Positions 1 to 47,727 of a DNA stretch of 47,727 bases are shown piece after piece. The stretch lies in the IMG/VR virus record IMGVR_UViG_3300035501_000524; one strand, 5' to 3'. The notes under the pieces are model-generated. The model saw only the letters and a list, made by a program, of their open reading frames with translations, ran no database searches and had not been told where the DNA came from. The position numbers were made by a program, and so were the translations under genes. Source of the stretch: a virus (taxonomy: Duplodnaviria > Heunggongvirae > Uroviricota > Caudoviricetes). Within the stretch, counting starts at the first letter, position 1. Each line of letters starts with the position of its first letter.

Positions 1-1
1 T

Positions 2-109
2 AGTAGTAGTTTATCTATCACTGATAATGACACTATTGGTGAGAATTCATCGAGTACTACAACAAGACAAGGTCTACAAATTGATATGGTTTGGGGCAGT
101 TTCGAATAA
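2..109 (+). CDS. 3' end of an upstream gene (partial; ...GLQIDMVWGSFE*), probably structural
   Basis: Open frame from base 2 to TAA at 107-109; Ser/Thr-rich; lies directly upstream of the tail module. Confidence 0.6.
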   Translation, partial: SSSLSITDNDTIGENSSSTTTRQGLQIDMVWGSFE

Positions 110-139
110 TCTATAATTTTTAATTTTTAGATCAATTAG
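91..139 (+). promoter_or_regulatory. Candidate phage late-promoter motif copy (TTGGGGCAG-N25-TTTTA-GAT)
   Basis: Aligns with copies at 10673 (+) and 19194 (-) with identical spacing. Confidence 0.35.
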
Positions 140-148
140 AGAGGTGAG

Positions 149-182
149 AAGCCGAAGAGATTATCTCTCTTCGGCTTTTTCT
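149..182 (+). terminator. Intrinsic terminator-like hairpin
   Basis: 12-bp stem AAGCCGAAGAGA/TCTCTTCGGCTT, 5-nt loop, followed by a T-run. Confidence 0.7.
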
Positions 183-190
183 TTTTATAT

Positions 191-3100
191 ATGATATATA
201 ATGATAGAAAGGAGAATAAAATCCGTATGACAGATAAGACTAAATTTAGACCGGTCAATGGTACAGAAGAGCAAATCTTAAGCGCTTCTAAAACGCCAGG
301 ATATGTTTATTTTGCAACTGATACCGGAAGAATTTATTTAGACTTAGATCAAAATACTCGTATTTCTATGGGCGGTAGTGGTGTTGCTTTATTATATGGT
401 AAAGCTGATACCATCAGTCCAGATGAACAAGGTTTTTACACTTTGAGTTTTGATGATCTTGAGGATGATGTAACTCCAAAAGAAGGAGATCTTATTTTAA
501 ATAAAGATGGAATCTTCTATCGAGTTATGGAAGCGGATTCTGATTCACGCTCTATGCTTTGCGCAATTCTCGCAGTAAGCGGAAGTGGTGGATCAGGTGG
601 CGGTGGTACATCTAGTTTATCTAAGAAAATTGGTATTACCATTCAGCCATTGTCAACAAGTAATCTAATCAATGGTCAGTCTTTTGGAGTATACTTTACT
701 GCAAATTCTGGAGTTGATTATGATGGCTCTGTTATGGATGATAAATTAATAGTTCATTGGACTCTATATGAAAAAGTTGATTCAACTTATATTAAATATA
801 GTGAAGGCCAAATGGATGTTAACTCTGGTGAATTAACAGAATTTGAGTTAGGCGAAAAATTAAGAGAATCAACATCATCTCGTTTAACTATGTATGCTAG
901 TGGTATTAATAGTGGTGAGAGTGCTTCTAAGAGCGTTGATGTTGTTACTGGACAGTTATCATTAACTCAGTCTCAAAATTTCTCAGCAACCGCACGTTAT
1001 ACACCAGATAATGTTAAGTTACAGTGTAATGCAATCGGAAGTATGAATAAAATTCTTGATTTCTATTTTGATGGAACTTTAGTTGAATCTAAAAAATTAA
1101 CTTCTTCATCTGAAAACTTCCAGAGCTATACTGTAAGTTCTAGTTATGCAACACATGGTTATCATTCAGTTCGTATTGAATTATATCAAGCTATTGTCGT
1201 AAGTAATACATGGTCTAGAGGATTGATGGTAGATCCAATAGAATTTGAAATTGGTGTATTCGCAACAGGTAATACAGATCCGGTAATTTGGTTGGGAACT
1301 TATAATGAAGAGTATTATAATTATGATACAATTCAAATTCCATTCTTGGTATACGATCCTTCAAGCACAGCCTCTGCGCACATCGTATTAAGAAAAAATG
1401 GTAAGGAAATCGCAAGTTCTCCTCGTGATATTGATACTACTACAATGAGTTCTTGGAATATCTTTGAAATTGCAGATGCAGATTTGGATATGGTAAATAG
1501 ATATTCTATTTCTTGCGGCGACATAACAAGAGATATTACCTTTACTGTAGTTCAAGACCCGAACAGAACAATGGAAGTTGTTAAACAAGAGTCCTTGAAA
1601 TTGAACTTTGACGCAAAGGGTCGTTCAAATAGTGAATCCGCAGTTAATCGTGAAACATGGACTACTGATGATGGTTCTATTAAAGCTACATTTAAGGATT
1701 TCAACTGGTATAATAATGGTTGGGTTCTTGATGATGACAATAATACTTGTTTACGTATTAGTAATGGAGCAGAATTTTCTATTCCTATTGGAACATTAAC
1801 TTATGGTTCAACTGATATTTCTAAACAGTCTAACTCTATTGAAATTCAATTCAGAGTTCGTAATGTACAGGATTACTCAAGCTTGATTCATAACGTAACA
1901 CGTTACAATGGTGATGATAAATTCTATACAGCATTTAAAGCGCAGTCTTACTATACTAACTACGATTCATTCCTTCATTATTACCTTCCTCTTTACAATG
2001 CAACTGTAAGTGAAGATCAACAGGTAGATTATGATGATCTTGAGTTTAGTAGAGTTCAGAAAGAGATTAGCTTAAATCGAGTTGCTTGTAGTTATTACTC
2101 AGGTGACGAAAGTGGAGCTGTAGGAATCTGTCTTGGACCGCAAGATGCATTCTTTTCTAATGGAACAAATACTGTAAACGTAAGTTATGTTGAGGATCAG
2201 TTAATCAATATTTCTATGGTATACTCTCATGGTAGCGACCAGATGATGTATATTTATATTAATGGTGTTTTAACTGGTGTTATTAAATCAACAATCGGTC
2301 TATTCACAATTAACTCAAATAAGATTGTATTTAATTCTAATTATTGCGATATTGACTTATACAAAATTAGAGTTTATAATACAGACTTAAATGTAAATGA
2401 TATTGTTACTAACTACTCAGTAGATTTAAAAAATGTAACTATTTACGATCAAAATAAACTTGCAGAAGAAAATACTGCAATTCATGAATATCAGTTTAAA
2501 TATGATAACATGATTAAGTATAATGATGAACATCCAAGTGCTCCTTTAATGCCTTATATCATTTTTGATACAAGTGCAACTGGAAATAATGATAAGCTTT
2601 CTTATTCTAAGAAAACTAAAATTAATATTGGTGTTGAATTCATTAATACCGGTCTTGATAGAGCATATGCTAATGGCGAGTTAGAGAAATATGCTATTGA
2701 AGATGGTTTATGTACCGCTAATTCTAGCGCAGAAGAAAAAGAAGCAGCTGTTAAGAAATATTATCAGCATCATTGCCCAAGCTTTATTGGCGATAATATC
2801 AGCATGGCTGTTCAAGGAACATCTTCAGAGTTCTATCCAAGACGTAACTATAAATTAAAGACTAAGAATACAGATAAAGATGGTGTAGATAGAATTCATA
2901 TCTTCTTACATAAAGGTCCATTCGCTGCAGATTATGCAGAGGATTCAGAAAATACTCGTCAGAAATTCTTCTACATGGATAACTATACAAATGGTACAAC
3001 TAAGTTCACTATGAAGATTGACTACATGGAGTCTTCTGGAACTTATAATATGGGCTTTACAAGCTTAATTCATAATGGTTATTCTAAACATCCTTTAAAA

Positions 3101-6100
3101 GATTACAACGATGCGGGAGCATTCCAGAAGCAAGTTGAAAATTATGATAAAGCTACAAGCTTTAAAGAGGGTGAAACATATTATCAGTATGATGCATCTT
3201 CTAATAAGTATTCTAAGACAAAAGATACAGTAGATGCAAATAATGTTACTGACTATTATGTATCTAATCCAAAATATGAGGATTATACATTTAAAGACCT
3301 TGATGACTATAGAACCTGTATTACAGGTTATAGAGTTTTAGCTTTCCATAAGAAATCAGATGGAACTTATCAGTACATTGGTATGTATAACATGCTTCTG
3401 GATAAAGGATCTGATGAAGTTTATGGATTTAAACCAGATAAAACTCTTACACAGAAATTCTTAAAGAATAAAGCAATTAGTAAGAAAGCTGAATGTTGGG
3501 AATTTGAAAATAACGCTCGTGGATTTTGTTCATTTAGAGATCCTTGGGGAAGAAGAGAATTATCCTTCAAAGCTCCAGAAAGCGCAGGAAGTAGTGGTTT
3601 CACCTCAGCTAATGCGCCAGTAGTTGCTGATAGTTTTGAGTATCGTTATAATGCAAATGATGACATTCTTGACATTCTCGTTGCTTTAAGTTCTGCATCT
3701 GATGAAGACGAAAAAACTGTTAATGAGAGCTTCCCAGATTATTACATTAAACAGGATCCAACAGATGGACAAGAATTACTATTAGACTTATACAGCAACT
3801 GGGAAAAAGCTGTTAAATGGGTATGGTCAACCTGTACTGAAAATGTAAAAAGCCAAGGCAATTATGTTGAAACTAACGTAGGAAAACAGCTCTATCAGCC
3901 TAATGAATTCTATATCTATGATGAGACAGAAAACGATTACGTTCTTTCAACTGCAAAAGAATGTGATGATTCTTTAACATATTATTCACAAGCTAAAGAT
4001 GGATCTTATGTAAACGCGTATGCTTGTTCATCAGAGAATTTATTCAAAGTAAGTACATTCTATACAATCGTTAATGGTGAATACGTATTATCTGGTGAAA
4101 CTAGTGAATTTGATGAATCTGAAACATATTACAAGTTAATTGACTTCAGTGATGAAGAATTAGCTAAAATAGCAGATAGACTTGTTGAAGTTTGCAATGA
4201 TGAAATATTTGATCCAAGCCAAACATATTATGCCTATGATGGTTCTGTAACTGGTTCTGACTTAGCTACTAAGGTAGTTAAAGTAACAGAAGACACTTAT
4301 GAGCCTGGTAAGTATTATATCGGAAAAGACGTTACTTATGGTAAACATGTTTATAAGTTTGATACAAAAGAATATCGTGCAGATAAATTCGTTTATGAAT
4401 TATCTTCTCACTTTGATATTGAATATGTAGCAACTTATTTCGTAGCTACTGAGGTTATGGAATGTTATGACTCTCGTGGAAAGAACTGTATGATGGCTTC
4501 TTGGGGCCCGCAAAAAGACGGTGGAGATTACATCTGGTATCCAATTTTCTATGATCTTGATACTCAGTTAGGTATTAACAATACTGGTATTCCTTCATTT
4601 GAATATAACGTGGATGCAACAGAAGATGGAAACTTCTCTACATCAGATAGTGTCCTTTGGAATAACTTCTATAAATATTTCAAAGATTCTTATATCGTTA
4701 TGAAATATAAACATCTTAAAGGTGTTACAGATGGAGTTTCTTGGACAAAGCTTGAGCACGCACCATTCTATAGCGTAGATAGAATTGAGAATTGGTATAC
4801 AACTAATCCTTATTGTAGTGAAGAAGTTATGACAACTAATAACAATGCTAAGAAAGTTCAAAGTTTTGCTAAATTAGGAGAAAGACCTTTAATTGCTGTT
4901 AATTTAGATGAATATTATAAGTATATTACAATTTGTAACAGTTCTAGTTATCAGAATGGAGTTACAGGTCATATTGGCACGGCTGGGGATTATACATACG
5001 ATGCGAATGGAACTTACTTCTACGCATTACAAGGAGATCGTTCTTTAAGTAGACAGCAGTTCTTAACAAATCGTTTGGAATATATTGATTCTTGGTTGAA
5101 TCAAGGTAACTATCAACGTGGAGGCGCGAACCGTGTCCGCGGACGTGTGGCCGCAAATAATTCGAATAAAACTTCTGATATTTGGGTTGAAACAGATAAA
5201 GAGCCATACTACAAAGAAGATGGAACGAAGTCTAATTTATTCGATGCTGAGTATTGGTTGAATTTAACACCAATTCGTTCTTCTTATGTAACAGTAAGTG
5301 ATGATAATGAAGCTTATCCTTCTCAGAAGTATGATGGTGTCAATCCAGTCAAATTTAACATTGATGCTATTGAGCAAGGTGTTCGTAAGAGCGCCAACTA
5401 CCCAGAGCAGTTGTTATATATTTACGGATTAAATCAGATGGCTGATTTAGGTGACATGAGTAACCTATATTGGCAAGAGTTTGAAATTTCCGGAAATGCT
5501 TCTAAATTAACTAGACTTTTACTAGGATATGATGGAGTAGATGAAAGCGGAAATAAATGGAAAAATAATAATGTTAACCAGTTCAGTATTCCTTCTAGTA
5601 AATCCTCTTCTGGAATGCCATTATTGAAAGAAGCTAACTTTAGTAATATTTCAGTAAATGGTCAATCTCCAGTCCTTGATTTTACAAGTTGTGAAAAAAT
5701 GCAGAACTTCCGTGCTACTGGATCAAACTTCACAGAGATTAAATTTGCTGAGGGCGTAGCTTTACATACATTATATTTACCAAGTTCAATTACTACTTTA
5801 AGCTTAACTGAAGCAAACTTGTTAACTAATTTAATTACCGATTATCAAGTTCCACAGAGAGATGATAATGGTAATTTAGTAGCTGAAAAAGGTTTATATA
5901 TACAAGGAATGTTTGAGGGTCAAGGAGATACAGTAATTGATAATTTAAGTTTACTTGGTGGAAATCTTGGATACGATAGTTATAAATTACTTGCAAAATA
6001 CTTCGAGCTTCGACGAAGACAGACAGCTTCTATTAGTAAAATTGCAATGACTAATGTTGATTGGTGTCCATATAAGCAGTTAGTTGAAGGAGATTCTTAT

Positions 6101-7741
6101 GATATTTCTAATTCTGACGCTTATTATATTGATAATGGTCATTACGGATTTGATAAATACACTTATAATGCAGCAACATTCCAGACTCAAGTTTTGAATG
6201 GAGAACTTTATAAGCTTGATTCTTCAATTCCAGAAGAAGATATTAATCAAATCGCTGATGTTGAGATGTTAAGAACATTTATTGATAATGGATTATATAC
6301 TGGAACCGCAGAAGGAAGTACAATTCCGAACTTGACAGGTATTATTTATGTTAATAATGATACCGCTTTAGGAGAGCTCTTTATTAAAGATACTCTTGTA
6401 AAAGCATTCCCGAGTTTAACATTCTTCTTTAAGAATGTAAATAAAGCTTACTCCGCTAAATTCATTATCCAAGAGGATGATGGAACTTACACTTATGTAG
6501 ATCATGCAGATACGAAAGTAACTGAGAAGAGTGTTCAGAAGGTTTCTTCTGGAGAATTCTTTACAAATCCATATAAGATGTACAATCCAGTAAAAGATAA
6601 CTACGATTTCCATGGTTGGTCAACAACTAATGATACAACAGGTTTAATTTCAAGTGCAGATGCTACTGCGGAAGAACAGCAAGCTGCTTGGGATGAGTTA
6701 ACATTAGACAACGATGTATATGATTATACATTCTATGCAGTGTTTACTATTCATAAATGGAATATTAGATTCTTATCTGGTACAAAAACTGATAATTTAA
6801 CATTAATTGCTGAATATCAAGTTCCTCATGGAGATGTTCTTTATACTCCAAGTGTATTGGCTACATTGGATGAAAGTGCATTACCTGATGATCAAAGATA
6901 TAAGTTCTTAGGTTATACTCAGAATTTAGCAAATGTAATTGCGGCAAGCGCAGATACAGCTAAATTAACATCTGTAACTAATATGCTTTCAACACAGGAT
7001 ACAGATTTTTATGCAGTATTTACTCAAGAATCAGTATTTACTTCTACTACAGATTTTAAATACTTAAAGTTCTCAAAAACATCCTATACAGATCCATATG
7101 ATAGCTCTTATAGTGCGACTGGATACATGGTAAGACCAGCTGATGGATATTCATTATCTGGTAAAATTACTTTGCCAACTGAATATGATGGTCAACCAAT
7201 CATTAGTGTTGGAGGATTTGGCTCAATGGATATTACTCATGTTTATTGGTATGGAACTCCACAGGTAGTATCTATAGGTAGTAACGCATTTAATGGCTGT
7301 AAAAAATTAGTTTATTTCCAGTTCCCAGGGACAGTCAGATTTATTACTGGTTCTGCATTCGTAGGGTGCAATCAGTTAAAATTATTTGATTTTGGAAATA
7401 TTTTATGTTATATTGGTGAACTTGCTTTCAATATGACATTTAACTCTTCTACAAAAACTGAAAAACTTAGAATTCCAGGTACAGTAAGAGAAATTGGTAA
7501 CTATGCTTTTGCTTACAATGATAATATGAGAGGTATTGCAACTCTTCAGTTCGGAGGACCTGGAGATCCAACTCAAATTACTGCTATTGGTGGTAACTCT
7601 AAAGCTTTTATTCAAAATAGCGGAGCTAAAATTGAGAACGTTGTAGTTTATACATCTGATGGAACTATTTCTGATAATTTAATGAGCTTGATCAATAAGG
7701 GTGTTGAGTATGAAGGAACTATTAGCGTAGTTATGGCTTAA
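191..7741 (+). CDS. Giant multidomain virion/tail-associated protein: LamG-like region, CotH-like atypical kinase, LRR region, InlB-B-repeat-like units and C-terminal BspA-type LRRs (true start probably ATG 227)
   Basis: QGTSSEFYPRRNYKLK, YIGMYNM, YDSRGKN and WYPIFYDLDTQLG resemble CotH kinase motifs; DIDLYKIRVYNTDL is LamG-like; VVSIGSNAFNGCKKL, VRFITGSAFVGCNQL and VREIGNYAFAYN are LRR_5-like; AAGGAG RBS lies just upstream of ATG 227. Confidence 0.75.
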   Translation: MIYNDRKENKIRMTDKTKFRPVNGTEEQILSASKTPGYVYFATDTGRIYLDLDQNTRISMGGSGVALLYGKADTISPDEQGFYTLSFDDLEDDVTPKEGDLILNKDGIFYRVMEADSDSRSMLCAILAVSGSGGSGGGGTSSLSKKIGITIQPLSTSNLINGQSFGVYFTANSGVDYDGSVMDDKLIVHWTLYEKVDSTYIKYSEGQMDVNSGELTEFELGEKLRESTSSRLTMYASGINSGESASKSVDVVTGQLSLTQSQNFSATARYTPDNVKLQCNAIGSMNKILDFYFDGTLVESKKLTSSSENFQSYTVSSSYATHGYHSVRIELYQAIVVSNTWSRGLMVDPIEFEIGVFATGNTDPVIWLGTYNEEYYNYDTIQIPFLVYDPSSTASAHIVLRKNGKEIASSPRDIDTTTMSSWNIFEIADADLDMVNRYSISCGDITRDITFTVVQDPNRTMEVVKQESLKLNFDAKGRSNSESAVNRETWTTDDGSIKATFKDFNWYNNGWVLDDDNNTCLRISNGAEFSIPIGTLTYGSTDISKQSNSIEIQFRVRNVQDYSSLIHNVTRYNGDDKFYTAFKAQSYYTNYDSFLHYYLPLYNATVSEDQQVDYDDLEFSRVQKEISLNRVACSYYSGDESGAVGICLGPQDAFFSNGTNTVNVSYVEDQLINISMVYSHGSDQMMYIYINGVLTGVIKSTIGLFTINSNKIVFNSNYCDIDLYKIRVYNTDLNVNDIVTNYSVDLKNVTIYDQNKLAEENTAIHEYQFKYDNMIKYNDEHPSAPLMPYIIFDTSATGNNDKLSYSKKTKINIGVEFINTGLDRAYANGELEKYAIEDGLCTANSSAEEKEAAVKKYYQHHCPSFIGDNISMAVQGTSSEFYPRRNYKLKTKNTDKDGVDRIHIFLHKGPFAADYAEDSENTRQKFFYMDNYTNGTTKFTMKIDYMESSGTYNMGFTSLIHNGYSKHPLKDYNDAGAFQKQVENYDKATSFKEGETYYQYDASSNKYSKTKDTVDANNVTDYYVSNPKYEDYTFKDLDDYRTCITGYRVLAFHKKSDGTYQYIGMYNMLLDKGSDEVYGFKPDKTLTQKFLKNKAISKKAECWEFENNARGFCSFRDPWGRRELSFKAPESAGSSGFTSANAPVVADSFEYRYNANDDILDILVALSSASDEDEKTVNESFPDYYIKQDPTDGQELLLDLYSNWEKAVKWVWSTCTENVKSQGNYVETNVGKQLYQPNEFYIYDETENDYVLSTAKECDDSLTYYSQAKDGSYVNAYACSSENLFKVSTFYTIVNGEYVLSGETSEFDESETYYKLIDFSDEELAKIADRLVEVCNDEIFDPSQTYYAYDGSVTGSDLATKVVKVTEDTYEPGKYYIGKDVTYGKHVYKFDTKEYRADKFVYELSSHFDIEYVATYFVATEVMECYDSRGKNCMMASWGPQKDGGDYIWYPIFYDLDTQLGINNTGIPSFEYNVDATEDGNFSTSDSVLWNNFYKYFKDSYIVMKYKHLKGVTDGVSWTKLEHAPFYSVDRIENWYTTNPYCSEEVMTTNNNAKKVQSFAKLGERPLIAVNLDEYYKYITICNSSSYQNGVTGHIGTAGDYTYDANGTYFYALQGDRSLSRQQFLTNRLEYIDSWLNQGNYQRGGANRVRGRVAANNSNKTSDIWVETDKEPYYKEDGTKSNLFDAEYWLNLTPIRSSYVTVSDDNEAYPSQKYDGVNPVKFNIDAIEQGVRKSANYPEQLLYIYGLNQMADLGDMSNLYWQEFEISGNASKLTRLLLGYDGVDESGNKWKNNNVNQFSIPSSKSSSGMPLLKEANFSNISVNGQSPVLDFTSCEKMQNFRATGSNFTEIKFAEGVALHTLYLPSSITTLSLTEANLLTNLITDYQVPQRDDNGNLVAEKGLYIQGMFEGQGDTVIDNLSLLGGNLGYDSYKLLAKYFELRRRQTASISKIAMTNVDWCPYKQLVEGDSYDISNSDAYYIDNGHYGFDKYTYNAATFQTQVLNGELYKLDSSIPEEDINQIADVEMLRTFIDNGLYTGTAEGSTIPNLTGIIYVNNDTALGELFIKDTLVKAFPSLTFFFKNVNKAYSAKFIIQEDDGTYTYVDHADTKVTEKSVQKVSSGEFFTNPYKMYNPVKDNYDFHGWSTTNDTTGLISSADATAEEQQAAWDELTLDNDVYDYTFYAVFTIHKWNIRFLSGTKTDNLTLIAEYQVPHGDVLYTPSVLATLDESALPDDQRYKFLGYTQNLANVIAASADTAKLTSVTNMLSTQDTDFYAVFTQESVFTSTTDFKYLKFSKTSYTDPYDSSYSATGYMVRPADGYSLSGKITLPTEYDGQPIISVGGFGSMDITHVYWYGTPQVVSIGSNAFNGCKKLVYFQFPGTVRFITGSAFVGCNQLKLFDFGNILCYIGELAFNMTFNSSTKTEKLRIPGTVREIGNYAFAYNDNMRGIATLQFGGPGDPTQITAIGGNSKAFIQNSGAKIENVVVYTSDGTISDNLMSLINKGVEYEGTISVVMA

Positions 7742-7752
7742 GGAGGGACAAG

Positions 7753-7974
7753 ATGACTAAGACTGTATATTATACATATCTTGGAACAAACGGGACTATT
7801 ACTAGTCCCGTTCATCTTGAAGATATTTATTACACTCGTAAATATTCTTTAAGAGCTGATGTGGGAAAAACTTTAACAAAAGATGGAGAGAATTTCTTCG
7901 CAACAGTTATGGTTCCAGAAGATGAAGTTGACCAGTGGAAAGAGGTTAAAGACCCTCTTACTGGTCAAAAATGA
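7753..7974 (+). CDS. Small hypothetical protein, possibly a partner/chaperone of the giant tail protein
   Basis: AGGAGG RBS; tightly coupled downstream of the 2516-aa gene. Confidence 0.7.
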   Translation: MTKTVYYTYLGTNGTITSPVHLEDIYYTRKYSLRADVGKTLTKDGENFFATVMVPEDEVDQWKEVKDPLTGQK

Positions 7975-8071
7975 TTATTATAAATAATAATACTTTCAAA
8001 ATATTTTGAAAGAATGAGAGGGTGGCAAATGTCACCCTCGAAAATATTATAGAAAGGATTGGACTATATTA

Positions 8072-10003
8072 ATGATTACATATGTTAATGCAGCAAATTC
8101 AGATAAGTATTCTGCTATATTTGAAAAAGCTTTTAATGATTTGCAGACGCATGATGCATCAGGTAAAGAAGTTGAAAAAGGTAGTTCTTCAGCAGTAATT
8201 CCTGATAGTGCGATCGGAACTGGAGTCTTTGATGAAGATGGCCAAGAAATTAAAATGCAATCTCTTAGCTCTCTTGATGAATACTTTTCTTATATCGTTG
8301 AATTAAACAACATTAGTCGTAGATATACTATTCTTCCATTAGACGAAGATGTTTTTGAAATTAACGCAAATGATAGAAGTATTACAGTACCAGCTTCTTT
8401 TAAGAAAAATGGTATTAGTGTACAAGGAGATGAAGTTTCTGAAATCATTTATTTCCGTATTGCTAGATTCTACGACTCTACTGACTTAGATACAAAAGAT
8501 ATCTATATTCAGTGGAAATCTGCCGCACAGGACGAAGATGGTAATTTTATTGAAGGTGTTTCTGTTCCTTGGGTAAAGGATATTGAAAGTGATCCTGGCT
8601 ACATTATTTTCGGTTGGCCTTTATCTTCTAAAATTACCAAAGCCGCAGGTACAATTCAATTCGCTGTTCGTTTTTATAACTATGATAAAGATACTGATAC
8701 TCTTAATTATAGTTTATCAACATTGACTTGTTCAGCAACTATTAAGCCAGGCTTAGATTTTGATATTCCAGGAATTATTCTTGATGGAACTCAAATTGAT
8801 GATTCTACAACTCTATTACATGATAGACTTGTTGATTCTCAACTTGCTTCTGGAGCTGTTCAGGCTGAAAAACCGGAATTTATTAAGAATCTTGTTAAGA
8901 GACTTATTCTTGATGACAATGGACTTAAAGTTTATAGTGTTCAAGCTTATGCACCAGATGCAGGCCAATTAACTTACATTTGGAAGAAATATGATATTGA
9001 TACCAATGATAGAATTCTTGAAGAAGGTGCAATGCCTTATGAAATAACAATGTCTAAGATTTCAGCTGATGAAACAAGGGTAAAAGGAAAACTTTATTAT
9101 ACTCTAGTAAGTGGTTCTGATGGCGTGAATCCATCTTATCAGCTTTATACAGGTGATATCCCTTCAGAAGATCCGACACTTGACATTTATGAGAAATTCT
9201 CTACTGGTACTTTAAATTCTGTTGGTAAATATGTTGTTGTAGCTAAAAACCGTGTACGTCAAAGCACAGCTGAGACAGAAAGTGAAGTTTGTATTGTACC
9301 TCGTCCATCAAAAGTTAATATCAATAAAGATCTTAATGAAAGAGATTATCTCTCACCAGATGATTATGAAGCAGTATTAAGTGTATCAGCTAGCGTTGAG
9401 GATGAAGGAAAAATTACTTATCAATGGTTATACAAAGCTCCCGGCACAGATGAATTCGAGGAGATTGAAGGCGCAACTGAAGCGACTTATATCATCCAGG
9501 GTTCTGCAAATGAAAGCGAAGAAACTGGTGGCGAAGGTGATGGATTCTATAAAGTTATTGTAACTAATAATTTGAATAAAGAAATTGATTCTACTGATAG
9601 CGGAGTTTGTCGTGTAACTCATCCTGCAACTCAGTTAAATGTTCAAATTAATTCTGCACTTTCTAAACAGTACTTCTCATTAAGCGAAGTTCAGAAAAGT
9701 AATGGTTGCGTTATTGTAGCTAGCTGGCCAGAAGGAAGCGGAGAAGTTATTCAGAGACAGGATGAAGATTCTGTAACTTATCAATGGTATAAATATGTTA
9801 CTGATGGAAATGTATTTGAAGAGGATCTCCAGAAGTCTAATGAAGGAGAATACTATTTCCATGGTGACTCTAAGATTGAGGGCGCAACTGAAAAATCCTT
9901 CATTCCAGATGCACAAGGTTATTATTTCTGTGAAGTAACTAATACTTATAATAACACTCAGGCCAAGAGATGTTCTCCATTCTTTGGTATCGCTGACGTT
10001 TAA
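8072..10003 (+). CDS. BppU-like baseplate/tail protein with C-terminal Ig-like domains
   Basis: VQGDEVSEIIYFRIARFYDSTDL...IYIQW...IIFGWPLSSKIT..AGTIQFAVRF resembles the BppU N-terminal domain; repeated ITYQW...IEGATE...GxYxVxVTN are Ig-like strand patterns. Confidence 0.7.
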   Translation: MITYVNAANSDKYSAIFEKAFNDLQTHDASGKEVEKGSSSAVIPDSAIGTGVFDEDGQEIKMQSLSSLDEYFSYIVELNNISRRYTILPLDEDVFEINANDRSITVPASFKKNGISVQGDEVSEIIYFRIARFYDSTDLDTKDIYIQWKSAAQDEDGNFIEGVSVPWVKDIESDPGYIIFGWPLSSKITKAAGTIQFAVRFYNYDKDTDTLNYSLSTLTCSATIKPGLDFDIPGIILDGTQIDDSTTLLHDRLVDSQLASGAVQAEKPEFIKNLVKRLILDDNGLKVYSVQAYAPDAGQLTYIWKKYDIDTNDRILEEGAMPYEITMSKISADETRVKGKLYYTLVSGSDGVNPSYQLYTGDIPSEDPTLDIYEKFSTGTLNSVGKYVVVAKNRVRQSTAETESEVCIVPRPSKVNINKDLNERDYLSPDDYEAVLSVSASVEDEGKITYQWLYKAPGTDEFEEIEGATEATYIIQGSANESEETGGEGDGFYKVIVTNNLNKEIDSTDSGVCRVTHPATQLNVQINSALSKQYFSLSEVQKSNGCVIVASWPEGSGEVIQRQDEDSVTYQWYKYVTDGNVFEEDLQKSNEGEYYFHGDSKIEGATEKSFIPDAQGYYFCEVTNTYNNTQAKRCSPFFGIADV

Positions 10004-10037
10004 TAAAAGCTTGATATTTTAAAAGGAGGATAGGCTA

Positions 10038-10625
10038 ATGATTACAACATCTAAAGAATACTATGATCTACTTTATAGAATTCAAGATGAAAATGCTCCA
10101 AGCATAGCCGTTTTACTTCCTAGCACTGAAACAATCTATGATATTGATTTAAATACTCGTACGATTGCAGCGCCTGAGTTTTTAAGCGTTGAAAAGGACC
10201 ATCGCGCAGAAACTATTTTCTTTAAAGTAAATAGATATTTTGATCATGTAGATTTAACTACCACTACTTGCATTATTAAATATATTAATGCAAAAGGTGA
10301 AGGTCGAATTTTTGCGGTTCCATACTATGATGTGGATACATTATCTGATGAGAATAAAATGATTATTCCTTGGGTAATTGATGGAGACGTAACTAAGGCT
10401 TCTGGAGACGTTCAATATTCTATTGAATTTTATCGTTTAAACAGTTCCGGTAGAAAATTTGAATATAGCTTGGGGACTCTTACTTCTGTAAGTAAAGTAT
10501 TACATGGCATTGACCAAGACACTGAATTTGATGAGCAAGAAGATCATTTAGCTTCTATAAGCGCAGAAATTTTTGCTCGAATTGATGCAATCTCTAAAGA
10601 TGACGTTTATTGGATAACGTTATAA
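10038..10625 (+). CDS. BppU-like baseplate upper protein (single domain)
   Basis: SVEKDHRAETIFFKVNRYFDHVDL...IIPWVIDGDVTKASGDVQYSIEFY, paralogous to the N-part of 8072-10003. Confidence 0.7.
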   Translation: MITTSKEYYDLLYRIQDENAPSIAVLLPSTETIYDIDLNTRTIAAPEFLSVEKDHRAETIFFKVNRYFDHVDLTTTTCIIKYINAKGEGRIFAVPYYDVDTLSDENKMIIPWVIDGDVTKASGDVQYSIEFYRLNSSGRKFEYSLGTLTSVSKVLHGIDQDTEFDEQEDHLASISAEIFARIDAISKDDVYWITL

Positions 10626-10630
10626 TATAA

Positions 10631-10669
10631 AGGGGAGAGTATAGGAAACTATACTCTCCCCTATTTTTT
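10631..10669 (+). terminator. Rho-independent terminator
   Basis: 14-bp stem AGGGGAGAGTATAG/CTATACTCTCCCCT, GAAA loop, T-run. Confidence 0.9.
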
Positions 10670-10672
10670 GTT

Positions 10673-10720
10673 TTGGTCAAAAGGCATAAATAAATATTAT
10701 TAAAATTTTATATCTTATAG
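10673..10720 (+). promoter_or_regulatory. Candidate phage late-promoter motif copy (TTGGTCAA-N25-TTTTA-TAT)
   Basis: Intergenic, immediately after a terminator and before the tail-fibre gene; same spacing as two other copies. Confidence 0.45.
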
Positions 10721-10762
10721 ACAAAGAAAATAAAATGTGAAAAGGAGGTAGCTTAGTAAGTA

Positions 10763-13700
10763 ATGGCTAATAATGTAAAATTTACTACAGGTTTAGAATC
10801 TAATTTACCAAGTACCAAAGAAGCCGGTAAAGTTTACTTTGCCGTTAATGATAATAATGAAGGCTCTATTTACTTTGATAAAGATAGTAATACTAGAGTT
10901 AAAATGACAACTGCCGCAAGATCACTTACGATTAATGGTGTTGAAAAAGGTACTGCTAGTTTAGATAATTCTTCTAACCCTACTATTACTTTGAAATCAA
11001 ATACCTTCGTAATCGGCACAGGAGCAACCGCAGGAACATGGACTGGTTCTCTCGATGGAACAGGAATTTCTGCTTTATATGATGGTTTAATTATTGATTA
11101 TTGGACAAATATTGCCGGAAAAAGCTCTAGTCCTTATACAACTTTAAATTTAGCTTTAACAAATGGACAAGAAACTGGAGCTAAGAATGTTTATTATGGA
11201 GGAACTACTAGGTTAGGAACTCATTATGCAGTTGGAAATATTTTAAGAATGGTTTATCGTTCTGGAGTAAGTATTAATGGAACTACTTATGAGGGATGGT
11301 GGGTAACTGCCCAATATGATTCCAATACTTATGATAGATTAAGATATTCACAAGCGATTAAAGCGAGTACTGCAATCACTGGCAAAAATATTATTGTTGG
11401 AAAAGATGGAGGTTATTTTCATTTAAACAGTGGAAATGATTTTGATATTACATATCCAATTATGTATGCAATTTCAAATATTTCTGCTTCTAGCACAGGA
11501 ACAGACAATTATTTAACTATTCCATTTACAATTACAACAACTCAAAGTATTACATTAACTGCATATCAGCCAGTTTATATTAAGGGTACTTTAAATGGAA
11601 CGACTTTTACGCCAATTAGTACAACACCATTAGTTCAAACTGTTGGTGATGATGGATATTATATTTTGCTTGGTGTAGCTTATAGCACTACTGGTGTTTA
11701 TTTATTACCAGAAAATCCTGTTTATGCGAATGCTAATGGGGTTATTGGACAAGTTGCTAATTTAGCAAGAACTGCTCAATACGCTCAATACGCTTCTGGC
11801 GATACTACACCCATCAGAGAGAAATATATCAGCGAATTATCTCTTAGTGGACAAACTTTAACGGTTATAAAAGGAGACAATAATAAATCTACTTTAACTA
11901 CTCAAGATCAAAATGTTACACAAACTGCGACTTCTACAAATGCTAATTACGAGGTGCTATTTTCTAATACAGCAGATAATACTACTAGAACTGAAGGCGC
12001 TAGAAAAAATAGTAATTTAACTTTTAATCCAAGTACTGGAAAACTTACCGCAACTACTTTTGCGGGTGTTTTATCTGGAAATGCATCAACCGCAAGTGCA
12101 TGGGCTACAAGTAGCTTATTTTATATTCAAGATGATGATGGCCATCAAGGTTCTGGTGTTGGAGTAAATGGTAGTGCTTCCGAGGTAATTTTAAAATTAC
12201 CATCTACTATCAAAGCAACTTTAGAAGGTAATGCAGATAGTGCTACTAAATTGGCTACACCTATAACTATCCAAACTGATCTCTCTTCTACCTCAGCTGC
12301 TTCTTTTGATGGTTCTGTTAGTATAACCCCTGGTATAACAGGTACTTTAGCAGTTGGTCATGGAGGCACTGGCGCAACTACATTTACTCTTGGCTATGCT
12401 TTAATTGGTAATGGTACTAGTGCGATTGCAACAAGAGCTATTACTAATAATGCTTCGATCAGCGCAGTTACTGCTAATACGAATTTAATTACAGCTAATA
12501 CATTGGCTTATTGGAATGGTGCTTATTCTGGCACATCTTCTAATCTTGCTTATCTAGGAATAGTTAAGGGTGGAACTTGGAACGCTACAACTATTGGAAC
12601 TGCTTATGGAGGTACTGGCTTAACTAGTTTTACAGCTAATAGAATTTATTATCCGAGTTCAACATCTGCATTAAGCGCATCTTCTCATTATATAAATAGT
12701 TCTAAGATAGCTATTAATAGTACATCAGAACCATCTTATAATTTTTATGTTAATGGATCAAGTTATTTAGGCGGAAATATAACCACTTCTGGAATAAATA
12801 TTAATTATGCAGGCTCTCAGAAAACTTGGAGTATGATTCGTTTTATTGATAACACTTCTAATGTTTATGGAAATGGAATTTCTATTGGCGGTGGTGGTGT
12901 GGTTTTAGTTGGAGCAGGCGAGAGTGCTAGTAATATGGAAAGTTTAGTTAGCCCATACGCTGAAACACTATATTTATTATCTGATGCTGCGATTAATTTA
13001 GAAGCAAATGCAAATAGTACTGCCAATAGAATTGGTGCTCAAATAACTACATCTGGTAATATAGTTCCTATAAAAGCTGAAGAAACGAATGCAAATGCTC
13101 AAAGTCTTGGTGTAAGTGGGAATGGATGGAGTAAACTATATGTGGGCTCTGATGATTCTTATGGTGATTCAACAATTCCGATCTACTGGAATAATGGAGT
13201 TCCAACAGCTTGTACATATAGTTTAAATTCAAAAGTAAATAGTAGTGGCACTTCTAATACATTAGCTTATTATTCTGGAACAAATGAAATTAGTTCTTAT
13301 ACATCTCCTAAAGGTAGTGGAATTAAATTATGGTATTTAAATGCTGGAGTTCCAACAGAAAGTAGTTCAACAGTTGGGTCTAGTACTGATCCAGTATATT
13401 TAAATTCTGGCACTATTACAAAATGTCTTTATTCATTAGGGGCAAATGTAAAGAGTGGAACTGCAAATCGAGCTACTTATTTTAATGAATCAAATACAGT
13501 ATCTGCGGCAGGTTCAATTTATATGACAAGTAGTCAAATTGGTATTAATACAACTTCATTAAGTTCGCCATATTTGATTACAACTTCTTCAAACACTCAA
13601 ACTACAGTAACCCCTTCTCTGCAAGTTAACGGATACTCATATTATACAAATACAGCTATATATGCAGCTGATATGAGAGCTATTGAATTTAGACCTTCTG

Positions 13701-14986
13701 GAAGTATATATAATTCATATATTTATTTTGGAACTGCTGGTAATGAAGCTTTAAACTTTGTAAATAATCAATCTCTTACATCATTTATTTTTTGGACTGG
13801 GAATAGAGTTGAAGGCAGTAGTCAATGGTTTCTTGATAGTGATGGTAATGGACGATCTGATAATCCAGCATTACAGATAAAAAAGAATTGTGTTTATATT
13901 AATAAATTACTTTCAGATGGAGTTACTCCTGGTTATAACCTATATGTAAATGGAACAAGTTTTTTTAATGGACAAATTACTTCAGCAGGAAATATAGATC
14001 CTTTAACAGATAGCCTTTCGCTTGGATCTTCTGATTATAAATGGAGTAAATTATATGTTGGAACAGCAGATTCTTATGGAAGTTCTACAAAACCTATTTA
14101 TTGGAATGCTGGTGTCCCAGCTGCTTGCACTTATAGCTTAAATGCAGCAGTCTTTAGTGGCACTGAATATGGCGTTGCTTATTATTCTACTGCAGTGAGT
14201 CTTACTAGTACCAGTGCAGGAACTTCTGGATATTTGCTTCAAGGGAATGGTTCAGCGGCTCCTTCATGGATTCAAGCAACTAACTCTAATACTGCAAGTA
14301 CAGTAGTAAAGCGTGATTCAAGTGGTAATTTTAGTGCAGGAACTATTACTGCCAGCTTATTAGGAGATGCAACAACTTCTTCTTATCCGCTTGGATTTGA
14401 TAGTAGAGAATCATCTTGGACATGGGGAACCCTTACGACTGATAATGACTATACTCAAATAACAAATTGGAAAACATCTAATGGTTCAAGTATTGCTTTT
14501 GCTGAAAAAAATAAAGCTCTTTATCTTCAAATAGATGGTTTTATTTATCAAAATGAAGGTAAATATCTTGTTCTTGATAATAATAATTATACTAATTATA
14601 CTGTAACTCAAACTGGTTCTGGAGCTTCTGGAACTTGGGGTATTAGTATCTCAGGAACTGCTGCTAAAGCAACTCAACTTGCTACTGCGAGACGTTTATG
14701 GGGTAATTCTTTTAATGGCACCGCTGATATTAGCGGAAATATCACTGTTAGCGTAGACGGAGAAGCTAATTTAACCCTTACACGTACAGATACAAATACC
14801 TCTGGAGGTATGTATGTTCAAGGATATGAAGATGGATCTCTTGGATTCAGGACTCGTGTAGGATCTGATTCTTGGGATTATTTATTATATTTACGTAGCG
14901 ATTATGGTGTTATTCTTACAACTAAAAATCGTGGAACTTCACTTCCATCAAGTGGAGTAAATGGACAAATATTTTTTAAATATTAA
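10763..14986 (+). CDS. Long tail fibre / receptor-binding protein
   Basis: S/T/G/N-rich; fibre-typical segments GNADSATKLAT, GTLAVGHGGTGATT, IGTAYGGTGLTS, VVKRDSSGNFSAGTITA, ARRLWGNSFNGTADI; internal repeats. Confidence 0.85.
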   Translation: MANNVKFTTGLESNLPSTKEAGKVYFAVNDNNEGSIYFDKDSNTRVKMTTAARSLTINGVEKGTASLDNSSNPTITLKSNTFVIGTGATAGTWTGSLDGTGISALYDGLIIDYWTNIAGKSSSPYTTLNLALTNGQETGAKNVYYGGTTRLGTHYAVGNILRMVYRSGVSINGTTYEGWWVTAQYDSNTYDRLRYSQAIKASTAITGKNIIVGKDGGYFHLNSGNDFDITYPIMYAISNISASSTGTDNYLTIPFTITTTQSITLTAYQPVYIKGTLNGTTFTPISTTPLVQTVGDDGYYILLGVAYSTTGVYLLPENPVYANANGVIGQVANLARTAQYAQYASGDTTPIREKYISELSLSGQTLTVIKGDNNKSTLTTQDQNVTQTATSTNANYEVLFSNTADNTTRTEGARKNSNLTFNPSTGKLTATTFAGVLSGNASTASAWATSSLFYIQDDDGHQGSGVGVNGSASEVILKLPSTIKATLEGNADSATKLATPITIQTDLSSTSAASFDGSVSITPGITGTLAVGHGGTGATTFTLGYALIGNGTSAIATRAITNNASISAVTANTNLITANTLAYWNGAYSGTSSNLAYLGIVKGGTWNATTIGTAYGGTGLTSFTANRIYYPSSTSALSASSHYINSSKIAINSTSEPSYNFYVNGSSYLGGNITTSGININYAGSQKTWSMIRFIDNTSNVYGNGISIGGGGVVLVGAGESASNMESLVSPYAETLYLLSDAAINLEANANSTANRIGAQITTSGNIVPIKAEETNANAQSLGVSGNGWSKLYVGSDDSYGDSTIPIYWNNGVPTACTYSLNSKVNSSGTSNTLAYYSGTNEISSYTSPKGSGIKLWYLNAGVPTESSSTVGSSTDPVYLNSGTITKCLYSLGANVKSGTANRATYFNESNTVSAAGSIYMTSSQIGINTTSLSSPYLITTSSNTQTTVTPSLQVNGYSYYTNTAIYAADMRAIEFRPSGSIYNSYIYFGTAGNEALNFVNNQSLTSFIFWTGNRVEGSSQWFLDSDGNGRSDNPALQIKKNCVYINKLLSDGVTPGYNLYVNGTSFFNGQITSAGNIDPLTDSLSLGSSDYKWSKLYVGTADSYGSSTKPIYWNAGVPAACTYSLNAAVFSGTEYGVAYYSTAVSLTSTSAGTSGYLLQGNGSAAPSWIQATNSNTASTVVKRDSSGNFSAGTITASLLGDATTSSYPLGFDSRESSWTWGTLTTDNDYTQITNWKTSNGSSIAFAEKNKALYLQIDGFIYQNEGKYLVLDNNNYTNYTVTQTGSGASGTWGISISGTAAKATQLATARRLWGNSFNGTADISGNITVSVDGEANLTLTRTDTNTSGGMYVQGYEDGSLGFRTRVGSDSWDYLLYLRSDYGVILTTKNRGTSLPSSGVNGQIFFKY

Positions 14987-15027
14987 AATATATAATCTTA
15001 TATATTACTATAAAAAAGGAGGTAAAA

Positions 15028-15600
15028 ATGGCAACAGTTTTAGGAAGCGAGACTGGAACAGAGAATTCAAAATTTAAAGTGGGCCTTTACTATTCTATTT
15101 CATATGGAACTAGTACCTGGACAATTAAGTATAAAGTTGGAATAAGCGTTACAGAAGGCAATTTTCAAGGAAGCTTTATTCAATATAGTGGTGCACAATA
15201 TAATAATAATGATGACGGTTGGACAAGTGTTGGATGGAGTCCGTCTGGATCAACATTAGATAGCACTGGATTATATTGTGTAAGTGACGAAAAAACTCAA
15301 ACAGCTTCTTATGGGGAAAATATTAAAATTAGAGTAAAAGCTGGATATACTGGTAAGTCAGGAACTGTTTATAGATCATATTTAACAGCAACTTTTAAAG
15401 CAGTTAAAGCTTATGATACTTATACATATAATAATAATATATATAATGGTGGATGGAAATCCGGAATTCCTTATGTTTATATTAATGGATGGCGTCAAGC
15501 TTTTCCGTATGTTTATATTAATGGTGCTTGGAAACCAACCTTTACAACAACGAGTCATGCAAATAATGCAGGGTTATCGACATCAACAAGTTCTTGGTGA
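15028..15600 (+). CDS. Tail-fibre-associated beta-rich protein with a duplicated C-terminal PYVYING motif
   Basis: AAGGAGG RBS; follows the fibre gene; aromatic-rich C-terminus. Confidence 0.7.
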   Translation: MATVLGSETGTENSKFKVGLYYSISYGTSTWTIKYKVGISVTEGNFQGSFIQYSGAQYNNNDDGWTSVGWSPSGSTLDSTGLYCVSDEKTQTASYGENIKIRVKAGYTGKSGTVYRSYLTATFKAVKAYDTYTYNNNIYNGGWKSGIPYVYINGWRQAFPYVYINGAWKPTFTTTSHANNAGLSTSTSSW

Positions 15601-15615
15601 TAAGGAGGAAAAAAT

Positions 15616-16026
15616 ATGGAAACTTTTTTACAAATATTAACAGATATTTTTGAAGTGTGTATTATTCCTTTACTTGGTATTTTAACTACATATTTAGTTA
15701 AATATATCCAAGCAAAGAATGAAGCTTTTAATGCAGAGTCAGATTCTGCATTAGCTAAAAAGTACACAGATATGCTAACAGATACAATTACTACTTGTGT
15801 AATTGCAACGAATCAAACTTATGTAGAAACTTTAAAACAGCAAGGCTCATTTGATAAGACTGCGCAAGAAGCAGCTTTTCAAGAAACCTTAACTGAAGTT
15901 TTAAAAATTTTAAATGATGATGCTAAAACTTATTTAAAAGAAGCATATGGCGATTTAGATGCTTATATCATTAATATGATTGAAGCAACAGTAAATGAAC
16001 AAAAAACTAAAAAGGGAACCTCTTAA
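15616..16026 (+). CDS. Holin-like membrane protein (LL-H-like)
   Basis: Single N-terminal hydrophobic helix (IIPLLGILTTYLVKYI), helical soluble tail with basic C-terminus, position after tail genes. Confidence 0.6.
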   Translation: METFLQILTDIFEVCIIPLLGILTTYLVKYIQAKNEAFNAESDSALAKKYTDMLTDTITTCVIATNQTYVETLKQQGSFDKTAQEAAFQETLTEVLKILNDDAKTYLKEAYGDLDAYIINMIEATVNEQKTKKGTS

Positions 16027-16047
16027 TTGAGGTTCCCTTATTTTTTT
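16012..16047 (+). terminator. Rho-independent terminator ending the tail/holin unit
   Basis: 11-bp stem AAGGGAACCTC/GAGGTTCCCTT plus T7. Confidence 0.9.
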
Positions 16048-16089
16048 GTTCATTTTTAACAAAAATCTATAATATATTTTTGTTCAAAG

Positions 16090-16139
16090 TATACAAAACA
16101 TATAGCGTGTTAAACCGATCGGTTTAATACTTTTGTATA
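16090..16139. repeat. Perfect 18-bp palindrome (16110-16127) nested in a 9-bp inverted repeat
   Basis: TTAAACCGATCGGTTTAA is self-complementary; TATACAAAA (16090-98) and TTTTGTATA (16131-39) flank it. Confidence 0.85.
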
Positions 16140-16282
16140 AATTTTATAAAAGTATTTAAAATTTTTGAGAAAAGTTTATGCAACATTTCAGGGTTTTATT
16201 TTAAAATTTTGCCCATTCAAAAATCAATATATAATGTAAGAAAGAGAGAAAAATTTTCTTACAGAAAGGAAGTATACTTTTT

Positions 16283-16741
16283 ATGTATCCTACAAATAAT
16301 AGCTATTATAACCAAATGCAACCTCAAACTCAATACTATCAAAATCAGATGCAGAGTCCTTCTTCAATGATGCGTCCTCAGATGATGGCGACTGTAAAAG
16401 GTAGACCTGTATCATCTATTGAAGAAGCGAGAGCTGCTACAATAGATTTTGATGGTTCGATTTTTTATTTCCCAGATTTGGCAAATAAAAAAATTTACAC
16501 AAAGCAGATAAATATGGATGGCACAGCCACACTAAACATGTACGAATTGAAAGAAATGCCTGTTGAACCACCGTTGAATAGTTCTGCTTATGTAACACGA
16601 GAAGAATTTGAGATAGCTATGACTCAATTAAAAAGTTTTTTAAGTCAACCTTCTACGGCATCGACGACCCCGATGAGCGAGCCGCAACCGCAAAAAGCTG
16701 AACAAGAAAAATCAAAAGAGCCATTAAACTTAAACTTTTAA
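16283..16741 (+). CDS. Cassette gene 1: hypothetical protein with Q/M/Y-rich low-complexity N-terminus and a compact central domain
   Basis: AAGGA RBS; NQMQPQTQYYQNQMQSPSSMMRPQMM followed by VKGRPVSSIEEARAATIDFDGSIFYF. Confidence 0.85.
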   Translation: MYPTNNSYYNQMQPQTQYYQNQMQSPSSMMRPQMMATVKGRPVSSIEEARAATIDFDGSIFYFPDLANKKIYTKQINMDGTATLNMYELKEMPVEPPLNSSAYVTREEFEIAMTQLKSFLSQPSTASTTPMSEPQPQKAEQEKSKEPLNLNF

Positions 16742-16753
16742 GGAGGTAATATA

Positions 16754-16993
16754 ATGAATATTAATCCTATGCAGTTTATTCAATTAATTAGAAATGGCGG
16801 AAACCCACAACAATTAATGATGAATCTTTTAAGCCAAATGCAGGGAACTCCTATGGGTAACAACCTCTTAAGTATGGCGCAAGCTAATGATACAAAAGGT
16901 ATTGAACAATTAGCTAGAAATTTATGCCAACAGAGAGGTGTAGATTTTGACCAAGAATTTAGTAATTTTAAACAAATGCTTGGCCTCAGATAA
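16754..16993 (+). CDS. Cassette gene 2: small Q/M/N-rich helical hypothetical protein
   Basis: AAGGAGG RBS; MNINPMQFIQLIRNGGNPQQLMMNLL. Confidence 0.85.
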   Translation: MNINPMQFIQLIRNGGNPQQLMMNLLSQMQGTPMGNNLLSMAQANDTKGIEQLARNLCQQRGVDFDQEFSNFKQMLGLR

Positions 16994-17013
16994 TTTTAAA
17001 AGGAGGAACCAAT

Positions 17014-17730
17014 ATGTTTAATCAAGGTTCAGGATATTCATTATCAGATATTGCAGCTGCTTCTGGAAATCGTGGAGAAGCTGGCTGGACAGATGGCATG
17101 GGAGCTTGGTGGATTATAATCCTATTCTTATTCGTCTTTATGGGCGGAGGTTGGGGAGGCAACTGGGGTAATGGAGCTAATTCAGCTGCAACTCAGGGCG
17201 CCTTAACTAGAGCAGATTTAAGTCAAGACTTAAACTTCCAGAATGTAGAAAATGGTGTTAGAGGAGTTCAGCAAGGACTTTGTGATGGATTCTATACTAA
17301 CAACACAACTCTATTGACCAATTTTGGTAACGTGCAACGTGATTTGTGTACAGGATTTAGTTCTGTTGCACAAGGTTTTAATACAGTAAACGCTAACTTA
17401 GCTGATAATCGTTATGCAATGCAGTCTTGTTGCTGTGATACAAACCGCAATATAGATGCAGTTAGATATGATAATTCTCGAAATACTTGTGAAATAACTC
17501 AAGCAATTAGAGAAGAAGCTGAACAAACAAGAGCTTTAATTAATGCTAACACAATGCAAGAGTTACGTGATAGATTAGAAGCTAAGAATAATGAGCTACA
17601 GTCAGCTAACTTCCAGTTATCTCAATGCGCTCAGAACGCTTACTTAGTAAATGAACTTCGTCCATGTCCAATTCCTGCATATTTGACGGGTAGTCCATAT
17701 GCAGCTTATTCTAATGGATGTAGTTGTTAA
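17014..17730 (+). CDS. Cassette gene 3: Gly/Trp-rich hydrophobic N-terminus, coiled-coil, Cys-rich (SCCCD, C-terminal GCSC)
   Basis: AGGAGG RBS; AWWIIILFLFVFMGGGWGGNWG; helical heptad-like segment. Confidence 0.85.
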   Translation: MFNQGSGYSLSDIAAASGNRGEAGWTDGMGAWWIIILFLFVFMGGGWGGNWGNGANSAATQGALTRADLSQDLNFQNVENGVRGVQQGLCDGFYTNNTTLLTNFGNVQRDLCTGFSSVAQGFNTVNANLADNRYAMQSCCCDTNRNIDAVRYDNSRNTCEITQAIREEAEQTRALINANTMQELRDRLEAKNNELQSANFQLSQCAQNAYLVNELRPCPIPAYLTGSPYAAYSNGCSC

Positions 17731-17757
17731 GTAAATAAGTAAAGGAGATTTGTATTT

Positions 17758-18177
17758 ATGGAAATTACTGCGACAACAGCTCAAACAGTAGCAGCTAATC
17801 AAGATATATTATTTACGAATACTGCGGTTGAAGGTAACTGCAGTATTCTCCATAGAAGTGGAAGCGGGCTTGTTAATTTGCGCGGTCTAACGCAACAATG
17901 CAGAGCTCGTTACAGAGTCACTTTTGGATGTAATATAGCAGTTCCAACAGGTGGCACAGCTGATTCAATCTCGGTAGCAATTACTATTGATGGAGAACCT
18001 ATTGCTTCTTCAATGATGATTTCTACTCCTGGAGCAGTTGATGATTATAATTCAGTATCTGGCGCAATTTTTATTGATGTCCCAAAAGGATGCTGCTCTC
18101 AAGTTAGTATTAAAAATACTTCAACACAATCTATCTTAGTTCAAAATGCTAATTTAATTGTTGAAAGGGTGGCGTAA
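17758..18177 (+). CDS. Cassette gene 4: Cys-containing beta-sandwich protein resembling the BclA C-terminal/C1q-TNF-like fold
   Basis: AAGGAG RBS; TTAQTVAANQDILF...YRVTFGCNIA...SVAITIDGEPI...VSIKNTS...NANLIVERV strand pattern. Confidence 0.75.
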   Translation: MEITATTAQTVAANQDILFTNTAVEGNCSILHRSGSGLVNLRGLTQQCRARYRVTFGCNIAVPTGGTADSISVAITIDGEPIASSMMISTPGAVDDYNSVSGAIFIDVPKGCCSQVSIKNTSTQSILVQNANLIVERVA

Positions 18178-18603
18178 ATGAAAGATCTTAAAAGAATGAA
18201 AAAAATGCTTATGGAACAAGTGGAAATGGAATTAGAAAATCCACAGTGCGCAGATACTAAAGAATTAGGCGAAGTTGTAGATATGATTAAAGATATTGCT
18301 GAAACAATGTATTATTGCAGCATTGTAAAAGCAATGGAAGAATCAGATTCAGAAGAAATTATGACGCATCATGATGCCTATCAACCGCACACAATGAAAG
18401 AAGATAGACCTATTGAAAAACATTATCACGAATATAAAGAAGTTAAAAAAATGAGTAATGACCCAATTCTTTCAATGCAACACCTTGAAGGCTATATCAA
18501 TGAGCTTCAAAAAGATGTAATGGAAATGGCATCCACTGCATCTCCAGAAGAAAAACAACTGCTACAAAAGAAGATAGCTGTACTTGCTTCTAAATTAGCA
18601 TAA
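18178..18603 (+). CDS. Cassette gene 5: helical, Met/Glu-rich hypothetical protein
   Basis: ATG directly follows the TAA of gene 4 (translational coupling); DTKELGEVVDMIKDIAETMYYC. Confidence 0.85.
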   Translation: MKDLKRMKKMLMEQVEMELENPQCADTKELGEVVDMIKDIAETMYYCSIVKAMEESDSEEIMTHHDAYQPHTMKEDRPIEKHYHEYKEVKKMSNDPILSMQHLEGYINELQKDVMEMASTASPEEKQLLQKKIAVLASKLA

Positions 18604-18644
18604 AAAAATAAGGGAAGAACTTTTATAGTTCTTCCCATTTTTTT
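18603..18644. terminator. Bidirectional terminator at the convergence of the + and - transcription units
   Basis: Stem GGGAAGAACT/AGTTCTTCCC with an A-run upstream and a T-run downstream. Confidence 0.85.
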
Positions 18645-18646
18645 GT

Positions 18647-19108
18647 TTATTCATCAGCTTCATCTGTAGTAACTGTTAAAGTCCTTTCAGCCTTCTTTTT
18701 GACTAAATTAAATAAACGATCTCCATTGTGATTACCACCTAACCCATTATAAGCATCATGATCATTATCAATTTCTTGATACTCTTCTAAAGAAATGTCA
18801 TGATTTTCATTAAGTAACATAATACATGCTTGTTTGAATTGACGCCCTTGAAGAGACAAAATTCCCTTCTTTAAACAATTCAATTCGTCTTTTAAGTCAT
18901 CAATCTCTCCCTGGAGAACCTTATCGTCATATTGAGACTGTTGATAACTATCTGATATCTCGGCTTTCAGTTTACTATAGAATTCATTTTGTTGAGCTTT
19001 TTGTTCTTTTTTTACTAACTCCGCATATCGTTTTAAGAAGATTCCTCCACCCGTAACGATAAGTCCAAACAAAAACTCAATCCAATATTTCACAATAAAT
19101 TCTAACAT
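18647..19108 (-). CDS. Holin-like membrane protein
   Basis: N-terminal TM helix (YWIEFLFGLIVTGGGIFL), coiled-coil, C-terminal DAYNGLGGNHNG (YxxLGGN-type motif of gut-phage holin-like proteins). Confidence 0.6.
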   Translation of the reverse strand: MLEFIVKYWIEFLFGLIVTGGGIFLKRYAELVKKEQKAQQNEFYSKLKAEISDSYQQSQYDDKVLQGEIDDLKDELNCLKKGILSLQGRQFKQACIMLLNENHDISLEEYQEIDNDHDAYNGLGGNHNGDRLFNLVKKKAERTLTVTTDEADE

Positions 19109-19146
19109 AAATAAAAAAAAATTCGCCTCCTAGCCTTTTTATGTCC

Positions 19147-19194
19147 TCATAGAATATAAAAAATAGAAAGCGAATTTTAAATTAATCTGACCAA
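19147..19194 (-). promoter_or_regulatory. Candidate phage late-promoter motif copy (TTGGTCAG-N25-TTTTA-TAT)
   Basis: Same spacing as the copies at 91 and 10673; upstream of the holin-like gene. Confidence 0.4.
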
Positions 19195-19700
19195 TCAAAT
19201 CCTTTTTCAGATTCTTTCATTAAAGTATCTACTTTATCTTTTTTATTTAGAAGATAAGAACCAATACAAATCGCATCTGATTCATCTTGCGTTGCTTTTA
19301 TTCCATATACATTAGTAACATAAGCTTGCGCGTTTCGCTTCTGCTCTTGGCGAGTTCTCCCTTTTATTCCAAGTGCAGATTTCCAAGAGCTAGCTAATAC
19401 AGATGTATTAGGTAAATCCAATTCAGTTACCAATTCATAAATAATTCCATAAACCTCTGCTAAAGCTTTAAAAGTCTGAACATTATTGCCAACATTAGAT
19501 TGAAGTTGGATATCTTCAAAAATAACTTCTTCAATACCATAGTCAGCAATTAATTTAGCAACAGCTTCACGTATTCTAAATAATCTTTCCCCAAGACTTT
19601 CATTATTAAAACTTAATTTTCCAAAAGTCTCTAATTTTCCATCAATAAAAACCGCATATCCAGAAACTTTACTTGCTTGATCTAAAGCTAACAATCTCAT
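19182..19700 (-). CDS. ruvC: RuvC-like Holliday junction resolvase
   Basis: LLALDQASKVSGYAV, VIFEDIQ and DESDAICIG provide the RNase H-fold acidic residues. Confidence 0.8.
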   Translation of the reverse strand: MRLLALDQASKVSGYAVFIDGKLETFGKLSFNNESLGERLFRIREAVAKLIADYGIEEVIFEDIQLQSNVGNNVQTFKALAEVYGIIYELVTELDLPNTSVLASSWKSALGIKGRTRQEQKRNAQAYVTNVYGIKATQDESDAICIGSYLLNKKDKVDTLMKESEKGFDWSD

Positions 19701-20272
19701 GTAGCTGACTGTAACACATCTTGATCTGCGTATGAGGTGGATCCAAAGCCACCAACCCTAAGCCCACCTTCAACATCATCTTCTGTTTTCAGATAAGGCT
19801 TAATAATACCTTGACCAATAGCGTCACCTTTCTTCAATAAAATTGGATAAGGGGAAAGGTTAATCAACTGAAAGAAAATTTCTCCTTCATTATCTTGATT
19901 ATTATAGTAATCACCATCAATGATTCCAACTCCATTAGCCAAAAGAAGCCAATATTTTAAAGGAGAAGAACTGCGCACACTAAGTTCAAGATAAGTGCCC
20001 GGCTCAAGCTTGCATTTAATTCCTGTTGGAACTAAAGTCGGTTTTGCTTTATATTTCTTAGTCAATGTTGCAACTTCATCAATAGTTTTAATTTTTTCTT
20101 CACTAATTGGAAGTCTGTCCGCGATTCTTAGAGTATCATATAAAGTTTCATATGGCATAATAACTGTATCTGCGGCAACCGTAAAATCATAACCTGCGGC
20201 TTCCTTAGTTTTTCTTACAGGAAGCTGAATATCAGCATCCGCATATTTACTAACTACTTCAAATTTCGCCAT
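19697..20272 (-). CDS. dut: Trimeric dUTPase
   Basis: AAGYDF, RSS, GIIDGDY, IGQGII and GGFGST motifs. Confidence 0.95.
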   Translation of the reverse strand: MAKFEVVSKYADADIQLPVRKTKEAAGYDFTVAADTVIMPYETLYDTLRIADRLPISEEKIKTIDEVATLTKKYKAKPTLVPTGIKCKLEPGTYLELSVRSSSPLKYWLLLANGVGIIDGDYYNNQDNEGEIFFQLINLSPYPILLKKGDAIGQGIIKPYLKTEDDVEGGLRVGGFGSTSYADQDVLQSAT

Positions 20273-20274
20273 AT

Positions 20275-20523
20275 TTAAAACCCACTTCCATACTGAACAT
20301 CAATATGCTCTTCTGGATCTTTCTCTTCGTTAAAAGTAATTTTTGCTTTAACCACCTGATACTCTTCGATAATTTCGCCTTTAGCTTTAATATATTTCGT
20401 TGTATAACTAAAGCTAGTAAGCTCGCCGCAATCAATCTGTTCAAGTTCTTTTCTTAATGCCAGAGCGTCTTCTACTGTTGGAACTCTGTAAGTATTTACA
20501 CTATTAATTAAATATTTATCCAT
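20275..20523 (-). CDS. Hypothetical protein
   Basis: Packed ORF with GAGGT RBS in the - strand operon. Confidence 0.75.
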   Translation of the reverse strand: MDKYLINSVNTYRVPTVEDALALRKELEQIDCGELTSFSYTTKYIKAKGEIIEEYQVVKAKITFNEEKDPEEHIDVQYGSGF

Positions 20524-20525
20524 AA

Positions 20526-20813
20526 TTAAAATACCTCTACTTTTAATTCATTATTTGAAAATTGTGTTGTTTTATAAAGATTTTCTACTATGTCGCTTAA
20601 ATATTCTTTATCTCCTTCAAGTATTATATGTGGAATATTTAAAGCATAACTTAAATCATTTAAATTATCTACTAATTCCCATAATGGAGATTTTGCTGTT
20701 TCTATAATTTTATCATCTTGTACAATAAAAATAGTTTGATCTATCACAAAATAATCTACTGTACATACAAGTTTATTATCCACGGAAAGTAACAACTCCT
20801 TTATCATACTCAA
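20526..20813 (-). CDS. Hypothetical protein (start uncertain; may begin downstream of 20813)
   Basis: Packed ORF overlapping the end of the upstream gene; internal AAGGAG before a GTG. Confidence 0.65.
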   Translation of the reverse strand: MSMIKELLLSVDNKLVCTVDYFVIDQTIFIVQDDKIIETAKSPLWELVDNLNDLSYALNIPHIILEGDKEYLSDIVENLYKTTQFSNNELKVEVF

Positions 20814-21282
20814 ACAAATATAAACAAGTTACATTTTCTTTTTGTTTTACCCAAATTTCAAGTGCATTATCAACTTGATTTTCAGACAATGAGACTAACT
20901 CTCCTACACTTTGTAAGCAATCAACTACTGCTAATCCTAAATTATCATATTCAAGATTATCGCCAGTCCTTGAGAATAACGTAAAATAACTAATCTCTTT
21001 TCCATAAAGCATAAAATATTTATTATCTGAGGATTCTGCCATCTTGTTGATAGAATCTATCATATCTTTAATTTGTTCTTGATTATATATTGGTAGCTGA
21101 GAAATGATTTGTTTATTCATATCGTATAGATTTAATTCTAAACCATCAGATTTAATATTCATTGCTTTCCAGCCTTTATTCCACACATAAAATTCTTTTT
21201 CATCTTCAATCCAAGCAATTTCGCCAGGCTCAAAATATAAAAGAGGATTATCTAACTCTTTTCTAGTTTGAAAAGTAACCAT
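20776..21282 (-). CDS. Hypothetical protein
   Basis: AAAGGAG RBS and an upstream sigma-A promoter. Confidence 0.8.
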   Translation of the reverse strand: MVTFQTRKELDNPLLYFEPGEIAWIEDEKEFYVWNKGWKAMNIKSDGLELNLYDMNKQIISQLPIYNQEQIKDMIDSINKMAESSDNKYFMLYGKEISYFTLFSRTGDNLEYDNLGLAVVDCLQSVGELVSLSENQVDNALEIWVKQKENVTCLYLFEYDKGVVTFRG

Positions 21283-21311
21283 CTACTATGCTCCTTTCTT
21301 ATTTTAAATAT

Positions 21312-21340
21312 ATTATATCAAAAAATATGTTAAAAGTCAA
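21312..21340 (-). promoter_or_regulatory. Sigma-A promoter (TTGACT-17-TATAAT, extended -10 TG)
   Basis: Near-consensus boxes with 17-bp spacer, overlapping the nrdG stop. Confidence 0.8.
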
Positions 21341-21812
21341 AAGGTGCATAATAAATGTTCTGATTACTAGAACCTCTTAAAAATAAAGTCGTATCTCTTA
21401 AAGATTCAACATAAGGCCCATCAATTAGAGCATCAATATTATCTAAGATACTTTTTACTTTTGGAAAATTACTTTCTTTTAAATTTTCCAAAGTGTATCC
21501 TGTCCATAGGTAGATCTTCACATTTGGTAATTTTTCTTTGATAGAATTAACTACAAGTAAAGTCAGTAATTGGTTTTCTGGACAGAGAGGCTCTCCTCCC
21601 ATAATACATAAATTCCGTTTTATTCCATTTGCCGTTAAAGCATTAACAATCTCTTGAATTGTTTCTGGAGTAAATTCTTTTCCACCATCAAAGTCCCATG
21701 TCTCGGGGTTATGACACCCCGGACATCTATGAGGACAACCTTGAGTAAAGAATGAAACAGAAACTCCAGGAGCAGCGGCAAAATCATTTTTTATAATGCC
21801 TGCATAATTCAT
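21330..21812 (-). CDS. nrdG: Anaerobic ribonucleotide reductase activase (radical SAM)
   Basis: FTQGCPHRCPGCHNPETW (CX3CX2C), GGEP, DGPYV...LRGSSNQ; adjacent to nrdD. Confidence 0.95.
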   Translation of the reverse strand: MNYAGIIKNDFAAAPGVSVSFFTQGCPHRCPGCHNPETWDFDGGKEFTPETIQEIVNALTANGIKRNLCIMGGEPLCPENQLLTLLVVNSIKEKLPNVKIYLWTGYTLENLKESNFPKVKSILDNIDALIDGPYVESLRDTTLFLRGSSNQNIYYAPFDF

Positions 21813-24061
21813 TCTAAGTAACCTCCATGCTTAACCCTATGATGCACTTCGTCTTGCTTACCCAAATTAAAAGCTGTTGTATAATTACCAGTTAAATAAC
21901 CGGTTACACGACGTAATTGCTGAATATGATGACTTCCGCAAACTGGGCAAGTATCATTAAATTCATCGCAGTATCCACAATCAAGGCAAGTATCATTAGG
22001 TACATTGACCGCAAAGTATGGAATATCATGATCCATAGCATAATTAACTACTTGTTCTAATCCTTCAAGATTATTTTTAATTCCACAATCAAGCTCTACG
22101 TAAGTAATACATCCCGCAGAACTGTAGCCAGTAAGCTGTGATTCAATATCAATTTTATCAAAAGGACTTATTTTTTTCCATACTGGAACATGAATTGAGT
22201 TTGTAAAAAATTCTTTATCTGATACATTAGGAATTTCTCCATATTTATCTTTGAATTTCTTTAAAGAGGTATAACATAAATTCTCAGCCGGAGTATAATA
22301 AACTCCAAAATTTAATTTATATTCTTCTTTAAATTCAGCACATCTAGTTTTAAATAATTGTTCAATCTGTTTAGCTAACTCCATACCTTCTTTTGTAGTA
22401 TGATCTTTACCGATAAGAATTTGGAGAGTTTCAGCTAATCCAATTTGCCCAATAGCTAAAGTACCATGCTTAAGGGCTGATCTAATCCCTTCTTCTGGAA
22501 CATATCCTGCCATTACTCCATTCTCATACATAAACTTAGCAGAATCCGCAGACTGAGAACAAATCCAATCAAAACGTTCAATTAGCATATCTTTTGCTTC
22601 ATGGATTTTAATATCTAATAAATCCATAAATTCTTCAATTAAATTATATCCAGATTCTTCATCATTAGATAGTTTACTTAAAGTTTTTATTTTTTCTTTT
22701 GTTTCCATAGCTAACGTGGGCATAATAATTGTTACAGGACAAATATTTCCACGTCCATCTTTTCTCTGATCCAGACCATTAACATCCCAACCATTGGCTG
22801 TTCTGCATCCCATCGTTGAGAAATAAGTACATGGATCATTTATATCATATCCTTCATTGCCGCTCCAATCAACATTTGCATAATTTGGATAAAGTCTCTG
22901 CGCTGTTGATTTTAAAGCTAACTGAAATAAGTCATAATTTGGATCTCCTGGCTGTCTATTAACACCTTTCATACACTGGAAAATTCCGCATGGGAAAATT
23001 GAAGTTTTATGAAGTTTACCAATACCTTCAATAGATACTTCCAATAGAGCTTTAGTAATAATTCTTCCTTCTTCTAATGTACAAGTTCCATAGTTAATAG
23101 AAGTAAAAGGTAACTGATTGCCAGAGCGAGATTGTAATGTATTTAGATTGTGATACATCCCTTCAACTGCTTGATAAATTTCTTTAAGAGTCATATCCAT
23201 GGCATATTTATAGGTTTTGGGCCAGTTTAAGTATACTTCATCAGTAATAGAACGATTACTATTATCTGGCATAATACTCCAAGACTGATTTTCAAGATAT
23301 GTCATACCGTCTTTGAAATGTTTCCAGAAGCTCTTTCTTACGTAAGGTACCATAGTCCAGTCAAGATGAGTAGCACTAACCCCACCAAATTGCTGTAAAG
23401 ATTGCAATTGGAAAATAACAGCCACAAGCTGGAAAGCAGTGTTAACACTATTAGCGGGCCGCACATCTGTCTGTCTTGTATTAAACCCATTCGCCAACAA
23501 ATCATCAAAAGGTATAGAGAGACAATTATGCATACCAACAGCGTAACTATCAAGATCATGTATATAGATTTCATTATTTAAGTGATTCTCCCTTGCTTTT
23601 TTAGAGATAATGAAATTTAGCGCATAGTCTTTTGTCATTACGCTATTAGCTTCACCCATACGACCTCCAAAAGAATGTTCATCAACATTAGCATTTTGAT
23701 TCTGAACATTACTTGCGGTTAATTTTTCACTAATAGCTTTAATGAATTCATCATTATGATTTCTTGCGGCTTCTCTCTTATAGCGATAACGAATATACGC
23801 TTTCGCTACATCTCTACGCTCAGAGCGCATTAAGAAGTCTTCAACCATATCTTGAATCTTTTCAACATCAACAGCGGCTAAATCTTTTTTAATTTTGCTC
23901 ATATCTTGTAGAGCAATTTGAATATCTTCTGCAATATCTTCAGCAGTGTCAGTCTCATATAAAGTTCCATCAACTTCAATCATAGCACTATTTACTGCAT
24001 TAATAATTTTTTGTTTATCAAAAGGTACTGAAGTACCATCTCTTTTTATAATATTTAACAT
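21809..24061 (-). CDS. nrdD: Anaerobic (class III) ribonucleoside-triphosphate reductase with N-terminal ATP cone
   Basis: IIKRDGTSVPFDKQKI ATP cone; IYIHDLD; TPAENLC; CLDCGY...CPVCGS; RRVTGYL glycyl-radical motif. Confidence 0.97.
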   Translation of the reverse strand: MLNIIKRDGTSVPFDKQKIINAVNSAMIEVDGTLYETDTAEDIAEDIQIALQDMSKIKKDLAAVDVEKIQDMVEDFLMRSERRDVAKAYIRYRYKREAARNHNDEFIKAISEKLTASNVQNQNANVDEHSFGGRMGEANSVMTKDYALNFIISKKARENHLNNEIYIHDLDSYAVGMHNCLSIPFDDLLANGFNTRQTDVRPANSVNTAFQLVAVIFQLQSLQQFGGVSATHLDWTMVPYVRKSFWKHFKDGMTYLENQSWSIMPDNSNRSITDEVYLNWPKTYKYAMDMTLKEIYQAVEGMYHNLNTLQSRSGNQLPFTSINYGTCTLEEGRIITKALLEVSIEGIGKLHKTSIFPCGIFQCMKGVNRQPGDPNYDLFQLALKSTAQRLYPNYANVDWSGNEGYDINDPCTYFSTMGCRTANGWDVNGLDQRKDGRGNICPVTIIMPTLAMETKEKIKTLSKLSNDEESGYNLIEEFMDLLDIKIHEAKDMLIERFDWICSQSADSAKFMYENGVMAGYVPEEGIRSALKHGTLAIGQIGLAETLQILIGKDHTTKEGMELAKQIEQLFKTRCAEFKEEYKLNFGVYYTPAENLCYTSLKKFKDKYGEIPNVSDKEFFTNSIHVPVWKKISPFDKIDIESQLTGYSSAGCITYVELDCGIKNNLEGLEQVVNYAMDHDIPYFAVNVPNDTCLDCGYCDEFNDTCPVCGSHHIQQLRRVTGYLTGNYTTAFNLGKQDEVHHRVKHGGYLE

Positions 24062-24071
24062 TTAATCCCTC

Positions 24072-24118
24072 CGTCTAAATATAGTATAGTCCATAGGGGC
24101 CTACACTATATTTAGAGT
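24072..24118. promoter_or_regulatory. Tandem NrdR boxes (24072-24087 and 24103-24118)
   Basis: CGTCTAAATATAGTAT and ACACTATATTTAGAGT fit acaCwAtATaTwGtgt; they are 31 bp apart and the proximal box abuts the nrdD RBS. Confidence 0.8.
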
Positions 24119-24149
24119 TTGTTATTATTTTATTATCTTATTTTGTCCT

Positions 24150-24707
24150 TTATGCGGTCTCATGGGCAAGTTCAAGAATCTTTTTAATTCCTAAACTTAA
24201 ATCAGATTCAGTTTCATTTATAATATCTTCATATTTAAAATCCAATTCTTCCCCATCAAAGTCAAGCATATCAGCTCTAAAACGTCTAATTATTTCATTA
24301 ACATCTGGATCAGATTCTCTATTGAGTTGGCGTAAGAGTCTCGTCTTATCTGAGGCTTGCACATAAAATACATGCACATCAACATTTTTATTATGTAATA
24401 AAGACTCTATTCCAGCTGGATTAAAAACTCCAATATTCCAAATATCTGATCTTAATGATTCAAAACCTGTTCCATAAAACCAATCATTAAAACATGTTGC
24501 TTCTAACATTTCTCCTTTTAGAACCTTGTCTCCAAAAGTTTCTGGGTCTAAAAAGAAATAATTAATACCATCTATCTCACCTTCTCTTGGTGGTCTTGTA
24601 GTACAGCTAACAATCTCATGCAAAGTACAATCTTTCTCTAATACCTTTTGCAAAATTGTATCTTTACCAGACCCCGCTTTGCCAATTATTGCAATAATCT
24701 TATACAT
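24150..24707 (-). CDS. gmk: Guanylate kinase-like nucleotide kinase (start re-called at ATG 24707)
   Basis: GKAGSGKDT P-loop; VSCTTRPPREGEIDGINYFF; AGGAGGT RBS before MYKII. Confidence 0.88.
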   Translation of the reverse strand: MYKIIAIIGKAGSGKDTILQKVLEKDCTLHEIVSCTTRPPREGEIDGINYFFLDPETFGDKVLKGEMLEATCFNDWFYGTGFESLRSDIWNIGVFNPAGIESLLHNKNVDVHVFYVQASDKTRLLRQLNRESDPDVNEIIRRFRADMLDFDGEELDFKYEDIINETESDLSLGIKKILELAHETA

Positions 24708-24729
24708 TATACCTCCTTTTGGAAGAGGA

Positions 24730-27700
24730 TTACTCCTCTTCCAAATCACCTTGATATCTATGATCTCTTAATCGGATTCTTCCATCTTCATATATTTCAT
24801 CAATTTTGTATAACTGATGACCACCAGAAGATGCATATTTCTTAGAAATAAAATCATCTCCAGAGCGAATACCCATTACTACAATCATATTACCTCTATT
24901 AAACCAAGATTTTTCAACCACATGTTTTACTCCATCATCGCCTTTAATTGAAATTTGTTTATCAAATAAAGCAAAATATTCTTTTCTAAACTTAACATTT
25001 ACAACTCCAGAAGTGGTTAATAAGGTAACTGTACTCTTTGCTTTATTCTTAGCAATACATGTGCCGCAAATCTTATTTAATTTAAAGATGTTAATTGTCT
25101 TTCCACCTTTGGTGAAAGTTCTTTCAACTACTGGATTTTCTGGAAGCTTAAAGAAATCACTAAAACCATATAAAGTATTATTTACATGCGCTAATTCATG
25201 CTCGTGATAATAAAAACATAATGCTTCCATTTCCCATGCAGATATTGTTCCTTTGGCATATTTTTGCCAATCATCCATAAAGATTTTAGAATTAAGCTCA
25301 TTTAAAATGGCTTCTTTATCTGCGGCAATCCAAACTCTAAAGACGTCCATCCAACTCTGATAATATTTATCCCATGCTTTTACATCAAGATAATATCCTA
25401 ATCCATCACATGTAATTAAGTCATTCATTTCTATTTCAGATAAGAAATTAAAGGCTCTATCGTCAAGTGTATAATATGTCATAGCTTTATTTGGTCTACA
25501 CATTGCTTTTAAGTATCTATTAAATTCATAGATTCTTCTTGCCATAACTCTTTCATCTGTATCTTCTGGAAGAAGATTATGTCGAATCAAACCAGGAAGA
25601 TTCTGCAATGTAAGTCTCTTTTTCTTATCACATGTTTCCCAGATATACCATCCCATACACTGACGACGATCCATCATATCATCAAAAGCTCCACCTTTAA
25701 TAAGCGAAATCATTGCTTGCTTTCCGGGATGAACTTTATTTAAAAAGTCTCTAGGAGAAACATAAGGTCTATTCTTAATTGTCGCTTCAATTATATCATC
25801 ACCAACATTCAACATAGCTTTCATGCCATAAAGAATCCTATGATTTTCTGCATCTGGCTTAAATCCAAAATCTGAATGATTAATATTTACTAAACTAAGA
25901 TTAATACCAGCATTAATAATTTCACCCATAGCTTTTGCAATTTTACCATAATCAGTTTGTCCTGCATTTTCTGGATCAGTTGCGCCACTATTTACAATCA
26001 AACAAGCTGTGTTCCAATAAATAGGATCCCAGTTAGTTGCAATAAATAATGTCTGAACACCGATGAAAGAATAAGCTAATGCGTGTATGCATTATTATAA
26101 AAATAACTGACTATTTTTTACAGTCGTAGTAGTGAAGTTGGTAAGGCTTCTTGACTGCACACTATTTCCCAGAACGTATCAATAGTTCCAGTACTCCCGG
26201 TCTAATCCAGGATAGTCGATACAACATTTCAAGTTTAAAAGGTTTATTTTTTATTTTCTTAAAGGATAAGAAAGATTTTCTTTTTTATGCGCTCGTCCTG
26301 CATTAATATTTTTTACAGTTGAATAACTTTTATTCCATTTTATAGCAATTTTATTAAGAGATAAATCAGTTTCTAAAATATCTTTTATAATTCCATTTAC
26401 CCAAATTTGATTATTTTCCTTTCTACTTCCTTTATTACAAAGTGGATAAGTATCTTCTTCACTATAAAAATATTTTCCAGTATTTATCATTGATAAAAAA
26501 CCAGCGCTTTTAATATTAAAATCTTTTTGTATACTAGAATATTTTTCCCCTGATTTAATTCTATTTTTAATTTCTCTAATCTCTTTTTGAGAAAATCTGC
26601 TTTTAGCATTTTTCTTTAATGGATAATTAAAATCAGGATTATAAAAATTAGCTCCTGTATTAATATTAACTAAAAAAGTTCTTTTTAATTTTGGAGAATA
26701 AATTTTTTCGATATCATCATATTCTTCATCATTTATTAATCTCCTCTGAATATCTTTAATCTCTTCTCCTGTAAATAATTTAGAACGTTGCAATTTTTCT
26801 AAATAAGTTAATGGAGGTTTTGAACATCCATCTCCACCTTTAGTTAAGTTATATCCATTTTCAGTAGTTAAAGAGTGAAAATGTTCAATAAAATAAATTT
26901 CTCTATCATTTATAAAATCTTTTGATTCTCCATCTGCAATTTCTTCTAAAACTTCATATGAAAAATTATTCATTCCATATTTCCTAATTGCGCAATGAAA
27001 AGGTAAATAATATCCATTACTTTTAATATTAAAAGCTTCACTTTTATGCCCATTAAATCTTTTTTGCAAATCATTTGTTTGTCCAATATAAATCTTTCCA
27101 TTTATCTTATTGGTATATTTATAAATATAATACATATTTCTCCCTCCTCTCTGTGGATATTTGAAAATTTTAATACCTCTTTTAAACTGATTTGTCACGA
27201 GATTTTACCCTCGTTAGCAATTAATCATTGATTTTACCAGAATCAATTTTCAATTAATTACCCCGATGATGAATCGGTTAAGTGTGTAAGCGCCATTTAC
27301 ACAACGCTGAATGAATAACCCATCTGTGGACCTGCACCATATTTCCAGATATATTCTCCCAATTTTTTGGAAGTCGCCTTAGATAAAACTTTTGCTTTCA
27401 ATTCTGGAATCTTTGACATCTGCTTCTTACCAACAATTTTACGAGCCGCATTTGCTTCACCAAGAGAAAAACCGCAAATATCTTTATCCATTAACATTCT
27501 CATTAATTGCTCCTGGCTTGGTGGAACTCCATATGATTGTTTAAAATAAGGTTCAATAGTTTTTTGCTCTTCTTTTGTTAGACCAAAATTATCCATTTCT
27601 TTATACCATAAGCTAATATCTTTCTTATACTTACAGTATTTTACCATTGGGCGTTCCTCACCTTCTTCTCCAGTGAGTCGCATAAGACCATTCGCATCTG

Positions 27701-30177
27701 CCATTTCAAGCACATTCTGCGGTTTAATCATTTTCGCTGCTTGGGCTCCAACCTGTGAATCAAACTGAAATGTATTAATTACAGATACATTACTAAGAGC
27801 ATCCCAAATTTTTTGATCCTGTAGAGGAAGAACATTTGGATGAAAATACTTATCATATACTTCACGTAATTTTAACTCTGGATCAATTAAATTATCAGCC
27901 TGAAGTAATTGAATTGTTTGAACTAATTTATCCTGAACCTCAGTTACAAGAAAATCATATTTTGTTAAGCCCATATACTCAGCATTATGAAGATCAAACT
28001 GAGTAATAACCTCTCCTTTTGGAGTTTTCATAAAGGCGCTATGCTCAAATGGGTCACCATCAAAAAGAATAACTCCAGAAGCATGAGAAGAACGCTTATT
28101 TACAAGACCTTCAATAGACATAATAATATCCAATAAACCTGGATAATTATTTACTTCACGCACAAATACAGAAATTGGTCTTCTATTTTTTTCTGGATTA
28201 CCATTAACAACATCTTTAATTGGCCATAAAAATCCACGCTCTTCTGGAATTAAAGATGACATATACTGAGCTTCATCAATATCAATTCCTTCTGGATAAT
28301 CCTCAGATCTATATCCACGACAAGCGGTTAATACAGCAGATTTAGTTCCTTCTGTTCCAAAAGTTGCAATAAGAGTACAACCAAGTGCTTTCTTTGCCCA
28401 TTCCGCAATTCCTTCTTTAAGCATTGCGCTTCTTTCTTCTCTAATTCTTTGAAGAATTAAAGGTCTCTTAGATGGACATATATCAATATCAATATCCTTT
28501 TATTGGACTATCTCTTTCACAATAATCTACTGAGAGTTATTACTTCGATTATTGCTAGAATGCGCTACGGGACAGTGCATCTCCATCCCTCTCAAAACTT
28601 TTATAAAAAGTTTTATTTAGTCTCTACACTCCAATAAATTTTATTAAAGCACGGTATTGCAAAGTCCAACCATATTTCAGGCCACTCGTTCTCTTAGTCA
28701 GCTGATTCGTGTTTATATTTTTTTTGATAAACCTTATTTTGCTGATACCGTTAGCATAATTTTTTTTTAATTACACACCCTTTAGCAAGGTTCACATTCT
28801 TTATTTACAACTCGGCAATATCAATATTAGACTACCGAGTTCGACTCTCTCATCATTAAGATAACGAAAGAACGGAAGATCCCATTCAATAGGATCAAGC
28901 TGAGTAATACCCATAAGATAATGATTTAATGCGGCACATGAAGAACCACGACCTGCGCCAACCATCGAACCACAATCCCAAATCATATCAATATAATGTT
29001 GTAAAGTATTCGGATAACGAAACATATTCGTTTCAAGTTTTTCACTAATTACAGTTTTAACTCTAGCTTCTTCTTCAAGTTCTGTGATATATCTATTATC
29101 TGTAATTAGATTTTTTTCTTCCAAAGATTCAAGACACTGATTTACCCAATATCTATCTTGGTCATCATCAGAGTGCGCCAATCGAGTTAAGTTTGGACAA
29201 GACTCGCTATCAATACTCCATGGAATATTTTTAGGATATTTTTTAACTTCTACTCTTGGAATATCCTGCTTATGAAAAAGAGAATACTGTTCAATTTTAT
29301 CTTGCATTTCAAGAGTATTATCTAAAATTTTATCTACAAAACCATATGGAAAACAAGGGGATAATAATTCTTCAATTTCTTCTGAATCCATTAAATGTGC
29401 AAATTCATAAAAAGAATCAATTTCACGCTCTCCATTTTTAGAATTAAGATAACCTTTATGTACAGCTCGATCTTCTTTTGTAAGATAATGAGCATCAGTA
29501 CCAACAACCATTTTAATTCCAAACATTTGGGCAATTTGGTATAATTTCATATTGACGGTCATCTGATCTTCAGCAGTTGAAGGCGCGCACTCAATATAAA
29601 AATCATCACCAAATAAGTTCAAGCAATATAAAATAAAATCTTGAACTTTATCCATATAGAAATTATAAGAATTAATATCATTAACTTTTTTAGATTCCTC
29701 AGCTAATAATGTATTGCTTGATAACTCACCGCCAATACAAGCTGTGGTTGCTATGACATGACCTTTATACTGCTGGATAATATCACTTAATTCATCTTTT
29801 GTAGTTGGAACTCTTTCCATTCCTCTATCAGAGTAAGAATAATACCAAGCTGTAGAGCTTAATTCTTTTAAAGCTCTATATCCAATTTCATCTTTTGCAA
29901 TAAGAATGAAATGATAATATTTCTGACCATTTTGTCTTTCATCAACAAGATAGATTTCATTTCCTAAAGCAACTTTAAAATCTTTGTTTTGAATTTTTTC
30001 AAGATGTTGCAGAGCGGAAACATGAGCAGATAAACATTCATGATCTGTAATTGCAATGCCAGAAAGCCCTAATTCAATCGCTTTATCAATTAGGGCTTCT
30101 GGTCTATTAATGCAATCAAGAAGTCTAATGTTAGAATACATTGTATGTGAATGACAATTAAAATAACTTCTTCTCAT
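24730..30177 (-). CDS. dnaE: DNA polymerase III alpha (DnaE-type, PHP domain), spliced: complement(join 28834..30177, 27304..28496, 24730..26089), 1298 aa
   Basis: HSHTMYS PHP motif; VGAGRGSS; splicing restores RYLNDERVELG|DIDID and GYSFSV|IHALAYS; exon lengths sum to 3897 nt (in frame). Confidence 0.93.
26090..27303 (-). ncRNA. Group I intron (dnaE intron 2, 1214 nt) carrying a homing endonuclease ORF
   Basis: 5' exon AGCGU pairs with IGS GCGCU (U.G at the splice site); terminal G at 26090; P7 GACUA/UAGUC (GUAUCGACUA...AAAUAGUCAG). Confidence 0.9.
26251..27135 (-). CDS. Intron-encoded GIY-YIG homing endonuclease with tandem C-terminal HTH-like modules (start re-called at ATG 27135)
   Basis: YIYKYTNKINGKIYIGQT...KRFNGH...EIYFI...NGYNLT; GGAGGG RBS; lies inside the intron. 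Confidence 0.9.
   Translation of the reverse strand: MYYIYKYTNKINGKIYIGQTNDLQKRFNGHKSEAFNIKSNGYYLPFHCAIRKYGMNNFSYEVLEEIADGESKDFINDREIYFIEHFHSLTTENGYNLTKGGDGCSKPPLTYLEKLQRSKLFTGEEIKDIQRRLINDEEYDDIEKIYSPKLKRTFLVNINTGANFYNPDFNYPLKKNAKSRFSQKEIREIKNRIKSGEKYSSIQKDFNIKSAGFLSMINTGKYFYSEEDTYPLCNKGSRKENNQIWVNGIIKDILETDLSLNKIAIKWNKSYSTVKNINAGRAHKKENLSYPLRK
28497..28833 (-). ncRNA. ORF-less group I intron (dnaE intron 1, 337 nt)
   Basis: 5' exon CUCGGU pairs with IGS GCCGAG; terminal G at 28497; GUGUAGAGACUA and GAGAUAGUCC core elements; AUGCUAACGG P-like element. Confidence 0.92.
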
Positions 30178-30211
30178 TAATATTTCCTTTCATATTTTAT
30201 TTTCTACATAT

Positions 30212-30240
30212 ATTATATCATTTTTATTATAATTTATCAA
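30212..30240 (-). promoter_or_regulatory. Sigma-A promoter for dnaE (TTGATA-17-TATAAT, extended -10)
   Basis: Near-consensus boxes with 17-bp spacer. Confidence 0.75.
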
Positions 30241-30856
30241 TTAAATCTTCTTTAAGAGAATAAAAAGAATCATAAATATTCGCCCAAGTATAATATAAAA
30301 TTTGATAATCGAAGGGAACCCACTCAAAAGATTTACAAAGAATTACATAATCCGCATCTTCCAATAGTGGAAAATCAAAATCATCAAATAAAATATCTCT
30401 TGTAATATAGGCTGGATTAGCATCTTCATCTAATGGATTAGAGTCTTTATTGCGAATCCATGTGTATGAATTAATCTTTTTATTATCCCATAAATATTTT
30501 ACCCAATTACCGCAATCAGGTTTAGTGTATTTAGGAGCTTTCCATCGTTCTCCTTCATATCCAATATCATGATGATGATCTATATTTATTAAATCAAACG
30601 GCTCAAAATCTTTAGTTATCGTAACTAGCTCTTCGTGAGATGTAATAAAAATAATTTTATCCTTGTCTAGTTTTTTAAACATCTGGCAAAGATATTGAGT
30701 CAAACAATCATACTGATATAAATCTGCTTTAATACCAGATATAAAAGGAAATTTATTAAGATAAGTATCTATGCTATCTTCATCATGTAGTAAATCATTA
30801 TAAAATTCGATAGATGGTGACATGATAATATCAAAATCAATACTAACAACTTTCAT
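30227..30856 (-). CDS. Hypothetical metal-binding protein, UPF0489-like
   Basis: VVSIDFDII and LINIDHHHD acidic/His motifs; DCGNWV. Confidence 0.6.
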   Translation of the reverse strand: MKVVSIDFDIIMSPSIEFYNDLLHDEDSIDTYLNKFPFISGIKADLYQYDCLTQYLCQMFKKLDKDKIIFITSHEELVTITKDFEPFDLINIDHHHDIGYEGERWKAPKYTKPDCGNWVKYLWDNKKINSYTWIRNKDSNPLDEDANPAYITRDILFDDFDFPLLEDADYVILCKSFEWVPFDYQILYYTWANIYDSFYSLKEDLIDKL

Positions 30857-30867
30857 AATATTCTCCT

Positions 30868-31716
30868 TTAATAGCAGTCTGTTTTTCCAGGCTCAAGACC
30901 CATGCAAATTGGTTGACTTCCACATTTATTACATAAATCACCATATCGAGGTTTAAAGATCGGAGTATATAAAGCGCCGTCTTCTAATATATTTAATCCA
31001 AGAGATCTAGCATAAATACCCTGTTGGGTTTTACTTGATCCAGTATTTACTTTAATTCCATTTTTAAGAAAATTATTTCCAGTTTCTATAAAAGTAAATT
31101 TAGTGCGCGCAGCCGCACATTGCTCGCTAAGACTAGCAACCCACTCGTAATGACAAGGTCTTGCGCCCCCATAATTTTCGCCGCCGCAATTTACATTCAT
31201 AATAAACCCTTCTGCCAGATAATCTTCAATATGAATTTCACTTAATAAAGGAGCACACATAATTCCTTTAAATTGAAAAGGCAGTTCTCGTAATATTGGA
31301 ATTCTTTCATCAGCTCTTTTCTGGTTCTCACAAGTTACATTCATTATTACATTATTTAATGGTCTCTCATTCCACCAAGAAGGCAAACATTCTATAACTC
31401 GTTCTGGCCTTTTAGTAAGTAAATAGAATAAAACGTCTGGACGCCTTGACATTATATCCCAGCATTCATTTCTAAACTGATCTAATCCTTCAAAGAAAAA
31501 ATCTGAATTCATACATACTCGTAGACATATTCCAGAAGGCACTTTATAATTACCCTGTCTATCTTTTTTAACAGGATAATTAAATTGACTAGTTAATTTT
31601 TTACATTCAAAGAAATCTCTTTTATATCTATCATCTATCGTTTTTGCATAACAATGTTCACAACCTTCACTTTTTCCTTTACAGCCATGAATTGGATTCC
31701 AAAGATCTAACGCCAT
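30868..31716 (-). CDS. DUF5131 (phage Gp37/Gp68-like) Fe-S/radical-SAM-like protein
   Basis: WNPIHGCKGKSEGCEHCYA; SDFF; LLTKRPER; ENQKRADERIPIL; GGENYGGARPC...W. Confidence 0.8.
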   Translation of the reverse strand: MALDLWNPIHGCKGKSEGCEHCYAKTIDDRYKRDFFECKKLTSQFNYPVKKDRQGNYKVPSGICLRVCMNSDFFFEGLDQFRNECWDIMSRRPDVLFYLLTKRPERVIECLPSWWNERPLNNVIMNVTCENQKRADERIPILRELPFQFKGIMCAPLLSEIHIEDYLAEGFIMNVNCGGENYGGARPCHYEWVASLSEQCAAARTKFTFIETGNNFLKNGIKVNTGSSKTQQGIYARSLGLNILEDGALYTPIFKPRYGDLCNKCGSQPICMGLEPGKTDCY

Positions 31717-31730
31717 ATTATACTCTCCTT

Positions 31731-32897
31731 TTATTCTTTTATTCTTGAGTTATAATAATTTTTTTCATTATCCTTTGTTAATAAAAATCTTGTTGTTTCA
31801 AGTTTTAAATCTTCTATTGTATAATCTGCATCATATGGAATACGAATAATAGGAATATTATTATTAAAGCAATATTGATTTTTTATCAAATCATTTTTTC
31901 TAACTCTTTCAAAATGTTCTTTTGTATCCCATCCAGTTCCTTTATAGTAAAAATGTTGAGAACCATCATATTCTATTATATACATTTCATCTACATAAAA
32001 ATCATATTCCATTGGGCGCCCATGAGTGGGATATAGTTCATTTAGCCTTAAATCTTTATATTGTCTAATAAAAGGTAAATTTAATTGTTCTAATAAATTG
32101 GCAATATTTTCTTCTTCATACGAAATTCTTCTTCCACAACCACAACTCTTTATACTTCCATTTACTAATCTTGAACCAACGACTATATGAGACTGTGTTC
32201 CGCATTCACATTTGCATTTATATAGAAATCCTCCACTACTATATTTATTGTCTAACTTAGAAATAACTGTTAATTTTCCAAACTTATCTCCTGGACTAAT
32301 TTGCAGATATTTTCTACATCCACAACTTTTTACTTTATTTGTAGTTAAATCTGATGTTTTAATGTCTTTTTCATTTCCACATTTACATTTACAATGCCAA
32401 TATCTATGTCCATCTTTTTTAAAAGCTAAATTCAATACAGTTAAATCATTGTATATTTTTCCAGTTAAATCCTCTAATTCTTGATTACATTGATGAGATA
32501 AACACCCACAAGATTTAACTTCTCCTGATGTTAAATTTCCATTTGAAACCCAAGTCTCATTCCCACAATCACATTTACATTTTAAATAAGTTTTTCCATT
32601 TTTCCGCTTTCTTTCATTTAAAACAATTAATTTATGGAAACGCATTCCTGTATAATCTTTTTGCATTTGTTTATGTTGACATTCTTCACATTGCTGAGAC
32701 CATGACCCAGCTCTTAATTTACCAATATTTCCACATTCGCATTGTCCTATCCACATTGGTCTTCTTGGATCTGTTGTTCTATATAAAATAGTCCATTTGT
32801 TAATTTTTTGATTAGTAAAATCTTGTGCTTTTCCTACATCTCTTTTTCTCCAAAGAATATATGCTTCTTCTATCGTTTTTACATAAGTATTTTTCAT
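31731..32897 (-). CDS. Free-standing putative homing endonuclease: repeated CxCxCG modules plus a C-terminal PD-(D/E)XK/Vsr-like nuclease domain
   Basis: GQCECGN, KCKCDCGN, HCKCKCGN, KCKCECG, KSCGC repeats; YDFYVDEMYIIEYDGSQHF...NNNIPIIRIPY. Confidence 0.75.
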   Translation of the reverse strand: MKNTYVKTIEEAYILWRKRDVGKAQDFTNQKINKWTILYRTTDPRRPMWIGQCECGNIGKLRAGSWSQQCEECQHKQMQKDYTGMRFHKLIVLNERKRKNGKTYLKCKCDCGNETWVSNGNLTSGEVKSCGCLSHQCNQELEDLTGKIYNDLTVLNLAFKKDGHRYWHCKCKCGNEKDIKTSDLTTNKVKSCGCRKYLQISPGDKFGKLTVISKLDNKYSSGGFLYKCKCECGTQSHIVVGSRLVNGSIKSCGCGRRISYEEENIANLLEQLNLPFIRQYKDLRLNELYPTHGRPMEYDFYVDEMYIIEYDGSQHFYYKGTGWDTKEHFERVRKNDLIKNQYCFNNNIPIIRIPYDADYTIEDLKLETTRFLLTKDNEKNYYNSRIKE

Positions 32898-32898
32898 A

Positions 32899-34083
32899 TT
32901 AACCCCTAACTAATACAAGTTTTTCCGAAGCCCTTGTGCAACAAGTATATAACCATCGAGCGTGTTCGATCTTATTGAATGGAAAATTTTCTTCTATAAC
33001 CAGAACCTTATCAAATTCGCCGCCCTGTGATTTATGTCCAGTTATGGCATACCCATACGTAAATTGTCTAGGTACAATATCTCCAATTTTGTTTTTTAAT
33101 TTTCCAAGAGCATAAGATTCCCGGCAATCTAAACAAGGTTCACCAGTTTCAATCATTGCTCTATCCATATCTATTGAATTAAATACTTTATTTTCATCAG
33201 ATATAAAATCTCCGCAAATAACATCCATCTGATGATTTCTCATTTTGATATATCTTGGAGCCATAATATACGTTTTAAAAGGATTTCGTAAAATTCCAGT
33301 TGTACCATTCACTAATACCGCGTTTCCATCCTCTGAAAAATCTTCCCAATAGTTTCTTAAACAGATCATTTTTTCGCCGTCTTGTGGAAGTCCGCTATAA
33401 CCAAGCAAATCTCTCATTTGTTTATTTAAAGATAATCTTGTTGCGTTTGTGGCACAAATAATTTGATCTGCCCAAAGCATATGACCAGTAACTAAATCTT
33501 TTTTAGGAATAACCATTGCCTCATGTCCAGATGAATATTTAAGTTCCTCTCCATTGCGAATTTTCATAGTTAATTGAATAATCTCTGATTCTGTTGCTTG
33601 CCGCATTACTTCATCTAAAAAAATATGTGGATGATCTAAGAAATCATGTGCTTCATTTTTATCAATCTGAGGAAGCTGAAATGGATCTCCAAGGAAAATG
33701 CAATATACATCATGCGTTAAAAGCATTTCTATCATAGATTTAGGCGCCATAGAAATTTCATCTACTACAACAATCTCATAATCTAAATACTTTTTAGGTT
33801 TACGAAAAAATCCTCCACCTGGACGCGGAAAACTATCATATAGTAATTTATGTAATGTCATAGCATTTTTATTACCTTTTTTTCTTAATACCTCAGCAGC
33901 CTTCCCTGTATAACACGCATATGCAACATCTTCTGGATCTACATCAAGAAAGTCAATAATGAAACGTACTAATGTTGACTTCCCTGTTCCTGCATATCCT
34001 GATATTACAGTATATTTATCACGATCTCTATATCTAGTTATTGCAATTTTAAGTCCTTCTAATTGTTTTTCAGTAAGAGTCAT
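32899..34083 (-). CDS. RecD/Dda-like SF1 DNA helicase
   Basis: GYAGTGKST, VVDEISM, LGDPFQLP, YGYAITGHKSQG, WLYTCCTRA. Confidence 0.9.
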   Translation of the reverse strand: MTLTEKQLEGLKIAITRYRDRDKYTVISGYAGTGKSTLVRFIIDFLDVDPEDVAYACYTGKAAEVLRKKGNKNAMTLHKLLYDSFPRPGGGFFRKPKKYLDYEIVVVDEISMAPKSMIEMLLTHDVYCIFLGDPFQLPQIDKNEAHDFLDHPHIFLDEVMRQATESEIIQLTMKIRNGEELKYSSGHEAMVIPKKDLVTGHMLWADQIICATNATRLSLNKQMRDLLGYSGLPQDGEKMICLRNYWEDFSEDGNAVLVNGTTGILRNPFKTYIMAPRYIKMRNHQMDVICGDFISDENKVFNSIDMDRAMIETGEPCLDCRESYALGKLKNKIGDIVPRQFTYGYAITGHKSQGGEFDKVLVIEENFPFNKIEHARWLYTCCTRASEKLVLVRG

Positions 34084-34085
34084 TT

Positions 34086-34613
34086 TTACTTCTCCTCATA
34101 GTCACAGTATTCATCCTCATCATCTTCATATTCAGCAGTTGAAAAATCAATATCTAAAAGATTAACATCTCTAAAAATTATTGTTTCATATGGACAGCCC
34201 CAAATGCATCCTTCAACAAAGAGGGTTTTATCATCTCCATCATATGTAATATCTATTGGACAAAAACCGCATCCAAATTTATACCTTTCCTCATTAGTAA
34301 AATCATAAATTTTTCGTTCTGTTAAATCTAAGACTGTAATACATTGATAATCTCCAGAAGTAATAAGATATTCTTTATTATTAATTTTTGCATATTCAAA
34401 AGGTGGACAAGTAGAATAATTTCTATTAAAAGAAAGCACTAACTCATTTCTTAAATAAATATCATATGAAGTATAATTCCAATACTTTTCATCTCCTCTG
34501 TGCTCATAAGCATGTTGAACAATTTTAATATCTCTTGGAATATCTTTAAATAACCTCACATCTTTAGTTAATATCTCTCTATATGACTCTGGAATTTTCA
34601 CTTCATGTCTCAT
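34086..34613 (-). CDS. Hypothetical protein
   Basis: Packed ORF in the operon; conserved-looking GFCP and GCIWGCPYE segments. Confidence 0.75.
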   Translation of the reverse strand: MRHEVKIPESYREILTKDVRLFKDIPRDIKIVQHAYEHRGDEKYWNYTSYDIYLRNELVLSFNRNYSTCPPFEYAKINNKEYLITSGDYQCITVLDLTERKIYDFTNEERYKFGCGFCPIDITYDGDDKTLFVEGCIWGCPYETIIFRDVNLLDIDFSTAEYEDDEDEYCDYEEK

Positions 34614-34616
34614 TTT

Positions 34617-34943
34617 TTATTCCTCCGTAAAAATAATTCCATCACAAAATGGATTGTCTTCAAATTCTATAAAATCTATATGCCCAACATTTGGTTCAAA
34701 AATTTCTAAATCCATTTTTTGATTTGGGTTTTCGGTCTTTTCACTTGTCTCCGGCCGGTTCTGTTCTGTGATCTCTTGTTCTAAGTATCCCATCTTTGAA
34801 AAGGTCTTACATAATGTATCTGTAAAGGCTTCTGCCGCAATGGCATTATCTGCAAGCCTTGATATAGCATTTATCATTTCATTAAAAGAAATTCCACATG
34901 TTAAATATGAATTTAATAATTCACCTACAGTAGTATCTTTCAT
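34617..34943 (-). CDS. Hypothetical protein
   Basis: AAGGAG RBS; packed ORF. Confidence 0.65.
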   Translation of the reverse strand: MKDTTVGELLNSYLTCGISFNEMINAISRLADNAIAAEAFTDTLCKTFSKMGYLEQEITEQNRPETSEKTENPNQKMDLEIFEPNVGHIDFIEFEDNPFCDGIIFTEE

Positions 34944-34972
34944 ATATATCGCTCCTTTAAATATATCTATTA

Positions 34973-34993
34973 GGCTAGAGAATCTCTCTAGCC
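34973..34993. terminator. Intergenic hairpin (terminator-like)
   Basis: 8-bp stem GGCTAGAG/CTCTAGCC; no clear U-tract. Confidence 0.4.
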
Positions 34994-35017
34994 CTTTAGA
35001 TATTGGATTAAAATAAA

Positions 35018-35269
35018 TTAATCATTAGATGAAGCATCAGACGTAATAGTTACTTCTGGAGTTTTAGCATAAAAGCCTAAAGCTTCTTTCTTAAACTCAA
35101 TAAAATCTTCATCAATCTGACTATCTGAAGCATGAGATACATCTTCAATAAATAAAGAAAAAGATGCATTAGCTTTAGAAATACTAGCTGAAAAATGTGC
35201 TAACTGAACTCCATCAGTAGTTCTTGAATCAGCTTCAAAATTGGTGTTTTGAGAATTAATATATAACAT
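35018..35269 (-). CDS. Small hypothetical protein
   Basis: AAGGAGGAG RBS. Confidence 0.75.
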   Translation of the reverse strand: MLYINSQNTNFEADSRTTDGVQLAHFSASISKANASFSLFIEDVSHASDSQIDEDFIEFKKEALGFYAKTPEVTITSDASSND

Positions 35270-35318
35270 TATTCTCCTCCTTATATAATTATTAAAGACT
35301 ATAAATAGTCTTTATAAA

Positions 35319-37082
35319 CTAAAAATAATATTTACTTTGCCCATCAATTTCATACTCTTCAATTAGAATTTGCGGAGTTGTTTTTCCTCCCCAATAATTC
35401 TGTTCGCATTTACCAACTAAAGAAATAGTAGTACAACCATTTCCTTCTGGACAGAGTTTTTGAAATTCTTCTTCTGAAGATTTAAAACTGATTAATTCAA
35501 CCCCATTAGATAAAACAATTTTTAATGTAGGGTTTTTATCTTTAGACATCAAAATAATATTCTGAGAAGTAATATTTACTCCTGTTATAGCAATTAAAGG
35601 CTCTTCAATACCTTGACCCCAAACTGATTTTAAATTAGCTATATCTATAATATCTTTACCATTAAAATTTGATCCATGATAAATCATATCTACATTATAG
35701 CTTGGAGAAAATTCAAATTCATCTAAATCAAAATCAGAACGATAAACTAATTTATCAAAATTTTGATTAGTAACTCCAACTCCAAAAGCAGAAGCATGAC
35801 CTTCTGCGTACATAACCAAACCAGTTTGATTTAGATATTCTTTAAAATTCTTAAAAGCAGATTTATCATATCCTCTTCCAGAACCTTCCCAAGTTATATC
35901 TCCATTTTCATTAACAACTTTATTTAATAATAGTACTGGTCTTTGGTATTTAGCCATAAGTTGATTCGCTATTAAACCTGTAAGGTTTTTATCAACATGA
36001 TATTCAGGTTTTATTTTTATAATCAAAAACTTATGATTTAAAAGATTATCTTCTTCAATAATACTTTCGAGAGCGGTTAAACTATTATCTCTTGCTTTTT
36101 GTTGACGATTTTTAATATTCACACAATTTCGACAAGCTTGTTCAACCCTAGTTTCCATTTGCCCTTTACATCCACGCTTTGTAGATGGAATCTGTTCATA
36201 TGCTTTAAAATCAAGCATCGATTCAAATAAAGTCATTTTTTCAGCAGAATTACCCATCCTAATAGTTCCATTTACTTGTGGAGCAATGTAGAAACTAATT
36301 GCGAATGGATCCAAACCGCCATGCTTGTTAATTGAAAAATTCTGAACTTGAATCATCTGTTTAAAAAAAGGATTTCTTATACTTGCAAGACCTTTATCAA
36401 TTAATCGTTTAGTTTCATAGTCTCTTAAATCCATCATATCTGCTATCATTCCAAGAGCAGCCAAATCAAGAAAATTATCAGCTTCTTTAGTTCCTAATAT
36501 TTCATCAATATAAGAACAAAATTTGTAAACCATTCCTGCGCCGGATAATGATTTTGTTGGATAATCACAAAGCTGATTATTAACAATACAAGCATTTTCT
36601 GAAATTTTTTCAGCTTCATGATGATCAATAACTAAAACGTCAATTCCTTTAGCTCTTAAAAGTTTATGTTCTTCATAATCGTTTGAAGAAGAGTCTGGCG
36701 CTATTACTAATTTAACTCCTTCTGGAATTGTATTAGGAATAATACCATGCTGTTTTCCAGTATGAATACGATATAAAATATTATTTTGCGCATACCCTGG
36801 AAATAAACAATTTAAATAATTAATTAGTATTGCCGATGAAGTAAAACCATCACAATCGCTATCCACTTGAAAGAATATTAAATCTTTTTGTGAAATGTGT
36901 TTAACTAACATTTGCGCGCCTTGTTGAATATTCATAATCAATTTTGGATCGCAAATATCTTCATCTGTTGTATGTAAATAATGTTCGATATTTTGAGGAT
37001 CAATGCCCCTATTTGAAAACACCGTCTCAACCACTGTCATATTTTTATCTGGGAGAACTGGTGATATTAGTTGATAATCCAA
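35319..37082 (-). CDS. recJ: RecJ-like ssDNA exonuclease (DHH/DHHA1)
   Basis: DSDCDG, IDHHE, LSGAGMVYK, ALGMIADMM, GSGRG, GHASAFG. Confidence 0.92.
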   Translation of the reverse strand: MDYQLISPVLPDKNMTVVETVFSNRGIDPQNIEHYLHTTDEDICDPKLIMNIQQGAQMLVKHISQKDLIFFQVDSDCDGFTSSAILINYLNCLFPGYAQNNILYRIHTGKQHGIIPNTIPEGVKLVIAPDSSSNDYEEHKLLRAKGIDVLVIDHHEAEKISENACIVNNQLCDYPTKSLSGAGMVYKFCSYIDEILGTKEADNFLDLAALGMIADMMDLRDYETKRLIDKGLASIRNPFFKQMIQVQNFSINKHGGLDPFAISFYIAPQVNGTIRMGNSAEKMTLFESMLDFKAYEQIPSTKRGCKGQMETRVEQACRNCVNIKNRQQKARDNSLTALESIIEEDNLLNHKFLIIKIKPEYHVDKNLTGLIANQLMAKYQRPVLLLNKVVNENGDITWEGSGRGYDKSAFKNFKEYLNQTGLVMYAEGHASAFGVGVTNQNFDKLVYRSDFDLDEFEFSPSYNVDMIYHGSNFNGKDIIDIANLKSVWGQGIEEPLIAITGVNITSQNIILMSKDKNPTLKIVLSNGVELISFKSSEEEFQKLCPEGNGCTTISLVGKCEQNYWGGKTTPQILIEEYEIDGQSKYYF

Positions 37083-37143
37083 ATGAAATCAACCTCCTTT
37101 CATATCGAACACCTCTTTAAATCTTTAATAAAACCACTCCTTT

Positions 37144-37338
37144 TTAATCTTGTTTTACTTCATAATATTTACAAAATATTGAAGAAAAAATATTGCTTTC
37201 ATTAATATGCTTATCTTTTAATTTACAATTTGTAAAAGTATAATAAGTCATTCCAATATCTCTCAAATATTTATTATAATATTTACAAAATTTACATCTT
37301 TTATGCTTTTTTCTGTATTGATAAATATTAGTATCCAT
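37144..37338 (-). CDS. Small Cys-rich basic hypothetical protein
   Basis: AAGGAG RBS; CKFC...C...C. Confidence 0.6.
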   Translation of the reverse strand: MDTNIYQYRKKHKRCKFCKYYNKYLRDIGMTYYTFTNCKLKDKHINESNIFSSIFCKYYEVKQD

Positions 37339-37346
37339 ATATCTCC

Positions 37347-37649
37347 TTAAAAATAAGTATAAACTTTATATGGGGGAAGTTTTGTACAAGGTTTAATAAT
37401 ACAATGAATTAATTCTTCTGGCATATTAAGTTCAATAGCTGATTGATTATAAGCATATCCCCTTGCACTATTTACTGCTTTAATAACCCTCCAAATATCA
37501 CCATTTTCAAATTCCGTATAAGTGTCGTATAATGAAATTTTAGTACGAATTACTTTAATTCTATTTTCATTATATCGTCTTTCAATAAAATGAAGATAGT
37601 CTATTGCGGCATCTCGATCTTTATCCCACCAAATTCCACCTCTTGTCAT
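37347..37649 (-). CDS. Hypothetical protein
   Basis: Start overlaps the primase stop. Confidence 0.7.
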   Translation of the reverse strand: MTRGGIWWDKDRDAAIDYLHFIERRYNENRIKVIRTKISLYDTYTEFENGDIWRVIKAVNSARGYAYNQSAIELNMPEELIHCIIKPCTKLPPYKVYTYF

Positions 37650-39789
37650 AATACAATCCTTTCTTTAAATAGTTGTAAAAATATTTCTTTTCCACAATCA
37701 ACTGGAGAGTCTTTATATCCAGTAATCATATTTTTATCAAAAATAAAAGAAATCGTTACATAATTTTTATATTTATTTCTTAATCTTATCAAATTACTTT
37801 TTAAATGCTGAAACTCTTTATCTCCAATCTCTTGAAACTGCCTATCAAAAGCAACTATAATTTCAGTTGCGCCAGCCCCAATTAATAATTCAATTTGATA
37901 AGAAGAAACACTTGAACCACAACATGCTACAGATATATCATTTTCTAAACCAAAATAACTTTTATATAGAAGTGTACTTTTTTCCATATGAATCTTGAAT
38001 TTCTTCAAGTACTGACTATCTCTTCCAATTATAAATATATAATTGCTGCCGTTTTGAGAATTGTATCAATAAATTCTCTACTTCCTTTACCGGAATAGTC
38101 GATACAGGCTTATTTGTTTTTCCAATAAACTCTTTTACTTATAGAACGAGATTTTGTTCTTAATGGATATATATATCCTTTTAATCTATAGGCTTTAGTT
38201 TTTCCACGATTAATATCCATTATAGTTGAAGATGAACAATTAAATTGCTTAGAAATTTCAATAAAAGTTTTATCATTCTTTAAAATTTCCTCATGGATTT
38301 TTTTACATTCTTCTTGAGAAAAACGTAATCCTTTTGTACCTTTCATATTTGAAGATCGAATAGGATAAATTAAATTATCTCTTTTCCTTCGTTTACCAGT
38401 ATTTATATTATAAATATGTGTCATTGAAATTCCTGTTTTATTCATTATATCATTGTAAGAATAACTTTCATCTTTCAACATTTCAATAACTATATCTATT
38501 TTATCTTCAGTAAATACTGGCCTAATTGGATTTGCGCCGCCAGTTGTTTGGTTATATCCATCATAATAAGTGTTATAATATGCAATCCAATATTTTTCTT
38601 TATCATTTAATTCTTCTTTTAAGAGATTTCTTTCTAAAATAATTAATTCGTATTCATCTTCTCCATATTTTCTAATTCCTCTGCTTAAAGGATAATTATA
38701 TTCTTTAAGTGAAATATCGAAAGGGTCATATTGTATATGTCTTTTATGCCTTTCTTTTAAATTTTCTGTTTGACCAACATATACAATTTTATTATTTGAT
38801 TTTTTTCTATAGGCATAAATAACATTGTCAATCATTTATAGTAAGACCTCCTTTTTTCATCTTTACTATGAAAAGAGATCCTTATTGTTTAAACAAATTT
38901 TCCCACGGGACCACCTTATTTTTCAATTTAGGCTCCCCCGTTAGCATATATACCATTTTTTTGGCGTATATATACCCCGCTGATAAACGGAAAAGCAGAC
39001 TAGGGCGAAACACTAACTTTTACCCTCAAAAATAATAGCTTTTTTAATTTGATTGATTTGATTTTTACTAAAATTAAAATTATACAGATTCATTCCAAGA
39101 GGATGATTATACATAATTCGATTAACTTTTAACGGGCGATATTTACCAAAAATATCAGCTTCTTCCTTACAAAGTGTTCGACCGCGCAATCCTACAAATC
39201 TTCCATCTTTATCAAAATGAGGAATTGTTATTTGATCGCCTCCTGGATAAAAACCAATTAAAGCTTGGTTAATGGCTTCCTGAGAAATTCCTTCTTTTAA
39301 CCAAGGCTCGATTTTTAAAGAATAATTAAATCTATCTAAGATTTCACTGTTGTATTCTTTTAGAATAACATTATCTTTCTTTTTTAAATCAATATCTTGA
39401 ATTCTTTTATAATTATCTAAATAGCTCCAATCCGCAAGTCCATTGTCATTCATTGAATCAACAACTTCGCCCATGATTCCGAATTTACCGGCAATCCATC
39501 TGACTGCATCGTTTAAATCAAATTCAATTTCATGCTGAATCTTTGCTATTTTCCTAGTTAATTCAAATATATCAAAATAACTATCACAACCAGTATAACA
39601 TCGAAATAATCCACTATTTTCATAATAATACAATTTTCGACTTCCTTCTCCTGGTTGATTATGACAAATTGTAGATGAAAGGATCCCGAATGATGTATAT
39701 TCAGGATCCCCTCCCCACTCTTGTAATAAATCAAAAATATTCTCAATAACTAAACTATCTCGAATTTCTGCTTTATCATAATTTATCAT
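37646..39789 (-). CDS. dnaG: DNA primase (Zn finger plus TOPRIM), spliced: complement(join 39022..39789, 37646..37984), 368 aa
   Basis: TICHN...FRCYTGC Zn finger; IPHFDKDGRFVGLRGR; splicing restores AIIFEG|EKS; IIVAFDRQ (TOPRIM Dx motif region). Confidence 0.9.
37985..39021 (-). ncRNA. Group I intron in the primase (1037 nt) carrying a homing endonuclease ORF
   Basis: 5' exon AGGGU pairs with IGS GCCCU; adjacent UUUC pairs with 3' exon GAAA (P10); terminal G at 37985; CUGUAUCGACUA / GAGAUAGUCAG (P7). Confidence 0.92.
38110..38835 (-). CDS. Intron-encoded GIY-YIG homing endonuclease with two HTH-like C-terminal modules
   Basis: VIYAYRKKSNNKIVYVGQT...ERHKRH...EKYWI...DGYNQT; GGAGGT RBS; stops immediately before the intron R element. 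Confidence 0.9.
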   Translation of the reverse strand: MIDNVIYAYRKKSNNKIVYVGQTENLKERHKRHIQYDPFDISLKEYNYPLSRGIRKYGEDEYELIILERNLLKEELNDKEKYWIAYYNTYYDGYNQTTGGANPIRPVFTEDKIDIVIEMLKDESYSYNDIMNKTGISMTHIYNINTGKRRKRDNLIYPIRSSNMKGTKGLRFSQEECKKIHEEILKNDKTFIEISKQFNCSSSTIMDINRGKTKAYRLKGYIYPLRTKSRSISKRVYWKNK

Positions 39790-39817
39790 TTATTCATCCT
39801 ATCTTTCTTAATAAGAT

Positions 39818-40081
39818 TTATCCGATGATAACTTTAACACATTTCTCTTTTAGACCAAACTGGTCATTTACAATCCAGCAGAGATAAGCCTGTGCATCCA
39901 TTCTTTCTTCAGCACCTTTTCTTCCTTTAAGATAATCTCTTGCGATTGCTTTAGGCATCTTATACTCACAAGCGCCAACCTTTTCACAAGTGTCTACTGG
40001 AGTAACTACCTGTTTGAAACCTACACCTTTAGTTTTCTTATTTACTTTGTTTGTTTTCTTTTTAGTTGTTTTCTCTGCCAT
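39818..40081 (-). CDS. Small basic hypothetical protein
   Basis: GAGGAG RBS; Lys-rich N-terminus. Confidence 0.75.
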   Translation of the reverse strand: MAEKTTKKKTNKVNKKTKGVGFKQVVTPVDTCEKVGACEYKMPKAIARDYLKGRKGAEERMDAQAYLCWIVNDQFGLKEKCVKVIIG

Positions 40082-40128
40082 AATAATTATCTCCTCTTAA
40101 TCTTTTTATTTAAAATTATTTAAGAAAT

Positions 40129-41658
40129 CTAAAATGCAGATTCCTCTTCAACAATAATTTTCACATTATCTATACTTACCATTTCATAAGCATATGTTGT
40201 ACAAAACATTGGAATTATTCTGCAACAGCCTAAATCAGCTTTGCACCATAAAATAACTCCTTTATATCTTCCTCGTCTGTTCTTATAAATAGACATTTTA
40301 ATTGTTGGTCTTTCAAATAAGTTTGTTGACAATATTGGATCAAGCGCTTCAAGATCTTCATCTTTAACATTTAAAAGAATTGAACCATAATCAACTTTAT
40401 CTGCGATAGCTTTTGCGCCTCGAAGTAAATTCTGATCTGGAGTCTTAGCATCTTGATAGTCGCCATTTAACTGCGTTGCTGACATAATAAAAATGCCATA
40501 TTTATTACATAAATCTTTCAATCGAGTTGATAACATAAACAAAATATTATCTTCTCTTAATTTGATTCCACCACTTCTTCTTGTGATTTCTTCAAGAATC
40601 TTCAAACTAGTATGAATATAATCGTGAAAAACATATTTAACATCATGGTCACGCAAATTTTTCTTAATTTTATCTTCAACGTCTTTTAAAGAAAAATCTG
40701 GAAGTTCTTCAATATATAAAGGACTTTCACTTAAAATTTGTGCGGCTTTCATTACGCGATCTTCTTCATCGCCTTCATATTCTCCATTAAGGATATGTTC
40801 TTCATTAACTGACGATAAAAATGCCAACATCATTGTTTGAATTTCTTCAAGTTCCTGCTCAGTTGTAATAAATAAAACTGGCTCGCAAGTTCCATTTTTA
40901 ATCCAACCAAAATTATCATCATAAATCTGATTACATGCAATATAACATGCATCCGCAATCATTGATCTAGTCTTACCAACTCCAGTAGCCGCAGATCTAA
41001 GATAAAACTTTTTTAATCTTGCGCCACGAGTAACTGTATTAATAAGAGGTCCATATAATGGAACTCCTACTTCTGGATGCTCTTTAAATTTTGCAATTAA
41101 ATCAAAAATTCCTTCTCCTGCTTGCGCAGCTTCTCCATCAACATCATCTACATATTTTAATCTAATTTCAGCAATTTTATTATCAACTTTATCAGCTATT
41201 TCTTCCAATGTAGAATTATCTAATTGATCCTCTTGGAGTTGCTTCTTTTTTACATCCAAAATATTATCTGGATCATATATATCAGAAACATCAACGCCAA
41301 AATTATCATATGCTCTTAACAGAGTCATTTTCTTTAAACGATTATAATAATAATCAAATGTTGCTTGAGTCGCTGAATCAGCTACTTTTAATAGCCATTC
41401 TTCTCCTTTTTGAGTCTGATATAAAGCTAAACTCTTTGGTCTTGTTGATAAAAAATCTGAAATTGTTTCAAGATGGATTTCATTTGCGCCTAATTCATGA
41501 ATCTTATAAATTGCCCCAAAAACTAATCTATGAAATTCATCTGGAAAATCTTCATCCACTATTGTGTATTTATCTGTAAAATCTAAAAGTTGAGGTCGAT
41601 TGAAAACACAACCAATAACTTGCATAATTGATGTAGAATCTACATACTTTGATGCCAT
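40129..41658 (-). CDS. dnaB: Replicative DnaB-like (SF4) helicase
   Basis: AATGVGKT Walker A, ITTEQ, FHDYIH, SATQLN, LRGAKAIADKVD, YKNRRG. Confidence 0.92.
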   Translation of the reverse strand: MASKYVDSTSIMQVIGCVFNRPQLLDFTDKYTIVDEDFPDEFHRLVFGAIYKIHELGANEIHLETISDFLSTRPKSLALYQTQKGEEWLLKVADSATQATFDYYYNRLKKMTLLRAYDNFGVDVSDIYDPDNILDVKKKQLQEDQLDNSTLEEIADKVDNKIAEIRLKYVDDVDGEAAQAGEGIFDLIAKFKEHPEVGVPLYGPLINTVTRGARLKKFYLRSAATGVGKTRSMIADACYIACNQIYDDNFGWIKNGTCEPVLFITTEQELEEIQTMMLAFLSSVNEEHILNGEYEGDEEDRVMKAAQILSESPLYIEELPDFSLKDVEDKIKKNLRDHDVKYVFHDYIHTSLKILEEITRRSGGIKLREDNILFMLSTRLKDLCNKYGIFIMSATQLNGDYQDAKTPDQNLLRGAKAIADKVDYGSILLNVKDEDLEALDPILSTNLFERPTIKMSIYKNRRGRYKGVILWCKADLGCCRIIPMFCTTYAYEMVSIDNVKIIVEEESAF

Positions 41659-42176
41659 TAAACTTCTTCCTCCTCATCTAAAAAAGAAAATAACTTTCTT
41701 TTTTTTACATTCTTTTGCGGTGAGGGAATAGAAATTACTTTTTCGTGAGGTACATAATCCTCTATCTTTATCTTATCATTCTTTTGTTGAGCTTCCCAAA
41801 TAGAATAATAATAATTGAAAGCATCCTTATAAACATAAGGAACAATACCTATACCGCCATTTGATTTTTCAATAGAATTGCCTTTTACCTCATGGAAATA
41901 AATTAAAGCTTTTTTAATACCTGAATATGAATAATGATAAGTTTCAATAAAAGTATTAATCTGTTTTCTTATCCTAGGACTTATATAGTCTTCTTTAAAT
42001 AACTGCATTATATAATTCTCTAATTCAAGCTTATCAGCTTCTTCTTTCTTTAATTTTTCTCCTTCAGTTTCAGCACATTCTTTATGTGCATATCGCATAT
42101 TTGATACTTTTATAGTTGGATATTTATCCCTATCAAACTTCTTTTTACAATATACACAGGTAACGATATGAGCCAT
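41658..42176 (-). CDS. Hypothetical replication-associated protein with an N-terminal Zn-binding motif
   Basis: CVYC...HKEC; 1-bp stop/start overlap with the helicase; own promoter. Confidence 0.7.
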   Translation of the reverse strand: MAHIVTCVYCKKKFDRDKYPTIKVSNMRYAHKECAETEGEKLKKEEADKLELENYIMQLFKEDYISPRIRKQINTFIETYHYSYSGIKKALIYFHEVKGNSIEKSNGGIGIVPYVYKDAFNYYYSIWEAQQKNDKIKIEDYVPHEKVISIPSPQKNVKKRKLFSFLDEEEEV

Positions 42177-42207
42177 TTAAGCACTCCTTTCTTTACCTTA
42201 TATAAAT

Positions 42208-42236
42208 ATTATACCATATTTTTTAATAAAAATCAA
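42208..42236 (-). promoter_or_regulatory. Sigma-A promoter (TTGATT-17-TATAAT, extended -10) for the helicase/primase operon
   Basis: Near-consensus boxes with 17-bp spacer; the -35 overlaps the terminator U-tract. Confidence 0.8.
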
Positions 42237-42261
42237 AAGAAGCGGAATTTCTTCCGCTTCT
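42228..42261 (-). terminator. Rho-independent terminator
   Basis: 10-bp stem AGAAGCGGAA/TTCCGCTTCT, GAAA loop, T-rich tail on the - strand. Confidence 0.85.
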
Positions 42262-42269
42262 AGTCTATA

Positions 42270-42368
42270 TGAACCTTAGGCTTTCGGATACATCTTTTCT
42301 CGACCTTCTGAATGACGATACTTGCACAGCGGTTCTCCTACTCACAGCCATTGCTACTTCTAAGGCTT
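42270..42368 (-). ncRNA. Candidate structured RNA in the 3' region of the Sak4-like gene
   Basis: Closing helix AGCCUUAG/CUAAGGUU; GCAA and GAAA loop-like segments; GC-richer than neighbouring intergenic DNA. Confidence 0.3.
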
Positions 42369-42371
42369 TAA

Positions 42372-43364
42372 TCAAAGTTTCTTAAGGTCAAAGAGAATCA
42401 TATCAAGCTGCGCAGCCTGCTCAGCAGTACAATCTCCAACTTTCTTACCTTTTCCCAGATATGTTTCTACAATCTGAGTGATCTTTGTAGAATTAGACTG
42501 ATTAGCAGCCATAAGCTTACCAACAAGTGTCTGAAATTCTTCCATCATTGCCGGAAAATCATATTCTGGAGCTTCTGAATGAATTGCTTCATCTCTAGAG
42601 TCTGTAATAAACTGCGCTCCATGATGTTTTTCCTCTTCATCAATCGCATCACTAATTGCTTTTACAAGATTTTCATATGTAAAATCAATTACTGGCGGAG
42701 TATATTTAAAACGAGATCCTGCAACAAATCTTGGAGTTCCTCTCATAAAAAGTTTTGTAGTAGAATTGCCATTTTCATCTTCTACTAAATGAGAATAACC
42801 AATAATATCACATGTTCTTTCACAAATTGTTCTTGCTTTATTATCAAGAGTTGGAACAATCTGATTATACTCAACACCTTTTTCATCTTTAAAAGTCTTA
42901 TCCTGAGAATGACTGATAAGAACTAGACCGTAATCCATTTGAAGGATTCTACGAATACATTCATCAAATTCATTCTGAGTTAATTTATATCCTTTTCCAT
43001 AAGGAATATCTGCAATATTCTCATATGAATCTTTTGCAGTAGATTCTCTACTACAAATATATTTTTCACAATATCCATAAGCAATATCAGCAGTATCAAT
43101 TACAACTGTTTGAAAAATTTCTTTTACTGCGGGATCCTTTAATTCAGAAAGAGCTTTCTTAAAATCTCCCCAGTTATTCATTGGTTTTGCCATGATGCCA
43201 GGAATTGCGCTATATCCTTTTTCAAATGCAAGTACAAGTGCGCCAGGGAATTTACTTGCAATAGTGGTTTTTCCAGATTTTGGCGTTCCATAGAACAAAA
43301 CTGAATATCCACGTAAATCTCGACTGACCTGATGTGGCTTAATATCTAGTAATGAATTTCCCAT
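42372..43364 (-). CDS. AAA_24 / Sak4-like recombination ATPase
   Basis: FYGTPKSGKTT Walker A, VVIDTAD Walker B, LISHS, ICERTCDIIGY, AGSRF; next to an SSB-like gene. Confidence 0.75.
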   Translation of the reverse strand: MGNSLLDIKPHQVSRDLRGYSVLFYGTPKSGKTTIASKFPGALVLAFEKGYSAIPGIMAKPMNNWGDFKKALSELKDPAVKEIFQTVVIDTADIAYGYCEKYICSRESTAKDSYENIADIPYGKGYKLTQNEFDECIRRILQMDYGLVLISHSQDKTFKDEKGVEYNQIVPTLDNKARTICERTCDIIGYSHLVEDENGNSTTKLFMRGTPRFVAGSRFKYTPPVIDFTYENLVKAISDAIDEEEKHHGAQFITDSRDEAIHSEAPEYDFPAMMEEFQTLVGKLMAANQSNSTKITQIVETYLGKGKKVGDCTAEQAAQLDMILFDLKKL

Positions 43365-43431
43365 GTTAAATAATCTCCTTTAATATATCTTTACTCTTAT
43401 TTTTTAATTAAATGTTTTATTAGTCAGTCAA

Positions 43432-43451
43432 TCTCCCCTTAATAGGGGAGA
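43432..43451. terminator. Intergenic hairpin (terminator-like)
   Basis: 8-bp stem TCTCCCCT/AGGGGAGA just after the SSB-like stop; weak U-tract. Confidence 0.45.
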
Positions 43452-43459
43452 ATGAATAA

Positions 43460-44395
43460 TTAGAAATTAAAAGCACCCTGTGCCGGAGCTGTCTGCGCAG
43501 TTGCCTGACCCTTAGAAGCTTTATACTCTTCCTGACGCTGTTTCAAAGCCGCAAGCATTGTCTCTCTATTCGCCATAGCTTCTGTTAATTCAGCAGCCGT
43601 AATTGTATCAGCTTCATCCCATAAATATGGAGTCTTTGCCGCACCAGTGATTACAAAATCTCTTCTCGTAGATTTGATCTCACGTACAACGTCATCACCA
43701 AATGCAGACTCTTCAGTTACTGTTCTTGTTGTAGTTCCAGATACCTGACGACCCCAAATCTTGGTAAATACCGGCTCTTTAGCAGAAGCGCCAAGTCCTT
43801 CAAAATAATCCATCGCGTTAGAATTTACTGCACTAAACTCTACTGGAAGAAGAGATCCTCTAAAATCGAAGATAGCTCCTTTAACTGCACATCTCTCTGG
43901 AATATTTCTTTCTTCATCTGCATCAAGTCTAACTACATTAGTAATTAACATATCAACATCAAAAGTGCTACGATTTTTTTCATCCTGGTCAAGTTCTGTG
44001 CAAGTATGAATAAAACCGCCTTCATTTCTTTTTGCACTTACAAGCTCCTCTTTACCATTACGATCAGAATAAAACTCATTAAGTCCAAGTGCAGAATCAA
44101 TACGAAGCTTAACTGCTTTATCAGCACCATGTTCCATTACAGAACAAAGCTTTCCATCAATAATATCCTTCAAAGTGGAAAAAGTTGCATTTGGATTACC
44201 TTTTGAAGTTGTTGCAGTTACATATGTATAATGAACAGGAACAATATTCTTAATTTTATCATCAGTTGCGATGCTTACTGTTCCCATAATGAACTCTGTT
44301 CCTGGATTCTTAGAATTTGGCCCAGAAACTCTTAATTCAAGTGCATGCTCATAAAGTAAGCCTTCGATGTGTGTTTTATTAATCATATTCTTCAT
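43460..44395 (-). CDS. Putative single-stranded DNA-binding protein
   Basis: Beta-rich body, flexible C-terminal tail ending AFNF, adjacent to the Sak4-like ATPase; call relies partly on context. Confidence 0.55.
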   Translation of the reverse strand: MKNMINKTHIEGLLYEHALELRVSGPNSKNPGTEFIMGTVSIATDDKIKNIVPVHYTYVTATTSKGNPNATFSTLKDIIDGKLCSVMEHGADKAVKLRIDSALGLNEFYSDRNGKEELVSAKRNEGGFIHTCTELDQDEKNRSTFDVDMLITNVVRLDADEERNIPERCAVKGAIFDFRGSLLPVEFSAVNSNAMDYFEGLGASAKEPVFTKIWGRQVSGTTTRTVTEESAFGDDVVREIKSTRRDFVITGAAKTPYLWDEADTITAAELTEAMANRETMLAALKQRQEEYKASKGQATAQTAPAQGAFNF

Positions 44396-44434
44396 AATTA
44401 TATATTCTCCTTTAGATTTAATATTTTTTATTTT

Positions 44435-44791
44435 TTATACAATTTCTACTGACTTTCCTAACTCTGTTAATGTATAAATAACTGGATCTTGACCTACTTT
44501 TTCAACATATCCATCAGTTACAAGTTTTCTGATCGCTCCAGACACTGCTCGAGAAGAGATAAATAATCCCTCTCCAATATCTTTTGCTTTTTGCATTGGA
44601 ATCTCAGAGACTGTATCCTGCATATATTTTAAAATAAGTTTACCATTGTCAGTAAACATTGGTTTTTCTACTTCTTCTTGACCTTTAAATGCTTCCCAAT
44701 AATTCCAAACATTGTCAGGTATATCTACTTTTTCAATATCTTTAAAAAGATATTCCTCTACATAATCAATAAATTCCTGCTTTTTACTCAT
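44435..44791 (-). CDS. Winged-helix DNA-binding protein
   Basis: AKDIGEGLFISSRAVSGAIRKLVTDGYVEK...YTLTELG wHTH pattern. Confidence 0.75.
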   Translation of the reverse strand: MSKKQEFIDYVEEYLFKDIEKVDIPDNVWNYWEAFKGQEEVEKPMFTDNGKLILKYMQDTVSEIPMQKAKDIGEGLFISSRAVSGAIRKLVTDGYVEKVGQDPVIYTLTELGKSVEIV

Positions 44792-44840
44792 TTATTTTAC
44801 TCACTTTCTATTAATTTGTTTTCTTTTAACTTATATATAT

Positions 44841-44869
44841 ATTATATCAATTTTAGTTTTAAAAATCAA
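44841..44869 (-). promoter_or_regulatory. Sigma-A promoter (TTGATT-17-TATAAT, extended -10)
   Basis: Near-consensus boxes with 17-bp spacer just after the thyX-like stop. Confidence 0.8.
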
Positions 44870-44870
44870 A

Positions 44871-46027
44871 TTAAGAATTTTTTGAGTCTGTTTGCTCATC
44901 AATAAAAATGAATTCAGCTGAGTAAGGAAGTTGTCTCGCAAATTTAATAAAACTTGGAGTTAAAAATTCTTCTCCATCACCAGACCATTCTGTTAATTTA
45001 TGGAAACGTCTTTGACTCTTAGAGCATATAGCCAAAAGGTTTTCATAATTCATTGTAACAGTTCTTGTTTGTAACCATGATTCTGGAAGCCAACGAACTA
45101 GTTCTTTCCAATAATGTTTATCTTTTGTTTCAAGATATTTTAAACGAATTTCCTCTAACCAATTTACAAAAACTGAAGCCGCATATCCAGAAGTGACTAT
45201 CATAGTAGGTTCAGTGCTATCTTCAATAATAACATCATGTAAATCATCTGTCTCAAAACAATCAAAAGTAATAGGTTTTGAAGTTAATTTATGCATGGTA
45301 CTTGTACTATTAGCTACAGTTCCCACTTTATATGTGTCAAATTCTTTCCCATCATTGGACTATCTTTTACTTATGATAAAAATCATAAGGATACCATTTC
45401 GGTTTTCATATGCTTCGTTTCCTAAAACATAGCTACGTATCAATAGTAACCCTACTTCCCTGCCCAGAAGGCTTAGGGAATAGTCTCTACAGGTTCAAAT
45501 ATTATTTTATAAATAATATAAGTTTCCCACGGGATTCCTATGGGTTAGGTTCCCCGTTAGCCACATAATGTGACCCTCGTTGATAAGCGAGAAAAGTATT
45601 TCATTGGCAGAAAAAATTTGATCTACCAATACAGAGGAGCTGTAATATCAACCGTCACAAAAATCTGACGTAAAAATTTTCTATGTTCTGGACCAGATTT
45701 AATAAGTGTTTGCGCGAGCCGCATATCGTCTGGACCAATAAAAGCTACATCAGCAACCATACTGGAATCATCCTTTTGGAGAATGCCATTTTTGATTAGC
45801 CATTGATCAATTTCATCAAAAGATTTTTCCGCTTCTTCACTGTAGGTTTCTGGATAATCTGGATATTTCTTTTTATTCCATATCTCAGCTATATCATAAT
45901 CATGTTCATCATCTTCAAGATTAATAAGCCCAAAAAAACTATCACTATTTGCCCAAGAATTTTTAGGATTACGCATACCTCTTAATGCGTATTGGAAATT
46001 ATATACTCTTATATTCTCAAATTTCAT
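44871..46027 (-). CDS. ThyX/Thy1-fold protein (divergent FAD-dependent thymidylate synthase-like), spliced: complement(join 45625..46027, 44871..45349), 293 aa
   Basis: Splicing restores DITAPLYW|WKEFDTYKVGTVANSTSTMHK; EHRKFLRQ and LPESWLQTRTVTMNYENL align with ThyX blocks; the RHR motif is absent. Confidence 0.7.
45350..45624 (-). ncRNA. ORF-less group I intron in the thyX-like gene (275 nt)
   Basis: 5' exon AUUGGU pairs with IGS GCCAAU; terminal G at 45350; CUGUAGAGACUA / AAGAUAGUCC (P7); GCUAACGGGGAACC...UCCCGUGGGAA. Confidence 0.92.
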
Positions 46028-46053
46028 GCTTTCTCTTGGCTAGATTTTTCTCC

Positions 46054-46296
46054 TTAGTCTAGCTTTTTCTCCTTTTTTAAATAAGTATATTTATTTATAG
46101 ACTCTTTTTGATTTGCTTTATTTCTTTCAACAAATCCATCTACATTAAATATTTGCTCAACTTTATCAACAGGATCATCATCACTCTCATTTTTTTCAAT
46201 TAAATTAAATAAATGATCAATCGCCACATATGCTTCAACTTTACTTTTGCACCTATGTAATACTTGACCATTTATTCCGATTTCTACTGTTATCAT
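46054..46296 (-). CDS. Hypothetical protein
   Basis: Start overlaps the upstream stop. Confidence 0.65.
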   Translation of the reverse strand: MITVEIGINGQVLHRCKSKVEAYVAIDHLFNLIEKNESDDDPVDKVEQIFNVDGFVERNKANQKESINKYTYLKKEKKLD

Positions 46297-47243
46297 TTTA
46301 TACTATACCCGAACTCTTTCGCTTTAAAATACTCTTGCCAATAATCTTCTCTACTATCTAATTTATCTCTGCTACATTCTTCAATGACTTCAAAAGAAAA
46401 ATTTTCTACTCCAGAAGCAAGCATTGCTGGATATAATTTATTGCGGGTTGGCGCTTCCGCCCCTAAACCTCGTTTGATATGCTGTTTAAATCTTTCAGCG
46501 ATATTGACCGCTTGTCCGACGTAACACATTTGATTTTCAAGATTTGTAATTTTATAGATTCCACAATGAACTCCAGATCCAACCACTCTTCCAATTAAAT
46601 CTGTATAAGGTTTTTCATAATAAACTTTATAAATAACTTTATTTAAAGGTTCTGCGTTTCTTAAATTAGGAATAATTTTTCTTAATTCTGCGATTTCTAA
46701 TTTATCTTGATCGGATAGAACAAGTCTATAAAAATCTTTTTTATTTTCCATTTCAACCGCTCGTTTATTTGCTTCAACTGCGGCATCCACTGTATTTTTC
46801 TCTTGTTTTAACCTATCTTGTAAATTTTTTAATTCAAATCGAGAACCTTTTAATTTAACTTCAAAACTCTCAGCAGCATCGCTTAACATCTTTAAATATT
46901 CTTTTTGATAATCATTTTGTATTTCTTTATAATACTTTTCAGTTTGAGAACGATATTCTTCTAACTGTTTTTTAGCATTATCTATTTCTGTATTATAATA
47001 ATCATGCGCAATTTGTTTAGCTTTCTCAGATTGTTGAGTTAAATATTCTAATATCCGAGCATTTTCTTCTGACATTTCAGTTTTTTTCGCTCGAAGTTCT
47101 TCTAAAGTATTGCGCTCTATTTCATTCTGGTTTTTTATTTCTTGGTTTAATTCTTCTGTTATTTTTATTTTAGACGATAAATTATAATAGGTTACCCCTA
47201 TACCTATTATTAAACCAATTAAAACCCCTATTACAATATACAT
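46293..47243 (-). CDS. Membrane-anchored coiled-coil protein with a C-terminal GIY-YIG nuclease domain
   Basis: TM segment IVIGVLIGLIIGIGVTYY; long coiled-coil; CGIYKITNLENQMCYVGQAVNIAERFKQH...REDYWQ. Confidence 0.8.
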   Translation of the reverse strand: MYIVIGVLIGLIIGIGVTYYNLSSKIKITEELNQEIKNQNEIERNTLEELRAKKTEMSEENARILEYLTQQSEKAKQIAHDYYNTEIDNAKKQLEEYRSQTEKYYKEIQNDYQKEYLKMLSDAAESFEVKLKGSRFELKNLQDRLKQEKNTVDAAVEANKRAVEMENKKDFYRLVLSDQDKLEIAELRKIIPNLRNAEPLNKVIYKVYYEKPYTDLIGRVVGSGVHCGIYKITNLENQMCYVGQAVNIAERFKQHIKRGLGAEAPTRNKLYPAMLASGVENFSFEVIEECSRDKLDSREDYWQEYFKAKEFGYSIK

Positions 47244-47245
47244 TT

Positions 47246-47274
47246 AAAAGAAAAGGGGTAGATAATTCTACCCC
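47246..47274 (-). terminator. Rho-independent terminator
   Basis: Stem GGGGTAGA/TCTACCCC followed by TTTTCTTTT on the - strand. Confidence 0.75.
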
Positions 47275-47299
47275 ATTATTTACTTTATTCGATTGTTAA

Positions 47300-47572
47300 T
47301 TATTCAGCAGTCTCTTCTGCATCAGGATCAAATGCAAGTCCTGTTGGGGTCAGAGATAAGAATTTAACTGCTTTATGGGTTCCATCTTCAAGCTCAACCT
47401 CTGCCGGAGTACGAACACCAAGACCTTTACGCTGAATAGCGGAAGTAAAGATACCATCTACGCTTCTTTTCTCAAGACCAAGTGCTGTAGCAACATCAGC
47501 TGCTGTAACCTGTGCTCCATTAACCTGTTTCAAATATTCAAGTACTTTCTTAGAATTCTCTTTCATTGCCAT
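47300..47572 (-). CDS. Small winged-helix DNA-binding protein
   Basis: KVLEYLK...TAADVATALGLEKRSVDGIF...KGL...LSLTPTG; strong promoter, AAGGAG RBS and own terminator. Confidence 0.75.
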   Translation of the reverse strand: MAMKENSKKVLEYLKQVNGAQVTAADVATALGLEKRSVDGIFTSAIQRKGLGVRTPAEVELEDGTHKAVKFLSLTPTGLAFDPDAEETAE

Positions 47573-47650
47573 AATTGTAATCTCCTTTTGATTAAAAATA
47601 TTTTTTTTTTTTGATAAGTTTTAAGCTTATTTCTTTTAGCTTATGTAAAT

Positions 47651-47679
47651 ATTATATCAAAAAATTTTTTATTTGTCAA
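47651..47679 (-). promoter_or_regulatory. Consensus sigma-A promoter (TTGACA-17-TATAAT, extended -10)
   Basis: Perfect boxes with 17-bp spacer and A-rich upstream sequence. Confidence 0.9.
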
Positions 47680-47727
47680 GAACTTTTTTAATAATTTTTT
47701 GAACCATTTCATCGACTATCATCATAT

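Follow-up and report, generated by a model that had tools for sequence, protein, structure and literature searches.

A divergent CotH-like kinase domain in a putative fibre-type tail protein of a gut-type phage

CotH kinases and giant CotH-bearing phage proteins

Bacillus CotH is a stand-alone kinase of ca. 360 aa that acts on CotB and CotG in the mother cell, according to Nguyen et al. 2016 as cited in PMC7821199 and PMC12189002. The D228Q mutant of B. subtilis CotH (BsCotH) is inactive (PMC7821199), and in BcCotH, Tyr142 and Trp245 form an aromatic pair that sandwiches adenine (PMC12189002). CotH domains in phage proteins of ca. 2,000 aa have been on record since 2017, and this class of giant proteins was described in the literature as unstudied (PMC8008677). 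One such protein, the 2,245-aa DGR variable protein of Hankyphage (Bacteroides phage p00), corresponds to the 'category f1' target of Wu et al. 2018 (PMC5758913), PC_00012 of Roux et al. (bioRxiv 10.1101/2020.04.01.020958) and 'domain group 3' of Macadangdang et al. (bioRxiv 10.1101/2024.11.15.621889).

The protein analysed here (P0001) is encoded in a 47,727-nt stretch of DNA (the window) from the complete 175,638-bp genome of a gut-type phage. Its gene is a single open frame (translation table 11) for 2,516 aa, in which a ConA/Laminin_G lectin, a CotH-like domain and LRRs follow one another collinearly with phage proteins of at least ca. 2,000 aa. Thus, the protein belongs to the giant Laminin_G-CotH class already noted, which on its own is an annotation-level result. 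It was collinear with the Hankyphage protein over aa 141-1876 (hhalign 99.8%, E 3e-28); both have the order Ig-like array, Laminin_G/ConA lectin, CotH-like domain and LRRs, share the QGTSS, D-x3-K-N and YD.D motifs, and are encoded after tail genes. The Hankyphage protein differs in having a C-type-lectin variable end diversified by a DGR (RT, TR and VR), a spacing of 259 aa rather than 551 aa between QGTSS and the catalytic loop, and Lys where the present family has Arg. In the phage studied here, a BspA-type LRR forms the end of the protein, no match to the reverse transcriptase family PF00078 was found across the complete genome, and the 3' 842 nt of the gene had no second copy in the genome that could be a template repeat. 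Since this member has none, the DGR is an optional add-on of the protein class.

The 1,673-aa protein XTK82179.1 of the Heliusvirales phage NatCom_3357 aligned over almost the full length (hhalign 100%, E 1e-68, aa 208-2443), and it likewise has a sub-threshold CotH match and a C-terminal LRR_5. It is ca. 840 aa shorter, lacks the large insertions in the kinase domain, has 'RK' instead of 'RR' in the N-lobe motif, and is encoded by a 48-kb phage as against 176 kb here; its gene follows a Dit gene and a large gene and precedes the holin and endolysin genes. In gp353 (2,056 aa) of Bacillus phage G, whose host is a Bacillus-type bacterium, the order Laminin_G_3, CotH, LRR recurs, and the CotH domain scores 60 bits, above the Pfam cut-off. 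When gp353 was compared with the present protein, the C-lobe gave 98.5-98.9% and the lectin with the N-lobe 97.1%, whereas its CotH domain is compact (ca. 390 aa, without insertions), the conserved Lys is kept and the N- and C-terminal regions are of other kinds. The Hankyphage, Heliusvirales and present proteins make up one family, to which gp353 belongs as a more distant member. Bacillus CotH (PDB 5JD9/5JDA), which stands alone, has ca. 10% structure-based identity to the present domain of ca. 780 aa.

Architecture and genomic setting of the protein

The features of the protein are listed in Table 1. In the AF2 model (m40a5e8b6baed), aa 1-128 form a small, beta-rich domain, which is possibly an attachment module, and the linker behind it has a pLDDT below 50. 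The beta-sandwich array (pLDDT 80-95) matched CD109, complement C3, the Sap S-layer protein and adhesins in Foldseek (E 1e-8 to 1e-10). The lectin-like and LRR neighbours that the preliminary description had placed beside the kinase domain were both recovered, the former as the jelly roll and the latter as Pfam and profile matches: a BspA-type LRR at aa 2361-2447 (Pfam LRR_5, 49.7-51.8 bits) and BspA-like LRR structures such as 4fs7 and 4gt6, besides a weak Pfam match to Flg_new. The C-terminal region is the most variable part of the protein (identity 0.28-0.39 past aa 2150), and residues 1401-1500 are the best conserved (identity 0.78-0.89 versus 0.28 at the C-terminus). Judged from its sequence, the protein would be a modular fibre- or adhesin-type tail protein in which the CotH domain sits in the conserved body and a BspA-LRR forms the variable tip.

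Table 1. Coordinates of the gene, its modules and the CotH motifs in the window
Feature	Position (nt)	Strand	Basis or remark
Whole gene, modular tail-region protein P0001	191..7741	+	Open frame; relatives; collinearity
N-terminal domain (aa 1-128) and Gly/Ser linker (aa 129-142)	191..616	+	N-terminal block conserved in all relatives
Beta-sandwich array (Ig/macroglobulin-like), aa ~143-460	617..1570	+	AF2 and Foldseek
Concanavalin-A-like lectin jelly roll, aa ~461-750	1571..2440	+	
CotH-family protein-kinase-like domain with insertions, aa ~860-1640	2768..5110	+	
N-lobe motif QGTSS..YPRRNYK, aa 875-890	2813..2860	+	Aligns with QGTSS..YPKKN of PF08757 proteins
N-lobe motif KIDYMESSG.YN, aa 941-953	3011..3049	+	Aligns with LKANYID.SHARN of PF08757 proteins; family-invariant
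Variable insertion 1, N-lobe, aa ~965-1040	3083..3310	+	Length-variable, poorly conserved columns; identity 0.25, gap fraction 0.34
Motif YIGMYNM, aa 1062-1068	3374..3394	+	hhalign (E 0.003): block collinear with G.YTWNIPKD of CotH proteins
Tyr-rich beta-hairpin insertion, aa ~1223-1388	3857..4354	+	Between N-lobe/helical part and catalytic loop
Catalytic-loop motif YDSRGKN, aa 1426-1432	4466-4486	+	D1427-S-R-G-K-N1432 at 4469..4486
Motif PIFYDLDTQLG, aa 1451-1461	4541-4573	+	Y1454-D1455-L-D1457 at 4550..4561
C-terminal binding region: LRR-like segment, Listeria-Bacteroides repeat, BspA-type LRR	5111..7741	+	Pfam and profile matches

The gene sits in a run of tail genes, downstream of a tape measure gene (phrog_4211, E 5e-66) that lies on the same strand seven genes upstream, and one gene between the two matches a tail PHROG. 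The homologues in Hankyphage and NatCom_3357 are placed after minor tail protein or Dit genes. Hundreds of relatives of 2,100-2,900 aa were found, and the family comprises 1,575 clusters at 50% identity and is highly prevalent among phages of the gut and rumen. Almost none of these clusters is annotated as CotH because Pfam misses the domain.

CotH homology and the catalytic residues

Pfam hmmscan gave no CotH match, either for the whole protein or for aa 801-1670; the best direct PF08757 score, obtained in a six-frame search, was 21.6 bits (E 8.7e-6, model positions 131-265 only), below the gathering cut-off of 23.8 bits, which is an operational threshold and not a biological feature. PF08757 was matched by six of the 17 close and six of the 20 distant relatives themselves, and it was the sole recurrent enzymatic family among them. 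When the family profile was aligned with 20 PF08757-annotated proteins by hhalign, the C-lobe (Prob 99.5%, E 1e-22) and the N-lobe (Prob 97.3%, E 2e-11) were both covered, and a middle block was collinear (E 0.003). The assignment to CotH, which had been proposed from motif order, thus reflects true homology to bona fide CotH domains. The PDB yielded no match in sequence searches, and the match of the CotH domain by Foldseek alone was not significant; the predicted fold is that of a CotH-like, atypical protein kinase as in PDB 5JD9/5JDA, in a model with a mean pLDDT of 67 and active-site loops below 50. Matches to the secretory kinases Fam20C/Fam20B and the lipid kinases PI3K/PI4K were far weaker than those to CotH, with no similarity detected at the sequence level; the protein does not belong to either of these groups. 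Taken together, the profile alignments and the predicted fold indicate that aa ~860-1640 are a genuine, highly divergent protein-kinase-like domain of the atypical CotH branch with both lobes present.

All five motifs of the preliminary description were found in order at their reported positions within the open frame, and they are essentially invariant across relatives. The motif residues did not vary in alignments of 24 and 17 relatives which are only 43-62% identical, so the motifs are not due to chance. The span of 2813-4573 given earlier holds as the distance from the first to the last motif, while the domain itself is wider (Table 1). Family-specific insertions make it exceed canonical CotH by more than 400 aa. 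One of these, the Tyr-rich hairpin, consists of beta-strands (pLDDT 85-92), is missing in the relatives L043-L052 and differs in length elsewhere; it had no match in Pfam or the ESM-Atlas.

The equivalents of PKA D166, N171 and D184 are present as D1427, N1432 and D1455. D1427 and N1432 aligned with DnLGKN of the PF08757 proteins and DGFVHN of 5jd9, and the first Asp of YDLD (D1455) aligned with YDLD and WDYD, respectively. D1427 is the equivalent of BsCotH D228, and D1455 that of D251; the spacing of 23 residues between the catalytic and metal-binding Asp in Bc and Bs CotH agrees with D228/D251. No relative, down to ca. 22% overall identity, differs in the catalytic Asp, the Asn or the metal-binding Asp, and the pattern D-x4-N...[YWF]DxD is kept in 118 of the 120 close relatives. 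The counterpart of BcCotH W245 is Y1454, an invariant aromatic residue, and Y1066 of the G.Y motif is a candidate adenine-stacking Tyr, probably the equivalent of Tyr142.

The domain departs from CotH at R885, which stands beside the Asn of the N-lobe YP.K-N/S motif where CotH has a Lys, called conserved here since it is invariant in the PF08757 set used. Arg occupies this position in 117/120 close relatives, and Lys in 55/56 gp353-like CotH proteins, gp353, Hankyphage, NatCom and BcCotH. As the 'RK' form of the motif occurs in some of the more distant relatives (11 of 114), the swap looks conservative, and the domain is best filed as a divergent CotH-like subfamily. If that Lys contacts the ATP phosphates, the change may alter the chemistry or the substrate.

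Possible roles of the domain and their implications

Based on these results, we consider it likely, with a probability of about 0.6, that the protein is a fibre-type tail protein carrying a divergent CotH domain that is an active kinase at assembly. The domain is predicted to act as an ATP-dependent phosphotransferase, most likely inside the infected cell during late expression and virion assembly; action there is favoured because ATP is plentiful only within the infected cell, and extracellular virion proteins have little access to it. Its targets would be the protein itself or neighbouring tail and fibre proteins, by analogy with CotH, which is both a component and a kinase of the spore coat it helps to build, while binding to the host surface would fall to the lectin and LRR modules. 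A Ser-rich basic substrate resembling CotB or CotG is not evidently encoded; the tape measure protein has only a short SG/RG stretch. The suggestion in the preliminary description that the kinase modifies products of the cassette at 16283-18603 found no support, as nothing ties the domain to that cassette.

The domain might be a pseudokinase kept as a rigid scaffold or as a module that binds a ligand (a nucleotide, a phosphosugar or a host surface molecule) in an adhesin-type fibre. The replacement of the Lys by Arg, the splitting of the domain by large insertions, the low confidence of the modelled active-site loops, the scarcity of extracellular ATP and the construction of the protein from binding modules (Ig-like, lectin and LRRs) would all fit such a role, and CotH proteins of Mucorales are known mainly as surface invasins. 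Pseudokinases, however, usually lose at least one of the catalytic Asp, the Asn and the metal-binding Asp, whereas here all three are invariant in the most conserved segment of the protein, and the occurrence of Lys in some distant relatives makes the swap look conservative; we regard loss of activity as unlikely. That the domain is an active phosphotransferase displayed on the virion is likewise an unlikely, tentative view. It would either phosphorylate tail or fibre proteins at assembly, charging the fibre as CotH does the spore coat, or, on contact with the host, alter a glycan or protein of its envelope, with the invariant Lys-to-Arg change and the Tyr-rich hairpin as adaptations to an unusual donor or substrate.

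The position of the domain directly after the ConA-like lectin and before the LRRs would also suit an enzyme active on the host surface as the phage adsorbs: a kinase or phosphotransferase for glycans or small molecules, of the Fam20B/POMK kind, which these modules would aim at a glycan, teichoic acid, capsule or surface protein. Tail fibres commonly bear surface-modifying enzymes, many of the bacterial CotH proteins retrieved in this analysis carry fused domains of extracellular type (e.g. Big_2 and Laminin_G_3), and the K-to-R change could mean a different phosphate donor or acceptor. Such an enzyme is improbable, since the cell surface has no known source of ATP, the CotH family yielded no evidence of any non-protein substrate and the sequence points to no substrate. 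Still further from the data lies an effector, injected or intracellular, that phosphorylates host proteins for takeover and is not a fibre. Host-directed phage kinases do exist, among them T7 gp0.7 and 933W Stk as cited in PMC8008677, and Roux et al. proposed manipulation of host signalling for CotH-bearing DGR targets (bioRxiv 10.1101/2020.04.01.020958). The location of the gene among the late tail genes that follow the tape measure gene, the size of 2,516 aa with adhesin-type modules and a hypervariable binding tip, and the position of the homologues where receptor-binding proteins are encoded, right before the lysis genes, make this role highly improbable.

Protein kinases are rare in phages, and no tail fibre is known to include one. 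The present member adds to its class a CotH body without a DGR, a CotH domain that tolerates insertions of more than 400 residues, and a Lys-to-Arg change that mutational tests could exploit as a natural handle. Also in this family is the DGR target of Hankyphage, which is among the most widespread hypervariable phage proteins of the human gut. If the domain is inactive, it represents a striking reuse of a kinase fold as a structural module; if active, phosphorylation would be a new ingredient of phage assembly or adsorption. Display of an active enzyme on the virion, if true, would be the first demonstrated kinase activity within a phage host-recognition apparatus and would explain why the domain has been retained in over a thousand clusters of giant gut-phage proteins.

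Sequence motifs and the CotH-like domain

The window forms part of a complete virus record of 175,638 bp with terminal repeats. The five motifs named in the preliminary description were all confirmed at the nucleotides assigned to them there, and all lie within a 2,516-aa ORF (191..7741). The core motif residues were all invariant when 24 and 17 relatives (43-62% identity) were aligned. A sliding profile placed the conservation peak of the whole protein at aa 1401-1500, which contains the last two motifs (0.78-0.89 identity), and the minimum in the C-terminal 300 residues (about 0.28-0.39 identity).

Features of the 2,516-aa ORF and its surroundings
Feature	Position	Strand	Remarks
Motif 1	aa 875-890	+	in ORF 191..7741
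Motif 2	aa 941-953	+	in ORF 191..7741
Motif 3 (YIGMYNM)	aa 1062-1068	+	in ORF 191..7741
Motif 4	aa 1426-1432	+	in ORF 191..7741
Motif 5	aa 1451-1461	+	in ORF 191..7741
Tape measure gene, 3,386 aa	G000 (complete genome record):C1:138728-148888; L056 (tape measure locus):375-10535	- (in G000)	phrog_4211, E 5e-66; ~20 kb upstream of window
Seven ORFs, in order: ~1,800-1,900, 128, 858, 968, 1,814, 328 and ~530 aa	between tape measure gene and 2,516-aa ORF
Downstream ORF, 643 aa	window 8072-10003		weak match to Hoc-like Ig-domain PHROG
Downstream ORF, 195 aa	between 643-aa and 1,407-aa ORFs
Downstream ORF, 1,407 aa	window 10763-14986		no family match

Routine annotation did not return a kinase. With Pfam hmmscan, neither the full-length protein nor any of three pieces matched CotH at E values up to 10; the sole report was a BspA-type LRR, which is also what precomputed Pfam annotation gives for the relatives. 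In PHROGs, all families matched were of unknown function. Searches of PDB sequences by phmmer and hmmsearch, with the region and two family profiles, yielded LRR proteins and no kinase, gp353 of Bacillus phage G alone had no match there, and Foldseek with a model of the kinase region gave nothing significant.

More sensitive comparisons were concordant with one another. A six-frame search with PF08757, the Pfam CotH kinase family, scored 21.6 bits at nt 4301-4720 (E 8.7e-6; cut-off 23.8), and PF08757 was matched independently by 6 of 17 close and 6 of 20 distant relatives. With tblastn, aa ~1398-1634 matched gp353 (E 3e-12), in which a bona fide CotH domain (60 bits) is flanked by Laminin_G_3 and LRR domains. 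We then used profile-profile comparison against a CotH reference profile of 20 aligned proteins from the PF08757-annotated set; the C-lobe matched at 99.5% (E 1e-22), the N-lobe at 97.3% (E 2e-11), and the YIGMYNM block was collinear (E 0.003). Since these blocks align collinearly, the five motifs stand in CotH-family order. The sensitive tests thus agree, as judged from sequence, that aa ~860-1640 is CotH-like, while routine annotation is negative. The earlier proposal of a CotH kinase is supported in part, by homology, predicted fold, residue conservation, architecture and gene position; for the suggested link between this domain and the cassette at 16283-18603, no supporting evidence was found.

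Catalytic residues and insertions

For the roles of individual residues we relied on PMC7821199 and PMC12189002. When the PF08757 profile was placed on the CotH structure 5jd9, DnLGKN corresponded to DGFVHN and YDLD to WDYD, with an Asp-Asp spacing of 23. In B. subtilis CotH, D228 and D251 are equally far apart, and the variants D228Q and D251A have no catalytic activity (PMC7821199). Equivalents of PKA D166, N171 and D184 are kept in CotH, in which the adenine is stacked between Tyr142 and Trp245 (PMC12189002). By alignment, the catalytic equivalents in the 2,516-aa protein are D1427, N1432 and D1455, with Y1454 at the Trp245 position; the Tyr142 equivalent is likely to be Y1066. In the N-lobe motif YP.KN, all of the PF08757 set have Lys before Asn, a residue that also occurs in gp353, the Hankyphage DGR variable protein, the protein of the Heliusvirales phage NatCom_3357 and Bacillus CotH (BcCotH). 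At that position 117 of 120 close relatives have Arg (R885 here), and an 'RK' form was seen in 11 of 114 more distant ones.

QGTSS and the catalytic loop are 551 residues apart in this protein, versus 231-259 in gp353, NatCom_3357 and Hankyphage. Two insertions account for the excess: one at aa ~965-1040, which is variable, and a larger one with a Tyr-rich beta-hairpin module at its end. This module (window 3857-4354, aa ~1223-1388), which lies inside the kinase domain and was modelled with a pLDDT of 85-92, has the recurring patterns TYY, YV.L and FD.S. It is missing from relatives L043-L052, and its length differs among others. Pfam and the ESM Atlas gave no usable match to this module, which may be a binding module in its own right. 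The C-terminal boundary of the kinase domain is near aa 1640, at which point its last helix aligns with the CotH C-terminal helix.

Protein family and gene neighbourhood

A second model, covering aa 1-860 (pLDDT 83), predicted a small N-terminal domain, a Gly/Ser linker and a series of beta-sandwich domains that resembles macroglobulin, S-layer and adhesin arrays. The ConA-like lectin domain (aa ~461-750) was found through structure, not hhalign, which gave no Laminin_G signal when the N-terminal part was compared with the CotH set. C-terminal of the kinase domain follow LRR-like repeats, a weak Listeria-Bacteroides repeat and a BspA-type LRR (aa 2361-2447). The full-length family profile was collinear with NatCom_3357 (100%, E 1e-68, aa 208-2443), with the Hankyphage protein (99.8%, E 3e-28, aa 141-1876) and, in two pieces, with gp353; the protein therefore belongs to one family with the Hankyphage DGR target. 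In this family, the Ig array, lectin, CotH domain and LRRs make up the conserved body, while the tip is exchangeable, being a BspA LRR in this phage and a DGR-diversified C-type lectin in Hankyphage. A DGR in this genome was rejected, as neither a reverse transcriptase nor a template repeat is present.

Relatives number in the hundreds (2,100-2,900 aa) on viral contigs of 100-240 kb. When 1.84 billion representatives were searched with a profile, 1,575 clusters passed E <= 1e-3, of which 368 passed E <= 1e-30; in most, the protein is 2,100-2,900 aa long and the relative position of the domain is unchanged. Up to 14 in-frame TAG codons occur in the orthologues at L008, L011-L015, L031, L032, L034, L043-L047, L051, L052 and L054, and 1-9 in-frame TGA codons in those at L017, L018 and L033; neither is found in the window's gene. 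Good alignments returned once TAG was read as Q and TGA as W, and these two sets therefore point to at least two stop-codon recodings in this late gene of the relatives.

Such proteins have been described before. DGR targets of ~2,000 aa that weakly match CotH and Laminin_G_3 were reported by Wu et al. (PMC5758913). Such a target was modelled by Roux et al. (bioRxiv 10.1101/2020.04.01.020958), who speculated on host signalling. In Benler et al. (PMC8008677), CotH appears as a third family of phage kinases, 'currently unstudied', and Macadangdang et al. (bioRxiv 10.1101/2024.11.15.621889) noted CotH active-site motifs adjoining carbohydrate-binding and LRR domains. The class is thus already known, and the 2,516-aa protein is a divergent new member of this group of giant phage proteins, as yet untouched by experiment. 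It is set apart by the absence of a DGR, the insertions and the Lys-to-Arg change.

The gene shares its strand with the tape measure gene, which lies upstream, and the 968-aa ORF between them matches a tail PHROG (E 3e-10). In Hankyphage and NatCom_3357, the homologues lie immediately after minor-tail or Dit genes, and the NatCom_3357 homologue also lies ahead of lysis genes. From gene position and domain content, a distal tail or fibre role is a reasonable inference. At least six ORFs of at least 850 aa follow the tape measure gene when those upstream and downstream are taken together. Upstream of the ATG at 191 are a promoter-like site (window 81-110) and, 10 nt 5' of the ATG, a 15-bp GC-rich hairpin with a T-run (window 146-180), into which the promoter would fire.

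Possible mode of action and candidate partners

CotH is both a component and a kinase of the structure whose assembly it aids. By analogy, the domain, which would act in the infected cell where ATP is present, would phosphorylate its own protein or neighbouring tail proteins during assembly. We prefer this reading because the catalytic set is invariant, infected cells contain ATP and CotH offers a precedent. The domain might instead be a pseudokinase or a binding module; however, the Asp/Asn/Asp set is invariant and lies in the most conserved segment, so catalysis is favoured over a dead scaffold. Alternatively, the domain might modify the host envelope enzymatically, with a glycan as one possible target, or serve as an intracellular effector.

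A scan of all 374 ORFs of at least 60 aa for Ser- and Lys/Arg-rich sequences gave no convincing CotB/CotG-like substrate. The sole Ser-plus-basic segment in the genome, a short Gly/Ser/Arg-rich (SG/RG) low-complexity stretch at aa ~2290-2320 of the tape measure protein, is the only candidate and too weak a one. As for a partner phosphatase, a search for PP2C found none, and none adjoins the gene; two Metallophos genes (G000 ~46.8 and ~54.2 kb) were rejected, as they lie >16 kb outside the window and distant from the tail genes. In phage G (JN638751.1 259582-268352), gp352, annotated as a metallophosphoesterase, directly precedes gp353, and the two may form a kinase/phosphoesterase pair.

The main value of the 2,516-aa protein is as a clear candidate, open to testing, for a kinase that is integral to a phage fibre.

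Follow-up and report, generated by a model that had tools for sequence, protein, structure and literature searches.

A conserved gene cassette of gut-anaerobe viruses that may encode a stalk-and-knob fibre

C1q domains top collagen or coiled-coil stalks in BclA, in C1q itself and in viral fibres. The described systems closest to the locus examined here are the exosporium proteins of Bacillus, namely the CTD of BclA and F-BclA (PF18573; 1wck, 2z5w, 9h38) and BxpB/ExsFA (8d02, 7r1m). The product of the fourth gene of our locus, g4, has the same jelly roll (TM 0.72–0.77) and, like BxpB/ExsFA, is a stand-alone domain. Unlike the Bacillus proteins, to which it is 12–15% identical, it is phage-borne, has no collagen stalk and occurs mostly with non-sporulating hosts; it presumably pairs with a coiled coil that bears a hydrophobic segment, and it can be swapped for another family or lost. 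If g3 and g4 assemble, they would share an anchor, a length-variable coiled coil and a globular tip with the YadA-type adhesins and the short tail fibre of a cyanophage (8ke9). In the cassette, on the other hand, stalk and head are separate genes, the anchor is N-terminal and short, CCC and CxC cysteines are present, beta-barrel and signal peptide are absent, and three or more extra genes are conserved alongside. Class I fusion proteins and protein H of phiX174 resemble g3 in that a hydrophobic segment rich in Gly and Trp leads into long helices whose hinge contains cysteine, but g3 lacks the C-terminal membrane anchor, its matches are not significant and it is dispensable in culture. A hydrophobic N-terminus joined to a Gln/Asn-rich helix is also reminiscent of pilot proteins. 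The occlusion bodies of insect viruses (polyhedrin, spheroidin, fusolin) are similar only in the role we propose, being late, dispensable in culture and concerned with survival between hosts; no link in sequence or fold was found.

How is the locus arranged? The window, the whole 47,727-nucleotide stretch of viral DNA that was analysed (IMG/VR record IMGVR_UViG_3300035501_000524), is part of a complete phage genome of 175,638 bases with direct terminal repeats, the standard genetic code and 21 tRNAs. Its plus-strand arm carries fibre-like genes, adhesin-like genes and a holin; its minus-strand arm carries RuvC, dUTPase, anaerobic ribonucleotide reductase and DNA polymerase III genes. The genes g1–g5 (table 1) are the last of the plus arm, with the strand switch downstream. 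An initial annotation had described five co-oriented genes with ribosome-binding sites, enclosed by terminators and lying between the holin and the strand switch, with g5 translationally coupled to g4, and we find all of this as described. A purine-rich ribosome site precedes each gene, the start of g5 directly abuts the stop of g4, and both flanking hairpins are usable in either direction. The region has six terminator-like sites where its shuffled versions have 1.6 ± 1.2. The holin does not adjoin the cassette in loci L219–L222 and many other relatives, and we count it as a neighbour.

Table 1. Features of the cassette and its immediate surroundings (positions in the window).
Feature	Coordinates	Strand	Description
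holin	15616..16026	+	phrog_13712, E 6e-30; cassette neighbour, not member
upstream intrinsic-terminator-like hairpin	16012..16039	.	11 pairs, 6 of them G-C; overlaps holin stop
two-box promoter-like motif, weak copy	16163..16214	+	precedes g1
g1	16283..16741	+	152 aa; phrog_21718
g2	16754..16993	+	79 aa; small Met/Gln-rich helical protein
g3 (core gene)	17014..17730	+	238 aa; phrog_16490
g4	17758..18177	+	139 aa; stand-alone C1q/TNF-like jelly roll
g5	18178..18603	+	141 aa; acidic Met-rich helical protein
downstream terminator-like hairpin	18612..18636	.	bidirectional; at strand switch

The composition of the products is unusual. Among the 179 ORFs of the phage, g1, g2 and g5 stand at the 96th–99th percentile for methionine, and g1 and g2 at the 99th for glutamine. 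The cysteine-rich character once ascribed to the cassette holds for g3 (10 Cys, 4.2%) and g4 (5 Cys, 3.6%) and does not extend to the rest, g1 having none; g3 and g4 are also poor in Lys/Arg relative to the phage's own proteome. No family in Pfam or NCBIfam covers any of g1–g5, and the PHROGs matched by g1 (21718), g3 (16490, 9288) and g4 (20016) are all of unknown function. These PHROGs and the RefSeq ‘spike’ of crAss-like phages comprise the same families, catalogued singly and not as a system. The claim that none of the genes resembles head, tail, lysis or replication genes stands, in that no known virion or lysis function was matched.

Is the cassette conserved as a unit? Scans of viral contigs returned 184 relatives with g3 as the query and 117 with g4. 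Many of these relatives read TAG as Gln, and their cassette genes are hidden under code 11. With recoding where needed and redundancy removed, the set comprised 57 loci with g3 identity under 80%. The order 1-2-3-4 is kept in 56 of these, in support of the self-contained unit described in the initial annotation, and the same order was found again in prophages. The g3 profile gathers 4191 clusters at 50% identity; a protein with over 4,000 such clusters is yet without a Pfam family. The carrier phages span 30 to 190 kb and have different body plans. We conclude that g1–g5 are one copy of an apparently undescribed gene set common to many viruses of gut microbes. Our literature search, outside which most subscription papers lay, found no description of the cassette: the fold of g4 is known, and the cassette as a system appears to be new. 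When RuvC was used to seek close relatives that had lost the cassette, every genome recovered was near-identical.

What kind of protein is g3, the core of the set? An acidic N-terminal tail leads into a hydrophobic segment (about residues 32–44), a hendecad coiled coil and a CCC motif (139–141), after which come a second coiled coil and a Pro/Tyr/Cys tail with PxPAY and a terminal CxC. Over 149 diverse relatives the CCC, a Ser-Gln-x-x-Gln, the PxPAY and the terminal Cys are near-invariant, and there are further conserved cysteines beside CCC and CxC. The hydropathy period is 3.64, and the spacing from CCC to the tail takes the values 75, 82, 86, 93, 97 and 104, in steps of 7 and 4. This register indicates a coiled coil that would be continuous, built on 11-residue repeats and free to vary in length. 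The hydrophobic segment is part of an uncharged stretch, about 29 residues long and rich in Gly and Trp. Its core is short (median 11 residues in relatives), a 19-residue hydropathy of 1.6 is exceeded in only 53% of relatives, and there is no basic flank on either side. Since the core is short and has no basic flanks, ordinary membrane insertion is not assured.

Searches of the ESM Atlas with g3 and g1 matched only viral clusters. One of the 149 g3 members matched Baculo_PEP_C weakly (E 6e-4), which is likely to be a generic coiled-coil match. We rejected g3 as a class I viral fusion protein: its sole hydrophobic segment is N-terminal, and matches to HA2/haemagglutinin, at E 0.5 or worse, are not significant. 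The labels ‘spike protein/glycoprotein’ and ‘outer capsid protein/viral fiber’ on its crAss-like homologues in RefSeq probably reflect generic coiled-coil matches as well; the paper from which they come gives no explanation for them (PMC7886860).

The AF2 model of g4 (pLDDT 95.8) is a ten-stranded C1q/TNF jelly-roll beta sandwich. Its best Foldseek match is the F-BclA CTD (9h38; E 1.5e-7, TM 0.75), with further matches to BxpB (8d02), ExsFA (7r1m) and BclA (1wck) at 12–15% identity and, beyond the exosporium proteins, to TNF ligands and cyanophage tail fibres. A profile match to the C1q-type fold (E 3.3e-5) agrees, and the C1q/BclA fold predicted for g4 at the outset is confirmed. Going by this fold, g4 would be expected to form a homotrimer. 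PF18573 (BclA_C) is not matched by g4 of the window and is matched by 14 of 91 relatives (best E 3e-11). There is no collagen-like GXX repeat in g1–g5, and a search of weak power found neither longer g4 fusions nor a fused g3–g4 protein.

Does the knob travel with the tail of g3? Slot 4 is filled by one of two families, the C1q type or an alternative beta-rich type seen in phages of C. perfringens and Bacteroidota. The two do not align in sequence, though their folds could be alike or distinct; a PDB profile search with the alternative family gave nothing significant. In the Bacteroidota type, 19 distinct g3 variants carry a Pro-rich tail, and every one of them is accompanied in its locus by the alternative beta gene. 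The archaeal-virus type lacks the Pro-rich tail of g3, the CxC tail and any slot-4 gene, and locus L206 lacks the g3 tail and the beta gene. These joint losses of tail and knob represent only two or three independent events. The co-occurrence may be taken as a lead towards a partnership of g3 with g4, not as proof of one.

The other genes are harder to place. In g1 a disordered N-terminus rich in Gln, Tyr, Met and Pro is followed by a compact alpha/beta domain (about residues 38–90) and a short coiled coil (106–121). The domain, of some 50 residues, is modelled by AF2 with a pLDDT of about 95. Its resemblance to the trimerisation domain of collagen XV/XVIII is weak (Z 3.5, rmsd 4.5 over 51 of 53 residues); the scores of 3.5 and 3.2 tie with fragments of SH2 domains and kinases, and Foldseek found no match. 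The small protein g2 has conserved Asn-Pro turns and a Met-rich composition, both of which fit an STI1-like chaperone domain, without a significant family or structure match; it might serve g3 as a chaperone, guarding the hydrophobic segment. PDB profile searches with g1, g2 and g5 gave nothing significant. Slot 5 is variable: besides g5 itself, its occupants are a distantly g5-like family, DUF7841 and ferritin-like proteins. Ferritin-like or rubrerythrin-like genes occupy it in 12 of the 57 loci, and an M78-like metalloprotease with an HExxH motif often comes next. The g5 of the window is not ferritin-like and has no structure match.

When is the cassette expressed? Its place in unrelated phages is always within a late region or closing one, whether it follows a tail fibre or holin, neighbours lysins or even falls between head genes. 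A two-box motif lies upstream of g1 in 18 of 35 relatives, against 1.7 in shuffles, and in the window it also precedes structural genes, at 91, 7960 and 10672. The copy before g1 exceeds the genome's 99.9th percentile, though it is weak and not decisive alone. The promoter model started from sites picked by eye, which makes its training scores circular; the shuffle count is the only real test. Late expression of the cassette is likely on these grounds. In many temperate phages a small gene with a sigma-70 region 4 HTH lies directly upstream. TAG use proved not to be a clean marker of late genes: in the recoded relatives the TAG share of Gln codons is 0.26 in g1 and g2, and 0.06 in g3 and the holin.

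Is the cassette needed for growth? The siphoviruses phiCP39-O and phiCP26F were obtained by screening for virulent phages (PMC3118219). Compared with XP41-N3, both are 90–97% identical on either side of a gap of 2.2 kb, which runs from upstream of g1 to the middle of the g5-like gene and leaves the C-terminal half of the latter. Their genomes lack g3, while three controls match. The g5-like remnant implies deletion from a carrier and, since the deletion occurs in plaque-isolated virulent phages, neither lysis nor the assembly of virions depends on the cassette in culture. An essential lysis or virion module is thereby rejected. The ferritin-like gene of the C. perfringens phages is retained where g1–g4 are deleted. 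Group I introns interrupt g3 in loci L036 (at or near the CCC codons) and L190, and in the cultured phage CPQ4 an insert of 1 kb divides g3 at much the same position as the intron sites. The introns suggest a gene under long-term selection and not one left to drift.

Which hosts do the carriers infect? A search of 50,697 phage records found carriers among viruses of gut anaerobes only, save one short weak match. They include siphoviruses of C. perfringens, Butyrivibrio virus Ceridwen, Bacteroides phage C3_41T2LP, crAss-like phages, phages of faecal metagenomes, and vir335 and vir215, whose Methanomassiliicoccales hosts are assigned as written in the GenBank records. Butyrivibrio, Bacteroides and the Methanomassiliicoccales archaea are not known to form endospores. 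Of genomes sampled from two classes of Bacillota, Clostridia and Bacilli, some 2% have g3 (9 of 399 and 10 of 400); all six bacterial contexts inspected lay among phage genes, as in prophages. One of 72,556 plasmid records had a match. That viruses of Bacillota, of Bacteroidota and, going by the records, of archaea carry the cassette, yet among gut anaerobes only, points to pressure from the niche and not from the host envelope.

Might the cassette decorate the host endospore, in its exosporium or coat, with the phage travelling inside the spore? The initial annotation had raised this possibility, citing a CotH-like kinase upstream and suggesting a look for correlation with spore-forming hosts. 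The best matches of g4 are indeed spore proteins, and some hosts, such as C. perfringens, sporulate. Against it, the carriers are not confined to endospore formers, no Bacillus phage is among them, and the inspected bacterial copies of g3 belong to prophages. The CotH-like region is a weak match (E 7.5e-4, under Pfam's cut-off) inside a 2516-residue protein more than 11 kb upstream; it occurs in only 9 of 47 carrier genomes, in none of the small ones, and is unlinked to the cassette. None of the coat families in Pfam or NCBIfam was found in g1–g5 or their alignments, remote likeness being possible, and no search gave likeness to ExsY/CotY, polyhedrin or spheroidin. The C1q fold, moreover, is common in viral fibres too, and phages of C. 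perfringens and Bacteroidota have in place of the C1q gene one for a beta protein that looks unrelated; the spore-coat theme is not supported. Lacking a collagen GXX stalk and having too broad a host range, the cassette is not a spore-coat system; as a general role, spore decoration is largely refuted and highly improbable.

What, then, might the cassette make? Given the gene linkage, the g4 fold, the register of g3, the co-occurrence of tail and knob, the dispensability in culture and the breadth of hosts, we tentatively favour, as something short of an even chance, a late, optional, membrane-anchored fibre of stalk and knob that helps progeny to stick or survive after lysis. Membrane anchoring, oligomeric state, the contact of g3 with g4, timing and indeed the whole biological role are here what we infer. 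The short hydrophobic, Gly/Trp-flanked segment of g3 would anchor in lipid; g3 would form a long oligomeric stalk of variable length, with its Pro/Tyr/Cys tail carrying an exchangeable beta-sandwich knob, either g4 or the alternative family. The products of g1, g2 and slot 5 might fold, hold or bundle the fibre. The CCC and CxC cysteines would be reduced in the anoxic cell and, after lysis, could cross-link or bind metal. Fibres on membrane remnants or vesicles might tether progeny virions to mucus, to particles or to each other, or shield them in transit. A benefit after lysis (adhesion, clustering or protection) is suggested by the late position and culture dispensability of a cassette found in viruses of gut anaerobes with three kinds of envelope. 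On the other hand, it is difficult to see one surface-displayed fibre suiting monoderm, diderm and archaeal envelopes alike; a fibre does not account for the slot-5 ferritin-like and M78-like genes; and the short core of g3 without basic flanks and, more weakly, the want of a g3–g4 fusion tell against the anchored fibre.

The same breadth of envelopes fits cytoplasmic or membrane-free assembly equally. That the genes build some protein assembly, as the initial annotation inferred, is a fair guess, and both the occlusion-body-like shell and the intracellular condensate that it named are conceivable. The products might form an occlusion-body-like matrix or shell that embeds progeny virions without any membrane, the g3 segment nucleating assembly and air-triggered disulphides hardening it, a reading to which we give a modest chance. 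It would not depend on the host envelope; the short, uncharged core of g3, the low complexity of g1 and g2, the near-invariant CCC, a g4 that stands alone as BxpB/ExsFA do, and carriage by viruses of anaerobes only all accord with it. It would give viruses of gut bacteria and archaea alike an air-hardened coat or fibre mesh, bundling their progeny and sheltering it on the way from host to host, a prokaryotic counterpart of the occlusion body made in part with a spore-surface fold, and that too we regard as rather unlikely. It must contend with a cysteine richness limited to g3 and g4, with archaeal-virus forms that have neither knob nor CxC tail, with the missing likeness to ExsY/CotY, polyhedrin or spheroidin in our searches, and with the lack of any report of such bodies in the searchable literature. 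The conserved cysteines, CCC and CxC among them, the anaerobic hosts and the ferritin-like or rubrerythrin-like occupants of slot 5 would also suit an iron or redox compartment, in which a cysteine-rich scaffold with ferritin-like partners limits oxidative damage to progeny DNA. That is a slim prospect, the g5 of the window not being ferritin-like and the C. perfringens ferritin-like gene outlasting the deletion of g1–g4.

Could the products instead belong to the virion, as a minor optional decoration of head or tail, or as an alpha-helical tube that, in the manner of phiX174 H, is ejected and assists entry into some hosts? The N-terminal hydrophobic segment and Gln/Asn-rich hendecad helix of g3, the placement among structural genes and the RefSeq labels speak for it. 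Carriers so different in size and body plan, the viability of siphoviruses without g1–g4, the unexplained origin of those labels and the insignificance of the haemagglutinin matches make it unlikely. Of similarly low probability, in our estimate, is an intracellular membrane effector with a part in the tuning of lysis, in superinfection exclusion or against host defence. Holin and lysin genes often adjoin the cassette, a laboratory host is infected without it, and the sigma-70 region 4 gene precedes it in many temperate phages; but it has a promoter-like motif and terminators of its own, lies away from lysis genes in L218, L219–L222 and vir215, and shows neither a lipoprotein nor a spanin signature. 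A C1q-type knob on an adjustable stalk would also suit an outward-facing structure better.

Reading the genes as a cassette would correct the ‘spike’ and ‘viral fiber’ labels in the RefSeq genomes of crAss-like phages. It bears besides on the question of how strict-anaerobe phages survive and get from one animal to another. Several carriers are in culture (XP41-N3, HMD-PC1, CPD1, Ceridwen and C3_41T2LP), and phiCP39-O and phiCP26F, as near-identical natural deletion relatives, offer a ready comparison for the role of the cassette.

Is the cassette gene g3, whose product bears the near-invariant CCC motif, always uninterrupted? In unrelated phages it is interrupted, at or near the CCC codons, by group I introns or by an intron-sized insert containing an ORF. 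Within the window, the gene for DNA polymerase III alpha is probably also split by introns.

The phage under study uses the standard genetic code, and none of its 21 tRNAs has a CTA anticodon. When the whole genome is set against loci L006-L010 and L086-L160, most of the close relatives are found to read TAG as Gln. In these recoded relatives TAG accounts for 0.33 of the Gln codons of the 153-aa gene and 0.48 of those of RuvC; NrdD, NrdG and dUTPase, by contrast, are not TAG-rich.

Upstream of g1 lies an inverted repeat that could regulate g1 translation. Of the large proteins further upstream, the CotH-like part of the 2516-aa protein was seen again in nine large related phages.

Locations of features in the window, and of features at loci (L-numbers) of other phages
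Feature	Location	Description
2516-aa protein	191-7741	weak CotH-like kinase region at about residues 1400-1510; C-terminal BspA-type LRR and Listeria-Bacteroides repeats
643-aa protein	8072-10003	weak Hoc-like head-decoration and Ig-like matches
Inverted repeat	16233-16263	immediately 5' of, and abutting, the g1 ribosome site
153-aa gene	18647-19108	end of minus arm; N-terminal hydrophobic segment and coiled coil
DNA polymerase III alpha	24730-30177	spread over at least three ORFs
GIY-YIG endonuclease	26251-27198	between the polymerase ORFs
g3 inserts	L036 5310-5562; L190 1119-1538; L230 2100-3134	group I intron, or intron-sized insert with ORF
Ferritin-like gene	L228 8210-8737	C. perfringens cassette

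In vir335 (L173) and vir215 (L174), genes for surface proteins of host type, which bear signal peptides, come after g3; in vir215, g3 also adjoins a reverse transcriptase and a tail-protein gene, a DGR-like arrangement. The ferritin-like gene is retained in phiCP39-O and phiCP26F despite their deletion of g1-g4. One 1.2-Mb genome (G786) holds three separate cassette copies (L200, L207, L209), each on a different contig.
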